Positions 1 through 64,000 of a DNA stretch of 64,000 nt are shown here, piece after piece. Origin of the DNA: an uncultured Candidatus Saccharibacteria bacterium (GTDB lineage: Bacteria > Patescibacteriota > UBA1384 > XYA2-FULL-43-10 > 1-14-0-10-43-13); NCBI GenBank assembly GCA_964628585.1, contig CAZVMH010000005.1:2491-66490 (forward strand), given 5' to 3'. Positions within the stretch are counted from its first letter, which is position 1. The number at the start of each line of letters is the position of its first letter. The notes beneath the pieces were generated by a model. It saw nothing but the letters and a program-made list of their open reading frames with translations. It was not told where the DNA came from and made no database searches. The translations under genes and the position numbers were made by a program.

Positions 1-170
1 ATTTAATTTGTGATTGCGAAGTGGCGTTTGCGACAAAATCACTGGGGGCTGCTGGTGCTACGGCATGAGCGACTAATATTTTTGTAAGAATTAACGAAAC
101 AAAAATAACCAAACCAATAATTTTACCAACAAACCAATACTTATTTTTGTATTTAATAAATTTTTTCATT
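1..170 (-). CDS. N-terminal fragment (about 57 aa) of a further paralogous giant surface protein that runs off the window edge. It has a signal anchor (MKKFIKYKNKYWFVGKIIGLVIFVSLIL) followed by APSDFVANATSQSQI, which resembles the first Fn3 repeat of the downstream paralogs.
   Basis: Manual translation of the reverse complement of 1-170. ATG at 168-170. Hydrophobic anchor plus an Fn3-like start similar to paralog C (SAPSGLTATAVSPSQINLTW). Not in the ORF track because it is truncated. Confidence 0.45.
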
Positions 171-227
171 TATATAACTTTTAATTATGTAATTGAACCA
201 CTCTTTTTCTTATTATATCAATAAATA

Positions 228-3032
228 TCAGTCAACCTCAACTTTAAAGGTGACTTCGCGGGTGTCGTTGGGGTTTACCTGGCCGAGGTTCCAGGTGATT
301 TTACCGTTACTGTATTGTCCCTCGCCGGTGGCGGAATTGGTAACATATGTCGTCCCGTCAGGAATTTCATTGGATAAGATATTATTGCTTCCCGTGAAGG
401 TGTAAGGTGTGGGGTTGGTGATCTTTAAAGTATAGGTGATCTCCTGGCCGTGATTGGCGCTTGTACAACCTTCTGTCCCCCCACAACTTGATGTCTGCTC
501 GACTTTTAGATAGTCGTAGTAGAGGTCGGCAACTGCTAATAATGGATCAAGACCCGAAAAGTATATACTATCATCTAAAATGGCAATTCCTTTTTCACTC
601 TGATCTGATGAAGGTAAATAACCAATTTCAGTTGACTGAGAAGGATTGGTGACATCAATAATTTGTATACCGTTATAGTCTGCTGATGAACTAAAATTAT
701 TAACATATGCTTTATTTTGAACAATTGTGATATTTCTGCAAGAGCTAACTTTTGGGACAATAGTTTTAATTAATTGGGGATTGTTAGGCACATTAATATC
801 AACAACAAGTGTACCGTTAGCATCAGCTGTTAAAAAAGCAAATGTACCTTGAATCGCAACATCTCTTATATAATTATTAACACTAGGGGTGATGACATTG
901 GGATATAAATAAGGAGCAGATAGATTAGCAACATTAGCAACTCGCATATTTTCAGTGTTAGCGATATAAGCATAGATACCACTTACAGCTACTGCTGACG
1001 GGCTTCCGTTAGTGTTTAAAGTCGATTTTTTAATTGGATTTTGGGGATTATTTATATCGTAAATTAGTAAACCTTCACTTGTATTAGCGATAAATAATAA
1101 ATTATTTTTTACTGTGACACCACGTGGATAGTGAGAAGCATCTATTGTCGACAACAGAGACGGATTAAGAGGATTTCTAATATCAATTATTTTTATTGAT
1201 GAATAGGTGGAAGAAGATGAAGGTGGTGTATCGGCTAACACAATATAATCATTACCATAAAACGTGGAATCAAGAACCTTATTAGTATTTATTGCACCTA
1301 CTTGATAAGATTGTTTTTGGTTAATTATTTTATAAATATATAATTTTGATTGATAAGCGCTGTAGGTAGCAACATATAAATATTCACCTTTAATATTAAT
1401 TGAGCTAATATAATCTGTACTAGATATAAGAGACGTTACTATTGGGGCAAGTGGATTATTTACATCCGTTAATACTAAACCGCCGTACATTTCAGCAATA
1501 CCGAGAATATTATGGCAACTAATATCGATACTGTTATAATACGTATGACCGTGATGATTCTGAAAATTTTTGTATTTTGGGTAAAAAGGGTCCGATATAT
1601 CGTAAACAGCAAATCCATTATAATCATAACTATAAGCAAAACTGCCAATATATAAATAATTATTTAATATTTTAATACTCATGTTTACTTCACCCTCAGT
1701 TAAGTCATGGGTGTAAAATTTAATATCATCTGGATTATTAATTTCAAATATATACATATTTTCATTAGTTATTACATAAGCATAATTATTTTGGATCGCA
1801 ACATCAATGACAGAACCTTCAGTTTCGATTGTTTTAATAATAATAGGTAATTTTACATCGCTTATATTTAGTAACAAAATCCCAGTTCCGTCTGCGATTA
1901 CTGCTTTACCGTTATTAACTACTATTGACCTAGAAACTCCTGGGGTATCAAATATGCTAATTACTACAGGCATAATAGGATATGTTATATCATAAGTTAT
2001 TAAGCCAGCATCATAGCACGCTATAAATAATTTATTGTCTGATATATATAAACCGTAACTATAATCTGGGGTTTCCATAACCTTTACAATTTCGGGTTTA
2101 AATTTATCTGTGATATTTATTATAGATATATTTTTACCATTGCTAACGTAAACATAATTTTTATCATCCTCGATGATATCATATGCTTTATCTTCAAGCT
2201 TTACAGAACTTATTATGAGTGGATTATTGGGATTATGAACATCAGCAATTTGCATATTTTTATCAGATCCAATGTATAGATAATTACCATCTTTTGAGAA
2301 TTTGGGTACATATACGTTTTCGCCAACCATTGGCAACTCTCTCACTATTTTTGGGTTGACGCCGGTATACTTGTAGGTCGGGGTGGCGGAGGCGGTGTTG
2401 GTGTATTCGGTAAATGTTGTGTCGTTGAGTTTGCCTCTAACCTTGTAGTAGTAGGTGGTGTCGGCGACAAGGTCGGTGGTATCCGTGTAGGTGACGGTGT
2501 TGGCCGGCAGTGTGGCAAGAACGCTGAAGTGTTGGTCGTCGCCCTGGCTTTTCTCAACAATGTAGTTGGTCTCAATACCGGTGTGGTCTTGCCAGGCAAG
2601 ATTGATTTTAAGCGAGTCGGTCGCGGCTGTGGCGGTCAGGTTGGTGGGCGGATTGATGGGGATGGTGGCAGAGACGGTTGGGGTTGGTGGCGAAGGATTA
2701 TACGACGAATCGCGAGCTACGAGGTTAAAGTAGCGAGTATCGCCTTCGGTCAGTGGATTAGGCAAGGTATAGTTTGTCGTATCAGCTGGTCGAGTGGTCA
2801 GGTAATATAAGTTTGCGGCAGTTGTCCCCCATCTTATTTGATAATCTGTCTCACCGGCAACATCATCCCAGGTCAGTTTGATCTTGTTTGTCTCAACGAT
2901 AGTGGCTTTAAAATTTGTTGGTGTTGCCGGAACAGCCAAAACTGGCATTGCTCCCAAACTGAAAGTATACGCCAAAAAGATAATCGTTAAGACAACATTA
3001 GTAATACGTTTTAGTTTTGCATGCTTTAGCAT
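228..3032 (-). CDS. Giant secreted/cell-surface protein, paralog A (934 aa). Domains: signal peptide, Fn3 repeats, LVIVD-like beta-propeller repeats, C-terminal DUF11-like module with a CGGTEGC motif.
   Basis: N-terminal hydrophobic signal (VVLTIIFLAYTFSLGAMPVLA). Fn3-like segments (KIKLTWDDVAGETDYQIRWGTT; LTATAATDSLKINLAWQDHTGIETNYIVEKS). Repeated YAYV/LYIA...GLLIYDI blocks typical of LVIVD propellers. C-terminus ADLYYDYLKVEQTSSCGGTEGCTS...ITYTLKITNPTPYTFTG...KITWNLGQVNPNDTREVTFKVEVD is shared with the next two genes. SD-like AAGGAAAtttATG upstream. Confidence 0.85.
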   Translation of the reverse strand: MLKHAKLKRITNVVLTIIFLAYTFSLGAMPVLAVPATPTNFKATIVETNKIKLTWDDVAGETDYQIRWGTTAANLYYLTTRPADTTNYTLPNPLTEGDTRYFNLVARDSSYNPSPPTPTVSATIPINPPTNLTATAATDSLKINLAWQDHTGIETNYIVEKSQGDDQHFSVLATLPANTVTYTDTTDLVADTTYYYKVRGKLNDTTFTEYTNTASATPTYKYTGVNPKIVRELPMVGENVYVPKFSKDGNYLYIGSDKNMQIADVHNPNNPLIISSVKLEDKAYDIIEDDKNYVYVSNGKNISIINITDKFKPEIVKVMETPDYSYGLYISDNKLFIACYDAGLITYDITYPIMPVVISIFDTPGVSRSIVVNNGKAVIADGTGILLLNISDVKLPIIIKTIETEGSVIDVAIQNNYAYVITNENMYIFEINNPDDIKFYTHDLTEGEVNMSIKILNNYLYIGSFAYSYDYNGFAVYDISDPFYPKYKNFQNHHGHTYYNSIDISCHNILGIAEMYGGLVLTDVNNPLAPIVTSLISSTDYISSINIKGEYLYVATYSAYQSKLYIYKIINQKQSYQVGAINTNKVLDSTFYGNDYIVLADTPPSSSSTYSSIKIIDIRNPLNPSLLSTIDASHYPRGVTVKNNLLFIANTSEGLLIYDINNPQNPIKKSTLNTNGSPSAVAVSGIYAYIANTENMRVANVANLSAPYLYPNVITPSVNNYIRDVAIQGTFAFLTADANGTLVVDINVPNNPQLIKTIVPKVSSCRNITIVQNKAYVNNFSSSADYNGIQIIDVTNPSQSTEIGYLPSSDQSEKGIAILDDSIYFSGLDPLLAVADLYYDYLKVEQTSSCGGTEGCTSANHGQEITYTLKITNPTPYTFTGSNNILSNEIPDGTTYVTNSATGEGQYSNGKITWNLGQVNPNDTREVTFKVEVD

Positions 3033-3052
3033 AAATTTCCTTGTATACTTTT

Positions 3053-6000
3053 TTAATCTACCTTGACCTTGAAAGTGACTTCGCGTGTGTCGTTGGGGTT
3101 TACTTGACCGAGGTTCCAGGTGACTTTGCCATTACCAAATGTTCCCCCACCGGTGGCTGAATTGGCAACATATGTTGTGTTGGCGGGAATGGGGTTAGAT
3201 AAAATATTATTGTTGCCAGTAAATGTATACGGCGTCGGGTTGGTGATCTTTAAGGTATAGGTAATCTCTTGGTTATGCGTAGCGCTTGTGCACCCCTCTG
3301 TCCCCCCACAACTTGATGTCTGCTCGACTTTCATATAGTCGTAGTAGAGGTCGGCAACCATAGTTAATTCTGCGTCATTTGCCAAATAGACGTAACGTCC
3401 GTCAACTGAGAGAGCTTGAGTACGCCTTCCCCCGTCTGATAAAAAAGCCAGATCAGTAAGTATTGACGGCGTCGAAATATCAAAAAACTTAAAACCGTTC
3501 TCAGCGCTTAAGTAGCTAAAGCACGATGCGAACAACTTGTTTCCGGAGACAGTTATAGATGTGGCAGAGCTTGATATAGGTAACGATCCTGTACCGCCTT
3601 TTACGGGGCTCTGCGGTACTGTGACATTGATAATTTGAATAGTATTGACAATGCCGACATAGGCATAGCTATCTTTGGCGTCAACACTCACTAGTGTACC
3701 GGTTAATGTCAGCGTACCAATAAAACTAGCGCTAAGAGGATTGGCAATACTTAAAACCTTAAAAGTATCTTCACCGACAGTATAGGCGTAAGTACCTGAT
3801 ATGGCAATGTCACGAATCAACTTTTGCGAGCCCAATGTTTTTACGACCTTTGCTTGAGTAATATCAATAATAAGTAGGTTATTTATATCGCCGAGAGTGC
3901 GACCACCTATATACGCATAATTGCCGGCTGTCGCAACAGCTTGCAAATATTTATAATCACCAAAGGTCATGGTATTTATTAAATTTGGACTGGCCGGATT
4001 ACGAATGTCAATGATGGCTAATTTGTTGTTTTCGCAAATAACCAAGGCGTGGTGATTATTATCAAGGGCTATTTTTAACGGTTCACTAATATTGAAACTT
4101 TTAACATGAAGTGGCTTTTCGGGAGTTCCGCGCTGTTTAATATCATAGATGTATATTTTGTCCTGGACACCGGACTCGGGTATAACATAGAGATAATTGC
4201 CGTCTGTGACGTTATCTTTTGCTGTCATTGATTGTGGCATGACTGATAATATTGTTGAACTTTCTGGTGTAGCAACATCGACAATTGAAATGCCTCCGTA
4301 CGATTCAGCTAAAATAGCGATATTTTCCTTAACATCAATACCGCCATAATACGGTTGACCAGTAATTTGTACAAATTTTATTTCTTGAGGTACGGGCGAG
4401 GATATGTTAAATATTTGCAAGCCGTTAGACGTACTTAAGCCGGATCTGGTATTAACATAAGCAAAATTATTTTGAATTTTAACACCATTAATAGCACCGT
4501 ATAAAATTGGTCTACCGTTACCTAAGTACTGTGGTTGACTCGGGTCTTGAATATTTAGGGCAACAAGGCCGACATCACTACCAACACACAGATAGGCATT
4601 GCCGTTAGGGGCAATATCGATATCGAGAATCGGATTTCCGGCGTCGTAGATACCAAAAGAAGGTATTTGACCATTTCTGGCTGCTAATTCAAAATTAGCC
4701 GGTGTCGTTGTTAGTACTTGTTTATTTGAGTTGTTTCCTATTAAAACAATATTGTCATTGGCGGCAATAGTAGTAATAGCACCATTAATATTAATAGTAC
4801 CGATAGTTGTAGCAAGATACGGGTTTGTAATATCAACTAGAGCGGCGCCGCTGGTGTAAACGGCAAGATAGACATGATTGTTGTTGATTGCTATATCTTG
4901 TAAATAATTTGGAAAATCGATTGTTTTAATAACACGCGGTTTGAGGGGGTCAAAGACATTAACGATTTTTAAGGAATGATCGTCAATAACATATAAATAA
5001 CCGTTGTTGTCTAATTCTAAATCGGAAGGGCCAGCCATTTCCAAACTAGATAATATCAAAGGTTGATTTGGGACGCTAATATCAACGATACGTAGACTTT
5101 TAATATTACCATCAGTAACATACGCATATTGTTTATCTTGAGATATTATTACTTTGCTAGCATCGCCTATTGTCGGTGTCTTGCCAATCCACCCCGGGTT
5201 AATGCCGGTGTATTTGTAGGTTGGGGTGACAAAGACGGTGTTGGTGTATTCGGTAAATGTTGTATCGTTGAGTTTGCCTCTGACCTTGTAATAGTAGGTG
5301 GTGTCGGCAACAAGGTCGGTGGTATCTTCAAAGATTACGGTGTTGGCCGGCAGTGTGGCAAGAACGGTAAAGTTGCTCTCATCATTAGGGCTTCGTTCTA
5401 AGATGTAGTTGGTCTCAATAGTGGTGTGGTCTTGCCAGGCAAGGTTGATTTTAAGCGAGTCGGTAGCCGGTGTGGCGGTCAGGTTGGTGGGCGGATTGAT
5501 GGGGATGGTGGCAGAGACGGTTTCGGTGGGGGCCGAGCAACCGTAAACGTCGTGGCAGGCCTTTAGAGAAAAGTATCTGGTGTCGCCTTCGTTTAATGTA
5601 TAAGTGTAGATATAGCTGGTGGTGTTGGCGGAAGGATAAAAGAGATAGACAAGATTGTTTGGTGTTGTGCCGTAGTCCAGGCGATATTTGCTTTCACCAG
5701 CCACATCATCCCAGGTCAGTTTAATCTTGTTTGTCTCATAGACGGAGGCCGTAAAGTTGGCAGGCGTTGGCGGTGGCGGCGGGGTAGCCAAAGTTGTTGC
5801 CGTAACTTGTTGGTCGGCGCAGATTTCTTTACCGGCGTAGTAGTTAAAAGCGCATAAACGATAGGTGTAGGTTGTTGAGGGCAATAAGGAGGTATTGTCT
5901 GAATATGACCCTGGCGAGGCATCTGCTGATTGATTGTAGTCGCCGCTGCCACCGGTGCGGTAGAGCTTAATTTGGCTGTAATTGCCGCTATTGGTATTGG

Positions 6001-6481
6001 CCTGATTAGACCAGGTGAGGTTGATTCTGTCATAGGCAACGCCTTGGGCTGACAGGTTGTAGGGCGGGCCGTCTAAAGTGGTGGTAAATGCATAGGACGA
6101 AGAAGTTGACTCACCGTATATATTGTAGGGTAAGACCTTGTAATAGTAGGCGGTATAGCCCTTAAGGCCTGTGTCTTGGTAACTGGTTGCATCAACACCG
6201 GCTTCGCCAACCTGCTCCCAGGGACCGCCGTCCGACAAAGATCGTTTAATGTGGAAGCCCTGTTCGTCGGTAGCAGGACATGTCCACGTAAGATTTATTT
6301 GACTGTATGATATGGCTTTGGCGTTTAGACTGTAAACCTGTGTTGGCACACCGGCTCTGACAATTAAAATACCCAAAAACAAGACCGCCAAAGCCACACC
6401 GACACCGATTAAAACGCCGGTGAGAGTAAATTTACGCTTGGGTTTGGTTGGGGTTTGAGGTGATGATTGTTGCGTGTTCAT
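3053..6481 (-). CDS. Giant cell-surface protein, paralog B (1142 aa). Domains: N-terminal Lys/Pro-rich segment plus TM anchor, multiple Fn3 repeats, LVIVD-like beta-propeller, C-terminal DUF11-like module.
   Basis: N-terminus KPKRKFTLTGVLIGVGVALAVLFLGILIV (signal anchor). Several Fn3 units (INLTWTCPATDEQGFHIKRS; RINLTWSNQANTNSGNYSQIKLYR; KIKLTWDDVAGESKYRLDYGTT). The C-terminal 75 aa is nearly identical to paralogs A and C. RBS cAGGAGGgcaaaATG. Confidence 0.85.
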   Translation of the reverse strand: MNTQQSSPQTPTKPKRKFTLTGVLIGVGVALAVLFLGILIVRAGVPTQVYSLNAKAISYSQINLTWTCPATDEQGFHIKRSLSDGGPWEQVGEAGVDATSYQDTGLKGYTAYYYKVLPYNIYGESTSSSYAFTTTLDGPPYNLSAQGVAYDRINLTWSNQANTNSGNYSQIKLYRTGGSGDYNQSADASPGSYSDNTSLLPSTTYTYRLCAFNYYAGKEICADQQVTATTLATPPPPPTPANFTASVYETNKIKLTWDDVAGESKYRLDYGTTPNNLVYLFYPSANTTSYIYTYTLNEGDTRYFSLKACHDVYGCSAPTETVSATIPINPPTNLTATPATDSLKINLAWQDHTTIETNYILERSPNDESNFTVLATLPANTVIFEDTTDLVADTTYYYKVRGKLNDTTFTEYTNTVFVTPTYKYTGINPGWIGKTPTIGDASKVIISQDKQYAYVTDGNIKSLRIVDISVPNQPLILSSLEMAGPSDLELDNNGYLYVIDDHSLKIVNVFDPLKPRVIKTIDFPNYLQDIAINNNHVYLAVYTSGAALVDITNPYLATTIGTININGAITTIAANDNIVLIGNNSNKQVLTTTPANFELAARNGQIPSFGIYDAGNPILDIDIAPNGNAYLCVGSDVGLVALNIQDPSQPQYLGNGRPILYGAINGVKIQNNFAYVNTRSGLSTSNGLQIFNISSPVPQEIKFVQITGQPYYGGIDVKENIAILAESYGGISIVDVATPESSTILSVMPQSMTAKDNVTDGNYLYVIPESGVQDKIYIYDIKQRGTPEKPLHVKSFNISEPLKIALDNNHHALVICENNKLAIIDIRNPASPNLINTMTFGDYKYLQAVATAGNYAYIGGRTLGDINNLLIIDITQAKVVKTLGSQKLIRDIAISGTYAYTVGEDTFKVLSIANPLSASFIGTLTLTGTLVSVDAKDSYAYVGIVNTIQIINVTVPQSPVKGGTGSLPISSSATSITVSGNKLFASCFSYLSAENGFKFFDISTPSILTDLAFLSDGGRRTQALSVDGRYVYLANDAELTMVADLYYDYMKVEQTSSCGGTEGCTSATHNQEITYTLKITNPTPYTFTGNNNILSNPIPANTTYVANSATGGGTFGNGKVTWNLGQVNPNDTREVTFKVKVD

Positions 6482-6515
6482 TTTGCCCTCCTGATATTAC
6501 CCAACTACCACCTCC

Positions 6516-6532
6516 GGGGTGGAAGTTTGTCG
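6516..6532 (-). other. Short GC hairpin (CCACC-TCCGG-GGTGG) in the 61-bp spacer between paralog C stop and paralog B RBS. Possible attenuator or RNA-processing site within a polycistronic surface-protein transcript.
   Basis: Inverted repeat ccacctccggggtgg read directly. No T-run follows on the minus strand, so it is not a classic terminator. Confidence 0.3.
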
Positions 6533-6542
6533 GTTAAATTAG

Positions 6543-9500
6543 TTAATTGACCGTTACCTTAAAGCTCACTTCCCTTTCCTCGTTGGGGTTTACTTGACCG
6601 AGGTTCCAGGTGATTTTACCGCTACCGTATTGTCCCCCGCCGGTGACAGAACCCTGAACATATGTTGTTCCGTCAGGAATTTCATTGCTTAAAATATTAT
6701 TGTTGCCAGTAAATGTATACGGTGTGGGGTTGGTAATCTTTAAAGTATAGGTAATCTCTTGGCCGTGATTGGCGCTTGTGCACCCCTCTGTCCCCCCACA
6801 ACTTGATGTCTGCTCGACTTTTAAATAGTCGTAGTAGAGGTCGGCAACCTCGACAAGGTACTTTTCGTCTGTGATATATGCATAACGTCCGTTGGCGGTT
6901 GCTGCCATGGCATGGAAAGATGATTGTAAAAAAGCTTTTTCAGTAGCCATCGTTGGATTAGAAATATCGATTATTTGTAAACCATTATTGAAAAAATTCC
7001 AACTATAGTTGGCAATATAAACTAAGTTATTTTGTAAAAATACACTATAAGCCATATCGCGTGGTATGACTTCTCTAACAATAGAGGCATTAAATGGGTT
7101 GGTAGTTAAATTAACAATAAGCGTGCCTTGATTGAAAGCGGCAACATAGGCATAATTATTTGCCCCTACAGCAACATCGTGTGTTGTCTGTGTTGTCGCG
7201 ATGGTTTTAATCCACGTTAACGCATTAGCGTTGCTAACATTTAAGAGAGTTATACCAGCCGTGCCATCGGCGATAACGGCCGTTGTGCCGTTTAAAGCTA
7301 CGCCAAATACTTGTCCTGGCGTGTTGTATGACCCCAGTTTTTTAAGTGATAAAACATTATTCATATCAACAATGACTAATCCCGCTTCATAACAGGCGGC
7401 ATATATTTTATTGTCTTTAATAGAAACATCAAGTACATAATCGGGCATCTCGATACCGGAAATAATTGTCGGTATTCGTGGGTTACTGACGTCAACGAGA
7501 CGAATATATTTATCGTCGCTAACTACAACATAATTGCCGGTTATTTCTAACGCAATTGGTGAAGTAAGTTTTAATGCTCCCACCTGTTCCGGATATTTTG
7601 GGTCGCTAATATCGTAAATGTATAAATAATCTTGTATGCCAGAGTTGCTAAAAGTGTATAAATGATTACCACTAGTGACAATTTTTCCTGATGGTATATT
7701 AATCGTTGGTATATAAGCAATGGCCCAAGTATTTGTAAGATCGTTAGTGTCAAATATCGCCAAGCCATATAAATTGCCACTGGCGACGCTGACAATACCA
7801 CCAAAACTAGACACACCGCCATAATTATTACCAGCGTTAAGCATAAAAGCGATTTCTTTTAAGCTATTGTCAGGGTTGCGCTGGGTAACATCAAATATCT
7901 GAAGACCGTTATGGGTGTTAGCACGACTCAAATTAGCCACGTATATACGGTTACCGGAAGTAGAAACCCCGATTGCATAATCTCTTTGTAAAGAGGTCGA
8001 AATAAGGATGGGAATAGATGGCGTTGAAAAGTCAATTTCCAATAAACCAGCATATCCGGCGGGAATATAAGCACGACCGTTTTCGGCAATTGTCACATTT
8101 CTCACAATAGAAGCTGTATCTGTAATCGGTATTGATGATAAGTGTTGCGCAGATTTTAGATCAATAATTGCCACACCCTCTGTGCCATCGGCGACAACGG
8201 CCGTATCACCTAATACGGCCACCGATGATGCCTGACCCGGGGTGTCAATAGTTGTATCGAGCAAACGGGGTATAGACCGATTACTGACATCAACAATTCT
8301 AAGACCGACAGAATAGTTAGCAATGTATATTTTCTCGTCAAGATAGAACAATCCATTAACATAGTCCGTCAGCTCAAGCTCTGAAACAGCAATCGGTCGT
8401 TTTGGGTCATTAATGTTGGCAATTTTTAATTTTTTATTTTCACCATAATAAATGTAGCCCTTTTCATCAACTTTAATATCAAAAATTTCTTTACCTGTAT
8501 CGACATTTATTCTGCTCGTCAACAACGGATTCGTTGGATCAGAAATATCAACAATTTGAAGACCAGTAGACGATCCAACATATGTGTAATGACCGTCATT
8601 AGACATAGCTGTATATTTGGTGCTTCCCATTGACGGAGTTTTACCGATCCATCCCGGGTTGACGCCTGTGTATTTGTAGGTTGGGGTGGCAAAGACGGTG
8701 TTGGTGTAATCGGTGAAGGTGGTGTCGTTGAGTTTGCCTCTGACCTTGTAGTAGTAGGTGGTGTCGGCAACAAGGTCGGTGGTATCCGTGTAGGTTACAG
8801 TGTTAGCGGGCAGTGTGGCAAGAATGGTGAAGTGTTGGTCGTCGCCCGGGCTTTTCTCAACAATGTAGTTGGTTTCAATAGTGGTGTGGTCTTGCCAGGC
8901 AAGATTGATTTTAAGCGAGTCGGTCGCGGCTGTGGCGGTCAGGTTGGTGGGCGGAAAGGTATTTGTTGTTGCTTGGGCAATTGTTGGCGAATCGGAACAA
9001 CCATCAGCATTACAGGCCTTGATGTTAAAGTAGTAGGTCTTGTTTTCTGTAAGATTATTTGTTGTATAGGTGGTAGCATTAGCCGGTAGAGCCGGTAGTA
9101 AGTTTAGAGTGTTGGGGTCTTCGCCTTGACGCAGTTCAAAGCGGGTTTCGTTGTCGGAATTGTCTTGCCAGGTTAGTTTGATCTTTGTTACTTCTTGTAT
9201 ATTAGCTTCAAGGTTGGTGGGCATAGCCGGTGGTGGATCTGGTGGTGGCGGAGAAAAAGTTGTTGCCGAGGCCGTCTCGGTTGAGCAGGTCTCGCCGTAC
9301 GAGTTTGTGGCGCAAATGCTAAAAGTATAAGTAGTATTGGGCAAAAGATTCGTTTCAGTATATGACGTTCTCGGAGAAGGTATCCATGTTTTAATATCCG
9401 AATAAGGGCCACCGCTTCTGTTAATAATGAACCAGTCCACAACAGGGGCATTGTTAGTCCAAGAAACATTAATCTCGGTCTGGGAAACAGCTGTGGCTGT

Positions 9501-9950
9501 AAGATTACTGGGGGCAGCAGGAGGGCCACTAAGAGTTGTGGCGTAAGCCAGATTAGAATAGAAGGAATAGACCATATCAGCATTGAAAGCTCTGACACGA
9601 TAGAAATACCTAGTGTAATTTGCTAAGCCAGTGTCTTGAAAAGCTGTTGTATTAGCGGGTTGGGTAAATGTTGTCCAGGGGCCGTAGCTAGATGTTCCCC
9701 TTGCAACCTCAAAACCGGCTTCATCATTAGCATTATCAGTCCAAGTGAGATTAATTTGGCTGGGAGAAACGGCTGTAGCCGTCAGACCAGATGGAGCAGA
9801 GGGCGCTTGGGCCCTGACAATTAAGATACCAATAAACAAGACCGCCAAAGCCACACCGACACCGATTAAAACGCCGGTGAGAGTAAACCTGCGTTTGGGT
9901 TTAGGCGGGGTTTGGGGTTTGCTGGCAGTATTATTTAGAGCACTAGCCAC
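6543..9950 (-). CDS. Giant cell-surface protein, paralog C (1135 aa). Domains: TM signal anchor, four or more Fn3 repeats, LVIVD-like beta-propeller, C-terminal DUF11-like module.
   Basis: N-terminus KPKRRFTLTGVLIGVGVALAVLFIGILIV is almost identical to paralog B. Fn3 motifs (QINLTWTDNANDEAGFEVARG; EINVSWTNNAPVVDWFIINRSGG; KIKLTWQDNSDNETRFELRQG). Shared conserved C-terminus. Confidence 0.85.
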   Translation of the reverse strand: MASALNNTASKPQTPPKPKRRFTLTGVLIGVGVALAVLFIGILIVRAQAPSAPSGLTATAVSPSQINLTWTDNANDEAGFEVARGTSSYGPWTTFTQPANTTAFQDTGLANYTRYFYRVRAFNADMVYSFYSNLAYATTLSGPPAAPSNLTATAVSQTEINVSWTNNAPVVDWFIINRSGGPYSDIKTWIPSPRTSYTETNLLPNTTYTFSICATNSYGETCSTETASATTFSPPPPDPPPAMPTNLEANIQEVTKIKLTWQDNSDNETRFELRQGEDPNTLNLLPALPANATTYTTNNLTENKTYYFNIKACNADGCSDSPTIAQATTNTFPPTNLTATAATDSLKINLAWQDHTTIETNYIVEKSPGDDQHFTILATLPANTVTYTDTTDLVADTTYYYKVRGKLNDTTFTDYTNTVFATPTYKYTGVNPGWIGKTPSMGSTKYTAMSNDGHYTYVGSSTGLQIVDISDPTNPLLTSRINVDTGKEIFDIKVDEKGYIYYGENKKLKIANINDPKRPIAVSELELTDYVNGLFYLDEKIYIANYSVGLRIVDVSNRSIPRLLDTTIDTPGQASSVAVLGDTAVVADGTEGVAIIDLKSAQHLSSIPITDTASIVRNVTIAENGRAYIPAGYAGLLEIDFSTPSIPILISTSLQRDYAIGVSTSGNRIYVANLSRANTHNGLQIFDVTQRNPDNSLKEIAFMLNAGNNYGGVSSFGGIVSVASGNLYGLAIFDTNDLTNTWAIAYIPTINIPSGKIVTSGNHLYTFSNSGIQDYLYIYDISDPKYPEQVGALKLTSPIALEITGNYVVVSDDKYIRLVDVSNPRIPTIISGIEMPDYVLDVSIKDNKIYAACYEAGLVIVDMNNVLSLKKLGSYNTPGQVFGVALNGTTAVIADGTAGITLLNVSNANALTWIKTIATTQTTHDVAVGANNYAYVAAFNQGTLIVNLTTNPFNASIVREVIPRDMAYSVFLQNNLVYIANYSWNFFNNGLQIIDISNPTMATEKAFLQSSFHAMAATANGRYAYITDEKYLVEVADLYYDYLKVEQTSSCGGTEGCTSANHGQEITYTLKITNPTPYTFTGNNNILSNEIPDGTTYVQGSVTGGGQYGSGKITWNLGQVNPNEEREVSFKVTVN

Positions 9951-10260
9951 ATATCCTCCTTATTTATATAATAAGCCAATAAATATTAATAAATATGTTA
10001 ATATTTTCCTTAATTTAATTATAAACTAAATTCAATTTTATTAAAAATATAAATTTTTTAATCTAACCATGATTTATTAAAAAATAAAATCACACAATAG
10101 ATGCCGATAAACAAAAAAGTTTTAGGATGACCCATTAATAAAATCATTCACTTTATAAATGTCTTTTTTGTATAATGGTGATATAATAGTACAAATGAAG
10201 GTAGTATGAGCGAAAAATTATTGTTAATAGTCTTAATTTGTAAATTATTAAGGAGATTAA

Positions 10261-10479
10261 ATGTTCCCAAAAAATCCAAAGGAGGTCTCTTTTTATGGCG
10301 TAGGCGTTGTTATTATTTTGATCGGAGCTGTAATTTTTGCTTATGGAGGAGTAACTTGGCTTTTTAACGTCTTCCGAGATACCAACTTCTCTATGCCATC
10401 TGGAAAAATAATTGGTGGTTTGGTTGTAATAGCTCTTGGCTATATTCAGATCGAGCTAGAACTAATGCGACGAGGATAA
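10261..10479 (+). CDS. Small membrane protein (72 aa, two predicted TM helices).
   Basis: Strong SD (ttAAGGAGAttaaATG) 8 nt upstream. Hydrophobic segments VGVVIILIGAVIFAYGG and IIGGLVVIALGYI. Extended -10 (TGtATAAT) at about 10160-10168. Confidence 0.5.
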   Translation: MFPKNPKEVSFYGVGVVIILIGAVIFAYGGVTWLFNVFRDTNFSMPSGKIIGGLVVIALGYIQIELELMRRG

Positions 10480-10507
10480 TATCTTAAATCAGTCTCGATA
10501 AAAAAAT

Positions 10508-10530
10508 CGTCGCCCCCTAGTGGGGCGACG
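10508..10530 (-). terminator. Rho-independent terminator for the minus-strand gene 10555-11052. It has a 9-bp GC stem (cgtcgcccc/ggggcgacg) and a 5-nt loop, followed by a T7 run on the minus strand. On the plus strand it is a hairpin without a T-run.
   Basis: Sequence aaaaaaaTCGTCGCCCCctagtGGGGCGACGgcg read directly. The A7 on the plus strand equals a T7 immediately 3' of the stem on the minus strand. Confidence 0.7.
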
Positions 10531-10554
10531 GCGATTGTCGAGTTGGGCCAACGA

Positions 10555-11052
10555 CTATGATGATAATGCAGTAAGCGCCGGTTTGTTGGAGAGCGAACAA
10601 ACCGCTTCAGAGAGAAGCCCTCCGCAATTGCTTCTCTCTAGATAAATCTCGAACAGTACTTTGTCGAAGCTACCATAACGACGCATCAATGTCTCAATCT
10701 GAGCCATCAACATGCTCAGCTCTTCAAGCCCGACATAGTCTGTAGATATCACGCCGTCACAGTCTAGGCCAGACCCACATGCTGCAAACGTTATGACCTT
10801 GGTGAAACGTTTGCAAAACTCGACTGACCATCTCTCCCCCCCTGAAGAAAGGAGTATGATCCATGGCCTGTGCATCTTGAGAGCCCTTTGTGTCTCAAAT
10901 TCGTTATCGCAGATTACAACCTTGAAGAGTGGGGCGTTTAGACTTTCTTCTGCCCAACCAAGCTGGTGTAGCCAATTGATATTCTCCCCCACAATCAACA
11001 GTGAGGGTCGAATAGTTCGACTAGCCAACATTCCCTTCATCCAATCGCTCAT
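10555..11052 (-). CDS. Hypothetical protein (165 aa) with compositionally atypical, higher-GC coding DNA. No confident family assignment; possibly a receiver-like or Rossmann-like fold.
   Basis: ORF is bounded by two strong intrinsic terminators. GC is about 45-47% versus about 33% in the surroundings. Motifs LLIVGENINW and PWIILLSSGGERW are only weakly reminiscent of CheY-like folds. Confidence 0.45.
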   Translation of the reverse strand: MSDWMKGMLASRTIRPSLLIVGENINWLHQLGWAEESLNAPLFKVVICDNEFETQRALKMHRPWIILLSSGGERWSVEFCKRFTKVITFAACGSGLDCDGVISTDYVGLEELSMLMAQIETLMRRYGSFDKVLFEIYLERSNCGGLLSEAVCSLSNKPALTALSS

Positions 11053-11152
11053 TCCTAACCTCCCACGAAGTATGACTTAGTCATAAGATACCACTTTTAT
11101 ACACTTATGTCTAATGTAAAATTTCTGTTTGTTGACAAAATTAAAAATAAAA

Positions 11153-11176
11153 CAGCCCGCGAGTCGGGACTGTTTT
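11153..11176 (-). terminator. Rho-independent terminator (stem acag-cccg/cggg-a-ctgt with a 1-nt bulge, loop cgagt) flanked by A-runs and T-runs on both strands. It serves the minus-strand gene 11192-11683.
   Basis: aaaataaaACAGCCCGcgagtCGGGACTGTtttattttt read directly. Symmetric A/T flanks. Confidence 0.65.
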
Positions 11177-11191
11177 ATTTTTAATTAATAT

Positions 11192-11683
11192 TTAGTTATC
11201 GCAACAATCGCCCGGACCAGGCCCACGGCCTCTTGCTTCACCTTTTCCGCCAAAACCCACTCCTCCCACTCCATAACTTTTCAATTTTGAAAAATCTATT
11301 CCACTTTCATCCTGCCATTTTTGATCCGCAGTGCGCTCTTCTTGCTCCCGTTTTTGAATTTCCTCTCTTTTTTGAACTAAGGTTTGTTTTTGTTCGGCAG
11401 TTATTGCTCCTTCACTGACTGCTTTATCTAAATTTGCATTAACTTGTTCTTGAGCTTGTGTTCGCTTCTCTTCACGGACTTGATTCATGGCTGTTGTTAT
11501 CTGCTCCTCTGAAACATTTAACTTTTTGGCCAAGTTCTGTGCCATCTCACCCTTACCATTTTCATACCCTGCCTTTACAATTCTGCTATTCCATAAAACT
11601 GCTCCACCAGCCATCAATCCTAAAACAATTAATGGGTATATTAAAAATTTAATTTTTTTATTCATTTCCTCACCTCCTTTCAA
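11192..11683 (-). CDS. Secreted or membrane-anchored coiled-coil protein (163 aa) with a Gln/Glu/Lys-rich helical region and a Gly-rich C-terminus ending GPGPGDCCDN.
   Basis: N-terminal signal/TM (KIKFLIYPLIVLGLMAGGAVLW). Long charged helical segment (EEQITTAMNQVREEKRTQAQEQVNANLDKA...). Gly-rich tail GVGGVGFGGKGEARGRGPGPGDCC. SD GGAGGtgaggaaATGa. Located immediately downstream of the two-component system. Confidence 0.55.
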   Translation of the reverse strand: MKGGEEMNKKIKFLIYPLIVLGLMAGGAVLWNSRIVKAGYENGKGEMAQNLAKKLNVSEEQITTAMNQVREEKRTQAQEQVNANLDKAVSEGAITAEQKQTLVQKREEIQKREQEERTADQKWQDESGIDFSKLKSYGVGGVGFGGKGEARGRGPGPGDCCDN

Positions 11684-11750
11684 ATTAATTAAGATATTTC
11701 TATCCTAACTAGTTGAGCTGAGAAAATGCTTAATGAAATAATTTGATTAT

Positions 11751-12761
11751 TTAATTCATGGGAAAATGAATTATAAATTCGCTTCCTTTTCCCGGTTTTG
11801 AGTCAACTGATATTTGACCCCTATGAAGTTCAACAATACTTTTAGCAATTGAGAGTCCCAAACCGTAACCATCAATTTTCTCCTTAGAACGAGAAGTATC
11901 TGCTCTGTAGAAACGATTAAAAACGAAAGGAAGATCAGAGGATTTTATGCCGAGACCATTATCTTTAATTTTTACAATTATATCTTTCTTTTCTTCTGAC
12001 ATATTTATCCATATTCTTGAATTACTCGGACTATATTTAATAGCATTATCCAAAAGTATCACGAATAGTTCAACTAGACTCTGATAATCTCCTTTGATTG
12101 AGATGTTTTTAAATTCATTTTTAAATTCAATTGATTTTTTTTCTGCCAGACATGCAACTTTTTCATAGGAGTCAATAATAATGTCTTCCAAAGCGACCGT
12201 CTTGAAAATAACAGTTTTGTCATCATCGAATTTAGCTAATTTAAGAAGAGCGCTGGCAAGTGATTCCAATTTTGAAACCTCCTCTAGGTTACTATTTAGA
12301 AGTTTTTTAGCTTCACTCAAATTTAAATTTTTATCCTTTAAATTAACTTCTATTTCAGTACGAAGCGCGGTAAGGGGAGTACGAAGTTCATGCGAAGCGT
12401 CTGCTGTAAATCTGTTTTGAGCGTCCATTGTTTCCTCAATCGGTTTAAGAGTTTTTCGGGCCAAAAAATATCCCGCTACAGATGAAAGAATTAATATCAG
12501 TAAATTATAATAGATCAAATTGTTACGAAGGTTGTTGTTACTCTCATTAATTTGGTCTGTTCTTAACTGTTCCAAAATAGACGCCCTATCGGAAAAGCCC
12601 TGAATATTAATATCACGTAATGCACCAGCCTGTCTTCCCAAACCTCTTCCAAGCTCATTAGATGAAATCTGAAAAATTGCAATACTAAAAATTATACTAA
12701 TCGACATCGCAATCAGAACATAGAATAACGTCAATTTTAGGTGAGCAGTTTTAAAATGCAT
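11751..12761 (-). CDS. Sensor histidine kinase (HisKA plus HATPase_c) with an N-terminal two-TM sensor region.
   Basis: H-box ADASHELRTPLTALRTEIEV. N/G boxes ILLDNAIKYS, KDNGLGIKSSDLPFVFNRFYRAD, GYGLGLSIAKSIVELHRGQISV. Two N-terminal hydrophobic helices. Confidence 0.9.
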   Translation of the reverse strand: MHFKTAHLKLTLFYVLIAMSISIIFSIAIFQISSNELGRGLGRQAGALRDINIQGFSDRASILEQLRTDQINESNNNLRNNLIYYNLLILILSSVAGYFLARKTLKPIEETMDAQNRFTADASHELRTPLTALRTEIEVNLKDKNLNLSEAKKLLNSNLEEVSKLESLASALLKLAKFDDDKTVIFKTVALEDIIIDSYEKVACLAEKKSIEFKNEFKNISIKGDYQSLVELFVILLDNAIKYSPSNSRIWINMSEEKKDIIVKIKDNGLGIKSSDLPFVFNRFYRADTSRSKEKIDGYGLGLSIAKSIVELHRGQISVDSKPGKGSEFIIHFPMN

Positions 12762-12833
12762 TGTTTGATTGAAATTAAGAAATATAAATTATGGACTATA
12801 CAATACTTCTGTGATTCTTATATTATTTATGAT

Positions 12834-13526
12834 TCATTCGGATATTTTGTACCCGAAACCTCTTATTGTCTTGATTATCTCTGGTTTCCCTTTAAACCTA
12901 TCGATTTTTTTGCGCAGATAACCGATATAAACCTCGACTGTGTTAGGAAGAATATCTGCATCGTAATCCCAAACATGAGAAATAATGTTATCTTTGGTCA
13001 GTATACGGCGGGGATTGCGCATTAAATATTCTAACAACGAAAACTCTTTATTTGAAAGTAGAATTTTCTTATTACCCCTGTAGACTTCAAATGTTAAGCT
13101 ATTTAGACTTAAATCTCCATATTTCAAAATATTGTCCATTGCTTTAGATGGCCTTCGCAGAAGAGCTCTTATCCGAGCCAAGAGCTCCTCAAAAGCAAAT
13201 GGCTTAACTAAGTAATCATCGGCTCCTGCATTTAAGCCCTCAACTCGATCCCTAATTTTATCTTTTGCAGTTAAAATTATAACCGGAATATTTATCTTTT
13301 TATTTCTTAAGACACCGCATATTTTAATACCATCAATCCCAGGCAACATTCTATCAAGTATGATAAGATCATACTCACAGGTCAGGGCAAACCCTATTCC
13401 GTCTTGACCGTCATATGACACATCAACAGCAAAAGATTCCTGTTCTAAGCCCTTTTTGATTGCATTTGCAATCTTGTGATCGTCTTCTACTATAAGGATT
13501 CTCATGGCATTCACCCTTATTAACAA
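12834..13526 (-). CDS. OmpR/PhoB-family response regulator (receiver plus winged-helix DNA-binding domain).
   Basis: MRILIVEDDHKIANAIKKGL...LILDRMLPGIDGIKIC (receiver, Asp pocket). C-terminal LTFEVYRGNKKILLSNKEFSLLEYLMRNPRRILTKDNIISHVWDYD...TVEVYIGYLRKKI (trans_reg_C). Confidence 0.92.
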   Translation of the reverse strand: MLIRVNAMRILIVEDDHKIANAIKKGLEQESFAVDVSYDGQDGIGFALTCEYDLIILDRMLPGIDGIKICGVLRNKKINIPVIILTAKDKIRDRVEGLNAGADDYLVKPFAFEELLARIRALLRRPSKAMDNILKYGDLSLNSLTFEVYRGNKKILLSNKEFSLLEYLMRNPRRILTKDNIISHVWDYDADILPNTVEVYIGYLRKKIDRFKGKPEIIKTIRGFGYKISE

Positions 13527-13696
13527 ACAATATTTAGCAGATCCTTGTCCCGCCCCTAACGAAGCTTTAGCGAAGTGGGGTGATCGTCTTCGATTATAAG
13601 TATTCTCATAGTTTATAGATTATAGCATAAAACTTAAAACAAACTGAGAATATTTATGTTCTTATTTCTAGAGAATATTTTTTAACTTAATGGTGT

Positions 13697-14644
13697 TTAT
13701 TTTTTTGCTTCTAGGTAACCCAATGTAAGTACGCTCGAAGAAAAGGCCTGATAAGCACCACTCAAGACAATTAGGACGGCAATTAATACTAATGCTAAAA
13801 GTCCACCAATGATATAGCCAATAACAGGAGTTACTAAGTAAAATAGATATCCAATTAAGAAAATTATTAATCCTGGAACGACCAGCAAGATCATCATCGC
13901 AAAAGCAAAAGCCAAATTAAAGCCAAAAATTATTAAGAACAAAATGACAAAATTTGACCAATTTGCATTAAAAATTTTATAACCTGCCTTTAATGCTTCG
14001 TATGGTTTGTGTTGGTTCAAAAAGAGTGCTCTTTCGGCTACTGGCACTATTAAACACAGATAAATAATACCGACAATGAATATCAAAAAGGCCAATACCC
14101 CAAAAATAATTGCTGGAATTATCAATCCTGCAATTCCAAATATTATTGTGGGCAGAGCCAATACGAAGATTGAAAGCATTACAAAAATAAACAGCAAAAG
14201 TCCAAAGCTTAATCGGCGCCAAAAGAATCGGTGGCCCTTGCCCCATGCATCCTTAAAGTTACTTTCTTTCCCTGCTGCTAAATCGGCCACTGATAAAACA
14301 ATAGCCCCCATAGCTGTAACTGAAACATAAATTAAAGCTAGAACAATCAACACTACAAAAAGAATAATTAAACCTAAAGTAACAAGCTCAGGAATGGAAG
14401 GAGGTGTTTTTACAGGAGAAAGAGCTTGTGCTTTTGATGTGAAAAAGTTTAATGCTGATTCTGAAGTTGCTGGCAAATGAAACATTTCTTTGGCCTTGTC
14501 CATATCAAAATCATCCGAATTTGAACTGTAGCTCATAGCATTACTGCCAAAACTGGCACCGCCAATAAAAAGACCGAGTAACCACAAAAATTTGTGTCTA
14601 ATCGTTATTCTGAATGAGTCTTTAATAATCCTTGAAAAATTCAT
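13697..14644 (-). CDS. Polytopic integral membrane protein (315 aa, about 6-7 TM) of unknown function.
   Basis: Multiple long hydrophobic helices (LVTLGLIILFVVLIVLALIYV; LLLFIFVMLSIFVLALPTIIFGIAGLIIPAIIFGVLAFLIF; LFLIIFGFNLAFAFAMMILLVVPGLIIFLIGYLFYLV). Confidence 0.65.
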   Translation of the reverse strand: MNFSRIIKDSFRITIRHKFLWLLGLFIGGASFGSNAMSYSSNSDDFDMDKAKEMFHLPATSESALNFFTSKAQALSPVKTPPSIPELVTLGLIILFVVLIVLALIYVSVTAMGAIVLSVADLAAGKESNFKDAWGKGHRFFWRRLSFGLLLFIFVMLSIFVLALPTIIFGIAGLIIPAIIFGVLAFLIFIVGIIYLCLIVPVAERALFLNQHKPYEALKAGYKIFNANWSNFVILFLIIFGFNLAFAFAMMILLVVPGLIIFLIGYLFYLVTPVIGYIIGGLLALVLIAVLIVLSGAYQAFSSSVLTLGYLEAKK

Positions 14645-14769
14645 CTTCCCTGAAAATTATTTTCTTGTCTTTGAGGTTGATTTGCGGTTTTATTTTCTAA
14701 AGCAAAGACGCCATATACAGCAAAACCGATTGCCAAGACTGCGAGAATAGAAATGATTATTTTTTTCAT
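14641..14769 (-). CDS. Small ORF (about 42 aa) encoding a signal-peptide-like hydrophobic peptide (MKKIIISILAVLAIGFAVYGVFA...). Its TGA overlaps the ATG of the downstream membrane-protein gene (ATGA).
   Basis: Manual translation of the reverse complement. The stop/start overlap suggests translational coupling. Too short for the ORF track. The exact frame at the 3' end is uncertain by hand. Confidence 0.3.
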   Translation of the reverse strand: MKKIIISILAVLAIGFAVYGVFALENKTANQPQRQENNFQGR

Positions 14770-14783
14770 TTCAAGATGTTTAG

Positions 14784-15794
14784 CTATTTAACAAATTTAA
14801 TGATTAAGCTATCCTTTTTAAGGCCGGCAAGCCAATCAGTAAAGTTATTGTCAATTTTGCCCGTGCGTTCTTCAACTTTGATTATATGCCAACCAAAACT
14901 TGTTTTGACTGGATCTGAAACTTTTCCTACTTCGGCCGAAAAAGCAACATTAGAAAATTCTTCTACCATTTCACCCTTAGCGAAAGATTCTAGCAATCCA
15001 CCATTTTCAGCGCTACCGGTGTCCTCTGAATACTTTTTGGCTGCTTCTGAAAAATCTAAACCATTCTGAATTTCTGTTTTTATACCTTCAATTTTTGTCT
15101 TTGTTTCGGCAACTTTTTCTGGCACAACATTTTCATCTGCCCGGACTAAAATGTGTCTGGCTGTGACTCGCATTATCAATTTTTTATTAATATTGTCTCT
15201 TAATATTTGAGTCCTAATTAATTTCTTAAATTGTTCAATATTCAGACCGTAAAGATCACTCAGAACTTTTTCTACCTGATCCTGACCACCGTTTTGTTCA
15301 ATAATTTGATCAAGTGTCGAATTAACCTCAACTTTGCTTACTTTTTCGCCATATAGAAATGCCTGCAACGAAAGAAGCTTATTTTCTGCTAATTGATTAA
15401 TTATTTCAGCATCGATTGCTTTGTAATCTAGATCGGCCTGACCTGTTGAGTTGTAAAAATGATGGATATAATCCCGCTCTCTTAAGTATTCATTATATGA
15501 GATAAAGCTCTGATTCACTACCGCGGCTGGATAGGGGACAACCTTGGCCGCAATTCTAGTGACTTTATCAGTTGAGTGAAAACCATAAATTAGAACGGCA
15601 AAAACCAGCTCAATAATTCCAATAATAAAACCGACAAAAACAATTACTTTTATCCCTTTAGACGAAACAAGAAATCGTGATACGGGATTCCCTTTTAAAA
15701 ATTTTAGGGTGGCGTTTAATGCAATGCCGATTTTATTTCCAATCAGAATTAAGAATTTTTTGATTGCGATTAAAATTTCGATTACTTTTTTCAT
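14784..15794 (-). CDS. Membrane-anchored parvulin-type peptidyl-prolyl cis-trans isomerase (PpiC/PrsA/SurA-like foldase).
   Basis: N-terminal TM (VIVFVGFIIGIIELVFAVLIYGF). Rotamase domain ARHILVRADE...IQNGLDFSEAAKKYSEDTGSAENGGLLESFAKGEMVEEFSNVAFSAEVGKVSDPVKTSFGWHIIKVEE. Confidence 0.8.
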   Translation of the reverse strand: MKKVIEILIAIKKFLILIGNKIGIALNATLKFLKGNPVSRFLVSSKGIKVIVFVGFIIGIIELVFAVLIYGFHSTDKVTRIAAKVVPYPAAVVNQSFISYNEYLRERDYIHHFYNSTGQADLDYKAIDAEIINQLAENKLLSLQAFLYGEKVSKVEVNSTLDQIIEQNGGQDQVEKVLSDLYGLNIEQFKKLIRTQILRDNINKKLIMRVTARHILVRADENVVPEKVAETKTKIEGIKTEIQNGLDFSEAAKKYSEDTGSAENGGLLESFAKGEMVEEFSNVAFSAEVGKVSDPVKTSFGWHIIKVEERTGKIDNNFTDWLAGLKKDSLIIKFVK

Positions 15795-15850
15795 GTTTTC
15801 CTATTATTAAATGTTATTACATTTCACTATATATATAAATTATAAAAAAT

Positions 15851-16414
15851 TCAAATTCCCCAGATTGAAGTTGAAAAAATTATCAAAATGGTTGCACTAA
15901 AAAGAATGATGTAGCTCAAAAAATTTTTATCTTCATGCTTTGCTAGCACAGTATAACAGAAACCAATAAAAATGTAAGAGACAGCCGCTATTATCATACT
16001 TTTGCTTATTGGGCTAATTAAAAAATAATTAAGCGCTAAAAATACTTCAAGTGTAATTATACTAAATAATAAAAGATAAATAAGGCGCTGATTCCCTAAA
16101 ATTCCAATTTTTTGTTCAGTATAGACGAAAAGATAACCAAAGATAACCAAAATAATCAACATTACAAACCAAAGCGGTAGCCCAAATTGGAAGAGAAAAC
16201 CAAAAAGGCTATAGGAGACTAAAAAAGAGGAAATTATTAGTAAAATTATTGGAGCAACTTCGTAAATTATCAAAAAAAAACAAACTAGTGCCAAAACAGA
16301 GATAGCTATTTTAGAATATATGGCCTGATTAATAAGCCAAAAAGAAATGATACCCCAGGCAATAATTAAGGAAAGAAGTAGTTTTCTATTAAGTTTATTA
16401 TACAAAAAAGCCAT
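15851..16414 (-). CDS. Integral membrane protein (187 aa, about 6 TM), unknown function.
   Basis: Almost entirely hydrophobic helices. No recognisable catalytic motif. Confidence 0.55.
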   Translation of the reverse strand: MAFLYNKLNRKLLLSLIIAWGIISFWLINQAIYSKIAISVLALVCFFLIIYEVAPIILLIISSFLVSYSLFGFLFQFGLPLWFVMLIILVIFGYLFVYTEQKIGILGNQRLIYLLLFSIITLEVFLALNYFLISPISKSMIIAAVSYIFIGFCYTVLAKHEDKNFLSYIILFSATILIIFSTSIWGI

Positions 16415-16526
16415 ATTGGGTTATTTGTCATTTACCATATTTTCCCGAAGGGACCACCTTGAGGCATATCTCATTTATATATCAAATGATTAAATATATG
16501 ACATATGATATATGAGCTATGAACTA

Positions 16527-17885
16527 TTATTCGATACCCTTATAATCATCGCCCACAATGATCTTTATTTGTGCAGTCTGATTTTCAGACGGTTTTTTAC
16601 TCACAACTAAACAATTAAGCTTTAATTTTAATTCATCGACTAAGTCATTCTCACTTGTTTCAAGATAACTGTAAAGAATGGTTTGTTTATATTTTTCGGT
16701 ACTTGTGGTAACACTGACCACGTTATAACCTAATTTTTTGAGCGAAACAGACAATTTCTCACCTAAACCGGCTGTTTTAGAACCATTCTCTATTGCGATT
16801 TTGATATCAACTGTATTTGCTGTGCTAAAAATATTTTTGGCGATCTGACGTAATACCGAAAAATTGCTAACTTTCGCCATTAAATAAAAAGTCCCGGAAG
16901 ACGAATCGGAGTATAGATGTCCGTCAGGACCGTTGTCTAGCACTTTGTTAATAATATTTGCAGAATCAACTTCTTTTACAGTATCGGCCAAGCTTTTAAT
17001 ATCGGATGCACTCATATCGGTACGAACATGATTCCCCACAATAGCTACAATATCTAATATCTTTTTTGGATTTGCAAAAACCCCTGCTTTCATCGCTTTT
17101 TCTTTTGTCGCCCTAAGAATCAGTTGTTGCCTTCTAGCTCTATCAAAATCAGAAGTAGATTCTCTGGAACGAGCATATTTTAGGGCCGTTTTCCCGTCTA
17201 AGTGTTGTTGCCCTGCCTTTATAGAGAAAGTTGAATAACCCACCATTCTTTCATCGGGATAAGATGGATCATAAATTGCTTTTTCGACATAGACATCCAC
17301 TCCGCCCAATTCATCAATTAGTTTTTGAAAACCAACAAAGTCTACTGAAACATAGAAATGAATTGGTATTTCAAAAACATTTGAGACTGTTTGACGTGTT
17401 AAATTAGCACCAGCCGCCATTGCACTGTCTAGACATTGTGATTGGACCTTTTTCTTGCAATCTTTCTGTAAATAATCGTTATAACCATCTGCAAAAGCAG
17501 AATTAATTTTCCCAGATCCATGATTATTGATTGGCACATATAAATCCCGAGGGATAGAGATCATCGCCATTTTCTTTTCTTTTGGTTTTATCGAAAAAAT
17601 CATTAGTGAATCTGTTAAAAGTCCGCCAGGATGATTTTCGCCGCCTCTACCCATAACCAATATATTGACTCTATCCTGTTTAAAAATATCGCTCTGTTCG
17701 CCTTTAATAATACTAAAAAGACCAGAATCACCGCTCAAACCTTTATCAAAGACTCTTGATCCCGTGGCATAAAGATACGAAACATAAGACAAAATTATAA
17801 CAAGAATGGAGCCAAAAACTACTAGCCCAATTTTTCTTTTTTTCTTTTTTGGTTTATCTTTGTTTGTAGCGCTAAAAAACTTCAT
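16527..17885 (-). CDS. LCP (LytR-CpsA-Psr) family cell-wall glycopolymer transferase with a C-terminal LytR_C-like domain.
   Basis: N-terminal TM, then VNILVMGRGGENHPGGLLTDSLMIFSIKPKEKKMAMISIPRDLYVPI (LCP core), and ...ARSRESTSDFDRARRQQ (conserved Arg-rich region). Confidence 0.85.
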   Translation of the reverse strand: MKFFSATNKDKPKKKKRKIGLVVFGSILVIILSYVSYLYATGSRVFDKGLSGDSGLFSIIKGEQSDIFKQDRVNILVMGRGGENHPGGLLTDSLMIFSIKPKEKKMAMISIPRDLYVPINNHGSGKINSAFADGYNDYLQKDCKKKVQSQCLDSAMAAGANLTRQTVSNVFEIPIHFYVSVDFVGFQKLIDELGGVDVYVEKAIYDPSYPDERMVGYSTFSIKAGQQHLDGKTALKYARSRESTSDFDRARRQQLILRATKEKAMKAGVFANPKKILDIVAIVGNHVRTDMSASDIKSLADTVKEVDSANIINKVLDNGPDGHLYSDSSSGTFYLMAKVSNFSVLRQIAKNIFSTANTVDIKIAIENGSKTAGLGEKLSVSLKKLGYNVVSVTTSTEKYKQTILYSYLETSENDLVDELKLKLNCLVVSKKPSENQTAQIKIIVGDDYKGIE

Positions 17886-17935
17886 TGTATGTTAAACCTT
17901 TATCTTATACTAATAAGTATTATACGAAAAAAAAG

Positions 17936-18346
17936 TTACTTAAGTCTAGACTTTGGTCTGGTAATATTCGGCATATGATCATATTTAGGCATTACAGGAC
18001 CTGAGTATTCATCTTTAATAATATTGGATTTATCTGAAATATTATTGACTGGTATATTCAAACCAAAAGCTAAAATATTTGCAGTCGTTACACCAACACG
18101 AAGTGAAGTATATAGACCAGGCCCAGGGTTTACTTCAATTGCACCAATATCCTTTTTGCTTAGGTTATGTTTTTTAAGAAATCGGTCGATATTAACAAGC
18201 AAAGTGTCAGTCAATTTCATTCCTTCGATTTTCATAGTACCTGTCATTTCACGATCACAAACTAATCCGATTGTTGGGGTCTCTGAAGCTGAATCAATTT
18301 GCAACACATATTCATTTTTCATGTTCAATCTTTCTTGAGTTTTCAT
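17936..18346 (-). CDS. tsaB: Minimal TsaB/YeaZ-like tRNA t6A biosynthesis protein (136 aa).
   Basis: LVCDREMTGTMKIEGMKLTDTLLVNIDRFLKKHNLSKKDIGAIEVNPGPGLYTSLRVGVTTANILAFGLNIPV matches the TsaB N-lobe. Adjacent to tsaE. Confidence 0.7.
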   Translation of the reverse strand: MKTQERLNMKNEYVLQIDSASETPTIGLVCDREMTGTMKIEGMKLTDTLLVNIDRFLKKHNLSKKDIGAIEVNPGPGLYTSLRVGVTTANILAFGLNIPVNNISDKSNIIKDEYSGPVMPKYDHMPNITRPKSRLK

Positions 18347-18743
18347 TAATATATGAGAATTTTATCTTTTTGATCTGTTTTGTAAAAAGTGACTCAATTT
18401 TTTTTGGCCATTCAATTATCAAAACTGTGTCTTCTTTGCCAATAAGTTCCAATAAACCAATTGCCTCTGCATCAGCTGTATTATTAAGGCGATAACAATC
18501 CAAATGTGCAATGTTTTTTATATTATTGATTGATTCTGGCAACTGGTATTGCTTCATTATGACGAATGTTGGACTATTAATGATTCGCTCTACACCCAAT
18601 GCTTTAGCGAAATAGCGAGCAAAGGTCGTTTTACCACTTCCCAAGTCTCCGTACAGAGCAAAAACGTCACCGCCTTTTGCATTTTTTGCAATTTTTTGGG
18701 CAATTTCTAAAGTTTCTTTTTCAGAATGAGAGATATATTCCAT
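18312..18743 (-). CDS. tsaE: tRNA t6A ATPase TsaE/YjeE.
   Basis: Walker A LYGDLGSGKTTFARYFAKALGV. Conserved INSPTFVIMKQY motif. Confidence 0.85.
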   Translation of the reverse strand: MEYISHSEKETLEIAQKIAKNAKGGDVFALYGDLGSGKTTFARYFAKALGVERIINSPTFVIMKQYQLPESINNIKNIAHLDCYRLNNTADAEAIGLLELIGKEDTVLIIEWPKKIESLFTKQIKKIKFSYINENSRKIEHEK

Positions 18744-19957
18744 AAAAAAGTGAGCATTAATCCAAAAATTGGATATATAAATGGTGGTACGCCTGTCTTT
18801 GGCAAGGTCACTTTTGCAACAGAGACAATTTTAACATCTTCCTGCTTGAATGGCAATATCCTTAAAATTCCATTGTAAGTTGATAAGACTCCGGCAATTT
18901 GAAAAGTATCACCTTTTTTCATTGCTGGCTTTTCAATATTCGTTCCTTCTTTAATGATAACTTTTATCTCTTTGCCTTTCGAATCAGCGATTGAAAAAGT
19001 ATCACCAGAGGTTGAAACCACCACTCCAGTTGTTTGAATATACTCACCAACCTGATCGTTTGTGATATCGCTGATTATTCTTTCCATGGGAGGATCAATT
19101 TCTTTGTGGTTTATCATAGTAATGTCCAATGGGTCAACTATTTTAATTCTTCTCTCTCCTGAAATTGAGGAAATTTCGCCCATAACCGATATTAAGTCTC
19201 CTTCTGTTAAGGTTGGAAAATCTTTATCATAATTATAGATTTGAATTCCACCGGTTTCATCCTGAATATAAAAATAATTTGATGATAGTTGCCCCGGTAT
19301 TGCTGTTACTATACCCTGAACCAAAACTTCTTCTCCGTTTTCTTTTCCTTCGGCTGATGCAATTGAAATAATTTCTTGTCCGCCCGTGTCTTCATCTATG
19401 ATGCTCGGAACTTCATATTTAATATTTGTTTCTCCTGGCGTTGGAATTGATATCAACAAATCACTAGCACTATCTGTATCAACACCATTTGGCAATCGAG
19501 ATATGGATTTACCTCGATAATTATCGAGATTTAAAGTGACAGAATCGACAGGAGTATCTGCTCCAAATATTAAAGTTAGAATATCTTCGCTAGCATAATT
19601 GATTCTGAATGTTAAAACATTGTTAGGCGCCATTTCTGTATCTGTAGATCTATAAAGTATAAAGTATTGCTCACTCCCAATTTCATCGAACAATGATAGA
19701 TCAATAGTATTGCCAGTTTTTCTACTAATAAAATAGCCTTTTAATGAAATCGGATCAGCGGTTGGATTATATAATTCGATGAATTGATCCGAATAATTTA
19801 GAACATCTGTCCCAGTAAAAATTTCATTTATAAGAAGATGATCTGCCCTTGCCGCCGCATTTTCTGCTCTACAATGAGAAAAATTAAATAAAAAAATTGC
19901 ACCCAATACAAATGTGCAACAATATAATAACTTTTTAATTGCCCCAACCTTTTTCAT
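18707..19957 (-). CDS. Cell-wall-anchored surface protein with a lamin-tail domain (LTD) and a C-terminal LPXTG sortase sorting signal.
   Basis: Signal peptide. LTD HLLINEIFTGTDVLNYSDQFIELYNPTADPISLKGYFIS. C-terminus VTLPKTGVPPFIYPIFGLMLTFLWNISLILKKKL, i.e. an LPKTG motif plus hydrophobic helix plus positively charged tail. Confidence 0.75.
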   Translation of the reverse strand: MKKVGAIKKLLYCCTFVLGAIFLFNFSHCRAENAAARADHLLINEIFTGTDVLNYSDQFIELYNPTADPISLKGYFISRKTGNTIDLSLFDEIGSEQYFILYRSTDTEMAPNNVLTFRINYASEDILTLIFGADTPVDSVTLNLDNYRGKSISRLPNGVDTDSASDLLISIPTPGETNIKYEVPSIIDEDTGGQEIISIASAEGKENGEEVLVQGIVTAIPGQLSSNYFYIQDETGGIQIYNYDKDFPTLTEGDLISVMGEISSISGERRIKIVDPLDITMINHKEIDPPMERIISDITNDQVGEYIQTTGVVVSTSGDTFSIADSKGKEIKVIIKEGTNIEKPAMKKGDTFQIAGVLSTYNGILRILPFKQEDVKIVSVAKVTLPKTGVPPFIYPIFGLMLTFLWNISLILKKKL

Positions 19958-19989
19958 AATTATATTATACTATTAATTACAAATTGTAA

Positions 19990-21018
19990 TCAAAGAATTA
20001 ACATCGCGTCGCCGTAGGAGTAGAAACGATATTTTTTTGAGATTGCTTCAGCGTATGCTCTTTTAATATTTTTTTTGCCAGCGAAAGCTGAAACCAACAG
20101 CAAAAGACTTGATTTAGGCAGATGAAAATTTGTTATCAGCCCATCAATAACTTTAAATTCATAGCCCGGATAAATATAAATATTGGTTTGACCGATCAAG
20201 TCGTCAGTTGTAAGTTGTAAGTTGTAAGTTGAGAACAAATGTTCCAAAACTCTAGTCGTGGTTGTGCCAACGGCAATTACTCGTCCTCCGTTTTTCTTTG
20301 TCTGTAATATTTTTTCGACAGTTTCTTCTGGAACCTCGTAAAACTCTGAGTGGATTTTATGATCCTCAATTTCTTTTGTTTTAATTGATGACCAAGTCCC
20401 CATCCCAACATGCAAAGTCAGTTTGGCAAGGATTATTCCCTTGCGTTCGATCTTTTTTAATAGTCCTTTAGTAAAATGCAGGCCAGCTGTTGGAGCGGCG
20501 ACACTTCCAGTTTTATCAGCATATACAGTTTGATAATTTTTTATATCTGATGAAGTTTCTCTTTTGTCGATATATGGAGGAAGAGGAGTGTGGCCAATTT
20601 TTTCTATCGCTTTCCAAAAATTTTTTCCATCAATATTAAATTGTATGATAAATATTTCATTCTTTCTACCTAGAATCTTAGCGCTGATATTATTGCTAAA
20701 AATAATTGTCGAATTTAATTTTAAATTTTTCCCGACTACTTCCCAAGTGCCATCTTTCAACTGATGATTAAGAAGTGTTTCAATCTTTCCTCCTGTATCT
20801 TTTCTATGGCCAAAAAGACGAGCTGGAAAAACTTTTGAGTCATTTAGAACAAGTAGATCACCTTCTTTCAAGAAATCAACAACTTCATAAAAAGTATGAT
20901 GGATAAGTTTGCCACTTTTTTTGTCTAATACTAAAAGACGCGAATGATCTCTTGGATCCATTTGCGTTTTGGCGATTAGTATTTTTGGCAAAACATATTC
21001 GAAATCACTTAATTTCAT
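19990..21018 (-). CDS. queA: S-adenosylmethionine:tRNA ribosyltransferase-isomerase.
   Basis: MKLSDFEYVLPKILIAKTQMDPRDHSRLLVL...TAGLHFTKGLLKKIERKGI...GTTTTRVLE are hallmark QueA motifs. Confidence 0.93.
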   Translation of the reverse strand: MKLSDFEYVLPKILIAKTQMDPRDHSRLLVLDKKSGKLIHHTFYEVVDFLKEGDLLVLNDSKVFPARLFGHRKDTGGKIETLLNHQLKDGTWEVVGKNLKLNSTIIFSNNISAKILGRKNEIFIIQFNIDGKNFWKAIEKIGHTPLPPYIDKRETSSDIKNYQTVYADKTGSVAAPTAGLHFTKGLLKKIERKGIILAKLTLHVGMGTWSSIKTKEIEDHKIHSEFYEVPEETVEKILQTKKNGGRVIAVGTTTTRVLEHLFSTYNLQLTTDDLIGQTNIYIYPGYEFKVIDGLITNFHLPKSSLLLLVSAFAGKKNIKRAYAEAISKKYRFYSYGDAMLIL

Positions 21019-21908
21019 TTTAAATCGACTTCTTGACCTTCTTCTAGTCTTCCTTCTTCATTTTCTTGCTTCTCATCTGAAATTTTCGTGAAATAGATTC
21101 TATCAATATTATTTTTTTTGGTTTTATTATTTTTAGAATCCTGCTTTGTTATTACCCTGTTTTCAGAAATAATTTTTGTAGTCTTAATGACTGATTCTTT
21201 ACTCTTAATATTTTCTCCCTGATTTGATTCTACTTGCGGTGTAACAATTGTTTTATTCTGTTCTTTTTTGATTTTATCAATGTTTTTTAAAAGTAAATTA
21301 TCACATGAATCTTTTGAATAGCATTCCTCGCTTCCAAAATCTTCCAGTATCGTTGACTTAATGGTCTTATTATCTGGCTTGCTTCGTTTTGTGTAGGCTT
21401 CATGAAGATCTAAAATTTTTTTAGAAATTTCGTAAGGATGAGGAATATTTTTAAATGCAAAATTGGGTGTCTCAGCAGCAGTTTGGACATTAATATTACC
21501 ATAATGAAGAAGAGTAGGAAAAATTCCATCAACATGGGCGCTTACATCTTGAATCATACGCAAATTTAATTCGCTAATTTCTCTTTTGAAAAGACCATTT
21601 TGAACGATATCAACAATCCTCCGATCTGTAATAATGTAAACGTCTAAATAGAAATCAATAAAACCATTAATAAGCAATGCAAAAAGAAAGAGGACATATA
21701 TTGAACATGTCAAAATCGCAACATTCCCGACTAATTGAGTCATAAAATCTTGGTTGTTGATTGCATATGAAAAAAAGATTATCAAGGGAATTATTAGGAG
21801 GGTGGTTACAAACCAAAAAATTGCATAGGTAAACCAATGTCGTCGCAAGATAAGCAAAATTCTTTCATCTTTTTCCTGTGCTGGAAAAAGTCTTTTTTCA
21901 ATATTCAT
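21015..21908 (-). CDS. Membrane protein with a bacterial PH (bPH_2/YdbS-like) domain and a charged C-terminal tail.
   Basis: ILLILRRHWFTYAIFWFVTTLLIIPLIIFF then FIDFYLDVYIITDRRIVDIVQNGLFKREISELNLRMIQDV is a DUF304/bPH pattern. Lys/Glu-rich tail. Confidence 0.55.
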   Translation of the reverse strand: MNIEKRLFPAQEKDERILLILRRHWFTYAIFWFVTTLLIIPLIIFFSYAINNQDFMTQLVGNVAILTCSIYVLFLFALLINGFIDFYLDVYIITDRRIVDIVQNGLFKREISELNLRMIQDVSAHVDGIFPTLLHYGNINVQTAAETPNFAFKNIPHPYEISKKILDLHEAYTKRSKPDNKTIKSTILEDFGSEECYSKDSCDNLLLKNIDKIKKEQNKTIVTPQVESNQGENIKSKESVIKTTKIISENRVITKQDSKNNKTKKNNIDRIYFTKISDEKQENEEGRLEEGQEVDLK

Positions 21909-22114
21909 AAACTAAAATCCGAAGGCCAACTTCTTGTCGCGATTAAGACAAAAGTTACCGCAATTACAATAGCACTTAATACAATATATATAGCTATTAC
22001 TGGACGGGTTAAATCCCCCACGTAACCAAAACGATTTAGATGGTAAATAGCAGCCACACTAAAAATAATGAAGATGATTAATAAGATAAAGTAAATAAAC
22101 AACAAAGTTAACAT
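21905..22114 (-). CDS. Small two-TM membrane protein (69 aa).
   Basis: Hydrophobic helices LLFIYFILLIIFIIFSVAAIY and VIAIYIVLSAIVIAVTFVLIA. Overlapping start/stop with neighbours. Confidence 0.45.
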   Translation of the reverse strand: MLTLLFIYFILLIIFIIFSVAAIYHLNRFGYVGDLTRPVIAIYIVLSAIVIAVTFVLIATRSWPSDFSL

Positions 22115-22698
22115 TATTCCAATCTTCCTTCATCGGCCGATTCGTTGCAGCCACAATACTTAGGTATCATTATATCATGATTACGGGCATAATTTCTACC
22201 CTTCCAGTAACCTTTTCGAAAATCTTTATAAAATAAATTTATTTTATTTTGAGTTGCTAGTTCGAGCGCTTTGTCCCAAATTTCTTCATGATCTCTGTAG
22301 GGAGAACAGAGCATTGTTGTAGTAAAATATTTTAGTCGCAATTTTTTTGTTTGTCTGACTAAATTGTTGATTAATAAAGAGACACAAATTTGACAACGGT
22401 TCCTTCTGTATCTCTTTTTATCAGAGATATATTTTATCGAATGTTGATCTTGATACGGCATCAAAATTGAAAAAAAGTCTTGAATATCATAAGGAGGAAT
22501 AATAAGTTTAATCTCACTTGCTTCACAAAGTTTTTTTACATCGGAAAGCCTTCTTAGGTATTCCGCCCTGCCATGAACTTCTGGATGATAGAAGTAAGCA
22601 ATAATTTTAAAATTATTTTCTTCCAATATTGAAAAAACATTACTGGCGCAAGCAGCACAGCATACATGAACTAAAATTTTTCGGTGCGTAGCTACCAT
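22114..22698 (-). CDS. queH: Epoxyqueuosine reductase QueH (DUF208 family).
   Basis: ILVHVCCAACAS is the signature HxCCxxC cysteine cluster of QueH. Further Cys residues (RCQIC, CGC). Genomic context is next to queA. Confidence 0.75.
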   Translation of the reverse strand: MVATHRKILVHVCCAACASNVFSILEENNFKIIAYFYHPEVHGRAEYLRRLSDVKKLCEASEIKLIIPPYDIQDFFSILMPYQDQHSIKYISDKKRYRRNRCQICVSLLINNLVRQTKKLRLKYFTTTMLCSPYRDHEEIWDKALELATQNKINLFYKDFRKGYWKGRNYARNHDIMIPKYCGCNESADEGRLE

Positions 22699-22713
22699 TG
22701 AGTTATAAATTTA

Positions 22714-23736
22714 TTAAAATAATTTTTGTTTGTTGATATCTGACTTTATCTCCAAATGATTAGATGCGGCTATGGTTGCAATTCTTCCCTTTGGTGTACG
22801 ATCAATAAAACCCAGTTGCAACAGATACGGCTCAATTACATCCTCGACCGTATCTCGATCTTCTGAAATGGCAGCACAAATTGTATCGAGTCCGACCGGC
22901 CCGCCACTAAATTTGCCAATAATACAATTTAGATATTCCCTGTCATTTCTGTCTAACCCTAACTCATCAATATCAATTTTTTTTAGCGCCTCAGCTGCAA
23001 TGCGCTTGTCAACGCTACCCTTGTGTTTAACTTCAGCATAATCTCTAACTCGTTTTAATATACGGTTGGCAATTCTAGGAGTCTTTCTGCTCCTTTTAGC
23101 AATCTCTAAAATCCCATCTTCATCAATTTCTACTCTTAATATTTTGGCTGCCCTCCTAATAATCTCTGCCACCTCTTCTATTGTATAGAATTCGAGTCTA
23201 TGGACTGCACCAAATCGATCACGTAAAGGAGAAGAAAGGGAACCAATTTTGGTAGTAGCACCGACCAAAGTGAACCGAGGTAAGTTTAAACGCATAGTTT
23301 TAGCGGATGGGCCTTTGCCTAAAATCAAATCTATGGCATAATCCTCCATTGCAGGGTAGAGAACTTCTTCAATGTTTCGATTAAGTCTGTGTATCTCATC
23401 TATAAATAAAATATCGCCGTTCTTTAAGTTAGTCAGAATTGAGGCCAAATCTCCAGCTCTCTCGATGGCTGGTCCGGAGGTAACCTTTATCCCGACCCCG
23501 GTTTCACCAGCAATGATATGGGCAAGAGTTGTTTTTCCGAGACCTGGAGGCCCATAAAGCATGACATGTTCAATTGCCTCACCCCGCTTTTGAGCTGCCT
23601 CAATAAAAATTAAAAGATTTTCTTTGATTTGAGATTGTCCGACATAATCAGCAAAACGTTTAGGACGCAAAGTGTTTTCAAATTCCTCTTCAGAATTTAA
23701 CTCAAATTCTCCTTCAATATCAAATTCTTCATTCAT
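22714..23736 (-). CDS. ruvB: Holliday-junction branch-migration ATPase RuvB.
   Basis: [19 protein letters not shown]...[22 protein letters not shown]...[10 protein letters not shown]...RFG. Confidence 0.96.
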
Positions 23737-23794
23737 TATTGTTAAATGGTTAAGTGGTTGCTTGTTTTGTGGTAAACTTTATAAACTTTATGAA

Positions 23795-24346
23795 CTACTT
23801 AATGTTTTTCAGACACCAACGTATTTGCTCTTCGCTCTCTAATAATCCCTTTGGAATTCGACTTAACACTCGTGCTACTTCTACCTTTTTATACCCCAAA
23901 GAAAGAAGTGCGTCCATTATTTCATCGGATTGATCCATTTTTTCTAAAATACCTGAATCTTCTAAACCAGATAATTTTGATTTTAACTCAAGTATAATTT
24001 TGGCTGCTGCTTTTTTACCTATTCCTGAAATTGGTAGAAAGAAATCAACATTTCCAATAACAATGGCATTCTGAATTTCGCCTATACTTGCTGATGACAT
24101 AATATTAAGACCAGCTTTTGGACCGATTCCATTTACTGAGATAAGTTTTTCAAAAAGTATGAGTTCTTCATACTTTTCAAAACCGTATAGATCATGACAA
24201 TCTTCACGGATTACTTCATGAATATATAGTTCCTTCTCGCCACCATAATTCTTTGTGCAAAATATTTTATACCCAACTCCACCCGCTTCTAAAATAAGTG
24301 AGCTACCTCCCGATAAAATTATTTTGCCTTTTAGATATGCGATCAT
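23795..24346 (-). CDS. ruvA: Holliday-junction DNA helicase subunit RuvA.
   Basis: MIAYLKGKI...GVGYKIF...LISVNGIGPKAGLNIMS (HhH motifs). Confidence 0.9.
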   Translation of the reverse strand: MIAYLKGKIILSGGSSLILEAGGVGYKIFCTKNYGGEKELYIHEVIREDCHDLYGFEKYEELILFEKLISVNGIGPKAGLNIMSSASIGEIQNAIVIGNVDFFLPISGIGKKAAAKIILELKSKLSGLEDSGILEKMDQSDEIMDALLSLGYKKVEVARVLSRIPKGLLESEEQIRWCLKNIK

Positions 24347-25704
24347 TGCAAACTTTTTATTAGTTTGTCCAATTCTTCTTCTTTTTCATTTTTTAAAGAC
24401 TCAGACTTAGCTTCAAGATTAAGGCGTAAAAATTTTTCTCCAGTGTTAGAAGTCCGCATATTGAAGCGCCAATCAGTAAATTCTATAGATAGGATATCCG
24501 TTCTATCAATAATCCCTGATTTGTATTTTTCTTCTGCTACTTTGAGGATATTATCAGCATTTGGAGTTTTATAATTAATCTCTCCAGAAATAAAATATTT
24601 CCGACGAACTGGTTCGATAATTTTTGAGAGCTTTTTTGCCTCCTTTGAAACGATCTCAATAACCTGCAGAAGCGGGAGCATGCCACAATCAGCGTACCAA
24701 AATTCTCGGTAGTATGTATGACCGCTCGATTCCCCAGAAAAGATTGCATTCTCTTTTCGCATACGAGCTTTGATGAAGGAATGGCCAACTCTTTCCATGA
24801 CAGCAACACTACCAGCTTCCTTCGTTGCCTCAATTAGAGCCCAAGTATACCTCGGATCATAAACGATTTTTTGTCCAGGAAATTTCTTTAAGATATCGCT
24901 GATTAGAATTGAATTGATAAAATAGGAATCCACAAAAAGACCATTGTCGTCAACAAAGAAAACTCTGTCGGCGTCAGCATCCCACATTACACCAAAATCG
25001 GCCTTTTCTTTTTTGACCAAATCAATAGTCTCCGTACGATTTTCTGGCACAAAAGGATCTGGTCTCCCTTTTGGAAAAGTGCCGTCAGGCTCAGCATTTA
25101 TGGAAATTATTTCAAACGGAAGGCTTCCCATTTCTATAAGTTTTTTCAATATTCTTCCTTCAAAACCAAAGTTTGGGTTAGCAACAATTTTTAAAGATTT
25201 AATTGATTTTTTATCAATAAAGTTTAAAAGGTAATTACAGTAGTCAATTAGAATTTCTTTTATCTCAACTTTACCCTTATTATCAGAAACAATTTTTTTA
25301 TCTGATAGAACAAAATCTTTTATATCTTCTATCCCAGAAACTCCCGAAATAGGAATGACATTCTCACGGACTAATTTAAATCCGTGGTATTCAGAGCTAT
25401 CATGAGAAGCGGTTACTTGGATGCCTCCACCATAACCGTAGTTGCCAGTAGCAAAATAAATCATTTCTGTTGAAATTAAACCGATGTCAACAACATCTAT
25501 CCCTGCGTCTGTAAGTCCAGAAATCATTGATTTCTTCAACTCTTCCGAATGGGTTCTAACATCATGACCGATTACAATAGGTTTCTTGGGTTTCACTAGA
25601 TCAACATAACCTTGAGCGATTTTATAGGCAATCTCTTCATTGATATTATCGGGATAGATTCCTCGTATGTCGTACGCTTTAAAAATTGATGGATCGATTT
25701 TCAT
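24343..25704 (-). CDS. Alpha-D-phosphohexomutase (phosphomanno-/phosphoglucomutase, possibly archaeal-type phosphoglucosamine mutase).
   Basis: Active-site serine loop GGGIQVTASHDSSEYHGFK. Metal-binding MWDADADR. Sugar-binding GESSGH. Four-domain length (453 aa). Confidence 0.85.
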   Translation of the reverse strand: MKIDPSIFKAYDIRGIYPDNINEEIAYKIAQGYVDLVKPKKPIVIGHDVRTHSEELKKSMISGLTDAGIDVVDIGLISTEMIYFATGNYGYGGGIQVTASHDSSEYHGFKLVRENVIPISGVSGIEDIKDFVLSDKKIVSDNKGKVEIKEILIDYCNYLLNFIDKKSIKSLKIVANPNFGFEGRILKKLIEMGSLPFEIISINAEPDGTFPKGRPDPFVPENRTETIDLVKKEKADFGVMWDADADRVFFVDDNGLFVDSYFINSILISDILKKFPGQKIVYDPRYTWALIEATKEAGSVAVMERVGHSFIKARMRKENAIFSGESSGHTYYREFWYADCGMLPLLQVIEIVSKEAKKLSKIIEPVRRKYFISGEINYKTPNADNILKVAEEKYKSGIIDRTDILSIEFTDWRFNMRTSNTGEKFLRLNLEAKSESLKNEKEEELDKLIKSLQ

Positions 25705-25706
25705 AT

Positions 25707-26666
25707 TCAGACCTCATTAATATTAAGAATATCATCTACTGATTTTGAGGCAGCCATTAAATATTTTACAAATATATGATTTTTCAGGTCTTCAATTCTT
25801 TTTTCTTTATGTTTGGTATGCTCAAGCACAAAATCAAATGAATGTATTGTCAGCCTGATAATGCTACATCTAAAAAATTCTTTTTCTTCCTTTGTTTTTA
25901 GAAATACATTCAATTTTTCTTGCCAATTTGGGTTTTTCCATAAGTATAACCAAAGAAAAGTAAAATCGACCATATAATTATCGGCACAAAACCACTCCAA
26001 ATCAGAAAAACTTATTTGATCATCTGGAGTGACAATAATATTTGAAGGAGTAAGATCTCCGTCACAGCTACTTCGGAAGGAACTTTTAAAATAATTATTT
26101 GCTTTTGATTTATAATAATTTACAGGTGTTGAAAGAGAAATACCGAGATCATTTTCAATAGCTTTTAGATCATATTCTTCGATTTGCTCGTAAAATCTTT
26201 TTGGGATTGAATACAACCTGGCATCTTTAATTTGTCGTAATATTTTTAAATTGCTCACTATCCCGTCGATTATTTTTTTACTCTTAGGCAAAAGTTCCTG
26301 CTTGATAGGATTGTTATATAAGGGATCGTCCGGTTGGGTTTCTCCTCCTAGGGGTGTTCCTGAAATGTAATCCTTTAACATCCAAAAATATTGCCCTATT
26401 TCTCCACTTTTTACTACCCTTGCCATCGCAGTTTTCTTGTTGAATTTGCTTTCAAAATCCTGCGTTATTTTATCAATGAGAATTTCTTTTAGTAACCTGT
26501 CGACTCTCGCCTGATTTTTTTTAGTAGAAATTTTCAATATTGCTTTTTTATTAAGAAACTTTCCCTTGCTCACAATATAATTTTCAGTCTCACTGAATTT
26601 TAATACTTGATCTTCTTGGAAACCTATTTCTTCTATTATTCTTATGAGGTCTTCTTTAAAACTCAT
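25707..26666 (-). CDS. Aminoglycoside-phosphotransferase-fold (APH/choline-kinase-like) putative sugar kinase.
   Basis: Brenner-like catalytic motif CDGDLTPSNIIV (cf. HGDLHPGNIL) and downstream ISFSDLEW..ADNYMVD (DxD-like). No other family signal. Confidence 0.45.
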   Translation of the reverse strand: MSFKEDLIRIIEEIGFQEDQVLKFSETENYIVSKGKFLNKKAILKISTKKNQARVDRLLKEILIDKITQDFESKFNKKTAMARVVKSGEIGQYFWMLKDYISGTPLGGETQPDDPLYNNPIKQELLPKSKKIIDGIVSNLKILRQIKDARLYSIPKRFYEQIEEYDLKAIENDLGISLSTPVNYYKSKANNYFKSSFRSSCDGDLTPSNIIVTPDDQISFSDLEWFCADNYMVDFTFLWLYLWKNPNWQEKLNVFLKTKEEKEFFRCSIIRLTIHSFDFVLEHTKHKEKRIEDLKNHIFVKYLMAASKSVDDILNINEV

Positions 26667-26678
26667 TTTAGTCTGTCT

Positions 26679-27725
26679 TTAATGTTTTAATTGATTATAC
26701 AAATCTTCATATTGGTCAGTCATTTTTTCAATATTAAATCGTTTCTCGGCCGATTGTCTACAGAATGACCTCTTGATCTTTTCAATTTTTTCTGAAGATT
26801 TTACTAAGGCATTAATATCGCCCCTCTTAACCACGAAACCATTTTTACCATCTTTAATAATCTCTTTTACAGGTTCCACATCGTATGCGATAACAGGTGT
26901 ACCACAGGTAAGAGATTCGATCATTACTAAACCGAACGCTTCATCAATTTTTGAAGTGAAAAGAACGGCTTTTGCTTTACCGTAATATTTATTTTTTTCT
27001 TCTAACCCCAATTGACCAACAAATTGAATGTTTTTAGTTAAGTTAGGTTTAATTGTCTGTTCAAAAAACTTTGGGTCGCTTTTTGTTCCAGCAATTAGTA
27101 GTTTTTTGCCACTCTTTTGGGCAAACTTTATGGCATCACCTGCTCCCTTCTTGTCACACATACCCCCGATCCAAAGATAATAATCTTCAGAATGGTCAGA
27201 ATAATCAAAACTGTTTATTTCGATTCCATGATATATCACTTTTGACCTCTTCGGATTGGGCCAATGATGCAAAAAAGCATGTGATGGAAACACATAATAT
27301 GGAGAATCATATTTCCTGAATATCATTTTTATATCATCTGTGTCATAATCACTATATCCGTGCACTGTAACAACAACTGGCTTATCTATAAATTTGAGTA
27401 TTGGCAAAAAATAATAAAAAGAAAATAGACTGACATGAAACACATCGAACTCATCTTTTCTCAATAGTACCTGTGTTAATTCTTCTATAGTAAATAAAGA
27501 TATTTTTCTCTTAGAAAAATCTTTGAGGCTTTTTGAAAACAGATCATTTGGTTCGCAAATATTGACAACCTTGCCAGAAACTTTGCTTCCTGCGCAGGCG
27601 AACAAGGTAATGTCATGACCTCTTTTAGCCAAAGACTCTGAATAACCATAAGTCCAAGATTCCGTTCCAGCGGAAGAATTTATATTGATTGGCCTGCTAA
27701 TATCACCTATTATTGCGATCTTCAT
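26679..27725 (-). CDS. GT4-family glycosyltransferase (348 aa).
   Basis: C-terminal GT-B motif SKIDEAFGLVMIESLTCGTPVIAYDVEPVKEIIKDGKNGFVV (E-x7-E). Confidence 0.85.
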   Translation of the reverse strand: MKIAIIGDISRPININSSAGTESWTYGYSESLAKRGHDITLFACAGSKVSGKVVNICEPNDLFSKSLKDFSKRKISLFTIEELTQVLLRKDEFDVFHVSLFSFYYFLPILKFIDKPVVVTVHGYSDYDTDDIKMIFRKYDSPYYVFPSHAFLHHWPNPKRSKVIYHGIEINSFDYSDHSEDYYLWIGGMCDKKGAGDAIKFAQKSGKKLLIAGTKSDPKFFEQTIKPNLTKNIQFVGQLGLEEKNKYYGKAKAVLFTSKIDEAFGLVMIESLTCGTPVIAYDVEPVKEIIKDGKNGFVVKRGDINALVKSSEKIEKIKRSFCRQSAEKRFNIEKMTDQYEDLYNQLKH

Positions 27726-28908
27726 ATTTCCCTCGAATACTCTTACTAAATAAATCTATAAATTTTTGACCAATCTTGGGCCATTCAATTTGTCTTCCTA
27801 GCACCTTTGCATTTGCTGAATACTTTTTAATTAGATCCGGATTCTGAATTAATTTATTGATTGCCAATGAAATTGATTTTGAATCTTTAAATTTTACCAA
27901 TTCTCCAACTTTATAATTCTTCACTACATCCTGAGCAAAAACGTAAGGCGTAGAAACTATGCACTTGCCTGCTTCGATTGCATAGCTCAATGTGCCAGAA
28001 CTGGCCTGTTCCTTAGAATAATATGGAGTAATATATATGTTGGTATTGGCTAGGTATCTATAGATTGCGTCGAATTTTAAATAGTAAGGATAAAAAAAGA
28101 CGTTATTTTCTAATTTCAATTTTTTAGAGAGTTTTACTAGATAGTGCATATATTTCCTGGATTTTTTAGGATGAGTTTTACCTAAAATTGCATATTTTAT
28201 GCTTAATTTGGGATTGTTTTTTATGATTTCCGGTAAAGCCATTATCATATATTCTAACCCCTTCTTGGGGGTAATAAGACCAAAAGTAGAAATTACAAAA
28301 TCATTTTTTTTGAATCCTAAAGTCTCTTTCTTTTTTTGGTCTTTTTCTATTTGGACCGAAGAAACTCTTTCAGCACCATGTGGTACCACATAGGTCTTAT
28401 TTAAAGAATTTTTTACATTTTTTTCAAGATAAGACTTAGCCGTTTCCGTCATGACAGAGATACCATCAACATAAGCAAACATTTTGCCCGATAATTTGTT
28501 TCTACTTTTATATCTTTTTGCTCTGATTCTGACTGGTTCATCTAAATTAATCGAAACGGTATGGAGTGTAATTACAACCGGTTTCTTCAAATGTTTTAAA
28601 AGAAACAAGAGTTTGTTTCCATTAAAACCACCGTAAATTCCGAATTCATGTTGAACGGAAACGACATCACAATCTGAGTTGTTGATTAACTCTGCAGCTT
28701 TAAGATAGTCCCCATCATTGTTCTGTGAGATCGAGGCAATGACCTCTTTTGGATAATTATACTTGTCATCGTTCATAGCTATAACAGAAGCTCTGACGTT
28801 TGGATCAGCAGATTTTATTGCCTTAATTAAATTATTTGTATAAGTTGCAATCCCGCATTCTCTTGGAATATAACTTGATATAAAGATAATCTTGAGACCA
28901 GTACTCAT
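27703..28908 (-). CDS. GT4-like glycosyltransferase (401 aa), paralog of 28911-30119.
   Basis: N-terminal CGIATYT motif. C-terminal YYSKEQASSGTLSYAIEAGKCIVSTPY (variant of the EX7E region). Overlaps neighbours. Confidence 0.8.
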   Translation of the reverse strand: MSTGLKIIFISSYIPRECGIATYTNNLIKAIKSADPNVRASVIAMNDDKYNYPKEVIASISQNNDGDYLKAAELINNSDCDVVSVQHEFGIYGGFNGNKLLFLLKHLKKPVVITLHTVSINLDEPVRIRAKRYKSRNKLSGKMFAYVDGISVMTETAKSYLEKNVKNSLNKTYVVPHGAERVSSVQIEKDQKKKETLGFKKNDFVISTFGLITPKKGLEYMIMALPEIIKNNPKLSIKYAILGKTHPKKSRKYMHYLVKLSKKLKLENNVFFYPYYLKFDAIYRYLANTNIYITPYYSKEQASSGTLSYAIEAGKCIVSTPYVFAQDVVKNYKVGELVKFKDSKSISLAINKLIQNPDLIKKYSANAKVLGRQIEWPKIGQKFIDLFSKSIRGKYEDRNNR

Positions 28909-28910
28909 TA

Positions 28911-30119
28911 TTATTTTTCCTTATTACTTTCTTTTTTAGTTTTTTTTTGATCTTCTTTATAACATTCAAGAAACAGGTTCAGATAGTTTCTAGCGGTTTT
29001 TGACCAAATTTGTTGTCGAACATACTTATAAGATAAATTTTGCATTCTATGTCTGGCTTTTGGATGTTCAATTAAGAAATTAATTTCTTCAGCAATGGCA
29101 TGACTATTTGCCGGTGGTACCAACAGACCCCTATGATCGGCTAAAACCTCTTTGGCATAATCGAATGGAGTGGAAACACAGGCTCTTCCGCAAGCCATAG
29201 CATATGTAAGAGTACCAGAAGAAACCTGATCTAAGACCAGAAAAGGTGCGACAAAGACATTCGAGGCCATTAGGTAATTAAGCAGATCTGAATAACTTAC
29301 AAATTTATTGATGAATTTTACATTATCTGAAAGTTTTAGTTTTTTAACTCTGTCTTTTAGCCCCTGATAATATTCTGGATTTCTTTGCGGATGGTAACGA
29401 CCAATCAATAACAGCTTAGTGTTTGGATGCGCTTTAACAACATCTGCCATTGCTTCGATTAAGTATTCATAGCCTTTTTTTGGTCTCATTAAGCCAAAGG
29501 AAGAAATGATCGTGTCTTTTTTAGAGAATCCCATCATTTCTTTAAAAAATCCTGAGGAATATCTGGGCACATTTGGAGCACCATGCGGAATAACAATAAT
29601 TTTGTCAGGACTTATATTATATTTTTTGACTAGAATTTTTTTAGCAATATCGGCTAAAACAACAATACGGACGGATCTTTCACAAATCTCTCTAACAACT
29701 TCGAGATGATGAGGTGCCGGTTTTTTATAGACCATATGAAGAGTCGTAACAGCTGGTTTTTTTAAGGCGCGAAGAAAAATTAAAAAGTTTTTACCATCAT
29801 CTTGTCCCAAAGTTTCAGGGTTAACTTTGGCCCCATACAGCCCAAACTCATGTTGTATGTTTACTACCTGTGCATCACTTTTATTGATAAATTCAGCCGC
29901 TTTTTTATAGCCCTCATGATCTTTATCGTTGAAATGGAACTTTACAGATGAAGAATATTTGTAACCCTTATCGTTGTCTTCTACTGCCACAATAAAATCA
30001 TCCATGTCTGGGTTTTTTTCTTTCATCACTTTTCGTAGCGCAAATGCATAGGTGGCAATTCCACATGCTTTTGGCAAAAATGCGGTGAAATGAGCAATTT
30101 TGGTTATTTTATCTGCCAT
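28911..30119 (-). CDS. GT4-like glycosyltransferase (402 aa), paralog of 27703-28908.
   Basis: CGIATYAF N-terminal motif. LDQVSSGTLTYAMACGRACVSTPF. Same architecture as the upstream paralog. Confidence 0.8.
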   Translation of the reverse strand: MADKITKIAHFTAFLPKACGIATYAFALRKVMKEKNPDMDDFIVAVEDNDKGYKYSSSVKFHFNDKDHEGYKKAAEFINKSDAQVVNIQHEFGLYGAKVNPETLGQDDGKNFLIFLRALKKPAVTTLHMVYKKPAPHHLEVVREICERSVRIVVLADIAKKILVKKYNISPDKIIVIPHGAPNVPRYSSGFFKEMMGFSKKDTIISSFGLMRPKKGYEYLIEAMADVVKAHPNTKLLLIGRYHPQRNPEYYQGLKDRVKKLKLSDNVKFINKFVSYSDLLNYLMASNVFVAPFLVLDQVSSGTLTYAMACGRACVSTPFDYAKEVLADHRGLLVPPANSHAIAEEINFLIEHPKARHRMQNLSYKYVRQQIWSKTARNYLNLFLECYKEDQKKTKKESNKEK

Positions 30120-30121
30120 TT

Positions 30122-31129
30122 TTATCCTTTTTCACTCTTTCTTAAATACTCTGCCGCCTCTTCAGGCGACATAACATCAATAATTACTTCGCTTCCTAAT
30201 TCGAACCCGCCAAAATTTGAAACACGAGGAATTATCTCTAAATGCCAGTGAAATGACTCCGAATCTTGTTCTATAGTGGGCAGTGTATGAATATACAGAT
30301 TAAAAGGCGGATTTTCAAGTGTTTTGTCAAGTTTTCGAAGTGTTTCCATAAGACAATCAACAAAGTCCTGCATGCTTTCTTTTGAAATTTTTTGAAACTC
30401 ACTTTCATGGTGTTTGGGATAAATCCATGTTTCAAAAGGGAATCTAGCAGCGTAAAAAGTTGCCACTAAGAAGTTTTTGTTTTCATAAACTACTCTTACT
30501 TTTTCCTTTAATTCGTGCTGGACCATATCGCAAAAAACACAGTGACCATTAATACCATAATATCGGTTAGCTCCAGTCATCTCTTTTCCGACTGTATTGG
30601 CGATTACCCCTGAAGCAAAAATTTGGGCATGAGGGTGATTAATAGATGCTCCTGATTCAGCACCATGATTGTAAATTGGCATTATTGATGCAATATTTTC
30701 TTTTTTATGAATCGAGATATAACGATCTCTTATAACTTCAAAAAATTCAACGGCAATTTCATTTGTTATACAAGGCAGAGAAGTGTCATGATCTTTTAGA
30801 ACAACAACTTCATGTTTTCCAACGGATATCCTCTGGCGATAAAAACCTTTTTCTGGATAAAAACTTCGCAATGATGACTCATCGTCTGTGTCGACAAAAG
30901 CAGGATATTTATTTTCAATAACATAGACATTTTTTGTAGCAGACCCACGAATTTTTTCATTGGAGTTATACCCCTCTGAATTTATGCAGAATGGACACTT
31001 TTTTTTATCCGATACGGTCACGCTTTTAGGAATAACGAAATCTTGCGGACGTTTGGATCGCTCGGGAGCAATTACGACCCAATCACCAGTAATAATATTT
31101 TGTCTAAGTTGTGGCACGGTTCCCTCCAT
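30122..31129 (-). CDS. galT: GalT-family (HIT-superfamily) hexose-1-phosphate uridylyltransferase or related nucleotidyl-sugar phosphorylase.
   Basis: Zn-site CPFC near the N-terminus. Catalytic INHPHAQIF (HxHxQ) motif. Second half-domain with HWHLE. Confidence 0.75.
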   Translation of the reverse strand: MEGTVPQLRQNIITGDWVVIAPERSKRPQDFVIPKSVTVSDKKKCPFCINSEGYNSNEKIRGSATKNVYVIENKYPAFVDTDDESSLRSFYPEKGFYRQRISVGKHEVVVLKDHDTSLPCITNEIAVEFFEVIRDRYISIHKKENIASIMPIYNHGAESGASINHPHAQIFASGVIANTVGKEMTGANRYYGINGHCVFCDMVQHELKEKVRVVYENKNFLVATFYAARFPFETWIYPKHHESEFQKISKESMQDFVDCLMETLRKLDKTLENPPFNLYIHTLPTIEQDSESFHWHLEIIPRVSNFGGFELGSEVIIDVMSPEEAAEYLRKSEKG

Positions 31130-31139
31130 TTTCTTACTA

Positions 31140-31631
31140 TCAGTTGTTTGTTTTTACTGTCTGAGCATGACAGATCGCAATTGCCAAAGCATCTGCAGCA
31201 TCATCTGGCTTGGGACAGTTTTTCAGTTTGCAAGTGATGCGAACCATTTCCTGCATTTGAGCTTTGTCTGCCCGGCCATACCCAGTGATCGCTTGCTTCA
31301 CTTGCAACGGTGTATATTCCACAACCGCTAGATTGTGTTTCATAGCACAGACGATTGCTACCCCTCGCGCTTGAGCTACACTCATAACCGTCTTTTGATT
31401 TTTAAAGAAAAATAATTCCTCAACTGCCATACAATCGAGCTTCTCTCTCTCAATTATATCACATAAAGAACTATAAATATGGAACAAACGGGTGGGCAAA
31501 TTCTGCTTTGCTGGCGTTCTTATACAACCATATTTTTTAGGGATAATATTTGCCCCATATTTCTCAATGATTCCCCAACCAAGAATAGCTGTTCCAGGAT
31601 CAATGCCAAGAATTTTTAGATTATTTACCAT
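31140..31631 (-). CDS. ruvC: Crossover junction endodeoxyribonuclease RuvC.
   Basis: ILGIDPGTAILGWGII...MAVEELFF...DAADALAIAICH (catalytic D/E/D/D residues). Confidence 0.93.
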   Translation of the reverse strand: MVNNLKILGIDPGTAILGWGIIEKYGANIIPKKYGCIRTPAKQNLPTRLFHIYSSLCDIIEREKLDCMAVEELFFFKNQKTVMSVAQARGVAIVCAMKHNLAVVEYTPLQVKQAITGYGRADKAQMQEMVRITCKLKNCPKPDDAADALAIAICHAQTVKTNN

Positions 31632-31643
31632 ATAGAATAAATA

Positions 31644-32372
31644 TTAAATGCTTAGATTGGCATAAATGTTACTTACATCGTCTATTTCTTCCAATTTTTC
31701 GATGATTGAAATCAAAGAGGATTGCTTATCCTCCGGAAGTTCGATCAGAGTACTTGGCTGCTGAATAAATTCAGAAGATTCTATGATCACGCCAGCATCT
31801 TCTAGAGCCTTTCTGACTTGATGCATTGAATTGAAAGAGCAGGTAATTATATAGAGCCCATCATTTTTTTCAAAATCATCCGCTCCAGAATCAATTATAG
31901 CCAGCTCTAAATCATCTCCCTTAAATGAGTTTTTTGATTCGTCAATGATAATTTGGCCAACTTTTTTAAACAGATAAGAAACGCTTCCTGGACCAGCCAG
32001 TGATCCATTACATTTATTTAAAATTGCTTTGATATCTCCTGACGTTCGGTTTTTATTATCAGTTAAACATTCGATCAGTAAGGCGACACCATTTGGTCCA
32101 TATGCCTCGTAGGTAATTTCTTCAATGGCTGCTCCGCCACCCTCGCCTAAACCTTTTTTAATCGCTCTATCGATATTTTCCTTTGGCATTGAAACAGACT
32201 TGGCATTTTCGATTGCCATTCGAAGAGAGGGGTTCATGGTTGGATCGCCACTTTTGCCGTCTCGCGCTGCAATAGTGACCAATTTGGCCATTTTAGTAAA
32301 GACCTTGCCGCGCTTGGCATCTATAATTGCTTTTTTATGTTTAGTTGTAGCCCATTTGGAATGTCCGCTCAT
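31644..32372 (-). CDS. yebC: YebC/PmpR-family transcriptional regulator.
   Basis: MSGHSKWATTKHKKAIIDAKRGKVFTKMAKLVTIAAR is the canonical YebC N-terminus. Conserved synteny upstream of ruvC. Confidence 0.95.
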   Translation of the reverse strand: MSGHSKWATTKHKKAIIDAKRGKVFTKMAKLVTIAARDGKSGDPTMNPSLRMAIENAKSVSMPKENIDRAIKKGLGEGGGAAIEEITYEAYGPNGVALLIECLTDNKNRTSGDIKAILNKCNGSLAGPGSVSYLFKKVGQIIIDESKNSFKGDDLELAIIDSGADDFEKNDGLYIITCSFNSMHQVRKALEDAGVIIESSEFIQQPSTLIELPEDKQSSLISIIEKLEEIDDVSNIYANLSI

Positions 32373-32445
32373 ATTTTTTCCTTTATAACTGTTTGCGACT
32401 TTAGTCTATCCTCAATCGGCCTTTTTTTCAAGATCAAAAAGACCA

Positions 32446-33303
32446 TTACTTTTTCGACAGACCAGCCTCATCGATTATGAATCTGATTGTACCATCGCGA
32501 TCAGTTCGATAATATTTGATAGAATTTTGAACTAATAGATCAAGAACTGCCGTATGAGGGTGGCCAAATTTGTTATTGGCGCCAACTTCTATGACTCCAA
32601 TTTGTGGTTTCACAGCATCTATCAGATTTTGGTTTGTACCATTGGTCGAGCCATGATGAGAAAGTTTCATAATTTCTGATTGGATATTGCTAATGCTTAT
32701 AAATTTTACCTGTTCGTCTGTTTCAATGTCTCCTGTAAAAAGTACACAATGAGTAAAATAGCAAAATCTTGTCACTTCTGAAGTATTATTGGCGTTTTCG
32801 TTCGTTTTTTGTTCGTACAACTTTCCTGGCCAAAGAAAAGTTAATTCTCCATTCTGGAACGGCAAAATTTGTTCGCCAATGTCTGGGACAGGGCTTACGA
32901 TATTTTTTTTCTTGATCTTAGCCAGAAATTCAGTATAGGCGTTGGAATCATACAGTGTTCCAGAGTAATATATTTTCTCGACCTGATACCGATCCAGAAT
33001 TTGATTGATACCGATGAGGTGATCTGCGTGAGGATGAGTTAAAATTACTACTTCAATTCTTCGATCCGTCAGGGGCATCACTTTACCCAATTCTGATAGA
33101 ACTTTGTCGTCTCCCCCACCATCAATTAAGATTTGATAGTCCCCTTTTTGGATTAGTTCGCTGTCTCCCTGGCCTAAATCAAAAAAGTAAACTGATGCTT
33201 CGCTTTTATTCTCGTTGGCCGAAGGACTCCTGGCAATATTTGCCCAAACAAAAAATGCCCCCAAAGCAAGAAGCACAAGAATAATTTTAGTCCATTTTTT
33301 CAT
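32446..33303 (-). CDS. Stand-alone secreted MBL-fold (metallo-beta-lactamase) protein corresponding to the C-terminal domain of ComEC.
   Basis: Own signal peptide MKKWTKIILVLLALGAFFVWA. VVILTHPHADHLIG (HxHxDH). ...LSHHGS. The start ATG overlaps the comEC stop (ATGA). Confidence 0.8.
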   Translation of the reverse strand: MKKWTKIILVLLALGAFFVWANIARSPSANENKSEASVYFFDLGQGDSELIQKGDYQILIDGGGDDKVLSELGKVMPLTDRRIEVVILTHPHADHLIGINQILDRYQVEKIYYSGTLYDSNAYTEFLAKIKKKNIVSPVPDIGEQILPFQNGELTFLWPGKLYEQKTNENANNTSEVTRFCYFTHCVLFTGDIETDEQVKFISISNIQSEIMKLSHHGSTNGTNQNLIDAVKPQIGVIEVGANNKFGHPHTAVLDLLVQNSIKYYRTDRDGTIRFIIDEAGLSKK

Positions 33304-34820
33304 ATACTTAACTTATATTTACGATAAAGAAAAAACGTTGCCACAATCAAAATTGTATAGCAAACTGGCAAAACTAGCCAAGAATTTGTACTCCAAGTAA
33401 AAGATGCTCCTGGAATGCGAGCCATCCGCTCAACCATTATAATAATAAATTGCAAAGCCGGCCAAGCAAAAAATGAAGCCGATTTCCCAAGTGGATACCA
33501 AACTATTGTTAATAATCCTGTGATTGCGACAAGCCCCATTGCCCAGGGTACGATCCAAAGCACAAGCACATTTGATAATGGCGCAATAAGCGAAACGCGA
33601 CCAAAAACGACTAAAATGAGTGGGAACACGGCAATTTGGGCTCCCAATGTCGCCGTTAGTGTTGTTTTTAGCCAGTCTGGCATCTTTGATAAGAATTTTT
33701 TACTTTCAATATATTTCTCAATAATCGGCGAAAGATAAATTAAACCACAAAAAGCCAGAAATGAAAGCTGAAATCCAATATCGTTGTAAAGAACGAATGG
33801 ATTAACCAAAACCATAATGATCGCTGCCAAAAGCATGATATTTGTAAAGTCACCTCGCCGACCTAAAGTTTTACCAAACAATATCAGAAGCGAAAAGATT
33901 TCCGCTCTTACTACACTTGAAGCAGCACCGGTCAAAATAACAAAACCACCAATAAGAAGCACGCCTAAGATAAAAACTTTCTTCCGCCCCAGATATATGA
34001 CAAAAGAATCGGCAAAAATGGTCACGAGTATTGTAACGTTAAAACCAGACAGTGCAATTATGTGAGTTAAACCAGTAGTGCCCAGGGCATCTTTAAAATT
34101 TTGAGGAATGTTGCGCTTAATGCCGAGAATCAGGCCCGAAGCCAAACTTGCATGCGGTTCGGATAAAACAGAGTTTAGCGTTTCCTCTATGCGGGTTGAA
34201 ACGTAATACAAATTCCCGAGAATCTTTTGACCGATATTTAGATTCTGACCCTGGTCTTCTGCCTTTTCTGCCTGATTAATAACTCCAAAAATTAAATATC
34301 TTTTTAAGTATCGCCCGTAGTCAAATTCTTCTATCATCCCCGGTTTTTCAATCTTGCCAGAAAGAATGACGTTATCACCATAATGGACAGATGGGTAATG
34401 GGGCAAATTAACTAAAAGTAAACTGTTTGGAGTGAATTCTGCGCTCTGATTATCGCTTTCAATCTTTGAAATTTTGACCACAACCTGCTGGCGCTTGTAG
34501 TTAACATCGGGCTTTTTGACAATTCTGCCTTCGATTTGCATGTTCTGATCATACGGCAGGACAACTTGATGCTTAAAATCAAATAGAGAATAATATCCAG
34601 CCCCAAGGACAAAACAAAATAGCAAATAAGAGACTAGGACTATAAAATGATTCTTCAATACGAAATTAACAAGCGATGAGAAGAGTAGGGCTAATAGTAA
34701 AATTACAAATGAGACATAACTTTTTTCAAAATCAATTTTAATAAAATTGGACAAAAATACGCCAAACAAAAAAAATAGAGCAAAAAAAGTAAAGAGCCTA
34801 AATTTTGGCAAATTGGCCAT
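33300..34820 (-). CDS. comEC: ComEC/Rec2 DNA-uptake channel (DUF4131 plus competence domain) lacking the fused MBL domain.
   Basis: N-terminal TM helices plus OB-like region (NMQIEGRIVKKPDV...). Competence-domain core HIIALSGFNVTILV and multiple C-terminal TM helices. Confidence 0.85.
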   Translation of the reverse strand: MANLPKFRLFTFFALFFLFGVFLSNFIKIDFEKSYVSFVILLLALLFSSLVNFVLKNHFIVLVSYLLFCFVLGAGYYSLFDFKHQVVLPYDQNMQIEGRIVKKPDVNYKRQQVVVKISKIESDNQSAEFTPNSLLLVNLPHYPSVHYGDNVILSGKIEKPGMIEEFDYGRYLKRYLIFGVINQAEKAEDQGQNLNIGQKILGNLYYVSTRIEETLNSVLSEPHASLASGLILGIKRNIPQNFKDALGTTGLTHIIALSGFNVTILVTIFADSFVIYLGRKKVFILGVLLIGGFVILTGAASSVVRAEIFSLLILFGKTLGRRGDFTNIMLLAAIIMVLVNPFVLYNDIGFQLSFLAFCGLIYLSPIIEKYIESKKFLSKMPDWLKTTLTATLGAQIAVFPLILVVFGRVSLIAPLSNVLVLWIVPWAMGLVAITGLLTIVWYPLGKSASFFAWPALQFIIIMVERMARIPGASFTWSTNSWLVLPVCYTILIVATFFLYRKYKLSI

Positions 34821-34926
34821 TGTTTGCCCTCACTATAGCATATTATAGTAGATAACAGGATAAAGATGTCAGATAACAGCAGCTCCATTGACCAGTTGAC
34901 GATTTATCCGATTTGATGTACAATTC

Positions 34927-35406
34927 TTGAAGATGAAAAAAGAAAAAACAAACCCAAAACTTAGGGAATTAGAAGACAAGATAACTGAATTAACGGTTGG
35001 CTGGCAGAGAAGTCAAGCCGATTTTGAGAACTATAAAAAACGAACCGCCCAAGAAAAAATTGATCTGTGTAATAATTCTAATGCAAATTTGATATATAAT
35101 ATTTTGCCAGTGCTCGATAATTTTCAACTAGCTGCAAAACATGTGCCGGAAAATTTAAAGGATGACAATTGGGCCATGGGAATTAAACAGATTGAAAAAC
35201 AACTTGAAGACGTACTCGTAAGCGAAGGCCTTGAGAAGATTGAGACTATCGGTACAAAATTTGACCCAAATTTTCATGAGGCAATGGAGCACGTGGCGTC
35301 TGATAAACCTGAAGATGAAATTGTCGAGGAGGTTTTATCTGGATACAAATTTAACGATACAATATTGCGTGCTGCCAAAGTCAAAGTCTCTAGCGGAAAA
35401 AAATAA
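34927..35406 (+). CDS. grpE: Nucleotide exchange factor GrpE.
   Basis: ADFENYKKRTAQEK...LPVLDNFQLA...GTKFDPNFHEAMEHV. Confidence 0.9.
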   Translation: MKMKKEKTNPKLRELEDKITELTVGWQRSQADFENYKKRTAQEKIDLCNNSNANLIYNILPVLDNFQLAAKHVPENLKDDNWAMGIKQIEKQLEDVLVSEGLEKIETIGTKFDPNFHEAMEHVASDKPEDEIVEEVLSGYKFNDTILRAAKVKVSSGKK

Positions 35407-35469
35407 TTTTGGTCTATAAAATGGAAGAGGCGGACAACTTTGTAGTGTCCGCCCAGCTTCCCCTCTTAC

Positions 35470-35880
35470 TTTGTGCCACATGACCGTGGCCAAAATTATT
35501 TTTTTCCGACATACCTCGCCGGAGGAGGCCGGAGCTGGCGACCGCGCCGCCGGCGCGGTATTCTTCTTCGCTGTGCTAAAAAGCCGATCCTGCCATGGTC
35601 GAGGATGCTCTTCAGCATACCGTCGTCGCGATCGCCGTCCGGTTTTTGTCAAGCCGCGTACTGCGTAGGGGTGCAAGACCCTTTTGGACGCGGCTTCTTG
35701 CAGGAAGCACTACCCCCTAGGACTGCCACGGGGCAGGCTCCTCTGCAAGTCTTAATGGGCTGGCTGGCTACGGACCAGTGATTGTGCATCATCCTTGTCA
35801 TCGTCTGACAAGAACGGCGACACTTTACTGGATGTGCCAGCCAACTACCTTGCCCGCATCTTTCGATGCGAAGCGAAATA
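35470..35880. other. GC-rich (about 55-60% GC) non-coding island of about 400 bp in the grpE-dnaK spacer. Candidate structured ncRNA or remnant of foreign DNA. The strand is undetermined.
   Basis: Abrupt composition shift relative to flanks of about 33% GC. Many short GC hairpins (ccgcgccg/cggcgcgg, gcttcttgcaggaagc, cgcatctttcgatgcg). The ORFs called here are Arg-rich, overlap grpE antisense, and look non-coding. Confidence 0.3.
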
Positions 35881-36236
35881 GCGAACCGATGCGTAAAAAT
35901 ATAGCATAATGCTAAACATATGTCAATACTTCATTAGTTAAAAGTCAAAAAGTTTATAAAGTCAACAAAAAAGAGCTTGATCTATTCGACGAAGTTTATA
36001 TTGAGCTTGTCGAATATGCTCTAATTCAAAAGCTGACAAAAACAACTCTTGACAACGATATAAATGTAAAGTACACTTTACATTATAAGTAGTTTGAATT
36101 TACCATTTCCCATTGGTCATTTGCCATCAATTTATCAATTATCATTTAATGATTTAGAACAAATGTAAAATGTACAATGGGAAATTAATGAAAATTGAGA
36201 ATTGATAAATGAAAAATATTTTAAGAAAGGAATAGT

Positions 36237-38138
36237 ATGAGCAAAATCATCGGTATCGATTTGGGTACAACCAACTCCGCCGTAGCCGTAATGGAGGGTG
36301 GTGAGGCAAAAATTATTAACACAGCTGAGGGCGGAAGAACCTGTCCTTCCATTGTGGCTGAAACTAAAAAAGGCGACCGACTTGTTGGTCAACTTGCAAA
36401 AAGACAAGCCGTAACCAATCCAGAGAACACTGTTTTCTCGGTTAAACGTTTCATCGGACGAGATTTCGATGACAAAGAAGTACAGGCCGATCTTAAAAAG
36501 ATGCCTTACAAAACTAAAAAAGCATCTGATGGTTCTGTAAAAATAGTTTTGCAGGATAAAGAATATAGCCCACAAGAAATCTCTGCTGCCATTTTAGGCA
36601 AACTTAAAACTGATGCAGAAACTTTTCTTGGTGAGAAAATTACCGACGCTGTTATTACCGTGCCTGCATATTTTAATGATTCACAAAGACAAGCAACCAA
36701 AGACGCTGGTGAAATTGCGGGCTTGACTGTAAAGAGAATTATCAATGAACCAACTGCAGCTGCTCTTGCTTATGGCTTAGACAAGAAAAAGAGCGAAAAG
36801 ATCGCTGTATATGACTTTGGTGGTGGTACCTTTGATATTACAATTTTGGAGCTCGGCGAGGGTGTATTTGAAGTTCTTTCAACCAATGGTGACACTCACC
36901 TCGGTGGTGACGATGTTGACCAAGATATAATGGACCATATTATCGACGAGTTTAAGAAAGATCAAGGAATCGATCTGCATGAAGATAAAGCGGCCATTCA
37001 GAGAGTAAAGGAAGCTGCTGAAAAAGCTAAAATTGAGCTTTCAACTACAACTGAATCGGAGATCAACTTACCTTTCGTAACTGCAGATGCATCTGGACCA
37101 AAACATTTGCAAATAACCCTGACTCGCGCTAAGCTCGAGCAGTTGACTGCACCTTTCATTGAACGATCACTTAAACCTTGTGAAACCGTTCTTAAAGACG
37201 CAAAGCTTAAAACAACTGATATCGACGAGGTAATTTTGGTTGGTGGCATGACTCGAATGCCAGCCGTACGAGAAGCGGTAAAGAAATTCTTCGGCAAAGA
37301 GCCAAATCACTCCGTTAACCCAGACGAAGCCGTCGCCGTTGGCGCTGCTATCCAAGGCGGTGTACTCGGTGGCGAGGTCAAAGATCTATTGCTTTTGGAT
37401 GTAACTCCCCTTTCTCTTGGAATTGAGACTTTGGGTGGCGTTTCGACTAAATTGATAGAGAAAAACGCTACTATTCCAACCTCAAAATCACAGGTATTCT
37501 CGACTGCAGACGACAATCAAACCAGAGTGGAGATTCACGTTCTTCAAGGTGAACGTGAAATGGCTGCTGACAACAAAACTTTAGGCAGATTTATTCTAGA
37601 TGGTATCCCTCCAGCACCCCGTGGAATCCCTCAGGTTGAAGTTACATTTGATATCGATGCAAACGGCATCGTCAATGTTAAAGCGACCGATAAGGCTACT
37701 GGCAAGGAACAGAGAATTACTATTACTGCTTCTTCTGGCCTCTCCAAAGAGGAAATTGAGCGTATGAAACAAGATGCAGAAGCTCACGCCGATGAAGACA
37801 AGAAAAAGCGCGAACTTATCGATCTTAAAAACCAAGCAGACACGATCATTTATACCGCCGAAAAGACTATTTCTGATGCCGGAGACAAGATCGATTCCAA
37901 CCTAAAGAGCGACGTTGAGGCTAAGATTACTTCGCTCAAAGGCGTAAAAGATTCCGATAACGCTGAGGAAATTAAAACTCAGGTTGAGACCTTGAGCAAA
38001 TCCCTTCAGGAAGTTGGTACTCAAATGTATCAGAACGCCCAGAAGGAAGCCGACAAAGCGTCCGAAGCTAAGACAGAAGAGCCAAAAGAGGAAGAAGCTA
38101 AACCAGAAGAAGAGAAAACGGCCGAAGAGACAAAATAA
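36237..38138 (+). CDS. dnaK: Molecular chaperone DnaK (Hsp70).
   Basis: [10 protein letters not shown]...DLGGGTFD...[11 protein letters not shown]. Length 633 aa. SD AAGGAAtagtATG. Confidence 0.97.
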
Positions 38139-38302
38139 TTCCTTTTTGATAAGACGCCTCGAGTAATATCGGGGCGTTTATCGGGAATTATTAAAATTAA
38201 CCTAATTGCACTAATTGATCTAAACCAGTACAATTATTTATTGGTGCTTGGATCTTAGGATTTGATTAGAATAATTAAAAATTAGAATAATTAGAGCAAT
38301 TA

Positions 38303-38947
38303 ATGAGTAAAAACTATTACGATATTCTGGGCCTCTCTAAATCCGCCACTGCGGATGAGATTAAGCGTGCTTATAGAAAACTTGCTCACCAATATCACCC
38401 TGATAAGGGCGGCTCTGCTGAAGATGAAAGGAAATTTAAAGAAGTTTCCGAAGCCTATCAGGTCCTTTCCAATACAGAGAAGCGCCAGCAATATGATCAG
38501 TACGGTCAAGCTTTTGATCAAAGGTCTCGATCTGGTGGTCAAGCAGGCGGGTTTGATGGCTTTGACTTTTCTGATTTTACCGGCCCCGAAGGGGCCCCCT
38601 TTGGGGGCTTTGGTGGTTTTGGCGATATCTTTGAGGATTTTTTTGGTCAAGCTTTTTCTCAAGTTCAAGCAGAAGTCTCTGTCTCTCCCGCCCAAGCAGT
38701 TTTGGGCGATAAATTGTCCCTAAGCATTGGAGGCGAGAAAGTTGAGATCAATCTTCCAGCTGGAATTCAAACCGGAACAACTTTTCGTATTCCTGGTAAA
38801 GGCAAATCCTACAAAGGCGGACAAAAGGGCGATTTGCTCTTGACAGTTAAGATTGAAATGCCTAAACGGTTATCAAATCAACAAAAAGAACTCTGGGAAC
38901 AGCTCCGCAATCTCGATAAAAACGGAAAACGAAGCTGGTGGGGATAA
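38303..38947 (+). CDS. J-domain co-chaperone (DnaJ-like, 214 aa) with a G/F-rich region but no Cys-rich zinc-finger domain.
   Basis: [31 protein letters not shown] (HPD motif). [34 protein letters not shown]. No CxxCxGxG repeats. Confidence 0.85.
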
Positions 38948-39203
38948 GTTTTCTATTTGACACCACTACCCTCTTTGCGAGATAATGATCTTAAGAAAAT
39001 TAAGGTCGAAGGGCATGGGAGCCTGTTTTATAACTGCTCTTGAAACGAGAACGAGATTATTTCGAGCGAAAAATTCAAAGCGTGAGAAGGGATAGCCAAA
39101 GCTATATCGACGAGCGATTTGTGTTTTGCAGCCAAAATAAGCCGTTAGCAGTTATCGGATGTAGTTATTAAACAGGCTCTGATACCGCGACCGTGGAGGG
39201 AAC

Positions 39204-39707
39204 GTGCAACAGCTACCCAGCGTTGACATTTTTATTGGGTTGGCCTATATTCTTGGAATTACTTATGGCTTCGTCTTAAAACGAGACAAGACCATAACTA
39301 CTTTGTGCTCCGTTTATGTTGGCTTAGTTATCGCCTCCTCTTTTTCTGAAACTGTATATAAATTTTTTAATGGCAATGCCACGATTGCTAATCAAATATG
39401 GATTCGCTCAAACGCTTCTCTCTCAACAATATCGATAGTTTTACTATTGCTTTCGATAGTTTTCGTATCTGGTGCCATTAATTCGACCACCAATCGCTCT
39501 TCCGATATTTCTGCCATCGAAGTAGTTATTTATAGCGCCTTCACAATCTCGTTAATAATTTCTTCCGTTTTGTATTTCCTCCCTCTCGAAACCAGAAATC
39601 ATTTCGTCGAGATATCAAAGGCAGCAAAATATCTTTATAACTATCGCACCCTCATCGTCATCGGTGCACCGTTAATGATTATTTTATTAGGATTAAGGAA
39701 GAAATAA
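39204..39707 (+). CDS. Membrane protein (about 4 TM), unknown function. The annotated GTG start is doubtful.
   Basis: Hydrophobic helices. A near-consensus sigma70-like promoter (TTGACA-N17-TATATT, 39224-39252) lies inside the 5' end of the predicted ORF. Confidence 0.45.
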   Translation: MQQLPSVDIFIGLAYILGITYGFVLKRDKTITTLCSVYVGLVIASSFSETVYKFFNGNATIANQIWIRSNASLSTISIVLLLLSIVFVSGAINSTTNRSSDISAIEVVIYSAFTISLIISSVLYFLPLETRNHFVEISKAAKYLYNYRTLIVIGAPLMIILLGLRKK

Positions 39708-39715
39708 GGAGAACA

Positions 39716-41872
39716 ATGAAGATTGAATGGGGAAACTATAAGTTAACAAAGTTATCAAAGTGGTTGCTCCTAGCTCTTCTTGTTGTCATTATTGCCTCAG
39801 CTGCATACTGCTATTTCTTTATATATAAGAAGACAAGTACTCCTGGTCCTCAAAATTCCGACAAAAAATATAGTTTGTCTCTATATACATACATTCAAAA
39901 TGATAAAGCTCATATTTCAGCATACGACCCAATCACTAGTAAACACTATGATATTCTAACCATTGATTGGAAAGATAAAGATGGTTATTACGGTTTTAAT
40001 GCCTCTTACTCTTCCGCTCGAGACCAAATTGTTTTTAATACAATGAGCGGACTTTCTGTTTATGATTTAAAAACAAAAGAGCAGAAAGAGTTAGTTAAGA
40101 ACTATAAAGGAGCGAAAGATATCGACGTATCCAACTATCGTTCACCTGTTTGGTCTAACAATAGTAAAAAGATAGTTTATTTTAAAGCTGGCTATGAAGG
40201 TGGAAATTATGGCATGATGGATCCCGACGGAAGTAATGCTAAAGATATCGAAGGCGAAGGTGGCTATAATTTCATTTGGAAACCAGACTCGACTGAATAT
40301 GCAATTGGAAGTTCAGGAGGAATGGCCACTGGACCAGGGATAAATGTCAGTTTGGCTGATCCCATTACTAAAACTAAACAGATCTTATCGACGAAGGAAT
40401 TAAGAGACGTTGATAGCCTGGTTTGGCTAGATAAAATATATTTTTCTGGGACTAAGCAAAATGTGAACGCTGGTGACAACAATTTATATCAGATTCTTTC
40501 AGTTAATGCCGACGGTACAGATGTTAAAGTCATCGATAAGGATGAATACAATAATCAAAATTTAATTTCTGACGGCGACGAAACATTGTATTACACGAAG
40601 TATTTGGCTAAATCAGTTGATAATCAGAGAAAATCCGCCGGGGTTCATATGATTAAAAAAGATGGCACAGGAAAAGAACCTGTCTATCAAGACGGCGATA
40701 AACAAATTTTTGTTCAGGCTGTAGATAGCGATTATCTGGCGATGAAGAGCTCGACAAACGACTGGTCAAATGAAGCAATTAAAACATTGGTATTGTATGA
40801 CAAAACCACCAAAAAGGCCTCCATGGTTGGCGAAGGAACAAGAATCGAATTCTTTGACTGGATAAAAAGCAATAAATTGCCATCAGAATTGGTCGAAGCT
40901 ACAGCTCCCAAGCCAACAGAGGCGGAACTAAAAGCCTATTCTGACAGCATGAAGTCTCATGGTTACTTATCTAGAACTTACTATGATTACTGCTGGGATT
41001 ACGATTGTCAGTCTGCTACTTATCCTTATGCCAAAAAGGCTAAAAGCGAGACACCAGAAATTATTTCTCTTTCTGAAAAACCCCAACTTCTAACAGGCAA
41101 GGTGACTATACCTGTTATATATTTTTATACAGACACCCCGCTTACAGATGAACATATGAACATTCTCAATAATGATGCTACGGCTCTTGATTCATTCGCA
41201 AGAGTTTCAAAATGGATAAACGAACAGGGCAAAGCAGCCGGAAAAACGCTTGAATTTAGTTTCGACCTCAAAGGTCAGAGCGCAATTGATGCAGGCTGTG
41301 TGACATATAGTGGCACGGATAAAACCTTTGATACAAAATGTATAAGTGATACCGTTTCAAAACTTTACCCAGGTCTTGCCAATGCTCCAGTTGTAATAAC
41401 CGTAATGGCCAATATGAACGCTTATGCTGCCTCAACTAACTTTGAAATTTCTACGGGCAAAAATCTGTTTCTAATTGGTTTTTCTTTCGCGTCATCAATC
41501 GAGTATATTAAAACCAGCACTTATTATGCCACTGAGGAACAAAAGGCAGCAGAAATTAAGAAGAGGATGTATGATAGCAACTATATGGGATGGGATTATC
41601 GAATCAAGAATTTGCTCGCACTATTTGGAGCTAAAGATAAAAATGCTACATACAAAACACCTGCTAAATCTGATTCGCCCGGCTGTTTTGTTGGCAACAG
41701 CGATAGCGTTATGTGCGACCGTAATGTCAATTCCAGCAATGTAGTAAAGAAATTTAACGAGAAAGTAATTGATGAAATTACATGGAAGGAGCTTGGCTGG
41801 TACGACGCAGACGGCGATGGAATAATGGAAGTAAATGACAAATGTCCATTTGATAAAACAAATAAGTGTTAA
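39716..41872 (+). CDS. Large secreted/membrane-anchored protein (718 aa). Domains: N-terminal TM, TolB/PD40-like beta-propeller region, Cys-containing C-terminal region ending with a dockerin/TSP3-like Ca-binding loop.
   Basis: N-terminal anchor LLLALLVVIIASAAYCYFFIY. Propeller-like repeats (IVFNTMSGLSVYDLKT; KIVYFKAGYEGGNYGMMDPDGSNAKDI). C-terminal WYDADGDGIMEVNDKC. Confidence 0.6.
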   Translation: MKIEWGNYKLTKLSKWLLLALLVVIIASAAYCYFFIYKKTSTPGPQNSDKKYSLSLYTYIQNDKAHISAYDPITSKHYDILTIDWKDKDGYYGFNASYSSARDQIVFNTMSGLSVYDLKTKEQKELVKNYKGAKDIDVSNYRSPVWSNNSKKIVYFKAGYEGGNYGMMDPDGSNAKDIEGEGGYNFIWKPDSTEYAIGSSGGMATGPGINVSLADPITKTKQILSTKELRDVDSLVWLDKIYFSGTKQNVNAGDNNLYQILSVNADGTDVKVIDKDEYNNQNLISDGDETLYYTKYLAKSVDNQRKSAGVHMIKKDGTGKEPVYQDGDKQIFVQAVDSDYLAMKSSTNDWSNEAIKTLVLYDKTTKKASMVGEGTRIEFFDWIKSNKLPSELVEATAPKPTEAELKAYSDSMKSHGYLSRTYYDYCWDYDCQSATYPYAKKAKSETPEIISLSEKPQLLTGKVTIPVIYFYTDTPLTDEHMNILNNDATALDSFARVSKWINEQGKAAGKTLEFSFDLKGQSAIDAGCVTYSGTDKTFDTKCISDTVSKLYPGLANAPVVITVMANMNAYAASTNFEISTGKNLFLIGFSFASSIEYIKTSTYYATEEQKAAEIKKRMYDSNYMGWDYRIKNLLALFGAKDKNATYKTPAKSDSPGCFVGNSDSVMCDRNVNSSNVVKKFNEKVIDEITWKELGWYDADGDGIMEVNDKCPFDKTNKC

Positions 41873-41889
41873 TAAATAGGAATTAATAT

Positions 41890-42231
41890 ATGTATCTAAT
41901 TTTAAGATGGATTTTAAATGCTCTAATACTGCTCTTGGTTTCTTATATTGTACCGGGAGTAAAATTCGCGGGGAACTGGGCCCTATTCTGGACTGTGATT
42001 GTATTTGGGTTAGTTAATGCCTTGATCCGACCATTGATATTGCTTTTGACTTTGCCCGTCAATATTTTAACTCTTGGACTTTTTACTCTCATAATAAACG
42101 CGCTGATGTTCTGGCTCACTTCTTCGATCGTTAAAGGATTTGAGGTTCAGGGTTTCTGGTCCGCCTTCTGGGGTGCCCTTGTCTACTGGCTTTTAGTAAT
42201 GTTTGTAAACTATATATCGAGCAAGAAATAG
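41890..42231 (+). CDS. DUF360-family (YvlD-like, phage-holin-IV-like) small membrane protein.
   Basis: MYLILRWILNALILLLVSYIVPGVKF...LVNALIRPLILLLTLPVNILTLGLFTLIINALMFWLTSSIV is the characteristic DUF360 pattern. Confidence 0.7.
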   Translation: MYLILRWILNALILLLVSYIVPGVKFAGNWALFWTVIVFGLVNALIRPLILLLTLPVNILTLGLFTLIINALMFWLTSSIVKGFEVQGFWSAFWGALVYWLLVMFVNYISSKK

Positions 42232-42241
42232 GTTCTAATAA

Positions 42242-42271
42242 AAAAATACCAACTGATAGTTGGTATTTTTT
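42242..42271. terminator. Bidirectional rho-independent terminator (7-bp stem taccaac/gttggta, A6 upstream and T7 downstream). It serves the + strand DUF360 gene and the - strand tRNA-Lys.
   Basis: aaaaaaTACCAACtgataGTTGGTAttttttt read directly. Confidence 0.75.
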
Positions 42272-42346
42272 TGGTGGGCCGCCTGGGACTCGAACCCAGA
42301 ACCAATGGCTTAAAAGGCCACTGCTCTACCATTGAGCTAACAGCCC
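42272..42346 (-). tRNA. tRNA-Lys (anticodon UUU), CCA encoded.
   Basis: Reverse complement GGGCTGTTAGCTCAATGGTAGAGCAGTGGCCTTTTAAGCCATTGGTTCTGGGTTCGAGTCCCAGGCGGCCCACCA. It folds as a cloverleaf with a 7-bp acceptor stem (two G-U), D-arm GCTC/GAGC, anticodon loop CTTTTAA, and T-arm CTGGG-TTCGAGT-CCCAG. Confidence 0.9.
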
Positions 42347-42416
42347 AAAAAATAATTTACTCTATATTTATATCAAAAAATTGCTCTTTTGGCAAGAATC
42401 GAGATTAGCGTTAATA

Positions 42417-42758
42417 TTACTTTTTTGCTAGTTCAAGTTTGTGAAGTCTATTTTGTAGTAATTTGATTTGTTTTTTAACATCAAGAATATCTTCGGCAAA
42501 GGCATCGCCATCTTCCATTGTTCGTTTTTCGATCTTATCAAGCCTTTCATTTATTTCTGCAATTTCTTTTTTGATATAGAAAATACCTTCTGACATTCGG
42601 TCAACTTTTGCTTCAAGGCCATCGAACCTCTGGTCAACTTGATCAAAACGTTTGTCAATCTGTTCAAATCGTTTGTCAATTTTCCCAAATTTACCATCTT
42701 GATGGCTGAATTGTTTTTGGATCATTTGTGCTAGATCCTCGATTGTCATCTTCGCCAT
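42417..42758 (-). CDS. Small coiled-coil protein (113 aa) with a tandem degenerate heptad/undecad repeat (KIDKRFEQIDKRFDQVDQRFDGLEAKVDRM).
   Basis: Repeat read directly from the translation. No TM segment or signal peptide. Confidence 0.5.
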   Translation of the reverse strand: MAKMTIEDLAQMIQKQFSHQDGKFGKIDKRFEQIDKRFDQVDQRFDGLEAKVDRMSEGIFYIKKEIAEINERLDKIEKRTMEDGDAFAEDILDVKKQIKLLQNRLHKLELAKK

Positions 42759-42808
42759 TTTTTCTCCTTGTTTTCATTGTAGGAGTTGAAGATATATATT
42801 GTCAAATT

Positions 42809-44605
42809 TTATTCGTTCCTCAAAACTTTTATAAACACATCGGTTGGGAGTTCCACTCGGCCGATTGATTTCATTTTCTTCTTACCTTTTTTCTGCTTGT
42901 CTAGGAGCTTGTTTTTTCGTGTTACGTCGCCACCATAAAGGCCACTCGTAACATCTTTGCGAAAAGGGGAGAGCTTTTCCGAAGCAATTATTTTTGCCCC
43001 AATAGAGGCTTGAATTTTGATTTCGAAGTTTTGGCGGGGAATAAGAGTTTTTAGTTTTTCTACAATTCTTCGTGCTTCGCTCTGTGCCTTGCTAGTGTGG
43101 ACAATGAAGCTTAAGGCATCAACTTTTTCTTCAGCAATCAAAATATCAACTTTTTCTAAGTCAGCAATTTTATAGTCCAGTATTTCATAATTCATTGAAG
43201 CATAACCGGACGAAAGGCTTTTGAGCTGATCATACAAATCGATAATGACTTCAGAAAGGGGAATCTCATATTTAATAATTGCCCGTTGTTCATCTAGAAA
43301 TTCTGTATTTAAATAAACCGCTCTTCGTTTTTGGACCGCATCCATTAGGCCGCCAATATAATCTTTTGGTGTAAAGATCTCAAGCTTGACCCAAGGCTCC
43401 TTAGCTTCGCGATAGTCGCCTTTTGAGGGCATGTCTGAAGGCTTAGCCACTGTATCTCGCGTATTATCGTTTCTTAAAATTTCATACTTTACGGTAGGGC
43501 TAGAAATGACAAGTGAAAGGTTATATTCCCGCTCCAATCTTTCGCGAACGATGTCGAGGTGAAGAAGCCCTAAAAATCCACAACGGAAGCCAAAGCCCAA
43601 GGCGGGGGATTGTTCAGTCTCATAAGTTAGGGAAGCGTCATTTAATTTAAGTTTTTCAATCGCCACTTTCAAATCTGGATAATCTCCCCCATCTACGCAG
43701 TAAATTGAGGCAAAGACCATTGGGGCGACTTTTTTATAGCCGGGCAGGGGAGAGTCGCTTGGATTTTTCTTAAGTGTAACAGTGTCACCAACTCGAGCTT
43801 CGGAAACATCACGAAAACCGGTCACGATGTAGCCAATTTCGCCAGCCGAAAGGGGAGTGTGGGGAACAAATTTTGGTGAGAAATAACCAGTTTCTATTAC
43901 GTCTCCCCCACTTTTACTTTGGATTAAAACAATTTCGGAATTTTTTTCTATCTTGCCATCAAAGACACGGACGTAGGCCACCACTCCGCGATAGGAGTCA
44001 TAGATAGAATCAAAAATAAGGGCACGAGTTAGCCCGTCCGTGTTCTCCGATTTTGTGGTAGAGACCGGTGAAGGAATTTTTTTGACGATGATATCTAGCA
44101 GTTCTTTTACTCCATCGCCTGTCTTGCCAGATACTTCGAGAATATCTTCTCTTTTGCATCCCAAAATTTTGATGATCTCTTCGGCAACTTCGTCAGGCTT
44201 GGCGGCAGGAAGATCGATTTTATTTAGAACTGGGATGATCATGAGGTCATGTTCAATAGCCGCATAAAGGTTGGAGAGAGTTTGTGCTTCTACGCCCTGC
44301 GATGCATCCACAAGTAAAATAGCTCCTTCAACGGCTGCAAGAGATCGAGATACTTCATAAGAAAAATCGACATGGCCGGGAGTGTCAATGAGGTTGAGAA
44401 TTTTGTTATGCCAGAGCATTCGAACCGGTGCCAATTTGATTGTAATGCCTCGTTCGCGCTCCAAATCCATTTGATCGAGAAGTTGCGCCTGCATATTCCT
44501 TTTCTCAACCGTTCCGGTAATTTCAAGCATACGGTCAGCCAGAGTGGACTTACCATGATCAATATGAGCTATAATACAGAAATTTCTGATATTTTCCTGT
44601 TCCAT
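42809..44605 (-). CDS. lepA: Elongation factor 4 (LepA).
   Basis: IRNFCIIAHIDHGKSTLADR...DTPGHVDF...NKID. The C-terminal LepA-specific domain is present. Confidence 0.95.
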   Translation of the reverse strand: MEQENIRNFCIIAHIDHGKSTLADRMLEITGTVEKRNMQAQLLDQMDLERERGITIKLAPVRMLWHNKILNLIDTPGHVDFSYEVSRSLAAVEGAILLVDASQGVEAQTLSNLYAAIEHDLMIIPVLNKIDLPAAKPDEVAEEIIKILGCKREDILEVSGKTGDGVKELLDIIVKKIPSPVSTTKSENTDGLTRALIFDSIYDSYRGVVAYVRVFDGKIEKNSEIVLIQSKSGGDVIETGYFSPKFVPHTPLSAGEIGYIVTGFRDVSEARVGDTVTLKKNPSDSPLPGYKKVAPMVFASIYCVDGGDYPDLKVAIEKLKLNDASLTYETEQSPALGFGFRCGFLGLLHLDIVRERLEREYNLSLVISSPTVKYEILRNDNTRDTVAKPSDMPSKGDYREAKEPWVKLEIFTPKDYIGGLMDAVQKRRAVYLNTEFLDEQRAIIKYEIPLSEVIIDLYDQLKSLSSGYASMNYEILDYKIADLEKVDILIAEEKVDALSFIVHTSKAQSEARRIVEKLKTLIPRQNFEIKIQASIGAKIIASEKLSPFRKDVTSGLYGGDVTRKNKLLDKQKKGKKKMKSIGRVELPTDVFIKVLRNE

Positions 44606-44645
44606 AAGAGTAATTATATCAGAATTGAGCTCAAAAAACTAGCTA

Positions 44646-45476
44646 CTAAAAGCTTCGAAGTAGTTTCAACTGTTCCTCCCAAGAAGTTTCGTCTTGAGGA
44701 GTTTCAAGGATGCCGAATTTATCTTTAAGAAGAGGGTGTTTTAAGATATGCTCAAAAGCTTCTAGACCAATTTTGCCTTGTCCCAAGTCGGCATGGCGAT
44801 CTCTTTTGGAATTGATGTCAGTCTTAGAATCATTCAAGTGAAAACCAACTAATTTAGAAAGACCAATTTTTTGATCAAACGCATCAATAAAATCATCTAT
44901 ACAAGGAATGCAGGAAAAATCGGCCATGCCAGACTCAAAAGCGTGGGCAGTATCGATTAAGACTTTTACCCTGGGCGAGTTCACCGCTTTAATTATTGTT
45001 GCGATCTCATCGAGAGTATCTCCTATGACATTGCCTGCACCGGCAGAATTTTCAATTACAAAATCGACTGTTTCATCTGCGACCGCCAGTATTTCCTTTA
45101 TGGCTTTTTCGATTTTCTCTAATACTTCAGATAAATCGGCACCCTTGGTCGAGCCTAAGTGAACAGCCGTACCAATTGCTCCGATTTCTTTGGCCTTTTG
45201 CATATCATCGATAATAGATTTTTTGGAAGCTTCATAGAAAAACGGATTGTTTGAGGCAAGATTTATCAGGTAGATACTATGGATGATGATTGGACCGATA
45301 TTGTGTTCTTTTTTAAGTTTATTGAAACGGTCAATTTCTTCTTTTGCAATTGGAATAGGATTCCATCTTTGTGGCGGATTAACAAAAATTTGAATCGCTT
45401 CACAACTCAAAGTTGATGCCCGAATAATGGCATCTGAAAATGGCTTTGCGGTTGAAACATGTGCTCCAAATTTCAT
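44646..45476 (-). CDS. nfo: Endonuclease IV (AP endonuclease, Nfo family; TIM-barrel).
   Basis: KFGAHVS...IHSIYLINLAS...HLGS...DTAHAFESG...GFHLNDSK...RDRHADLGQGKIG matches the Nfo metal-binding motifs. Confidence 0.88.
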   Translation of the reverse strand: MKFGAHVSTAKPFSDAIIRASTLSCEAIQIFVNPPQRWNPIPIAKEEIDRFNKLKKEHNIGPIIIHSIYLINLASNNPFFYEASKKSIIDDMQKAKEIGAIGTAVHLGSTKGADLSEVLEKIEKAIKEILAVADETVDFVIENSAGAGNVIGDTLDEIATIIKAVNSPRVKVLIDTAHAFESGMADFSCIPCIDDFIDAFDQKIGLSKLVGFHLNDSKTDINSKRDRHADLGQGKIGLEAFEHILKHPLLKDKFGILETPQDETSWEEQLKLLRSF

Positions 45477-45817
45477 TATTTCTCCGAAGTAAAGTACTTA
45501 TTATTCATATCAATAAATTCTATTAAATTACCATCCAAATCTTTTACAAAAAACTGATATTCAGTTTTCTCGACCTGAACATCTTTTTTCTTGAGATTGT
45601 TAATATATTCAGGTAGATTATCAACAGCAACGCAAAAATGCTGGAAAGAATCTTTTGTAGGCGAACCAGAGCCGACCGCTAAATGAATATGTATTTCACC
45701 AACTTTAGCCCAACAATGCTTGTCGACAATTATTTTTTCAAAACCAAGTTTGTCAGCATAAAAATCTAATGCCTTATAATTATCCTTCACCAATACGGTT
45801 ATGTGATTAATTTTCAT
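45476..45817 (-). CDS. VOC-family (glyoxalase/bleomycin-resistance fold) protein.
   Basis: MKINHITVLVKDNYKALDFYADKLGFEKI...HFCVAVDN.... Confidence 0.7.
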   Translation of the reverse strand: MKINHITVLVKDNYKALDFYADKLGFEKIIVDKHCWAKVGEIHIHLAVGSGSPTKDSFQHFCVAVDNLPEYINNLKKKDVQVEKTEYQFFVKDLDGNLIEFIDMNNKYFTSEK

Positions 45818-46221
45818 TTGATTTCTTTCAAATATCTTAACATTGCATCTTTTACTGATTGATATTCCATCTCCATCGTTTCTATTTCCTCTAATCCCAC
45901 AAATTTATATCCCGAATGTTCCTCACTGGGTTTAATATTATCTAGCTCTTTTACGTCGAGCACGCAATATACACAATACTTTACCTGATATGGATCTTCG
46001 ATAATATTTATATCAACTGGTCTTGCATCTATGACATCAAGACCCACTTCCTCTTTTATTTCTCTCTCTAAAGCCTTCTTCCAATCTCTCTCATCGGTAC
46101 TCAAACGACCTCCAGGCAGAGACCATGATTTTGATCTTGCTCTTTGCAATATTAAAATTTGATCCTTCTCATTGAGAATGAGCCCATATTGTCCAATTTT
46201 AGCCAATAAGTGGTCTTGCAT
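45814..46221 (-). CDS. NUDIX hydrolase.
   Basis: Nudix box GGRLSTDERDWKKALEREIKEEVGLDV (GX5EX7REUXEEXGU). Confidence 0.8.
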   Translation of the reverse strand: MQDHLLAKIGQYGLILNEKDQILILQRARSKSWSLPGGRLSTDERDWKKALEREIKEEVGLDVIDARPVDINIIEDPYQVKYCVYCVLDVKELDNIKPSEEHSGYKFVGLEEIETMEMEYQSVKDAMLRYLKEIK

Positions 46222-46879
46222 TTGCCTTTCCGAATTCTACATGTAATGTGTCTAAATCCATAATAGCATAATGTCCAAAGAAAAATGGTGCCAATTTAAC
46301 TATTTTTGTTTCTCCTAAATATCCGACACCCCATCTGTCGTGGACATGACCGCAGATATGGACAAGGGGAGAATCGCTTAACTTTTTTACTGTCGATTTT
46401 TCAGTTTTCTGATCTTTCTCACGATCAAATTTCTCAAGATTTATTGCCACCGGTGGCGGAGCATGAGTGATAAATATTGAATCAGCAACAAACTTTGAAT
46501 CAACTGGGCTTTCCCCGGCATAGTGCCCAGCCCAAGATTCTGGAGAACCACCAACTCCAGTAAATTTACGTCCAAGCATTTCAACAACTCTGCCTTCGAG
46601 TGTTGGATATCTGGCCGAAACCAATTCGTAACTTCGTCCAAAGTCGTTGTTGCCTGGTATCCAAAGAAAGGATAGTCCGATCTTTTCGATCGTTTTTAAA
46701 AAGTCTTCGGCAAATGAAATGGGTTCGCCCTGGTTAACAATATCTCCCGCAAACAAAATAAGACTACACCCTTCATGTATGACAAGTTCATACATTGAAT
46801 AGAGTGCTTTCTTTGAGTCATGTAAATCAGAGAACAGAAATGCTTTATTGTTCTTTATTTTGCTTTGTAGACTGGCCAT
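46199..46879 (-). CDS. Calcineurin-like metallophosphoesterase.
   Basis: ILFAGDIVNQGE (GDxV), GNNDF (GNHD/E), ICGHVHDRWG (GHxH). Confidence 0.75.
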   Translation of the reverse strand: MASLQSKIKNNKAFLFSDLHDSKKALYSMYELVIHEGCSLILFAGDIVNQGEPISFAEDFLKTIEKIGLSFLWIPGNNDFGRSYELVSARYPTLEGRVVEMLGRKFTGVGGSPESWAGHYAGESPVDSKFVADSIFITHAPPPVAINLEKFDREKDQKTEKSTVKKLSDSPLVHICGHVHDRWGVGYLGETKIVKLAPFFFGHYAIMDLDTLHVEFGKANARPLIG

Positions 46880-48437
46880 TTATTTTTCTTGTTAAGGCCC
46901 ATTTCATTTCATCACAACCACACCAATGGCTTAATCCAAAGAATACAATTCCTCCAACTACAAGGGAAACGAGTGTTTGAGTCAAAACTCCATGAAATCT
47001 ATTCATATCGACTCTAGGAGCCACAAAGTGAGCCATAAAGTATAGAACTATGCCCATAACGAGTGAGATGAGAGTAATTTTTAATAATGATCCGAATAAC
47101 CCCTTATTTAGATAACCATTATATTTTTCATTTAAGAAATAATAGAGAATAGCAGCGTTTAGAAAACTACCAATTGAAAAAGAAAGTGCCAAACCAGCTA
47201 CACCCATACTTTGGGCTAGAGGATAAGCTAAGACGATGCTAATCGTGGTAGAAACTATCGAAATATACATTGGGGTCCTTGTATTTTTTAGAGCATAAAA
47301 AGCTCGAGAAAGAAGGGGGATAAGGCCCTGAAACAAAAGCGAAATAGAGAAAAAACCTAAAGTTAAAGCTGTTTTTTTGGTATCTTCCCAATCAAATTTT
47401 CCTGATCCCAAAATTAAACGAATTATTTGTGCTCTAAAACTGATGAATACCACCGTGGAGGGAATTAGAAAAAAGGCAATTGAACGGATTGCTCTATTTA
47501 AATAGAAAGCGAAGCTTTTGTTGTCAGACAAGGCAATCTTTGCAGTTAAAGTTGGGAAAACAGCTGTAGCAAAGGACGTACCAAAAACAACCGAGGGCAT
47601 TGTTTGAATGTTGTTTGATAAATTTAAAGCGGCAATTGAGCCTACTGTCAGAGCAGAAGCAATAGCAGTATAGACAACCAGCATAAGTTGCCCCATGCCC
47701 ATGCCAATTGTGCGAGGAATCATTAAGCGAATTATTTTTTTTATTGGAGCTGAAGTCCAATCAAAAATCAATTTATATGAAAAACCGAGCCGAATTGCAC
47801 TCGGGACTTGAACCATCATATGTAAAAAAGCGCCCACAATTACGGTGTAAATAACAGAAGTTAAACCGTAACGGGGCGCAAAATAGGCCGCTCCAACAAT
47901 AATTGAAGCATTATAAACCAAAGGAGCAAAAGCATAAGCCAAAAATCTTTTGTGAGAGTTTAGAACTCCGCCAATAATGTATGAAATTGCAAAAAATATT
48001 GGAGTGATCATTAAGAGACGGGCATAAAAAATTGACTGCGACATTCGTTCTAAGCTAAACTTTGGGACAACTAGAGGCATCAAAAGGGGCATCAAAAAAT
48101 ACAAAATTACCGCCATCACAATCATGGCAAGAGCGGCTAGATTAATTAATGAGTTGGTAACTCTATAACCACCTTTCTCGTCCTTTTTAGTAATGAATTC
48201 AGAAAATACTGGAATAAAAGCAGCTGTGATTGCCCCAAGAATCAGAAAGTTGAAAACAAGATCGGGTATTCTAAAAGCGGCGTAATAGATGTCCAGATCA
48301 AAAGTAGAAATATTTTTGGTTAGAAAACGATCTCGAAAAAGACCGAGTATGTTGCTCAAAGTCAGGGTAATCATTAAAATAAGGCTAGCGCCTCGAACAG
48401 AGTTTTCTTTACCAAAAAATCCAAAAATTCTTTTCAT
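46845..48437 (-). CDS. murJ: Lipid II flippase MurJ (MviN).
   Basis: N-terminal SLILMITLTLSNILGLFRDRFL and FRIPDLVFNFLILGAITAAFIPVFSE are conserved MurJ motifs. About 14 TM over 530 aa. Confidence 0.85.
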   Translation of the reverse strand: MKRIFGFFGKENSVRGASLILMITLTLSNILGLFRDRFLTKNISTFDLDIYYAAFRIPDLVFNFLILGAITAAFIPVFSEFITKKDEKGGYRVTNSLINLAALAMIVMAVILYFLMPLLMPLVVPKFSLERMSQSIFYARLLMITPIFFAISYIIGGVLNSHKRFLAYAFAPLVYNASIIVGAAYFAPRYGLTSVIYTVIVGAFLHMMVQVPSAIRLGFSYKLIFDWTSAPIKKIIRLMIPRTIGMGMGQLMLVVYTAIASALTVGSIAALNLSNNIQTMPSVVFGTSFATAVFPTLTAKIALSDNKSFAFYLNRAIRSIAFFLIPSTVVFISFRAQIIRLILGSGKFDWEDTKKTALTLGFFSISLLFQGLIPLLSRAFYALKNTRTPMYISIVSTTISIVLAYPLAQSMGVAGLALSFSIGSFLNAAILYYFLNEKYNGYLNKGLFGSLLKITLISLVMGIVLYFMAHFVAPRVDMNRFHGVLTQTLVSLVVGGIVFFGLSHWCGCDEMKWALTRKINGQSTKQNKEQ

Positions 48438-50251
48438 TTTTTAGCACTTTTCTTTTCTACTTTTTCACCAAAAAAAGCCAAGAACTCATCTGCATCAAGA
48501 GTTTCTTTCTTTAGAAGAGTATCTGCTATTTTTTTAATTATAACCCTATGACTATCAATTAGTTTTTTGGCCTCAATATGTCCTTCGTCTATCAAGCTAG
48601 AAACTTCGTCATCAATTAGATTGGCAATCTTTTCGCTGTAATTTCTATGTTCAGTATATTCTTTGCCCAAAAATGGCATTTCCTCTTTGTGACCATATGT
48701 TTGTGGTCCAAGTTTATCGCTCATACCATATTCAGTTATCATTTTTCGAGCTAAAACAGTCGCCCTTTTTAAATCGTTTTGAGCACCAGTTGTAATATTT
48801 TCTTTACCAAAAAATTCTTCTTCTGCAACACGACCACCCAATAGCGAGGCAATTTCGTCTTTGAAGCGTGCTTTTGTCTCAAGTCTTCTGTCTTCACCGG
48901 GCATGCTCCATGTATAACCAAGAGCCATGCCTCGAGAAACAATTGAAATTTTATGTACCGGATCACCGTTCTTTGTTAAATGTCCCACAACAGCATGACC
49001 AGCTTCGTGAATTGCCGTAATATTTTTTTCTTCTTCTGACATAACTTTTGATTTTCGTTCTGGGCCCAAAATTACTTTTTCTGTGGCTTGATCAAGATAA
49101 TTTTGAGAGATAGTTTTCTGTCCATGTCGAGCCGAAAGTATTGCTGCCTCGTTTGTTAAATTACGCAAATCTGCGCCAGAAAAACCCGGAGTAGATGAAG
49201 CAATTTTGTCTAATTTGACATTTGATTCAAGGGGTTTGTTTTTCGTATGTACTTTTAAGATATCTGTACGTTCGTTTTTATCAGGAAGATCAATGATAAC
49301 TTGACGGTCAAATCTACCTGGTCTAAGAAGGGCAGGGTCAAGAACATCTGGTCTGTTTGTGGCTGCCAAAATGATTACGTTATCATTGGCTTCAAAACCA
49401 TCCATTTCAACTAGAATTTGATTTAAAGTTTGTTCTCTTTCGTCATGAGACCCACCGAGACCACTACCACGTTGACGACCAATTGCATCCAATTCATCAA
49501 TAAAGATAATCGCGGGGGCATTCCTCTTGGCTTTCATAAACAAATCTCTTACTCTGGAAGCACCAACACCAACGAACATCTCAACAAATTCTGAAGCAGA
49601 AATTGAAAAGAAAGGAACTCCTGCTTCTCCGGCTACTGCCCTGGCAAGCAAAGTCTTACCAGTCCCTGGAGGACCAACCAACAAAACACCTCTTGGAATC
49701 TCAGCGCCAAGATCACGATATTTTTTTGGAGTCTTTAGAAAATCGACTACTTCATATAATTCTTGTTTTGGCTCGACTAGTCCGGCCACATCTTCAAAAG
49801 TTACTTTGGCATTCCCCATAAAAAGTTTGGCTGTAGATTTTCCAAAACCCATTGCTTTTGAATTGGCACCCTGAGCAGATCGCATCATAAAGAAAATAAA
49901 ACCACCGATTAGTAAAATCGGCAAAAATATCGATAATATTGAATAAGCAGTGCTGGACCCAGTTGTATCTTGAACTTTAATATTTACTTTATCAGGAGTA
50001 ATACCGTAATCTTTTAAACCTCCAACTGTTGTTTCTTTAAATGCTTTAATCTGGCTATCATCTTGAAGTGTTGCGGTTACAAGATTGTCTTTAACTAAAA
50101 TCTGTTTGACTTCGCCTTTTTCAACTTTTTGAGCAATTTCTGAGATTTGTACGTCTTTAGCTGCAGGACTTTTTGGTAAAAACGAATAGATTGCAAAGAT
50201 GGCTATAATTATAAAAATTGGCCATAAATATGATTTCGATTGCTTTTTCAT
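48434..50251 (-). CDS. ftsH: ATP-dependent zinc metalloprotease FtsH.
   Basis: N-terminal [42 protein letters not shown], second-region of homology, and the zinc-site HEAGHA. Confidence 0.96.
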
Positions 50252-50268
50252 TTTCTCCTTACTATATA

Positions 50269-51246
50269 TTAAACAGACAGTACAATTTTACCAGATATGA
50301 GCTCTGCGCGCAATGAACGGGGGAGTATTTTATGTTTTTTTCCGATACTCTTAATAAATAGCTCACATATTGCCTGAATTTGGACTGAAGTAATATCTTT
50401 GAGACCAATTAATTTTTCGATCGCTCGACGTAAGATTATTTTCTGTATTGCATGATCTTGAGCTAACCATTTTTTATAATCGATTTCAATTATTGTGTTG
50501 CCCACTACCTTACTAATTTGTCTTAACTTTTCGTCAGCAATTTTTTCTAAAAAATTTGTGTCATCTTCAATAAGACCAATGGTCGATGATAGGGAATTGC
50601 TAAATCTAGGATTTAGTTTTTCAAATAATGGCAAAATTTGGTGACGGACATAGTTACGATCAAAATTAAGGTTTTTATTGGTAGAATCGGTTTTATGCTT
50701 GAGTCTGCGATCTTTGAGATATTGTTCAATTTCTGTTCTGTTAATTGGAAGTAGGGGACGGATAATTTTTTCTCTTTGAGAGGGGATAGATTTAAGTCCG
50801 TAAATACCGCTCCCTCGAGCTAGCCGTAGGAGGAAAGTTTCCACTTGGTCATTTTGATTGTGCGCTGTGGCTAGCGTGTCTCCCCTGCCCTCTTTTAAAA
50901 TTTTTTTGAAGAAACCATAGCGTGCATCTCTCGCCTTTTCTTCGCTTTTATATTGATTTTTATTTTCCGCTCGGTCAACAATACATTCGATGTCACGCAT
51001 TTTGCAAAATTCTCGGACGAATTTTTCGTCGCCATCACTCTCTACTCCCCTTAGCCGATGATTGAAATGACAAACTGAAATTTTAATATTCAATTTTTCT
51101 TGCAAAGTCAGTAAAATATCCAAAAGTGCAATCGAATCTGCTCCTCCACTAACGGCTACAATAACTTTCTGGCCAGACTGAATCAGATTATTTTTTTGAA
51201 TGAATTTATATGTTCTATGAGGAATAGATTTTTGAGATAGTTTCAT
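50269..51246 (-). CDS. tilS: tRNA(Ile)-lysidine synthetase.
   Basis: PP-loop VIVAVSGGADSIALLDIL. Conserved tilS-ftsH synteny. Confidence 0.9.
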   Translation of the reverse strand: MKLSQKSIPHRTYKFIQKNNLIQSGQKVIVAVSGGADSIALLDILLTLQEKLNIKISVCHFNHRLRGVESDGDEKFVREFCKMRDIECIVDRAENKNQYKSEEKARDARYGFFKKILKEGRGDTLATAHNQNDQVETFLLRLARGSGIYGLKSIPSQREKIIRPLLPINRTEIEQYLKDRRLKHKTDSTNKNLNFDRNYVRHQILPLFEKLNPRFSNSLSSTIGLIEDDTNFLEKIADEKLRQISKVVGNTIIEIDYKKWLAQDHAIQKIILRRAIEKLIGLKDITSVQIQAICELFIKSIGKKHKILPRSLRAELISGKIVLSV

Positions 51247-51375
51247 AAATTAAAAAAATGCTTATTGAATGTCGCTCATAGCCCATAGTTTATGTAAACA
51301 ATCTATAAGCTATAAACCACAAGCAATAAACAAATCGCAAAATTAATTACCCCCATGCTTACTCGCCCTGTTAAA

Positions 51376-51452
51376 TGGTAGCGGCGGGAGGACTTGAACC
51401 TCCGACCTCGGGCTTATGAGTCCCACGCTCTAACCAGCTGAGCTACGCCGCC
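51376..51452 (-). tRNA. tRNA-Met (CAU), elongator type, CCA encoded.
   Basis: Reverse complement GGCGGCGTAGCTCAGCTGGTTAGAGCGTGGGACTCATAAGCCCGAGGTCGGAGGTTCAAGTCCTCCCGCCGCTACCA. Paired 1:72 (G-C). D-arm and T-arm are canonical. Anticodon loop CTCATAA. Resembles bacterial elongator tRNA-Met. Confidence 0.82.
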
Positions 51453-51453
51453 A

Positions 51454-51716
51454 CTTATTTAACAGGGTAGATCCTGTGCCCTGCCTGCCAGCAGGCAGGT
51501 CTACCTCGACCAGAAGCCGATCGTCCTTTGGATGAAACTGAGGGCCGAAGGCCACCCTTCGGGTCTACCCTGCCATGTCAGTTAAAGCTACTGGATTACA
51601 AAGATTGCTAAAGCAACTTTTTCATCCTTTCGCTTCGCTTCCTTTAAGCCAAAACAGAGTTTTGGCTTGTTTGCCTAGTACCTAGAACAACCCATCAATA
51701 AATTGATGGACAATCC
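51454..51716 (-). other. Structured GC-rich spacer between tRNA-fMet and tRNA-Met. The same inverted-repeat word recurs three times (gggtagatc ... ggtctacc ... gggtctaccc), with nested GC hairpins. Candidate small RNA, processing element or attachment-site remnant.
   Basis: Read directly: acagggtagatcctgtgCCCTGCCTGccagCAGGCAGGtctacc...gagggCCGAAGGccacCCTTCGGgtctaccctg. The words allow mutually exclusive pairings. Confidence 0.3.
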
Positions 51717-51717
51717 T

Positions 51718-51735
51718 TGGTAGCGGGGGTTGGAT
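51718..51735 (-). repeat. 18-bp direct duplicate of the 3' end of the tRNA-fMet gene (tggtagcgggggttggat), located 142 bp downstream of the intact tRNA.
   Basis: Exact match between 51718-51735 and 51877-51894. The flanks diverge immediately after. Confidence 0.6.
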
Positions 51736-51876
51736 ATTTCACCGCGCTCCGCTTACAAAAACCCTCGGTTTTTGTTGTTTTTCTCCAGCGGGAAACTACC
51801 GTTTCCCGACCCTTTCTCCTGGTTCAAATCAACATATATACCAGGAACCAGCCGTCGATTCTCGACGCCTCGTTAC

Positions 51877-51953
51877 TGGTAGCGGGGGTTGGATTTGAAC
51901 CAACGACCTTCTGGTTATGAGCCAGACGAGCTACCGGACTGCTCCACCCCGCA
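51877..51953 (-). tRNA. Initiator-like tRNA-fMet (CAU), CCA encoded.
   Basis: Reverse complement TGCGGGGTGGAGCAGTCCGGTAGCTCGTCTGGCTCATAACCAGAAGGTCGTTGGTTCAAATCCAACCCCCGCTACCA. Near-identical to the E. coli initiator tRNA through the acceptor, D and T arms. Unpaired 1:72 (U.U), as in bacterial initiators. The anticodon stem has two rather than three G-C pairs. Confidence 0.8.
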
Positions 51954-52011
51954 TCAACAAGAACTATTGTACCAAGAAACTAGCTCAAATTCAATAGAAA
52001 TGAGAATTTGG

Positions 52012-52413
52012 TTACCGCTCAAAAAAATATTTCCACCACAAAACATAGTTTGGCGTTTTGATGCTCACTTCACCCAACCCAACATCTGCCACTTTTTCTT
52101 CTTCAGTATCTAAAGGTAAGATCATAATGTTCTCGCCAGGCGCTCTATAGCCCAACTTAGCTCTTGCCTCCTTTTCACGGAAAGATTGTGTTTGGTAGTA
52201 AGCAATCTGATTTTCTAATTCAGTAATATTATCTCGAAGCAATTCTATTTTTGCCACTTCATCTTCTAGACTTTTATTTGAATTATAATTAACCCAAATT
52301 GAACGACCAACCACAAAAAACATATATAAAACAACCAGAAAAATTACAAAATTACCCAGAGTCATTGGAATAATTTTCTCGATCCCCTCTTTAATTTTAC
52401 GGAAGAAGTTCAT
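52012..52413 (-). CDS. FtsB/DivIC-like septum-formation initiator (single TM plus coiled coil).
   Basis: N-terminal TM LGNFVIFLVVLYMFFVV then a coiled-coil LEDEVAKIELLRDNITELENQIAYYQTQSFREKEARAKLGY, typical of the FtsB family. Confidence 0.6.
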   Translation of the reverse strand: MNFFRKIKEGIEKIIPMTLGNFVIFLVVLYMFFVVGRSIWVNYNSNKSLEDEVAKIELLRDNITELENQIAYYQTQSFREKEARAKLGYRAPGENIMILPLDTEEEKVADVGLGEVSIKTPNYVLWWKYFFER

Positions 52414-52482
52414 ATTAAAATTATATTACAAAAAGCTCCCCGTCGCTAGACAGAGAGCTTTTTTCTCACTAGATTCTTGTTC

Positions 52483-54336
52483 TTACCACCTTTTTGATTT
52501 GCGGTTTGGATCCTTAGAAGCACTTTTTTTAATTGCTTTTTTCTCAATCTTTTTTTCTTCTTTCACAATCGGTTTATTGTCTTCTTCACTTCCAGCGAAC
52601 CAGTAAAAATATCCTCCGGTAGCTGCACCTGCTAACAGGATCAGAACGAATAATACGATCCATGGAGTCCAGTTGATATCCTCCGTCTCGCTCGAAGTTT
52701 CCTCACTTTTTATCTGACCATTATCGTCAGATGGAGTCTCAACTTTTTGTTCTGCCGGAGGAGCAGCTTGAACCGTAGCAACTAACCCGGTTGAAACAGG
52801 ATCCTCTGTCGCTACTTCTTCTGTTATCACAACTGGGGCAACTGGTGCGATCGGAGTGATCGAAGATACCAAATCAATATTCTTCTGGTTTATACCCCCT
52901 AAAAAACCTCCTTCATCTGTTCCGAACATTGCAGTAACTCTGACCACGAATGAACCAAAATCGCCAAAAGTCTGTAAATAGGTCAGATCAGTTGTTTGTA
53001 AACCATTAATAATCCAGTTATCTGAGGATTTGCCGACATATACTTTGTAACCAGTTGCCTTCGGAACCTTATTCCAACTAAGAGTAACTATTTTTCCGTT
53101 TATGGATATTGTAACAGTTGGAATCGATATTGTTTCAATTCCAGCCATTCCAGCAGTTGCAGTTTGAAGCGCTAGTGTCAACTCATGAAGAGTTGTGGCA
53201 TCATCTATCGCAATGTCTCCTTCTGTCTTGAACTGGTTCAAAATTGCTAAGTTCTCTGAAGAATAATCTCCATCATTGTATAAGGTACGAGCTTCATTAA
53301 GATCAGTATGGGCTTTTATCTTTGCTTCCATCAAATCAACAACTGTCAGAGTGAAATTTGTTTTAACATTCGCATTTCGTGCTAAATCTTCTACGGAATC
53401 AGGATCAACCGTGAAAACAAAAGTTCCGATCATCCCAGCCACACCGTTTGATCCAAACGGTTTGATAATTAATGTTTTATTTTCAGCATCTAAAGGATCT
53501 AGAGCTATTGATCCATATGCATAATCAGCTCCATTAATATTTATCATTACAATCGGAGCACTTCTTAGCACTACTGGTTCACTCATTTCAACTATTATTG
53601 AGGATGTAATTGAGTTCTGTGTAACTGTAAGTGTTCCATCTGTTGAGATAATATCAACTCCGTCAACCGTCGCCGTTAAGCCGACCATTGTAGGTGCAAT
53701 CGTGTCAATAACAAATGAAGAATTTCTTGGATCCGGTGTATTTAATAGTATGAAATCATTTGCATTGTTGTCCGTATCCAAACCATTACCAATACCAGAT
53801 AAATCAGTTTTTCTTTCGATGCTCACGTCTGTAACAAGCCCAATATTTACCCCCATTGTTTCGACTGCTAGACTAGGCTGATCTGTTTCTCCCCAACCAA
53901 CTTTATCAATAATATTATTTAAGGATCCTTCAATTATAATTCCGCTTCTCCCAGTCAGTTTGGCAGATGAATATGTAGCATCTGCAACTACACCTACGTT
54001 ACCGGAAGCGATCAAAAAATAACCCTTAGGTGGTATTGTGTGATTTATCCATGTCAATGCTCTTGGCGAAGAAACGTTGTTACTGTCAACTGTTAGTATT
54101 TTAAAATTAGCATCACTCAGAACGATAGCTGTCGATGTTGGATTGTAAAATTCAACAAATTCATTTGAAGCTGTATTAATACCAACAGCGACTTGTGAAA
54201 TCACCACGTTAGATCCATCTACTGCCGCCTTTACTCTTGTTGCGCTAAACATTCCATTTACTAGCCATGCTGGTGCAACCATTGCCACAGCAAGCAAGTA
54301 AATGAGCGCCTTTCGATAAAGCTTTTTCATAAACAC
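52483..54336 (-). CDS. Large surface protein (617 aa) with an N-terminal signal, a lamin-tail domain, Ig/Fn-like beta regions, and a C-terminal TM anchor with a Lys-rich cytoplasmic tail.
   Basis: Signal MFMKKLYRKALIYLLAVAMVAPAW. LTD VVISQVAVGINTASNEFVEFYNPTSTAIVLSDANFKIL. C-terminal WTPWIVLFVLILLAGAATGGYFYWF followed by KKIEKKAIKKSASKDPNRKSKRW. Confidence 0.7.
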   Translation of the reverse strand: MFMKKLYRKALIYLLAVAMVAPAWLVNGMFSATRVKAAVDGSNVVISQVAVGINTASNEFVEFYNPTSTAIVLSDANFKILTVDSNNVSSPRALTWINHTIPPKGYFLIASGNVGVVADATYSSAKLTGRSGIIIEGSLNNIIDKVGWGETDQPSLAVETMGVNIGLVTDVSIERKTDLSGIGNGLDTDNNANDFILLNTPDPRNSSFVIDTIAPTMVGLTATVDGVDIISTDGTLTVTQNSITSSIIVEMSEPVVLRSAPIVMININGADYAYGSIALDPLDAENKTLIIKPFGSNGVAGMIGTFVFTVDPDSVEDLARNANVKTNFTLTVVDLMEAKIKAHTDLNEARTLYNDGDYSSENLAILNQFKTEGDIAIDDATTLHELTLALQTATAGMAGIETISIPTVTISINGKIVTLSWNKVPKATGYKVYVGKSSDNWIINGLQTTDLTYLQTFGDFGSFVVRVTAMFGTDEGGFLGGINQKNIDLVSSITPIAPVAPVVITEEVATEDPVSTGLVATVQAAPPAEQKVETPSDDNGQIKSEETSSETEDINWTPWIVLFVLILLAGAATGGYFYWFAGSEEDNKPIVKEEKKIEKKAIKKSASKDPNRKSKRW

Positions 54337-54670
54337 TCCTAATTAATTATTATATATTAACATGTTCCCTCACACTAGAAAGATAAGATTTTTGCAATTA
54401 CAAAAAACGACCAAAAGTCCTTATTTCCCTCGTGACAAGAAACTTTCGCTCACAATACTTTAGTTTTATAACCCCCTAATTGTCCCAAACCATGAGGCTT
54501 AGAATATGCAAACACTTTTTTGATATTCCCATAGCTTTTTCATACTTTTTCATACTTTATGGCCATAAGAGGATTGTGTCTAAAAGAAGACTATATGTAG
54601 TAGAACTTATTGTCAACAAATAAAAAAATGAGCTTTTTAAGCTCATTTTTGTTAGTTATCCACAGGTTTG

Positions 54671-55225
54671 CTAAAAAGAACTAAAAATATTCTTAGCAAT
54701 ATAATTATATATTCTTACAATTGCAGGTTTTTTGTGACCAAACATATTTGTTACCATTATGGTTTGACGAGTTTTCCCATTGTCATTGTATTCCCCTTTA
54801 ACAATGCCAATTCCAATATCTGCGTAGTCGGGATTTAATATATTTTCACGATGTTTTGGAGAATTCATCCAAGCCTTAACCATTCCTTCAGAGGTTACAA
54901 AATCCATGGCAAGATTTTCGCCCGCGTAAAGATAGTCATAATCAGCTATGCGAAAAAAGTCCCAAGGAGTTAGACCATTTGCATAGTGATCAAAGTAATC
55001 TCGGTTAAGCATATCTTTAGTTTTAAGAGTAGAGGCAAAATCAAGGTTTGAATCTTCTTTCAGACTAGAAAGGCCTCTGTTGGTTCTCTCAGTATTAATA
55101 CTCTTTAAAACATTTTTCGGATTAATTTCGCTAGCAAATGCAAGCCCAACAAAAGCAAGGTTGAGAGTGATTGCTACTCCAACTGCGAGGTAAATATGTT
55201 TAATTTTAAGATTGGTTTTGTTCAT
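54671..55225 (-). CDS. CAP/SCP/PR-1 domain secreted protein.
   Basis: Signal/TM. HYANGLTPWDF...YAGENLAMDF...GMVKAWMNSPKHRENILNPDYADIGIGIV (CAP signature). Confidence 0.8.
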   Translation of the reverse strand: MNKTNLKIKHIYLAVGVAITLNLAFVGLAFASEINPKNVLKSINTERTNRGLSSLKEDSNLDFASTLKTKDMLNRDYFDHYANGLTPWDFFRIADYDYLYAGENLAMDFVTSEGMVKAWMNSPKHRENILNPDYADIGIGIVKGEYNDNGKTRQTIMVTNMFGHKKPAIVRIYNYIAKNIFSSF

Positions 55226-55396
55226 AGTGTGATTTAGTATGATTTTTACTTAGATTCAAGTAAATTAGACCATTATATCAATTAAACAACCTTTTGTCAA
55301 TAGCTAAAGTAAAAATAATGTGTTTTAATATTAAAACTGGAGAACACTTAGATTGAAAAGATCGGCTTGATTTGATAAGATACTATTAATTAGTTC

Positions 55397-55472
55397 GGGC
55401 CCGTAGCTCAGTGGTTAGAGCAGCCGGCTCATAACCGGTCGGTCGCAGGTTCGATCCCTGCCAGGCCCACCA
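55397..55472 (+). tRNA. tRNA with CAU anticodon, most similar to tRNA-Ile2 (lysidine-modified, the TilS substrate). Elongator Met is the alternative.
   Basis: GGGCCCGTAGCTCAGTGGTTAGAGCAGCCGGCTCATAACCGGTCGGTCGCAGGTTCGATCCCTGCCAGGCCCACCA. The D-arm and variable/T regions match E. coli tRNA-Ile2 (LAU) closely. One C.A mismatch in the acceptor stem. Confidence 0.75.
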
Positions 55473-55564
55473 TTTTCCCGACTTACAGTATCAATATATC
55501 GACAATGATAAATTCGTTGCAATTTACTATTTGTTTTAAAAAGTTTTTGTAATATAATAGTGTT

Positions 55565-56977
55565 GTGACTAAAACAAAAAGAGCAATCGAGATAGGAGCT
55601 TTTTCTTTCTTGGGGCTATGTGTAATTGTAGCCTTTCTTTTGTTCGGCTACCAAGTTGCGTATGCGAATAAGATTTATCATAATATTGAAGTGGCTGGCA
55701 TAGATTTATCTGGAAAGACTAAAGAAGAAGCAAAAAATTTAATTACTGAAAAATACGCCCAGGTTTTAGATGATGAATTTGCTCTAAAAGCCAATGAAAA
55801 AGAAATTAAAGCTAAGCTTTCTGATACAGGTCTAAATATTAATATTGATCAAACAATTGACGAAGCTTATAATACTGGCCGTGGAAATAAGTTTTTTAGA
55901 CAGCTTATTTCGTCTGCAAACACTCTATTCGTAAAACAGAAACTTCCCATAGCTCCAATAATTGAGCAAGAAAAATATGATAATTTTATAAAAATTGCCG
56001 TATTACAGTTTAATTCCGAACCACAAAATGCCAGTTTAACAGTCGAGCAGGGTCAAATTAAGGAAGTTCCCGAAAAGGCAGGAGTTGCTGTCAATATTCT
56101 AAGCCTCGATCAACAAATTCTTGGGCTTATTAATGAAAATGAGATCAAAGAAATTGCACTTAACGCCGAAACTATTGTTCCAGCCATCAAAGTAGCCGAT
56201 TTTTCTGTAGCGAAGGATTATGCCAACAACATTCTAGCCAAGACCTTTACTTTCACATATGAAGATAAAAAATATTCTCCAACAAAGAATGAAATCGGAA
56301 ACTGGATTAAATTTACGACCGTGGATGGAAAAACTTCTGGCAGTCTAAGTCGTGACGCTGTTAGCGCCTATATTAATAAAATTGCCCAAAATTTTGAAAT
56401 AATTAAAAAAGATCGAAAAATAAATTCTGCTGATAATTCAGTTATAGAAGAAGGGCAAGAGGGTAAATTATGTGATAAGAATGCTGCTCTTGCTTCAGTT
56501 TTCAGTCAAGTGAATAATTCAGATAATATTTCTGTATCGCTTGCAACTTATGCCGTTACTATAAATGAAATACGGGTAATGCCAAATGAGGGATTTGTTC
56601 CTGGCAGATTTCCTGGAAGATATATTGATATTGATTTAGCTACTCAAAGACTTTGCCAGATTGAAGGCAATAGTGTTGGAACTTGCTATACCATATCTTC
56701 CGGTAAAGCCAGCATGCCCACCCCGACTGGTACTTTTTCCATTACAGGCAAAGACCCTCGTGCTTTTTCAAGTAAATATGGTCTCTATATGCCCTGGTGG
56801 CAACAGTTCAACGGCCCCTATGGTATTCATGAGCTACCAGAGACCAACACATGGAAAGAAGTGCCAGATCACCTAGGAACACCAGTTTCTCACGGTTGTG
56901 TTCGTCTTGGTGTTGGACCAGCTCAGGATGTTTATAACTGGACATCTATTGGGACGCCAGTTTACATACACAAATAA
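55565..56977 (+). CDS. L,D-transpeptidase (YkuD domain) protein with an N-terminal TM anchor and a large extracytoplasmic region.
   Basis: C-terminal catalytic domain ISSGKASMPTPTGTFSITGKDPRAFSSKYGLYMPWWQQFNGPYGIHE...SHGCVRL (His/Cys catalytic pair). Confidence 0.85.
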   Translation: MTKTKRAIEIGAFSFLGLCVIVAFLLFGYQVAYANKIYHNIEVAGIDLSGKTKEEAKNLITEKYAQVLDDEFALKANEKEIKAKLSDTGLNINIDQTIDEAYNTGRGNKFFRQLISSANTLFVKQKLPIAPIIEQEKYDNFIKIAVLQFNSEPQNASLTVEQGQIKEVPEKAGVAVNILSLDQQILGLINENEIKEIALNAETIVPAIKVADFSVAKDYANNILAKTFTFTYEDKKYSPTKNEIGNWIKFTTVDGKTSGSLSRDAVSAYINKIAQNFEIIKKDRKINSADNSVIEEGQEGKLCDKNAALASVFSQVNNSDNISVSLATYAVTINEIRVMPNEGFVPGRFPGRYIDIDLATQRLCQIEGNSVGTCYTISSGKASMPTPTGTFSITGKDPRAFSSKYGLYMPWWQQFNGPYGIHELPETNTWKEVPDHLGTPVSHGCVRLGVGPAQDVYNWTSIGTPVYIHK

Positions 56978-57058
56978 TCATAATTATAGGGCAGTATTTA
57001 GTACAAAACAAAAAACACTCCATGGCTTGAGTGTTTTTTAGATCATATTATTAAAAAT

Positions 57059-59632
57059 TTAGACGATATCGTTTGCAGTAATGGTGATTGAATCACCTTT
57101 TTTTAATTCGTTGGATAAGATTTTACTCGCGAGTAGATTTTCAACTTTGTCTTGGATTGCTCGCTCCATTGGTCTAGCCCCCATTTGTGGATCATATCCA
57201 ATCTTGGCCAGCTTAGCTACGGCAGGTGCATCAATAGCAATCGTAATGCCTTTGTTCTCAATCATTGTTTTTTTCAAGCGATTTATCATTAGACCGGCAA
57301 CTTGAACAATTTCCGGTTCCGAAAGTGGTGAAAAAACAATTACGGAAGTAAATCGGTTTAAAAATTCAGATCGATAAATACTTTCTTGTTGTAAATATTC
57401 AAGGAGTGCTTTTTTGACACTTTCGTAATCTTGACTACTTCTGACCGCTTCACGAATTAAATTCGAACCCGCGTTTGAGGTCGCAATTACGATATTATTT
57501 GTAAAAGAAACTTTTCGACCAAAACCGTCTGTTATAAACCCTTCATCTAAAAGTTGCAGGAACAAATCAAGAATATCTTTATGGGCTTTTTCTATTTCAT
57601 CAAACAATAATAACGAAAATGGATTTTCGCGAATAGCAGTTGTAAGTGAACCTTGTAGCTCTTCTCCCAAAACATTGCCACCAATTAACCTGTAGATATC
57701 TTCTTTATTCTGATACTCCGACATATCAAGACGAACCATTGAACCCTCAGAACCAAAATATGCTCGCGATAGTGCTTTAGCTGTTTCTGTTTTACCAACA
57801 CCGGTTGGACCCAAGAAAAGAAATGTACCTATCGGTTTTTTACCGCCTGATACGCCTGCTCTGGCTCGACGTAAAGCATTAGACACTGCCAAAATTGCTT
57901 CATTCTGACCAATTACGCTCTCATGTAAATATTTATCAAGATTAATTAATTTTTCTTTCTCAACATCACTCGCTTCACCGGCCGGAACCTGATATTTTGC
58001 CGTGATGTATGAATCAACATCTTTTGGCATAATTATGGTTTTGCCTCGCTCTATTACGGCATGAGTAGCAACGCTGTCTAAAAGATTGATTGATTTTTCG
58101 GGGTTTGGAATATTTTGAATATATTTTTCGGCATCCGCTACAATTTGCTTTATCGCCTCATATGAAACAACTGATTTTGTCTTTTGTTCGATATGCGGGA
58201 TTACATCTTCAAGAATACGAATCATTTCATCTCCGCTAGGCTCTTCAACATTTACCCTGGTAAATCTCTGCATTAAAGCAGTATTAGAAACAATATAGCG
58301 GTTAAAGTTTGCCATGTCACAACTTGCTAATACATGAATATTCTCCATGTCTAAAAATGGTATTAATACTTCCGTAGCGTCAATCTTGCCAGCATCACCA
58401 GAAGAAAGAAGATTTTGAATATTTTCTATATACATGATAATGTTTCCAGCAGCTGCCACTTCGCTCAAAACTCCAGAAATACGCTCTGTCACCTCTGACG
58501 GGTTAGAAACACCAGCCATTAGATAATCAATATCAATTTGGACGATGTGTTCAAAATCAAGTTGAGAAAAAGTTTGACCCTCAAGTACTTTCTTGGCGAA
58601 ACCTAAAACAGCGGTTCTTTTGCCCACACCTGGCTCACCAACGAGGATGGCATTTCCACCGTTCTGACGCAAAAGCGATTCTTTAATTTCATTAATTTCT
58701 TTTTCGTGACCAATTATTTCTAGATTTAATCCATGTTCATTAATTTGCCGTGTAATATCAACTGAAAATTGTTTTAAAAATGGAGTCCAACCAAAAGCCC
58801 AATCTCTCCCAATTCCTCCTGTTAAACGAAGACGAGAAGGATCAATAAACTGTTTTTCTTTTTGAATTTTTCTCTCAATATATGTTTGCCAATATATTAA
58901 ATTTCCTAAATCATTCAGATCTAATTTTAGATCAATTAAGAATTTTCCAACGCTTTTGTCACTTTCTGCTAAGGCATAAAGGATATCACCAATTTCAATT
59001 TGATGATGATTTTCAGCAATCGCACTATTTAGCGCGCTGATCATAATTTCAGATAGTCCCTGTTTTCCTTCACCATTTTTAATATAATTTTCGATCGTTT
59101 CTCTCCCAATACCTAAACGAAAGAGAATAAAATTCATATCGGGCGAAGATAAAATAGCAAGTGCTAAATCAGTAGTGGTTGAATCGAGCCCCTCTGGCAG
59201 ATAGGTAAAAGCCTTAGCTGACTCAAATGATAAAACTTGAAAAAGATTAAATTTCTTGCCATCTTTAATGGTTTTTAATATTTCTTCTAATGAATAAGGC
59301 TCTGGTCGTTTTGCTTTCGAAAAATAAAAACTACGATCAGCTAAATAAAATAGAAAAAACGCAACTGTGACAAGTGATAGACCAAAAAGTCTTGTAGAGT
59401 CTAGGTTATGAAGTAGATAGTAATCAATTATGACAGCAATGGAGGCAACTCCAACAAGCCAAATAATAAATGAAATAAAACGAAAAATTGGATTACGAAA
59501 ACGACGATCAAGCATTACCGCTTCGCCAATAATTGTTCCCTCCATTTTCATTTCAACATTATTCATCCTGTGACAATTAATTGAATGCCCCAGATTGCAA
59601 TTCCTAATAAAACAATTGGGTATAATAACCAA
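57059..59632 (-). CDS. Membrane-anchored Clp/Hsp100-family double-ring AAA+ ATPase (ClpC/ClpB-like, no long M-domain). Two N-terminal TM helices precede Clp_N repeats.
   Basis: TMs (IFRFISFIIWLVGVASIAVIIDYYLL; LFGLSLVTVAFFLFYL). Clp_N-like repeats. D1 Walker A GEPGVGKRTAV with an atypical Walker B IIMYIENIQ (EN instead of DE). D2 Walker A GPTGVGKTETAKAL, Walker B LLLFDEIEKAH, and sensor TDGFGRKVSFTNNIVIATSN. Confidence 0.85.
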   Translation of the reverse strand: MVIIPNCFIRNCNLGHSINCHRMNNVEMKMEGTIIGEAVMLDRRFRNPIFRFISFIIWLVGVASIAVIIDYYLLHNLDSTRLFGLSLVTVAFFLFYLADRSFYFSKAKRPEPYSLEEILKTIKDGKKFNLFQVLSFESAKAFTYLPEGLDSTTTDLALAILSSPDMNFILFRLGIGRETIENYIKNGEGKQGLSEIMISALNSAIAENHHQIEIGDILYALAESDKSVGKFLIDLKLDLNDLGNLIYWQTYIERKIQKEKQFIDPSRLRLTGGIGRDWAFGWTPFLKQFSVDITRQINEHGLNLEIIGHEKEINEIKESLLRQNGGNAILVGEPGVGKRTAVLGFAKKVLEGQTFSQLDFEHIVQIDIDYLMAGVSNPSEVTERISGVLSEVAAAGNIIMYIENIQNLLSSGDAGKIDATEVLIPFLDMENIHVLASCDMANFNRYIVSNTALMQRFTRVNVEEPSGDEMIRILEDVIPHIEQKTKSVVSYEAIKQIVADAEKYIQNIPNPEKSINLLDSVATHAVIERGKTIIMPKDVDSYITAKYQVPAGEASDVEKEKLINLDKYLHESVIGQNEAILAVSNALRRARAGVSGGKKPIGTFLFLGPTGVGKTETAKALSRAYFGSEGSMVRLDMSEYQNKEDIYRLIGGNVLGEELQGSLTTAIRENPFSLLLFDEIEKAHKDILDLFLQLLDEGFITDGFGRKVSFTNNIVIATSNAGSNLIREAVRSSQDYESVKKALLEYLQQESIYRSEFLNRFTSVIVFSPLSEPEIVQVAGLMINRLKKTMIENKGITIAIDAPAVAKLAKIGYDPQMGARPMERAIQDKVENLLASKILSNELKKGDSITITANDIV

Positions 59633-59967
59633 ATTATAAAAACTATCGAAATTATTACTAATGTACTAAAAAAAGCCACCGCAAAAGTGATCACTGTAAA
59701 TATTTTTATTAATGCACCAATAATACGAGAGCTTAAATTTAGAGTCCAAACTTCAAACTTTTCCCTGAGAGAAAGTCCTTCATAACTGACCCTGTCTCTC
59801 TTCCATGGCGCAAACAGGGTGGTTAGGCAAATTTTGACTGAAAAAAGATCGGCTAAATAGATTAAAAATTGCCGAAAGAACTTAATAAGACGATGGTAGA
59901 GTTCAAAGTACCACCAGCTAAAAAATGCTGAGCTTAAAATTGCACTCCCCTCCATAAAGTACCTCAA
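59563..59967 (-). CDS. Small integral membrane protein (134 aa, about 3-4 TM) immediately upstream of, and overlapping, the Clp ATPase gene.
   Basis: Hydrophobic helices. 70-bp overlap with the 5' end of 57059-59632. The true Clp start may be the downstream Met (MKMEG...). Confidence 0.45.
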   Translation of the reverse strand: MRYFMEGSAILSSAFFSWWYFELYHRLIKFFRQFLIYLADLFSVKICLTTLFAPWKRDRVSYEGLSLREKFEVWTLNLSSRIIGALIKIFTVITFAVAFFSTLVIISIVFIIWLLYPIVLLGIAIWGIQLIVTG

Positions 59968-60002
59968 TAAATTGATCGATTACTATTTTGTCAGACCGAT
60001 GA

Positions 60003-60224
60003 TTATTTTTTCTCTTCTTCTTCGATTTTTATTGCTCCAGCTGGACAACTATTAACAGCATCATCAATTTCATCTTTTCTAGTTTCGTCATACGGAGCAA
60101 TTACTTTTGAACGATTGGAATCGTTCATTTTGAAAAAATCTGGATGATTTTGAGCACAAGCACCACAACCAATACAAAGATCGACGTCAACAACTAGCTT
60201 ATTTGACATACCTGGTTTCCTCAC
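60003..60224 (-). CDS. Small [4Fe-4S]/[3Fe-4S] ferredoxin (73 aa).
   Basis: CIGCGACAQ...CP cluster-binding motif (DVDLCIGCGACAQNHPDFF ... AVNSCPAGAIKIEEE). Confidence 0.8.
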   Translation of the reverse strand: MRKPGMSNKLVVDVDLCIGCGACAQNHPDFFKMNDSNRSKVIAPYDETRKDEIDDAVNSCPAGAIKIEEEEKK

Positions 60225-60233
60225 TTAATTTAA

Positions 60234-60572
60234 TTATATCTTTACGGCGTATTGACCAATAACAGGGAGGGGCACCATTTTACCACCCAAAGCGTTTACA
60301 AGGCCCATAACGAAAAGAATAAAAATCAAAATTCCACCGATTGGGCCGATAATCCAGCCGATAATAGGGATGGCACTTACTATGCTTATCGCTACTGCGG
60401 CAACACAAAGTGCGATGCCCTGTCTTGCATGATACTGAGCAAATGGTGAATTTGGTTTTGCAAGAAGCGGAACCAAGAATAAAATACCTAAATATCCGAT
60501 TGCAGCGATCGCTTTGTTTTCCTCAACATCACTACCACCCGATGTTGGTGCTTTTTTCTCTTCTTCATTCAT
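60234..60572 (-). CDS. DUF4870/TM2-like small membrane protein.
   Basis: KAIAAIGYLGILFLVPLLAKPNSPFAQYHARQGIALCVAAVAISIV is the characteristic DUF4870 pattern. Confidence 0.6.
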   Translation of the reverse strand: MNEEEKKAPTSGGSDVEENKAIAAIGYLGILFLVPLLAKPNSPFAQYHARQGIALCVAAVAISIVSAIPIIGWIIGPIGGILIFILFVMGLVNALGGKMVPLPVIGQYAVKI

Positions 60573-60734
60573 GTGTCTCCTTTAATTAGTCTAATAGTTA
60601 ATTCAATTATAACAACATTTTTCGCTTTTTGAAAATATCAAATACAAATACTTGATTTAATATGATATAATTATGGTGTAATATCCTTAATTAATCCGTC
60701 TCCGCCGATTGGCGGCTGACGAGAAGGAGATTGT

Positions 60735-60941
60735 ATGAAAATGAGTGCAATGGGCTGGATTACCTTTGTGCTAGTTATCATTGGTGCACTTAACTGGGGC
60801 TTAGTCGGTTTTTTTGATTGGGATTTGGTCAAAGCCATTTTTGGCGACATGACTACGGCTTCTAGAGTAGTTTATGATATTGTTGGCCTTTCTGCTCTCT
60901 GGATGATTGTCAGTGCTATGATGAAGGGTAGCGAAGAATAA
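60735..60941 (+). CDS. DUF378-family small membrane protein.
   Basis: MSAMGWITFVLVIIGALNWGLVGFFDWDLV is the DUF378 signature (GALNWG). SD GAAGGAGAttgtATG. Confidence 0.75.
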   Translation: MKMSAMGWITFVLVIIGALNWGLVGFFDWDLVKAIFGDMTTASRVVYDIVGLSALWMIVSAMMKGSEE

Positions 60942-60961
60942 AGTTCAATAGAAAAACCGCC

Positions 60962-62073
60962 TTGAACAGTAAGGTGGTTTTTCTATTACTAACAACAAAA
61001 TGGTATAATTATAAAGTGATAAAAGAAAAGATAATAGCTCTCAAAGAATATTTTGCTTCTTGGTCTAAGTTTCAAATTTGGCTTGGGATTATTTTTGTGG
61101 TTACGCTTTTTACTGGAAGCACTCTTGCATTTTACAACAACCAACAGAAAAAAAGGCTTTTCAAATTGAAGAAACTAGTATACTTGATACAAGTTCAGGC
61201 AATAATACTGTAGGCAGTACGAATCCCAGTATTCAACCGGATTCTTCAGTCTCAAGCTCAACTTCTAATAATGGTTCGGCATCAACACAAAGTTCGTCCC
61301 CCAAAAACAATATCTCTTCTGGAAATAGTGACAATGAAAACAGTAGCACCAGTGGTGATAATAGCGAAAGCACACCTGTTAACAATCCAACTCCACCCGA
61401 AGTTCTTTCGGCTACTGTTGCCTTTTATGCTGATTCACAAACTGACAATAATCCAGTAGGAGAAGAAGAAAATCATCAAAGAGTTGTTAACTATATTCTC
61501 GGCACAAGCGCTAATCCGATTTTCCATGTCGGAGACTTAATGGAAGATGGAACTCAAGCAAGTCTAGATTCTTTTAATGCTGTTACAACAACATTGCGAG
61601 CAAGTCGGTCCTTTTATAGTGCTATTGGCAATAATGAACGTAACTCCTCTCTCTATTTCAATAATTTTATTTTTCCCAACAACGAAAAATGGTATTCGGT
61701 TAATATTGGCAATCTTCACATGATTATTTTAGATAGCGTCTATTCAGCATCCGATCCAAGTCAACTTTCATGGTTACAGTCAGATCTTCAAAGTGCCGCT
61801 TCACAAAACAGAATAACCGGAGTAATGTATCATTATCCAACTTACTCCAATACAATCGGAAGTATCCTCACGAATAATAATGTTGACTTTGTTGTGGCTG
61901 GTCATAACCATTTCTACGCCCATACAACATCAAACGGAGTTCATTATTTCGTTTGTAGTGGTCAACAATCAATTGGCTACCTACTAGCTAAAGTTTATTC
62001 TAGTACTATTTCAATTAGCGCCTATAATAGTTCTAATGGCTTGATTGAAACGATTAGTATCCCAAACCGATAA
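60962..62073 (+). pseudogene. Metallophosphoesterase (purple-acid-phosphatase-like), apparently interrupted by a +1/-2 frameshift at an A7 homopolymer (61148-61154). The upstream frame encodes an N-terminal signal anchor. The downstream frame (61078-62073) encodes an S/N-rich linker plus the catalytic domain.
   Basis: Frame A: ...IWLGIIFVVTLFTGSTLAFYNNQQKKRL.. (TM anchor), stopping at 61213. Frame B: ...SSGNNTVGSTNPSIQPDSSVSSS... then FHVGDLMEDG, AIGNNERN, VAGHNHFYAH (phosphoesterase motifs). One extra A in the run would fuse the frames in the correct order. Confidence 0.55.
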
Positions 62074-62074
62074 T

Positions 62075-62503
62075 TTATTTTTCATCTAGTGTTTTTGCCC
62101 AGGTGGAGGCACGCTCTAATTCGCCATCGAAAAGTGGGCCATCTTTGCCTTTGACATAGAATGCTTCTGGCTTAATAACGATGTCAGCTCCAGCTCGTTC
62201 TAAGTTTTTGGCGATTTTTTCTTTAGCGTCTCCGTGAATGAAAAGCTTGACTCGAGTATCAAAAGCAGTTGCTTTTAGGGCCTTTAAATCATCACTCCCA
62301 AAAGAGTTAAGAAAAGCCATAACAGAAGGTAGTGGCATCCAACCATTAATGGGAGAACCAACAACAAGCAATTCGATACCTTTTAGATCGGATTTTTGAA
62401 AATCACCCACCAATTTGGCTTCACCATCAAGTGTCTTTGCAATTGCTTCAGCAATTTTTTTAGTATTGCCAAAAGCTGAATCGTAAATAACCAATGTTTT
62501 CAT
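62075..62503 (-). CDS. Flavodoxin-like fold protein.
   Basis: MKTLVIYDSAFGNTKKIAEAIAKTL is the flavodoxin FMN-binding N-terminal motif. About 140 aa. Confidence 0.75.
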   Translation of the reverse strand: MKTLVIYDSAFGNTKKIAEAIAKTLDGEAKLVGDFQKSDLKGIELLVVGSPINGWMPLPSVMAFLNSFGSDDLKALKATAFDTRVKLFIHGDAKEKIAKNLERAGADIVIKPEAFYVKGKDGPLFDGELERASTWAKTLDEK

Positions 62504-62512
62504 ATTTTTTCT

Positions 62513-62884
62513 TTAATCGTAATATTTCTTGTCATGAATACAAAATGTGCCTTGATCCGACTGCCATTTTTTACATTCAATCTTAACAAACTTTTCAATT
62601 CCTTTGTCTCGAATATTTTCTAAATTTTCAATTTCACTCATACCATATTTTAATTTATACCTTTTGTCCAGACGTTTTAGTCGTTCACAGGGAAATTGAA
62701 TACACTCAAAACAAAACTCTCCTTTTCTGTGTTTACACAATCTAATTCCACACTTTATCGGGCGGTTATTGACTTTTCTGCCAGAGAAACAACCTGGGCA
62801 TTTGTTTTCTGCTCTTAAGTAGTGAAGACAAAGCCCGCAATTCATACCACATGTTGCAATAAGTTTTTTATTTATTTTTTCCAT
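62513..62884 (-). CDS. Cysteine-rich small protein (DUF3795-like, putative Zn/Fe-S binding).
   Basis: CGMNCGLCLHY...CPGC...CGIRLC...CFECIQFPCERL. 14 Cys in 123 aa. Confidence 0.55.
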   Translation of the reverse strand: MEKINKKLIATCGMNCGLCLHYLRAENKCPGCFSGRKVNNRPIKCGIRLCKHRKGEFCFECIQFPCERLKRLDKRYKLKYGMSEIENLENIRDKGIEKFVKIECKKWQSDQGTFCIHDKKYYD

Positions 62885-62887
62885 CTT

Positions 62888-63421
62888 CTAGTTTTTTTTG
62901 AACCAGAAAGAAAATGCTAATAAGTAAACAATGACGCTAAGAGCGCTCCATACAAATGTATTTGGAGAAAAACTATTACTGATGAATAATTTCCAAAAAA
63001 CAAGGTAGCCTATAGCACCAATACTGTCACCAATTAAACAGTACTTCCAACTATATCCTGAAATGACTTTATCTTTTTGAGATATTCTATCCCAAATAAG
63101 ATAAATTGCAAATATAATAAAAAGCCAGAAAAAATAGCTTGGGTTATCTGCCGTAGAGGTATTTAAAAGTCTTGAAAAAGAGAACAAAACAGCAAAATCT
63201 AGAACCAGAACATTCCTGTTATATTTTTCATCTGAGTAAGTATGATGAGAATAAATCCAATCAATTACTAAAACGGCATAAGCAAAAAAGAATCGAAAAT
63301 AATCAAATGGTGTTTTGGCTATATCAAAAAAATTGAATCCGTAGGCAAAAACAACACCATACATAACATTAATTAGACTCAAATCCAGTTTAAAATTATT
63401 TACGCTTTTTGCTCGTTTCAA
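62888..63421 (-). CDS. Integral membrane protein (177 aa, about 5 TM), unknown function.
   Basis: Hydrophobic helices throughout. No recognisable motif. Confidence 0.5.
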   Translation of the reverse strand: MKRAKSVNNFKLDLSLINVMYGVVFAYGFNFFDIAKTPFDYFRFFFAYAVLVIDWIYSHHTYSDEKYNRNVLVLDFAVLFSFSRLLNTSTADNPSYFFWLFIIFAIYLIWDRISQKDKVISGYSWKYCLIGDSIGAIGYLVFWKLFISNSFSPNTFVWSALSVIVYLLAFSFWFKKN

Positions 63422-63442
63422 AATCCTCCTGTAAGATTGTCT

Positions 63443-64000
63443 TTATAATTTTCCTTTATAAGTTGCCATATATAGGTTTAGTGTTTCTCCACCTGTAGAA
63501 TATGCACCACTAGAGAGACCATAATACATAATATAGTTATCAGAAGAAATCTCAACTACGTCTGGATCAACCAAAGCATTTGCTTCGTCTAAAATTTTCC
63601 CAACTTTTGCCCAGACTAAACCATCTGTTGATGTGGCTTTATATAATGCGTTTTCATTTTGATTTAGAATCGAATAATACATAATCCATTTTCCATCTTT
63701 ATATAATACATCAGGATCGACTGCTCCATCGCCTAAACGATATCCTGAGTCACGTTTCCATGTTAGGCCTTTGTCAGATGAGACCGCAGAGCCAATAGCA
63801 TTTCCACCAGAAACATAGTACATTCGAATTTTCCCATCTGAAAGCAGTACTAAATCTGGTACGGAGGCGAAATAACCATCTTCTTTGCTACTATCTATGG
63901 CAATACCAACTTTTGTAAAAGTTTTACCATCGGTCGAAGTAGCTAGATAAAGGTTTCTTTGGTTAGCTGCACTTGGTGAGGTATTACCCTGTTGTTGCCC
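63443..64000 (-). CDS. Beta-propeller glycoside-hydrolase/BNR-like protein (GH43/GH32/sialidase-like fold). The 5' end lies beyond the window.
   Basis: Repeated DGKWIMYY / YIMYYG propeller-blade motifs and DPDV repeats. The ORF stays open upstream of the listed Met to the window edge. Confidence 0.45.
   Translation of the reverse strand, partial: GQQQGNTSPSAANQRNLYLATSTDGKTFTKVGIAIDSSKEDGYFASVPDLVLLSDGKIRMYYVSGGNAIGSAVSSDKGLTWKRDSGYRLGDGAVDPDVLYKDGKWIMYYSILNQNENALYKATSTDGLVWAKVGKILDEANALVDPDVVEISSDNYIMYYGLSSGAYSTGGETLNLYMATYKGKL

Follow-up and report, generated by a model that had tools for sequence, protein, structure and literature searches.

Long GC-rich intergenic regions, and screens based on GC content and intergenic region length, have revealed large orphan non-coding RNAs [PMC6429828, PMC11109978]. 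The segment described here, positions 35470-35880 of a 64,000-nucleotide stretch of DNA (the window), lies between grpE and dnaK in a member of the Patescibacteria (CPR) whose GrpE and DnaK are closest to the proteins of Berkelbacteria-like MAGs. Judged from its sequence, this island is most likely a separate minus-strand gene for a predicted, highly folded ncRNA of about 480 nt. Like OLE, ROOL, GOLLD and the raiA motif RNA, the predicted RNA coincides with a GC island of several hundred nucleotides in an AT-rich genome, and it resembles them as a stand-alone, non-coding unit with many helices, a small core and variable stems. It differs from them in having no match to a model and no recurrent partner genes, in being known from only a few closely related CPR lineages, and in having been lost in sister lineages. 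The housekeeping RNAs (RNase P, tmRNA, 6S and SRP RNA) are comparable to it in size range, consensus promoter, terminator and tRNA-like GC content, but the island RNA is dispensable and lacks both their defining motifs and a match to their models. By model search, the predicted RNA is a kind of stand-alone structured bacterial ncRNA outside the described families.

A structured element beside dnaK has also been described in enterobacteria. This small dnaK motif (PBC-38-1) overlaps with the promoter region in the dnaK-satP interval, and a role as single-stranded DNA or as a protein-binding site was suggested for it [PMC11109978]. Both it and the island are conserved structured intergenic elements beside a dnaK promoter, but the island is a predicted RNA gene of 370-480 nt with its own predicted promoter and terminator, it belongs to an unrelated phylum, and no sequence relation between the two was detected. 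With the CIRCE/HrcA and HAIR/HspR systems and the ROSE/fourU thermometers the island shares only the genomic neighbourhood; it is read from the strand opposite to dnaK and is not part of the dnaK mRNA.

Composition and authenticity of the island

GC content across the island is 56.9%, compared with a window mean of 37.3% (standard deviation 0.051 in 411-nt windows, z = 3.9), and the GC maximum of the 64 kb falls at the same place (0.584 in the 411-nt window starting at 35447). The only other stretches with a GC above 0.52 lie inside three giant ORFs at 228-9950. Since GC in the window's four tRNA genes, at 0.57-0.66, is the same as in the island, the island has the composition that this genome gives to structured RNAs. 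The first-pass annotation had described a GC-rich island of about 400 bp full of short GC helices in the grpE-dnaK spacer, and both observations were borne out: folding of the island surpassed that of dinucleotide shuffles on both strands (z = -5.97 for the minus and -4.05 for the plus strand). Its limits were less exact, with the predicted functional unit occupying 35414-35926 on the minus strand, slightly more than 35470-35880. Upstream of the locus, comEC is encoded on the opposite strand, and a dnaJ-like gene follows downstream.

The 1.6 kb around the island was 100% identical in five contigs (L081-L085; L numbers denote our loci) from different SRA and JGI samples, and because the same sequence was recovered in five independent metagenome assemblies the island is not a chimera. 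A strain contig (L086) carried three differences, all within 32 nt of the contig end, which we treated as assembly noise. Searches of phage and plasmid collections with a distant blastn mode returned one 36-nt chance match and nothing significant. Together with the syntenic position of the element in a related species and its tRNA-like GC content, these results argue against the earlier suggestion that the island is a scar of foreign DNA, a contaminant or a chimeric join.

Strand, limits and domains of the predicted RNA gene

The arrangement generally expected of a stand-alone RNA gene, with a predicted promoter and terminator on one strand around a non-coding segment, was found on the minus strand (Table 1). 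The promoter consists of a -35 TTGACA (35926-35921), a 17-nt spacer and an extended -10 of the form TG-n-TATATT ending at 35898, and it is the best promoter match in 34700-36400. Transcription would start at 35890-35894 and the 3' end would fall in the U-tract at 35414-35428. The terminator, a predicted hairpin GGCGGACA...UGUCCGCC (35429-35453) followed by UCUUCCAUUUUAUAG, is located 8-47 nt past the grpE stop and probably works in both directions. A simple terminator scan missed this copy, which has a 9-nt loop, and flagged that of L091, a locus from a related species. Minus-strand hairpins of about -18 to -19.5 kcal/mol with a conserved U-rich tail were observed in the window, L091, L088 and L176; the hairpins of the latter three differ in sequence from that of the window and retain the same tail.

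Two further observations point to the minus strand. The fold was better on this strand in both species (z = -5.97 vs -4.05 in the window, -3.91 vs -2.86 in L091), and the G-U pairs of helix H2 fit it alone, as the plus strand would give A-C mismatches in both. The predicted RNA gene is convergent with grpE and divergent from dnaK, and because of this orientation the RNA cannot be a dnaK leader or thermometer. A ROSE/fourU thermometer and a dnaK 5' leader were accordingly rejected as candidates, the island lying upstream of the dnaK promoter and on the opposite strand. The same evidence (promoter, terminator, G-U pairs and position relative to the dnaK promoter) removes the ground from the earlier proposal of a thermometer or regulator of the dnaK operon.

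Table 1. Features of the grpE-dnaK region, in window coordinates; minus-strand elements are listed in their 5' to 3' order.
Feature	Coordinates	Strand	Remarks
grpE	34927-35406	+	One flank of the island
Predicted sigma-70 promoter of the RNA gene	35926-35898	-	11/12 matches + TG
Predicted ncRNA, ~481 nt	35894-35414	-	GC 0.563; fold -200 kcal/mol, z = -5.97
H1, 5' hairpin with GAAA loop (GCUUCGCAUC-GAAA-GAUGCGGGC)	35852-35874	-	Predicted fold
Long irregular hairpin, 88 nt	35758-35845	-	z = -6.5
Conserved single-stranded linker CAUUAAGA	35750-35757	-	UAAGA invariant; leads into H2
H2, 53-nt hairpin	35697-35749	-	z = -4.9; L091 counterpart -4.3
H3, conserved core hairpin	35651-35696	-	Closing stem GCCGCG/CGCGGC
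H5, 114-nt branched GC-rich hairpin domain	35529-35642	-	z = -4.35; varies between species
A-rich linker CGGAAAAAAAUAAUUUUGG, hairpin H6 (GGCCACGGUCAUGUGGC) and conserved GGCACAAA	35475-35508	-	
Predicted intrinsic terminator	35453-35414	-	Hairpin of -19.5 kcal/mol, U-rich tail
Predicted dnaK promoter TTGACA-17-TACACT	36049-36077	+	dnaK's own promoter, downstream of the island
Perfect 10+10 palindrome AATGTAAAGT-AC-ACTTTACATT	36064-36083		Overlaps the dnaK promoter
dnaK	36237-38138	+	Other flank of the island

The predicted domains differ in how they compare with L091. At the place of H1, L091 forms a 5' hairpin from another sequence, while the 88-nt hairpin is an expansion in the window species that appears as a gap in the L091 alignment. 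The base of H2 (CUUGC/GCAAG) is conserved, and its interior has diverged in sequence with the pairing kept. The two internal loops of H3 read CAAAAG and CC-N-ACGCA, and the small hairpin at its apex changes from GGU/ACC in the window species to GGC/GCC in L091. The L091 domain at the place of H5 is 74 nt long and differs in sequence (z = -4.7). A perfect 19-nt inverted repeat has one arm in the A-rich linker (35490-35508) and the other over the grpE stop codon (35394-35412).

Implausible ORFs antisense to grpE, noted in the first-pass annotation, do exist in this segment, and none of the island ORFs had a Pfam match, including a 113-aa minus-strand ORF that runs antisense into grpE. Every frame of the window RNA contains at least three stops and every frame of L091 at least two, and no translation was conserved when all six frames were compared with those of L091 and L088. 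By these comparisons of reading frames, the island is not coding. It also matched no described RNA. Rfam 15 at the gathering threshold, applied to the whole window, placed no family on the island, and searches at E <= 10 with lax filters, using 1001-nt and 491-nt cuts as well as L091, gave no credible family. Across these queries, and in the same lax search on L088, L171 and L176, only chance matches of the miRNA/snoRNA type appeared, none of them significant at E = 0.1. The Rfam search proposed in the first-pass annotation is thus consistent with a novel RNA.

The first-pass annotation could not match the island to hallmarks of RNase P, tmRNA or SRP RNA, and both the Rfam and the ARAGORN results agree with this. 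The RNaseP_bact_a and RNaseP_bact_b models had no match in the window cuts or L091 (E <= 10), and the P4 motifs of RNase P (GAGGAAAGUCC and ACAGAA..GGCUUA) were absent when the sequence was read for them; the sole P4-like strands in the RNA, AAGCCGCGU and ACGCGGCUU, are 28-30 nt apart. For the window ARAGORN reported four tRNAs and no tmRNA, and it returned no hit for L088 or L091. The Rfam models of SRP RNA and 6S RNA had no match at E <= 10, and the predicted RNA is 2-4x longer than both. Models of OLE, ROOL, GOLLD, HEARO, raiA and the group I and II introns (Rfam 15) matched neither the window nor L091. In the literature we found no description of a CPR RNA of such a kind.

Relatives, conserved core and loss of the gene

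The distribution of the element is known from about 180 fetched loci, in which relatives with at least 85% GrpE identity were represented by six lineages. The first-pass annotation had named conservation in related genomes as a test of its proposal, and an orthologue was found at the same locus in L091/L177 (DnaK 95%, GrpE 85% identity), where a GC-rich minus-strand element of about 370 nt has the same orientation. Its predicted promoter, TTGACA-16-TG-TATAAT (12/12 + TG), occupies the same relative position as that of the window. In L088 (GrpE 87%) and L176 (GrpE 85%) the contigs end inside or just after the element, and in both the terminator is built in the same way and the 3' tail is related to the one in L091. 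The known sequences therefore comprise two full-length copies and two 3' fragments.

Two other lineages retain remnants. In L171 only the last ~100 nt of the RNA gene are left, abutting the dnaK promoter, and in L087 only the junction and the U-tract, within a spacer of 92 bp. The simplest history, as read from these loci, would be that the ancestor had the RNA gene and that the lineages of L171 and L087 later lost it. Loss by deletion in both implies that the gene is dispensable; grpE and dnaK are intact in the lineages that deleted it, and relatives without the island retain the same dnaK promoter and operator. The shared place and orientation in the window species and L091, along with the 3' fragments of L088 and L176, point to vertical descent followed by deletion.

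Among more distant relatives (GrpE identity of 73% or less) the spacer holds other content: several unknown ORFs each in L089 and L172, one in L180 together with a tRNA-like 3' fragment, a nucleotidase gene in L174 and the C-terminus of an integrase-type transposase in L179. MITE-like inserts were observed in the spacers of L091, L176 and L180. Across the loci compared, the grpE-dnaK spacer is a hotspot of insertion and change. Pfam and PADLOC searches with the unknown spacer ORFs of L089 and L172 detected no signal of defence systems or mobile elements.

Within the 64-kb window the RNA gene is single-copy, and no further copy was found in ~1.0 Mb of related loci. Searches of the first 80 GrpE loci with the island (blastn, nhmmer) gave no match, and the window and L088 islands, compared with 170 loci by blastn, matched same-species contigs only. 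Both a fuzzy motif search of the related loci and a covariance model (R1), run over the window and 172/181 loci (~1.0 Mb), recovered only the window and L091/L177. The single core-motif match in IMG/VR (L175), located in a GC-rich repeat region, was rejected: its R1 score was only 10 bits, and a pattern of this size was estimated to give a few matches by chance. A protein database search with a spurious gene-caller ORF of the L088 island returned no match.

The window and L091 RNAs can be aligned in blocks only, namely the promoter, the UAAGA linker, the base of H2, H3, the GGCACAAA motif and the terminator tail. In the core, 55 of 63 columns (87%) are identical, compared with 40.5% of the four-fold sites in grpE and 67.5% of those in dnaK (binomial P = 2e-14 and 3e-4, respectively), and by this comparison the predicted RNA core is under purifying selection. 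Outside the core the pattern is different: the peripheral helices vary between the species in sequence, length and presence, and pairing stays. Variable peripheral domains around a small core are the usual pattern for structured RNAs.

Helix H2 was aligned by hand between the two full-length sequences, the alignment being fitted to each sequence's own predicted fold. Identity in its interior is 31%, and of the 18 pairs common to both species in this two-sequence hand alignment, 8 are unchanged, 4 have changed on one side, 6 are compensatory and none is broken. As a control, sliding the H2 partner by 1-3 columns broke most pairs. This compensatory pattern is suggestive evidence for selection at the RNA level rather than a statistical test. 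The strong fold, the match to no Rfam family, and an orthologue with a conserved core and compensatory changes lend weight to the earlier proposal of a novel structured RNA, and we consider the predicted RNA probably a new, lineage-restricted one, seen in few closely related CPR bacteria.

Competing explanations, proposed role and the dnaK control region

We think it rather likely that the island holds a structured ncRNA gene that stands alone, belongs to a new family and would probably act in trans. The convergent layout also allows a cis-antisense or convergent regulator of grpE with a local role, in which the 3' part of the RNA would overlap the grpE 3' UTR, and pairing or polymerase collision would tune the 3'-end formation or stability of the grpE mRNA. 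The RNA does converge on grpE and would end 8-47 nt past its stop at a shared hairpin; if grpE transcripts stopped at a terminator-like site on the plus strand (35541-35559), they would extend about 150 nt into the RNA gene, and the 19-nt inverted repeat joins the RNA linker to the grpE stop region. A regulator of this sort, however, needs neither a folded GC-rich body of 400 nt nor a conserved core 250 nt from the overlap, and we consider it unlikely. The repeat is missing in L091 and makes the RNA identical, not complementary, to the end of the grpE mRNA, and the lineages that deleted the RNA have intact grpE and dnaK. A duplex search of translation-initiation regions for mRNA targets did not single out dnaK, grpE or dnaJ and was uninformative. 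The least probable explanation of those weighed is a plus-strand cis-regulator of the grpE-dnaK operon (a thermometer, attenuator or processing site). Its location between two plus-strand heat-shock genes and the folding of the plus strand would suit such an element, but the dnaK promoter and operator lie downstream of the island, over 340 nt separate the island from the ribosome-binding site of dnaK, and relatives without the island have the same promoter and operator. Promoter, terminator tail, fold z-scores and G-U pairs all favour the minus strand.

An RNA of a mobile or selfish element, such as a decayed ORF-less intron or a transposon guide RNA that landed in a hotspot and is on its way out, seems about as unlikely to us as a grpE regulator. 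The hypervariable spacer, with its transposase end, MITE-like inserts and unknown ORFs in relatives, and the presence or absence of the RNA among close relatives are what such an origin would produce, and an insertion hotspot fits a selfish or decaying element as well. The gene is nevertheless single-copy in the window, and no terminal repeats or target duplications were seen at the borders of the island's indels. It keeps its position and orientation in L091, the 3' fragments of L088 and L176 fit it, and it matches no group I or II intron, HEARO or any Rfam family and nothing significantly in phage, plasmid or viral collections; a consensus promoter belongs to the gene itself, and its core is under apparent purifying selection. 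That the island might be a non-functional foreign GC-rich remnant or pseudogene, folding merely from its GC-richness, is very improbable. GC-rich DNA does fold stably on both strands, and the segment is missing in some close relatives. Its folds, however, surpass dinucleotide-preserving shuffles of the same composition, its core is conserved far above neutral sites, and its helices still pair where identity is at random level, while promoter and terminator are conserved, no protein similarity or conserved frame was found, and its GC equals that of the host tRNAs. Still less probable is a very divergent housekeeping RNA (RNase P, tmRNA, 6S or SRP RNA) that standard models miss in CPR. Size, GC-richness and a consensus promoter are typical of stable RNA genes, and by eye the H3 stem loosely resembles the two P4 strands of RNase P. 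Against this, the 491-nt query had no Rfam match even at E <= 10 and ARAGORN found no tmRNA, the P4-like strands are 28-30 nt apart compared with about 290 nt in RNase P, and the gene is deleted in sister lineages.

As a stand-alone ncRNA gene, the island would work as follows. A near-consensus housekeeping promoter would drive the RNA away from dnaK, and the intrinsic terminator would halt it just short of an antisense run into grpE. The product may be a string of GC-rich hairpins around a small centre formed by the UAAGA linker, the base of H2, and H3 with its two conserved loops. We infer that it is transcribed, stable and active in trans as a folded RNA, most likely as a scaffold for binding or as the RNA component of a ribonucleoprotein, and this mode of action is the weakest inference of the explanation. 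The conserved junction (UAAGA, the H2 base and the H3 loops) would be the functional or recognition site, most plausibly a protein- or ligand-binding surface, and the variable hairpins would give stability. We regard the gene as an accessory one that the ancestor of a small Berkelbacteria-like CPR clade would have had and that at least two lineages later lost by deletion.

Structured RNAs longer than about 300 nt without known function are, to our knowledge, rare, and earlier examples were often found to be ribozymes or to form the core of an unusual ribonucleoprotein. CPR genomes are tiny and have little spare DNA, so a non-coding gene of 0.5 kb that has a consensus promoter and a selected core is unlikely to be idle. 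A bolder reading, which we put forward tentatively, is that the island is the first of an undescribed class of 370-480-nt RNAs of this CPR lineage, in which the conserved three-way centre (UAAGA linker, H2 base and H3 internal loops) could be catalytic or specifically bind a ligand or protein, making it a new ribozyme or ribonucleoprotein. If real, the RNA would add a class from a region of the tree with almost no known non-coding RNA biology, and its defined sequence could serve covariance-model searches, checks of metatranscriptomes and in vitro probing.

The region downstream of the island also contained a possible control element for dnaK itself. The first-pass annotation had reported neither a CIRCE nor a HAIR operator, and for CIRCE, TTAGCACTC-N9-GAGTGCTAA with up to three mismatches had no match in the 64 kb; a conserved operator-like palindrome does lie in the spacer, at the dnaK promoter and outside the island (Table 1). 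The dnaK leader (36085-36236) has an unexceptional fold (z = -0.64), with no hint of a thermometer. Ten related loci contain the core of the palindrome, TGTAAAG-N4-CTTTACA, and in all those read at this position (L087, L091, L171, L179 and L180) it stands just upstream of dnaK. The palindrome, which is conserved and differs from both CIRCE and HAIR, is probably the real control element of dnaK, and the likely site of heat-shock control in these bacteria would move there.

The predicted dnaK promoter and the dnaK leader

The predicted dnaK promoter (TTGACA-17-TACACT) was found to be overlapped by a perfect 10+10 palindrome, AATGTAAAGT-AC-ACTTTACATT. The core of this palindrome, TGTAAAG-N4-CTTTACA, was also observed in nine related loci (L003, L004, L087, L089, L091, L098, L142, L171 and L179) and, when read by hand, in a tenth (L180), and it lay directly upstream of dnaK in all five loci whose dnaK-upstream region was read. 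It differs from both CIRCE and HAIR, and we consider it a probable heat-shock operator of this CPR group.

Between the predicted promoters of dnaK and of the putative structured RNA gene we also observed a block that resembles a promoter and contains an inverted repeat (cTTGATCtATTCGACgaagttTATATTgagcttGTCGAAT). It is conserved in L091, a related species with an RNA orthologue, and missing from L087 and L171, two lineages in which the RNA gene is deleted. Because its hexamers are spaced by only 14 nt, the block may be a protein-binding site rather than a promoter. In L091, a symmetric element of about 105 nt, made up of several hairpins (CUGCUCACUCG...CGAGUGAGCAG) and flanked on both sides by U-tracts, separates the RNA promoter from the dnaK side. 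The window lacks this element, which may serve as an insulator or terminate transcription in both directions, or may be a small mobile element.

The dnaK leader of the window is about 150 nt long and AT-rich, with nested inverted repeats such as an 11-bp stem (UUUCCCAUUGG/CCAAUGGGAAA). Since the leaders of L087, L091 and L171 measure only about 35 nt, the window leader looks, by this comparison, to have received an insertion of about 125 nt. Its fold was unexceptional (z = -0.64), and the ribosome-binding site was not obviously masked by it.

Repeats and inserts between grpE and dnaK

Features of the window and of related loci
Feature	Sequence	Coordinates
Predicted dnaK promoter with palindrome	window	36049-36084
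Promoter-like block	window	35988-36025
Promoter-like block	L091	1458-1500
Multi-hairpin element	L091	1340-1445
dnaK leader	window	36085-36236
11-bp stem of leader	window	36105-36185
19-nt inverted repeat, arms	window	35394-35412; 35490-35508
GC-rich MITE-like insert, grpE extreme 3' end	L091	787-895
Same	L176	about 1085-1110
Same	L180	about 660-715
tRNA-like 3' fragment and terminator	L180	about 1390-1500
Integrase-type transposase, C-terminus	L179	1-113
Three to five unknown spacer ORFs	L089	4687-7460
Same	L172	4718-8474
GC-rich stretches	window	2280-2890; 5150-6070; 8650-9000
Three giant ORFs	window	228-9950
tRNA genes, CAT anticodon	window	51376-51452; 51877-51953; 55397-55472
Core-motif match	L175	157-199

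In related CPR genomes the grpE-dnaK spacer is a hotspot. The MITE-like insert alters the GrpE C-terminus; the L091 copy is marked by direct repeats (ATCTTCCATATTC) and by inverted ends of the GTCGAACCAT/ATGGATTCGAC type, and related sequence was found in other lineages. The tRNA-like fragment, with an acceptor/T-arm (GGGGUUUGAAUCCCC...CCCGACCA), gave no ARAGORN call, and the spacer ORFs of L089 and L172 had essentially no match in Pfam or PADLOC.

Within the window, a perfect 19-nt inverted repeat (CGGAAAAAAATAATTTTGG) joins the final codons and stop codon of grpE to an A-rich linker within the RNA gene, with terminator hairpins enclosed between its arms. The repeat is absent from L091, and because each arm differs at 2-3 positions in relatives, its perfection suggests recent conversion or selection for pairing.

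Other sequences in the window and a viral match

The sole match to the RNA core motif among viral contigs (L175, IMG/VR UViG_3300042868_007171) even has a flanking 6-bp stem; it falls at a contig end, among iteron-like repeats of high GC. With a score of 10 bits under covariance model R1, it was judged a probable chance match.

Elsewhere in the window, stretches of high GC content (0.52-0.57) and strongly positive GC skew were observed within three giant ORFs that follow one another on the minus strand (934, 1142 and 1135 aa); the products are probably large surface proteins, in which these stretches would correspond to repeat regions of biased composition. Three tRNA genes that share the CAT anticodon cluster within 4 kb, and two of the three lie on the minus strand with 500 bp between them; the genes are presumably of the initiator, elongator and tRNA-Ile2 types.
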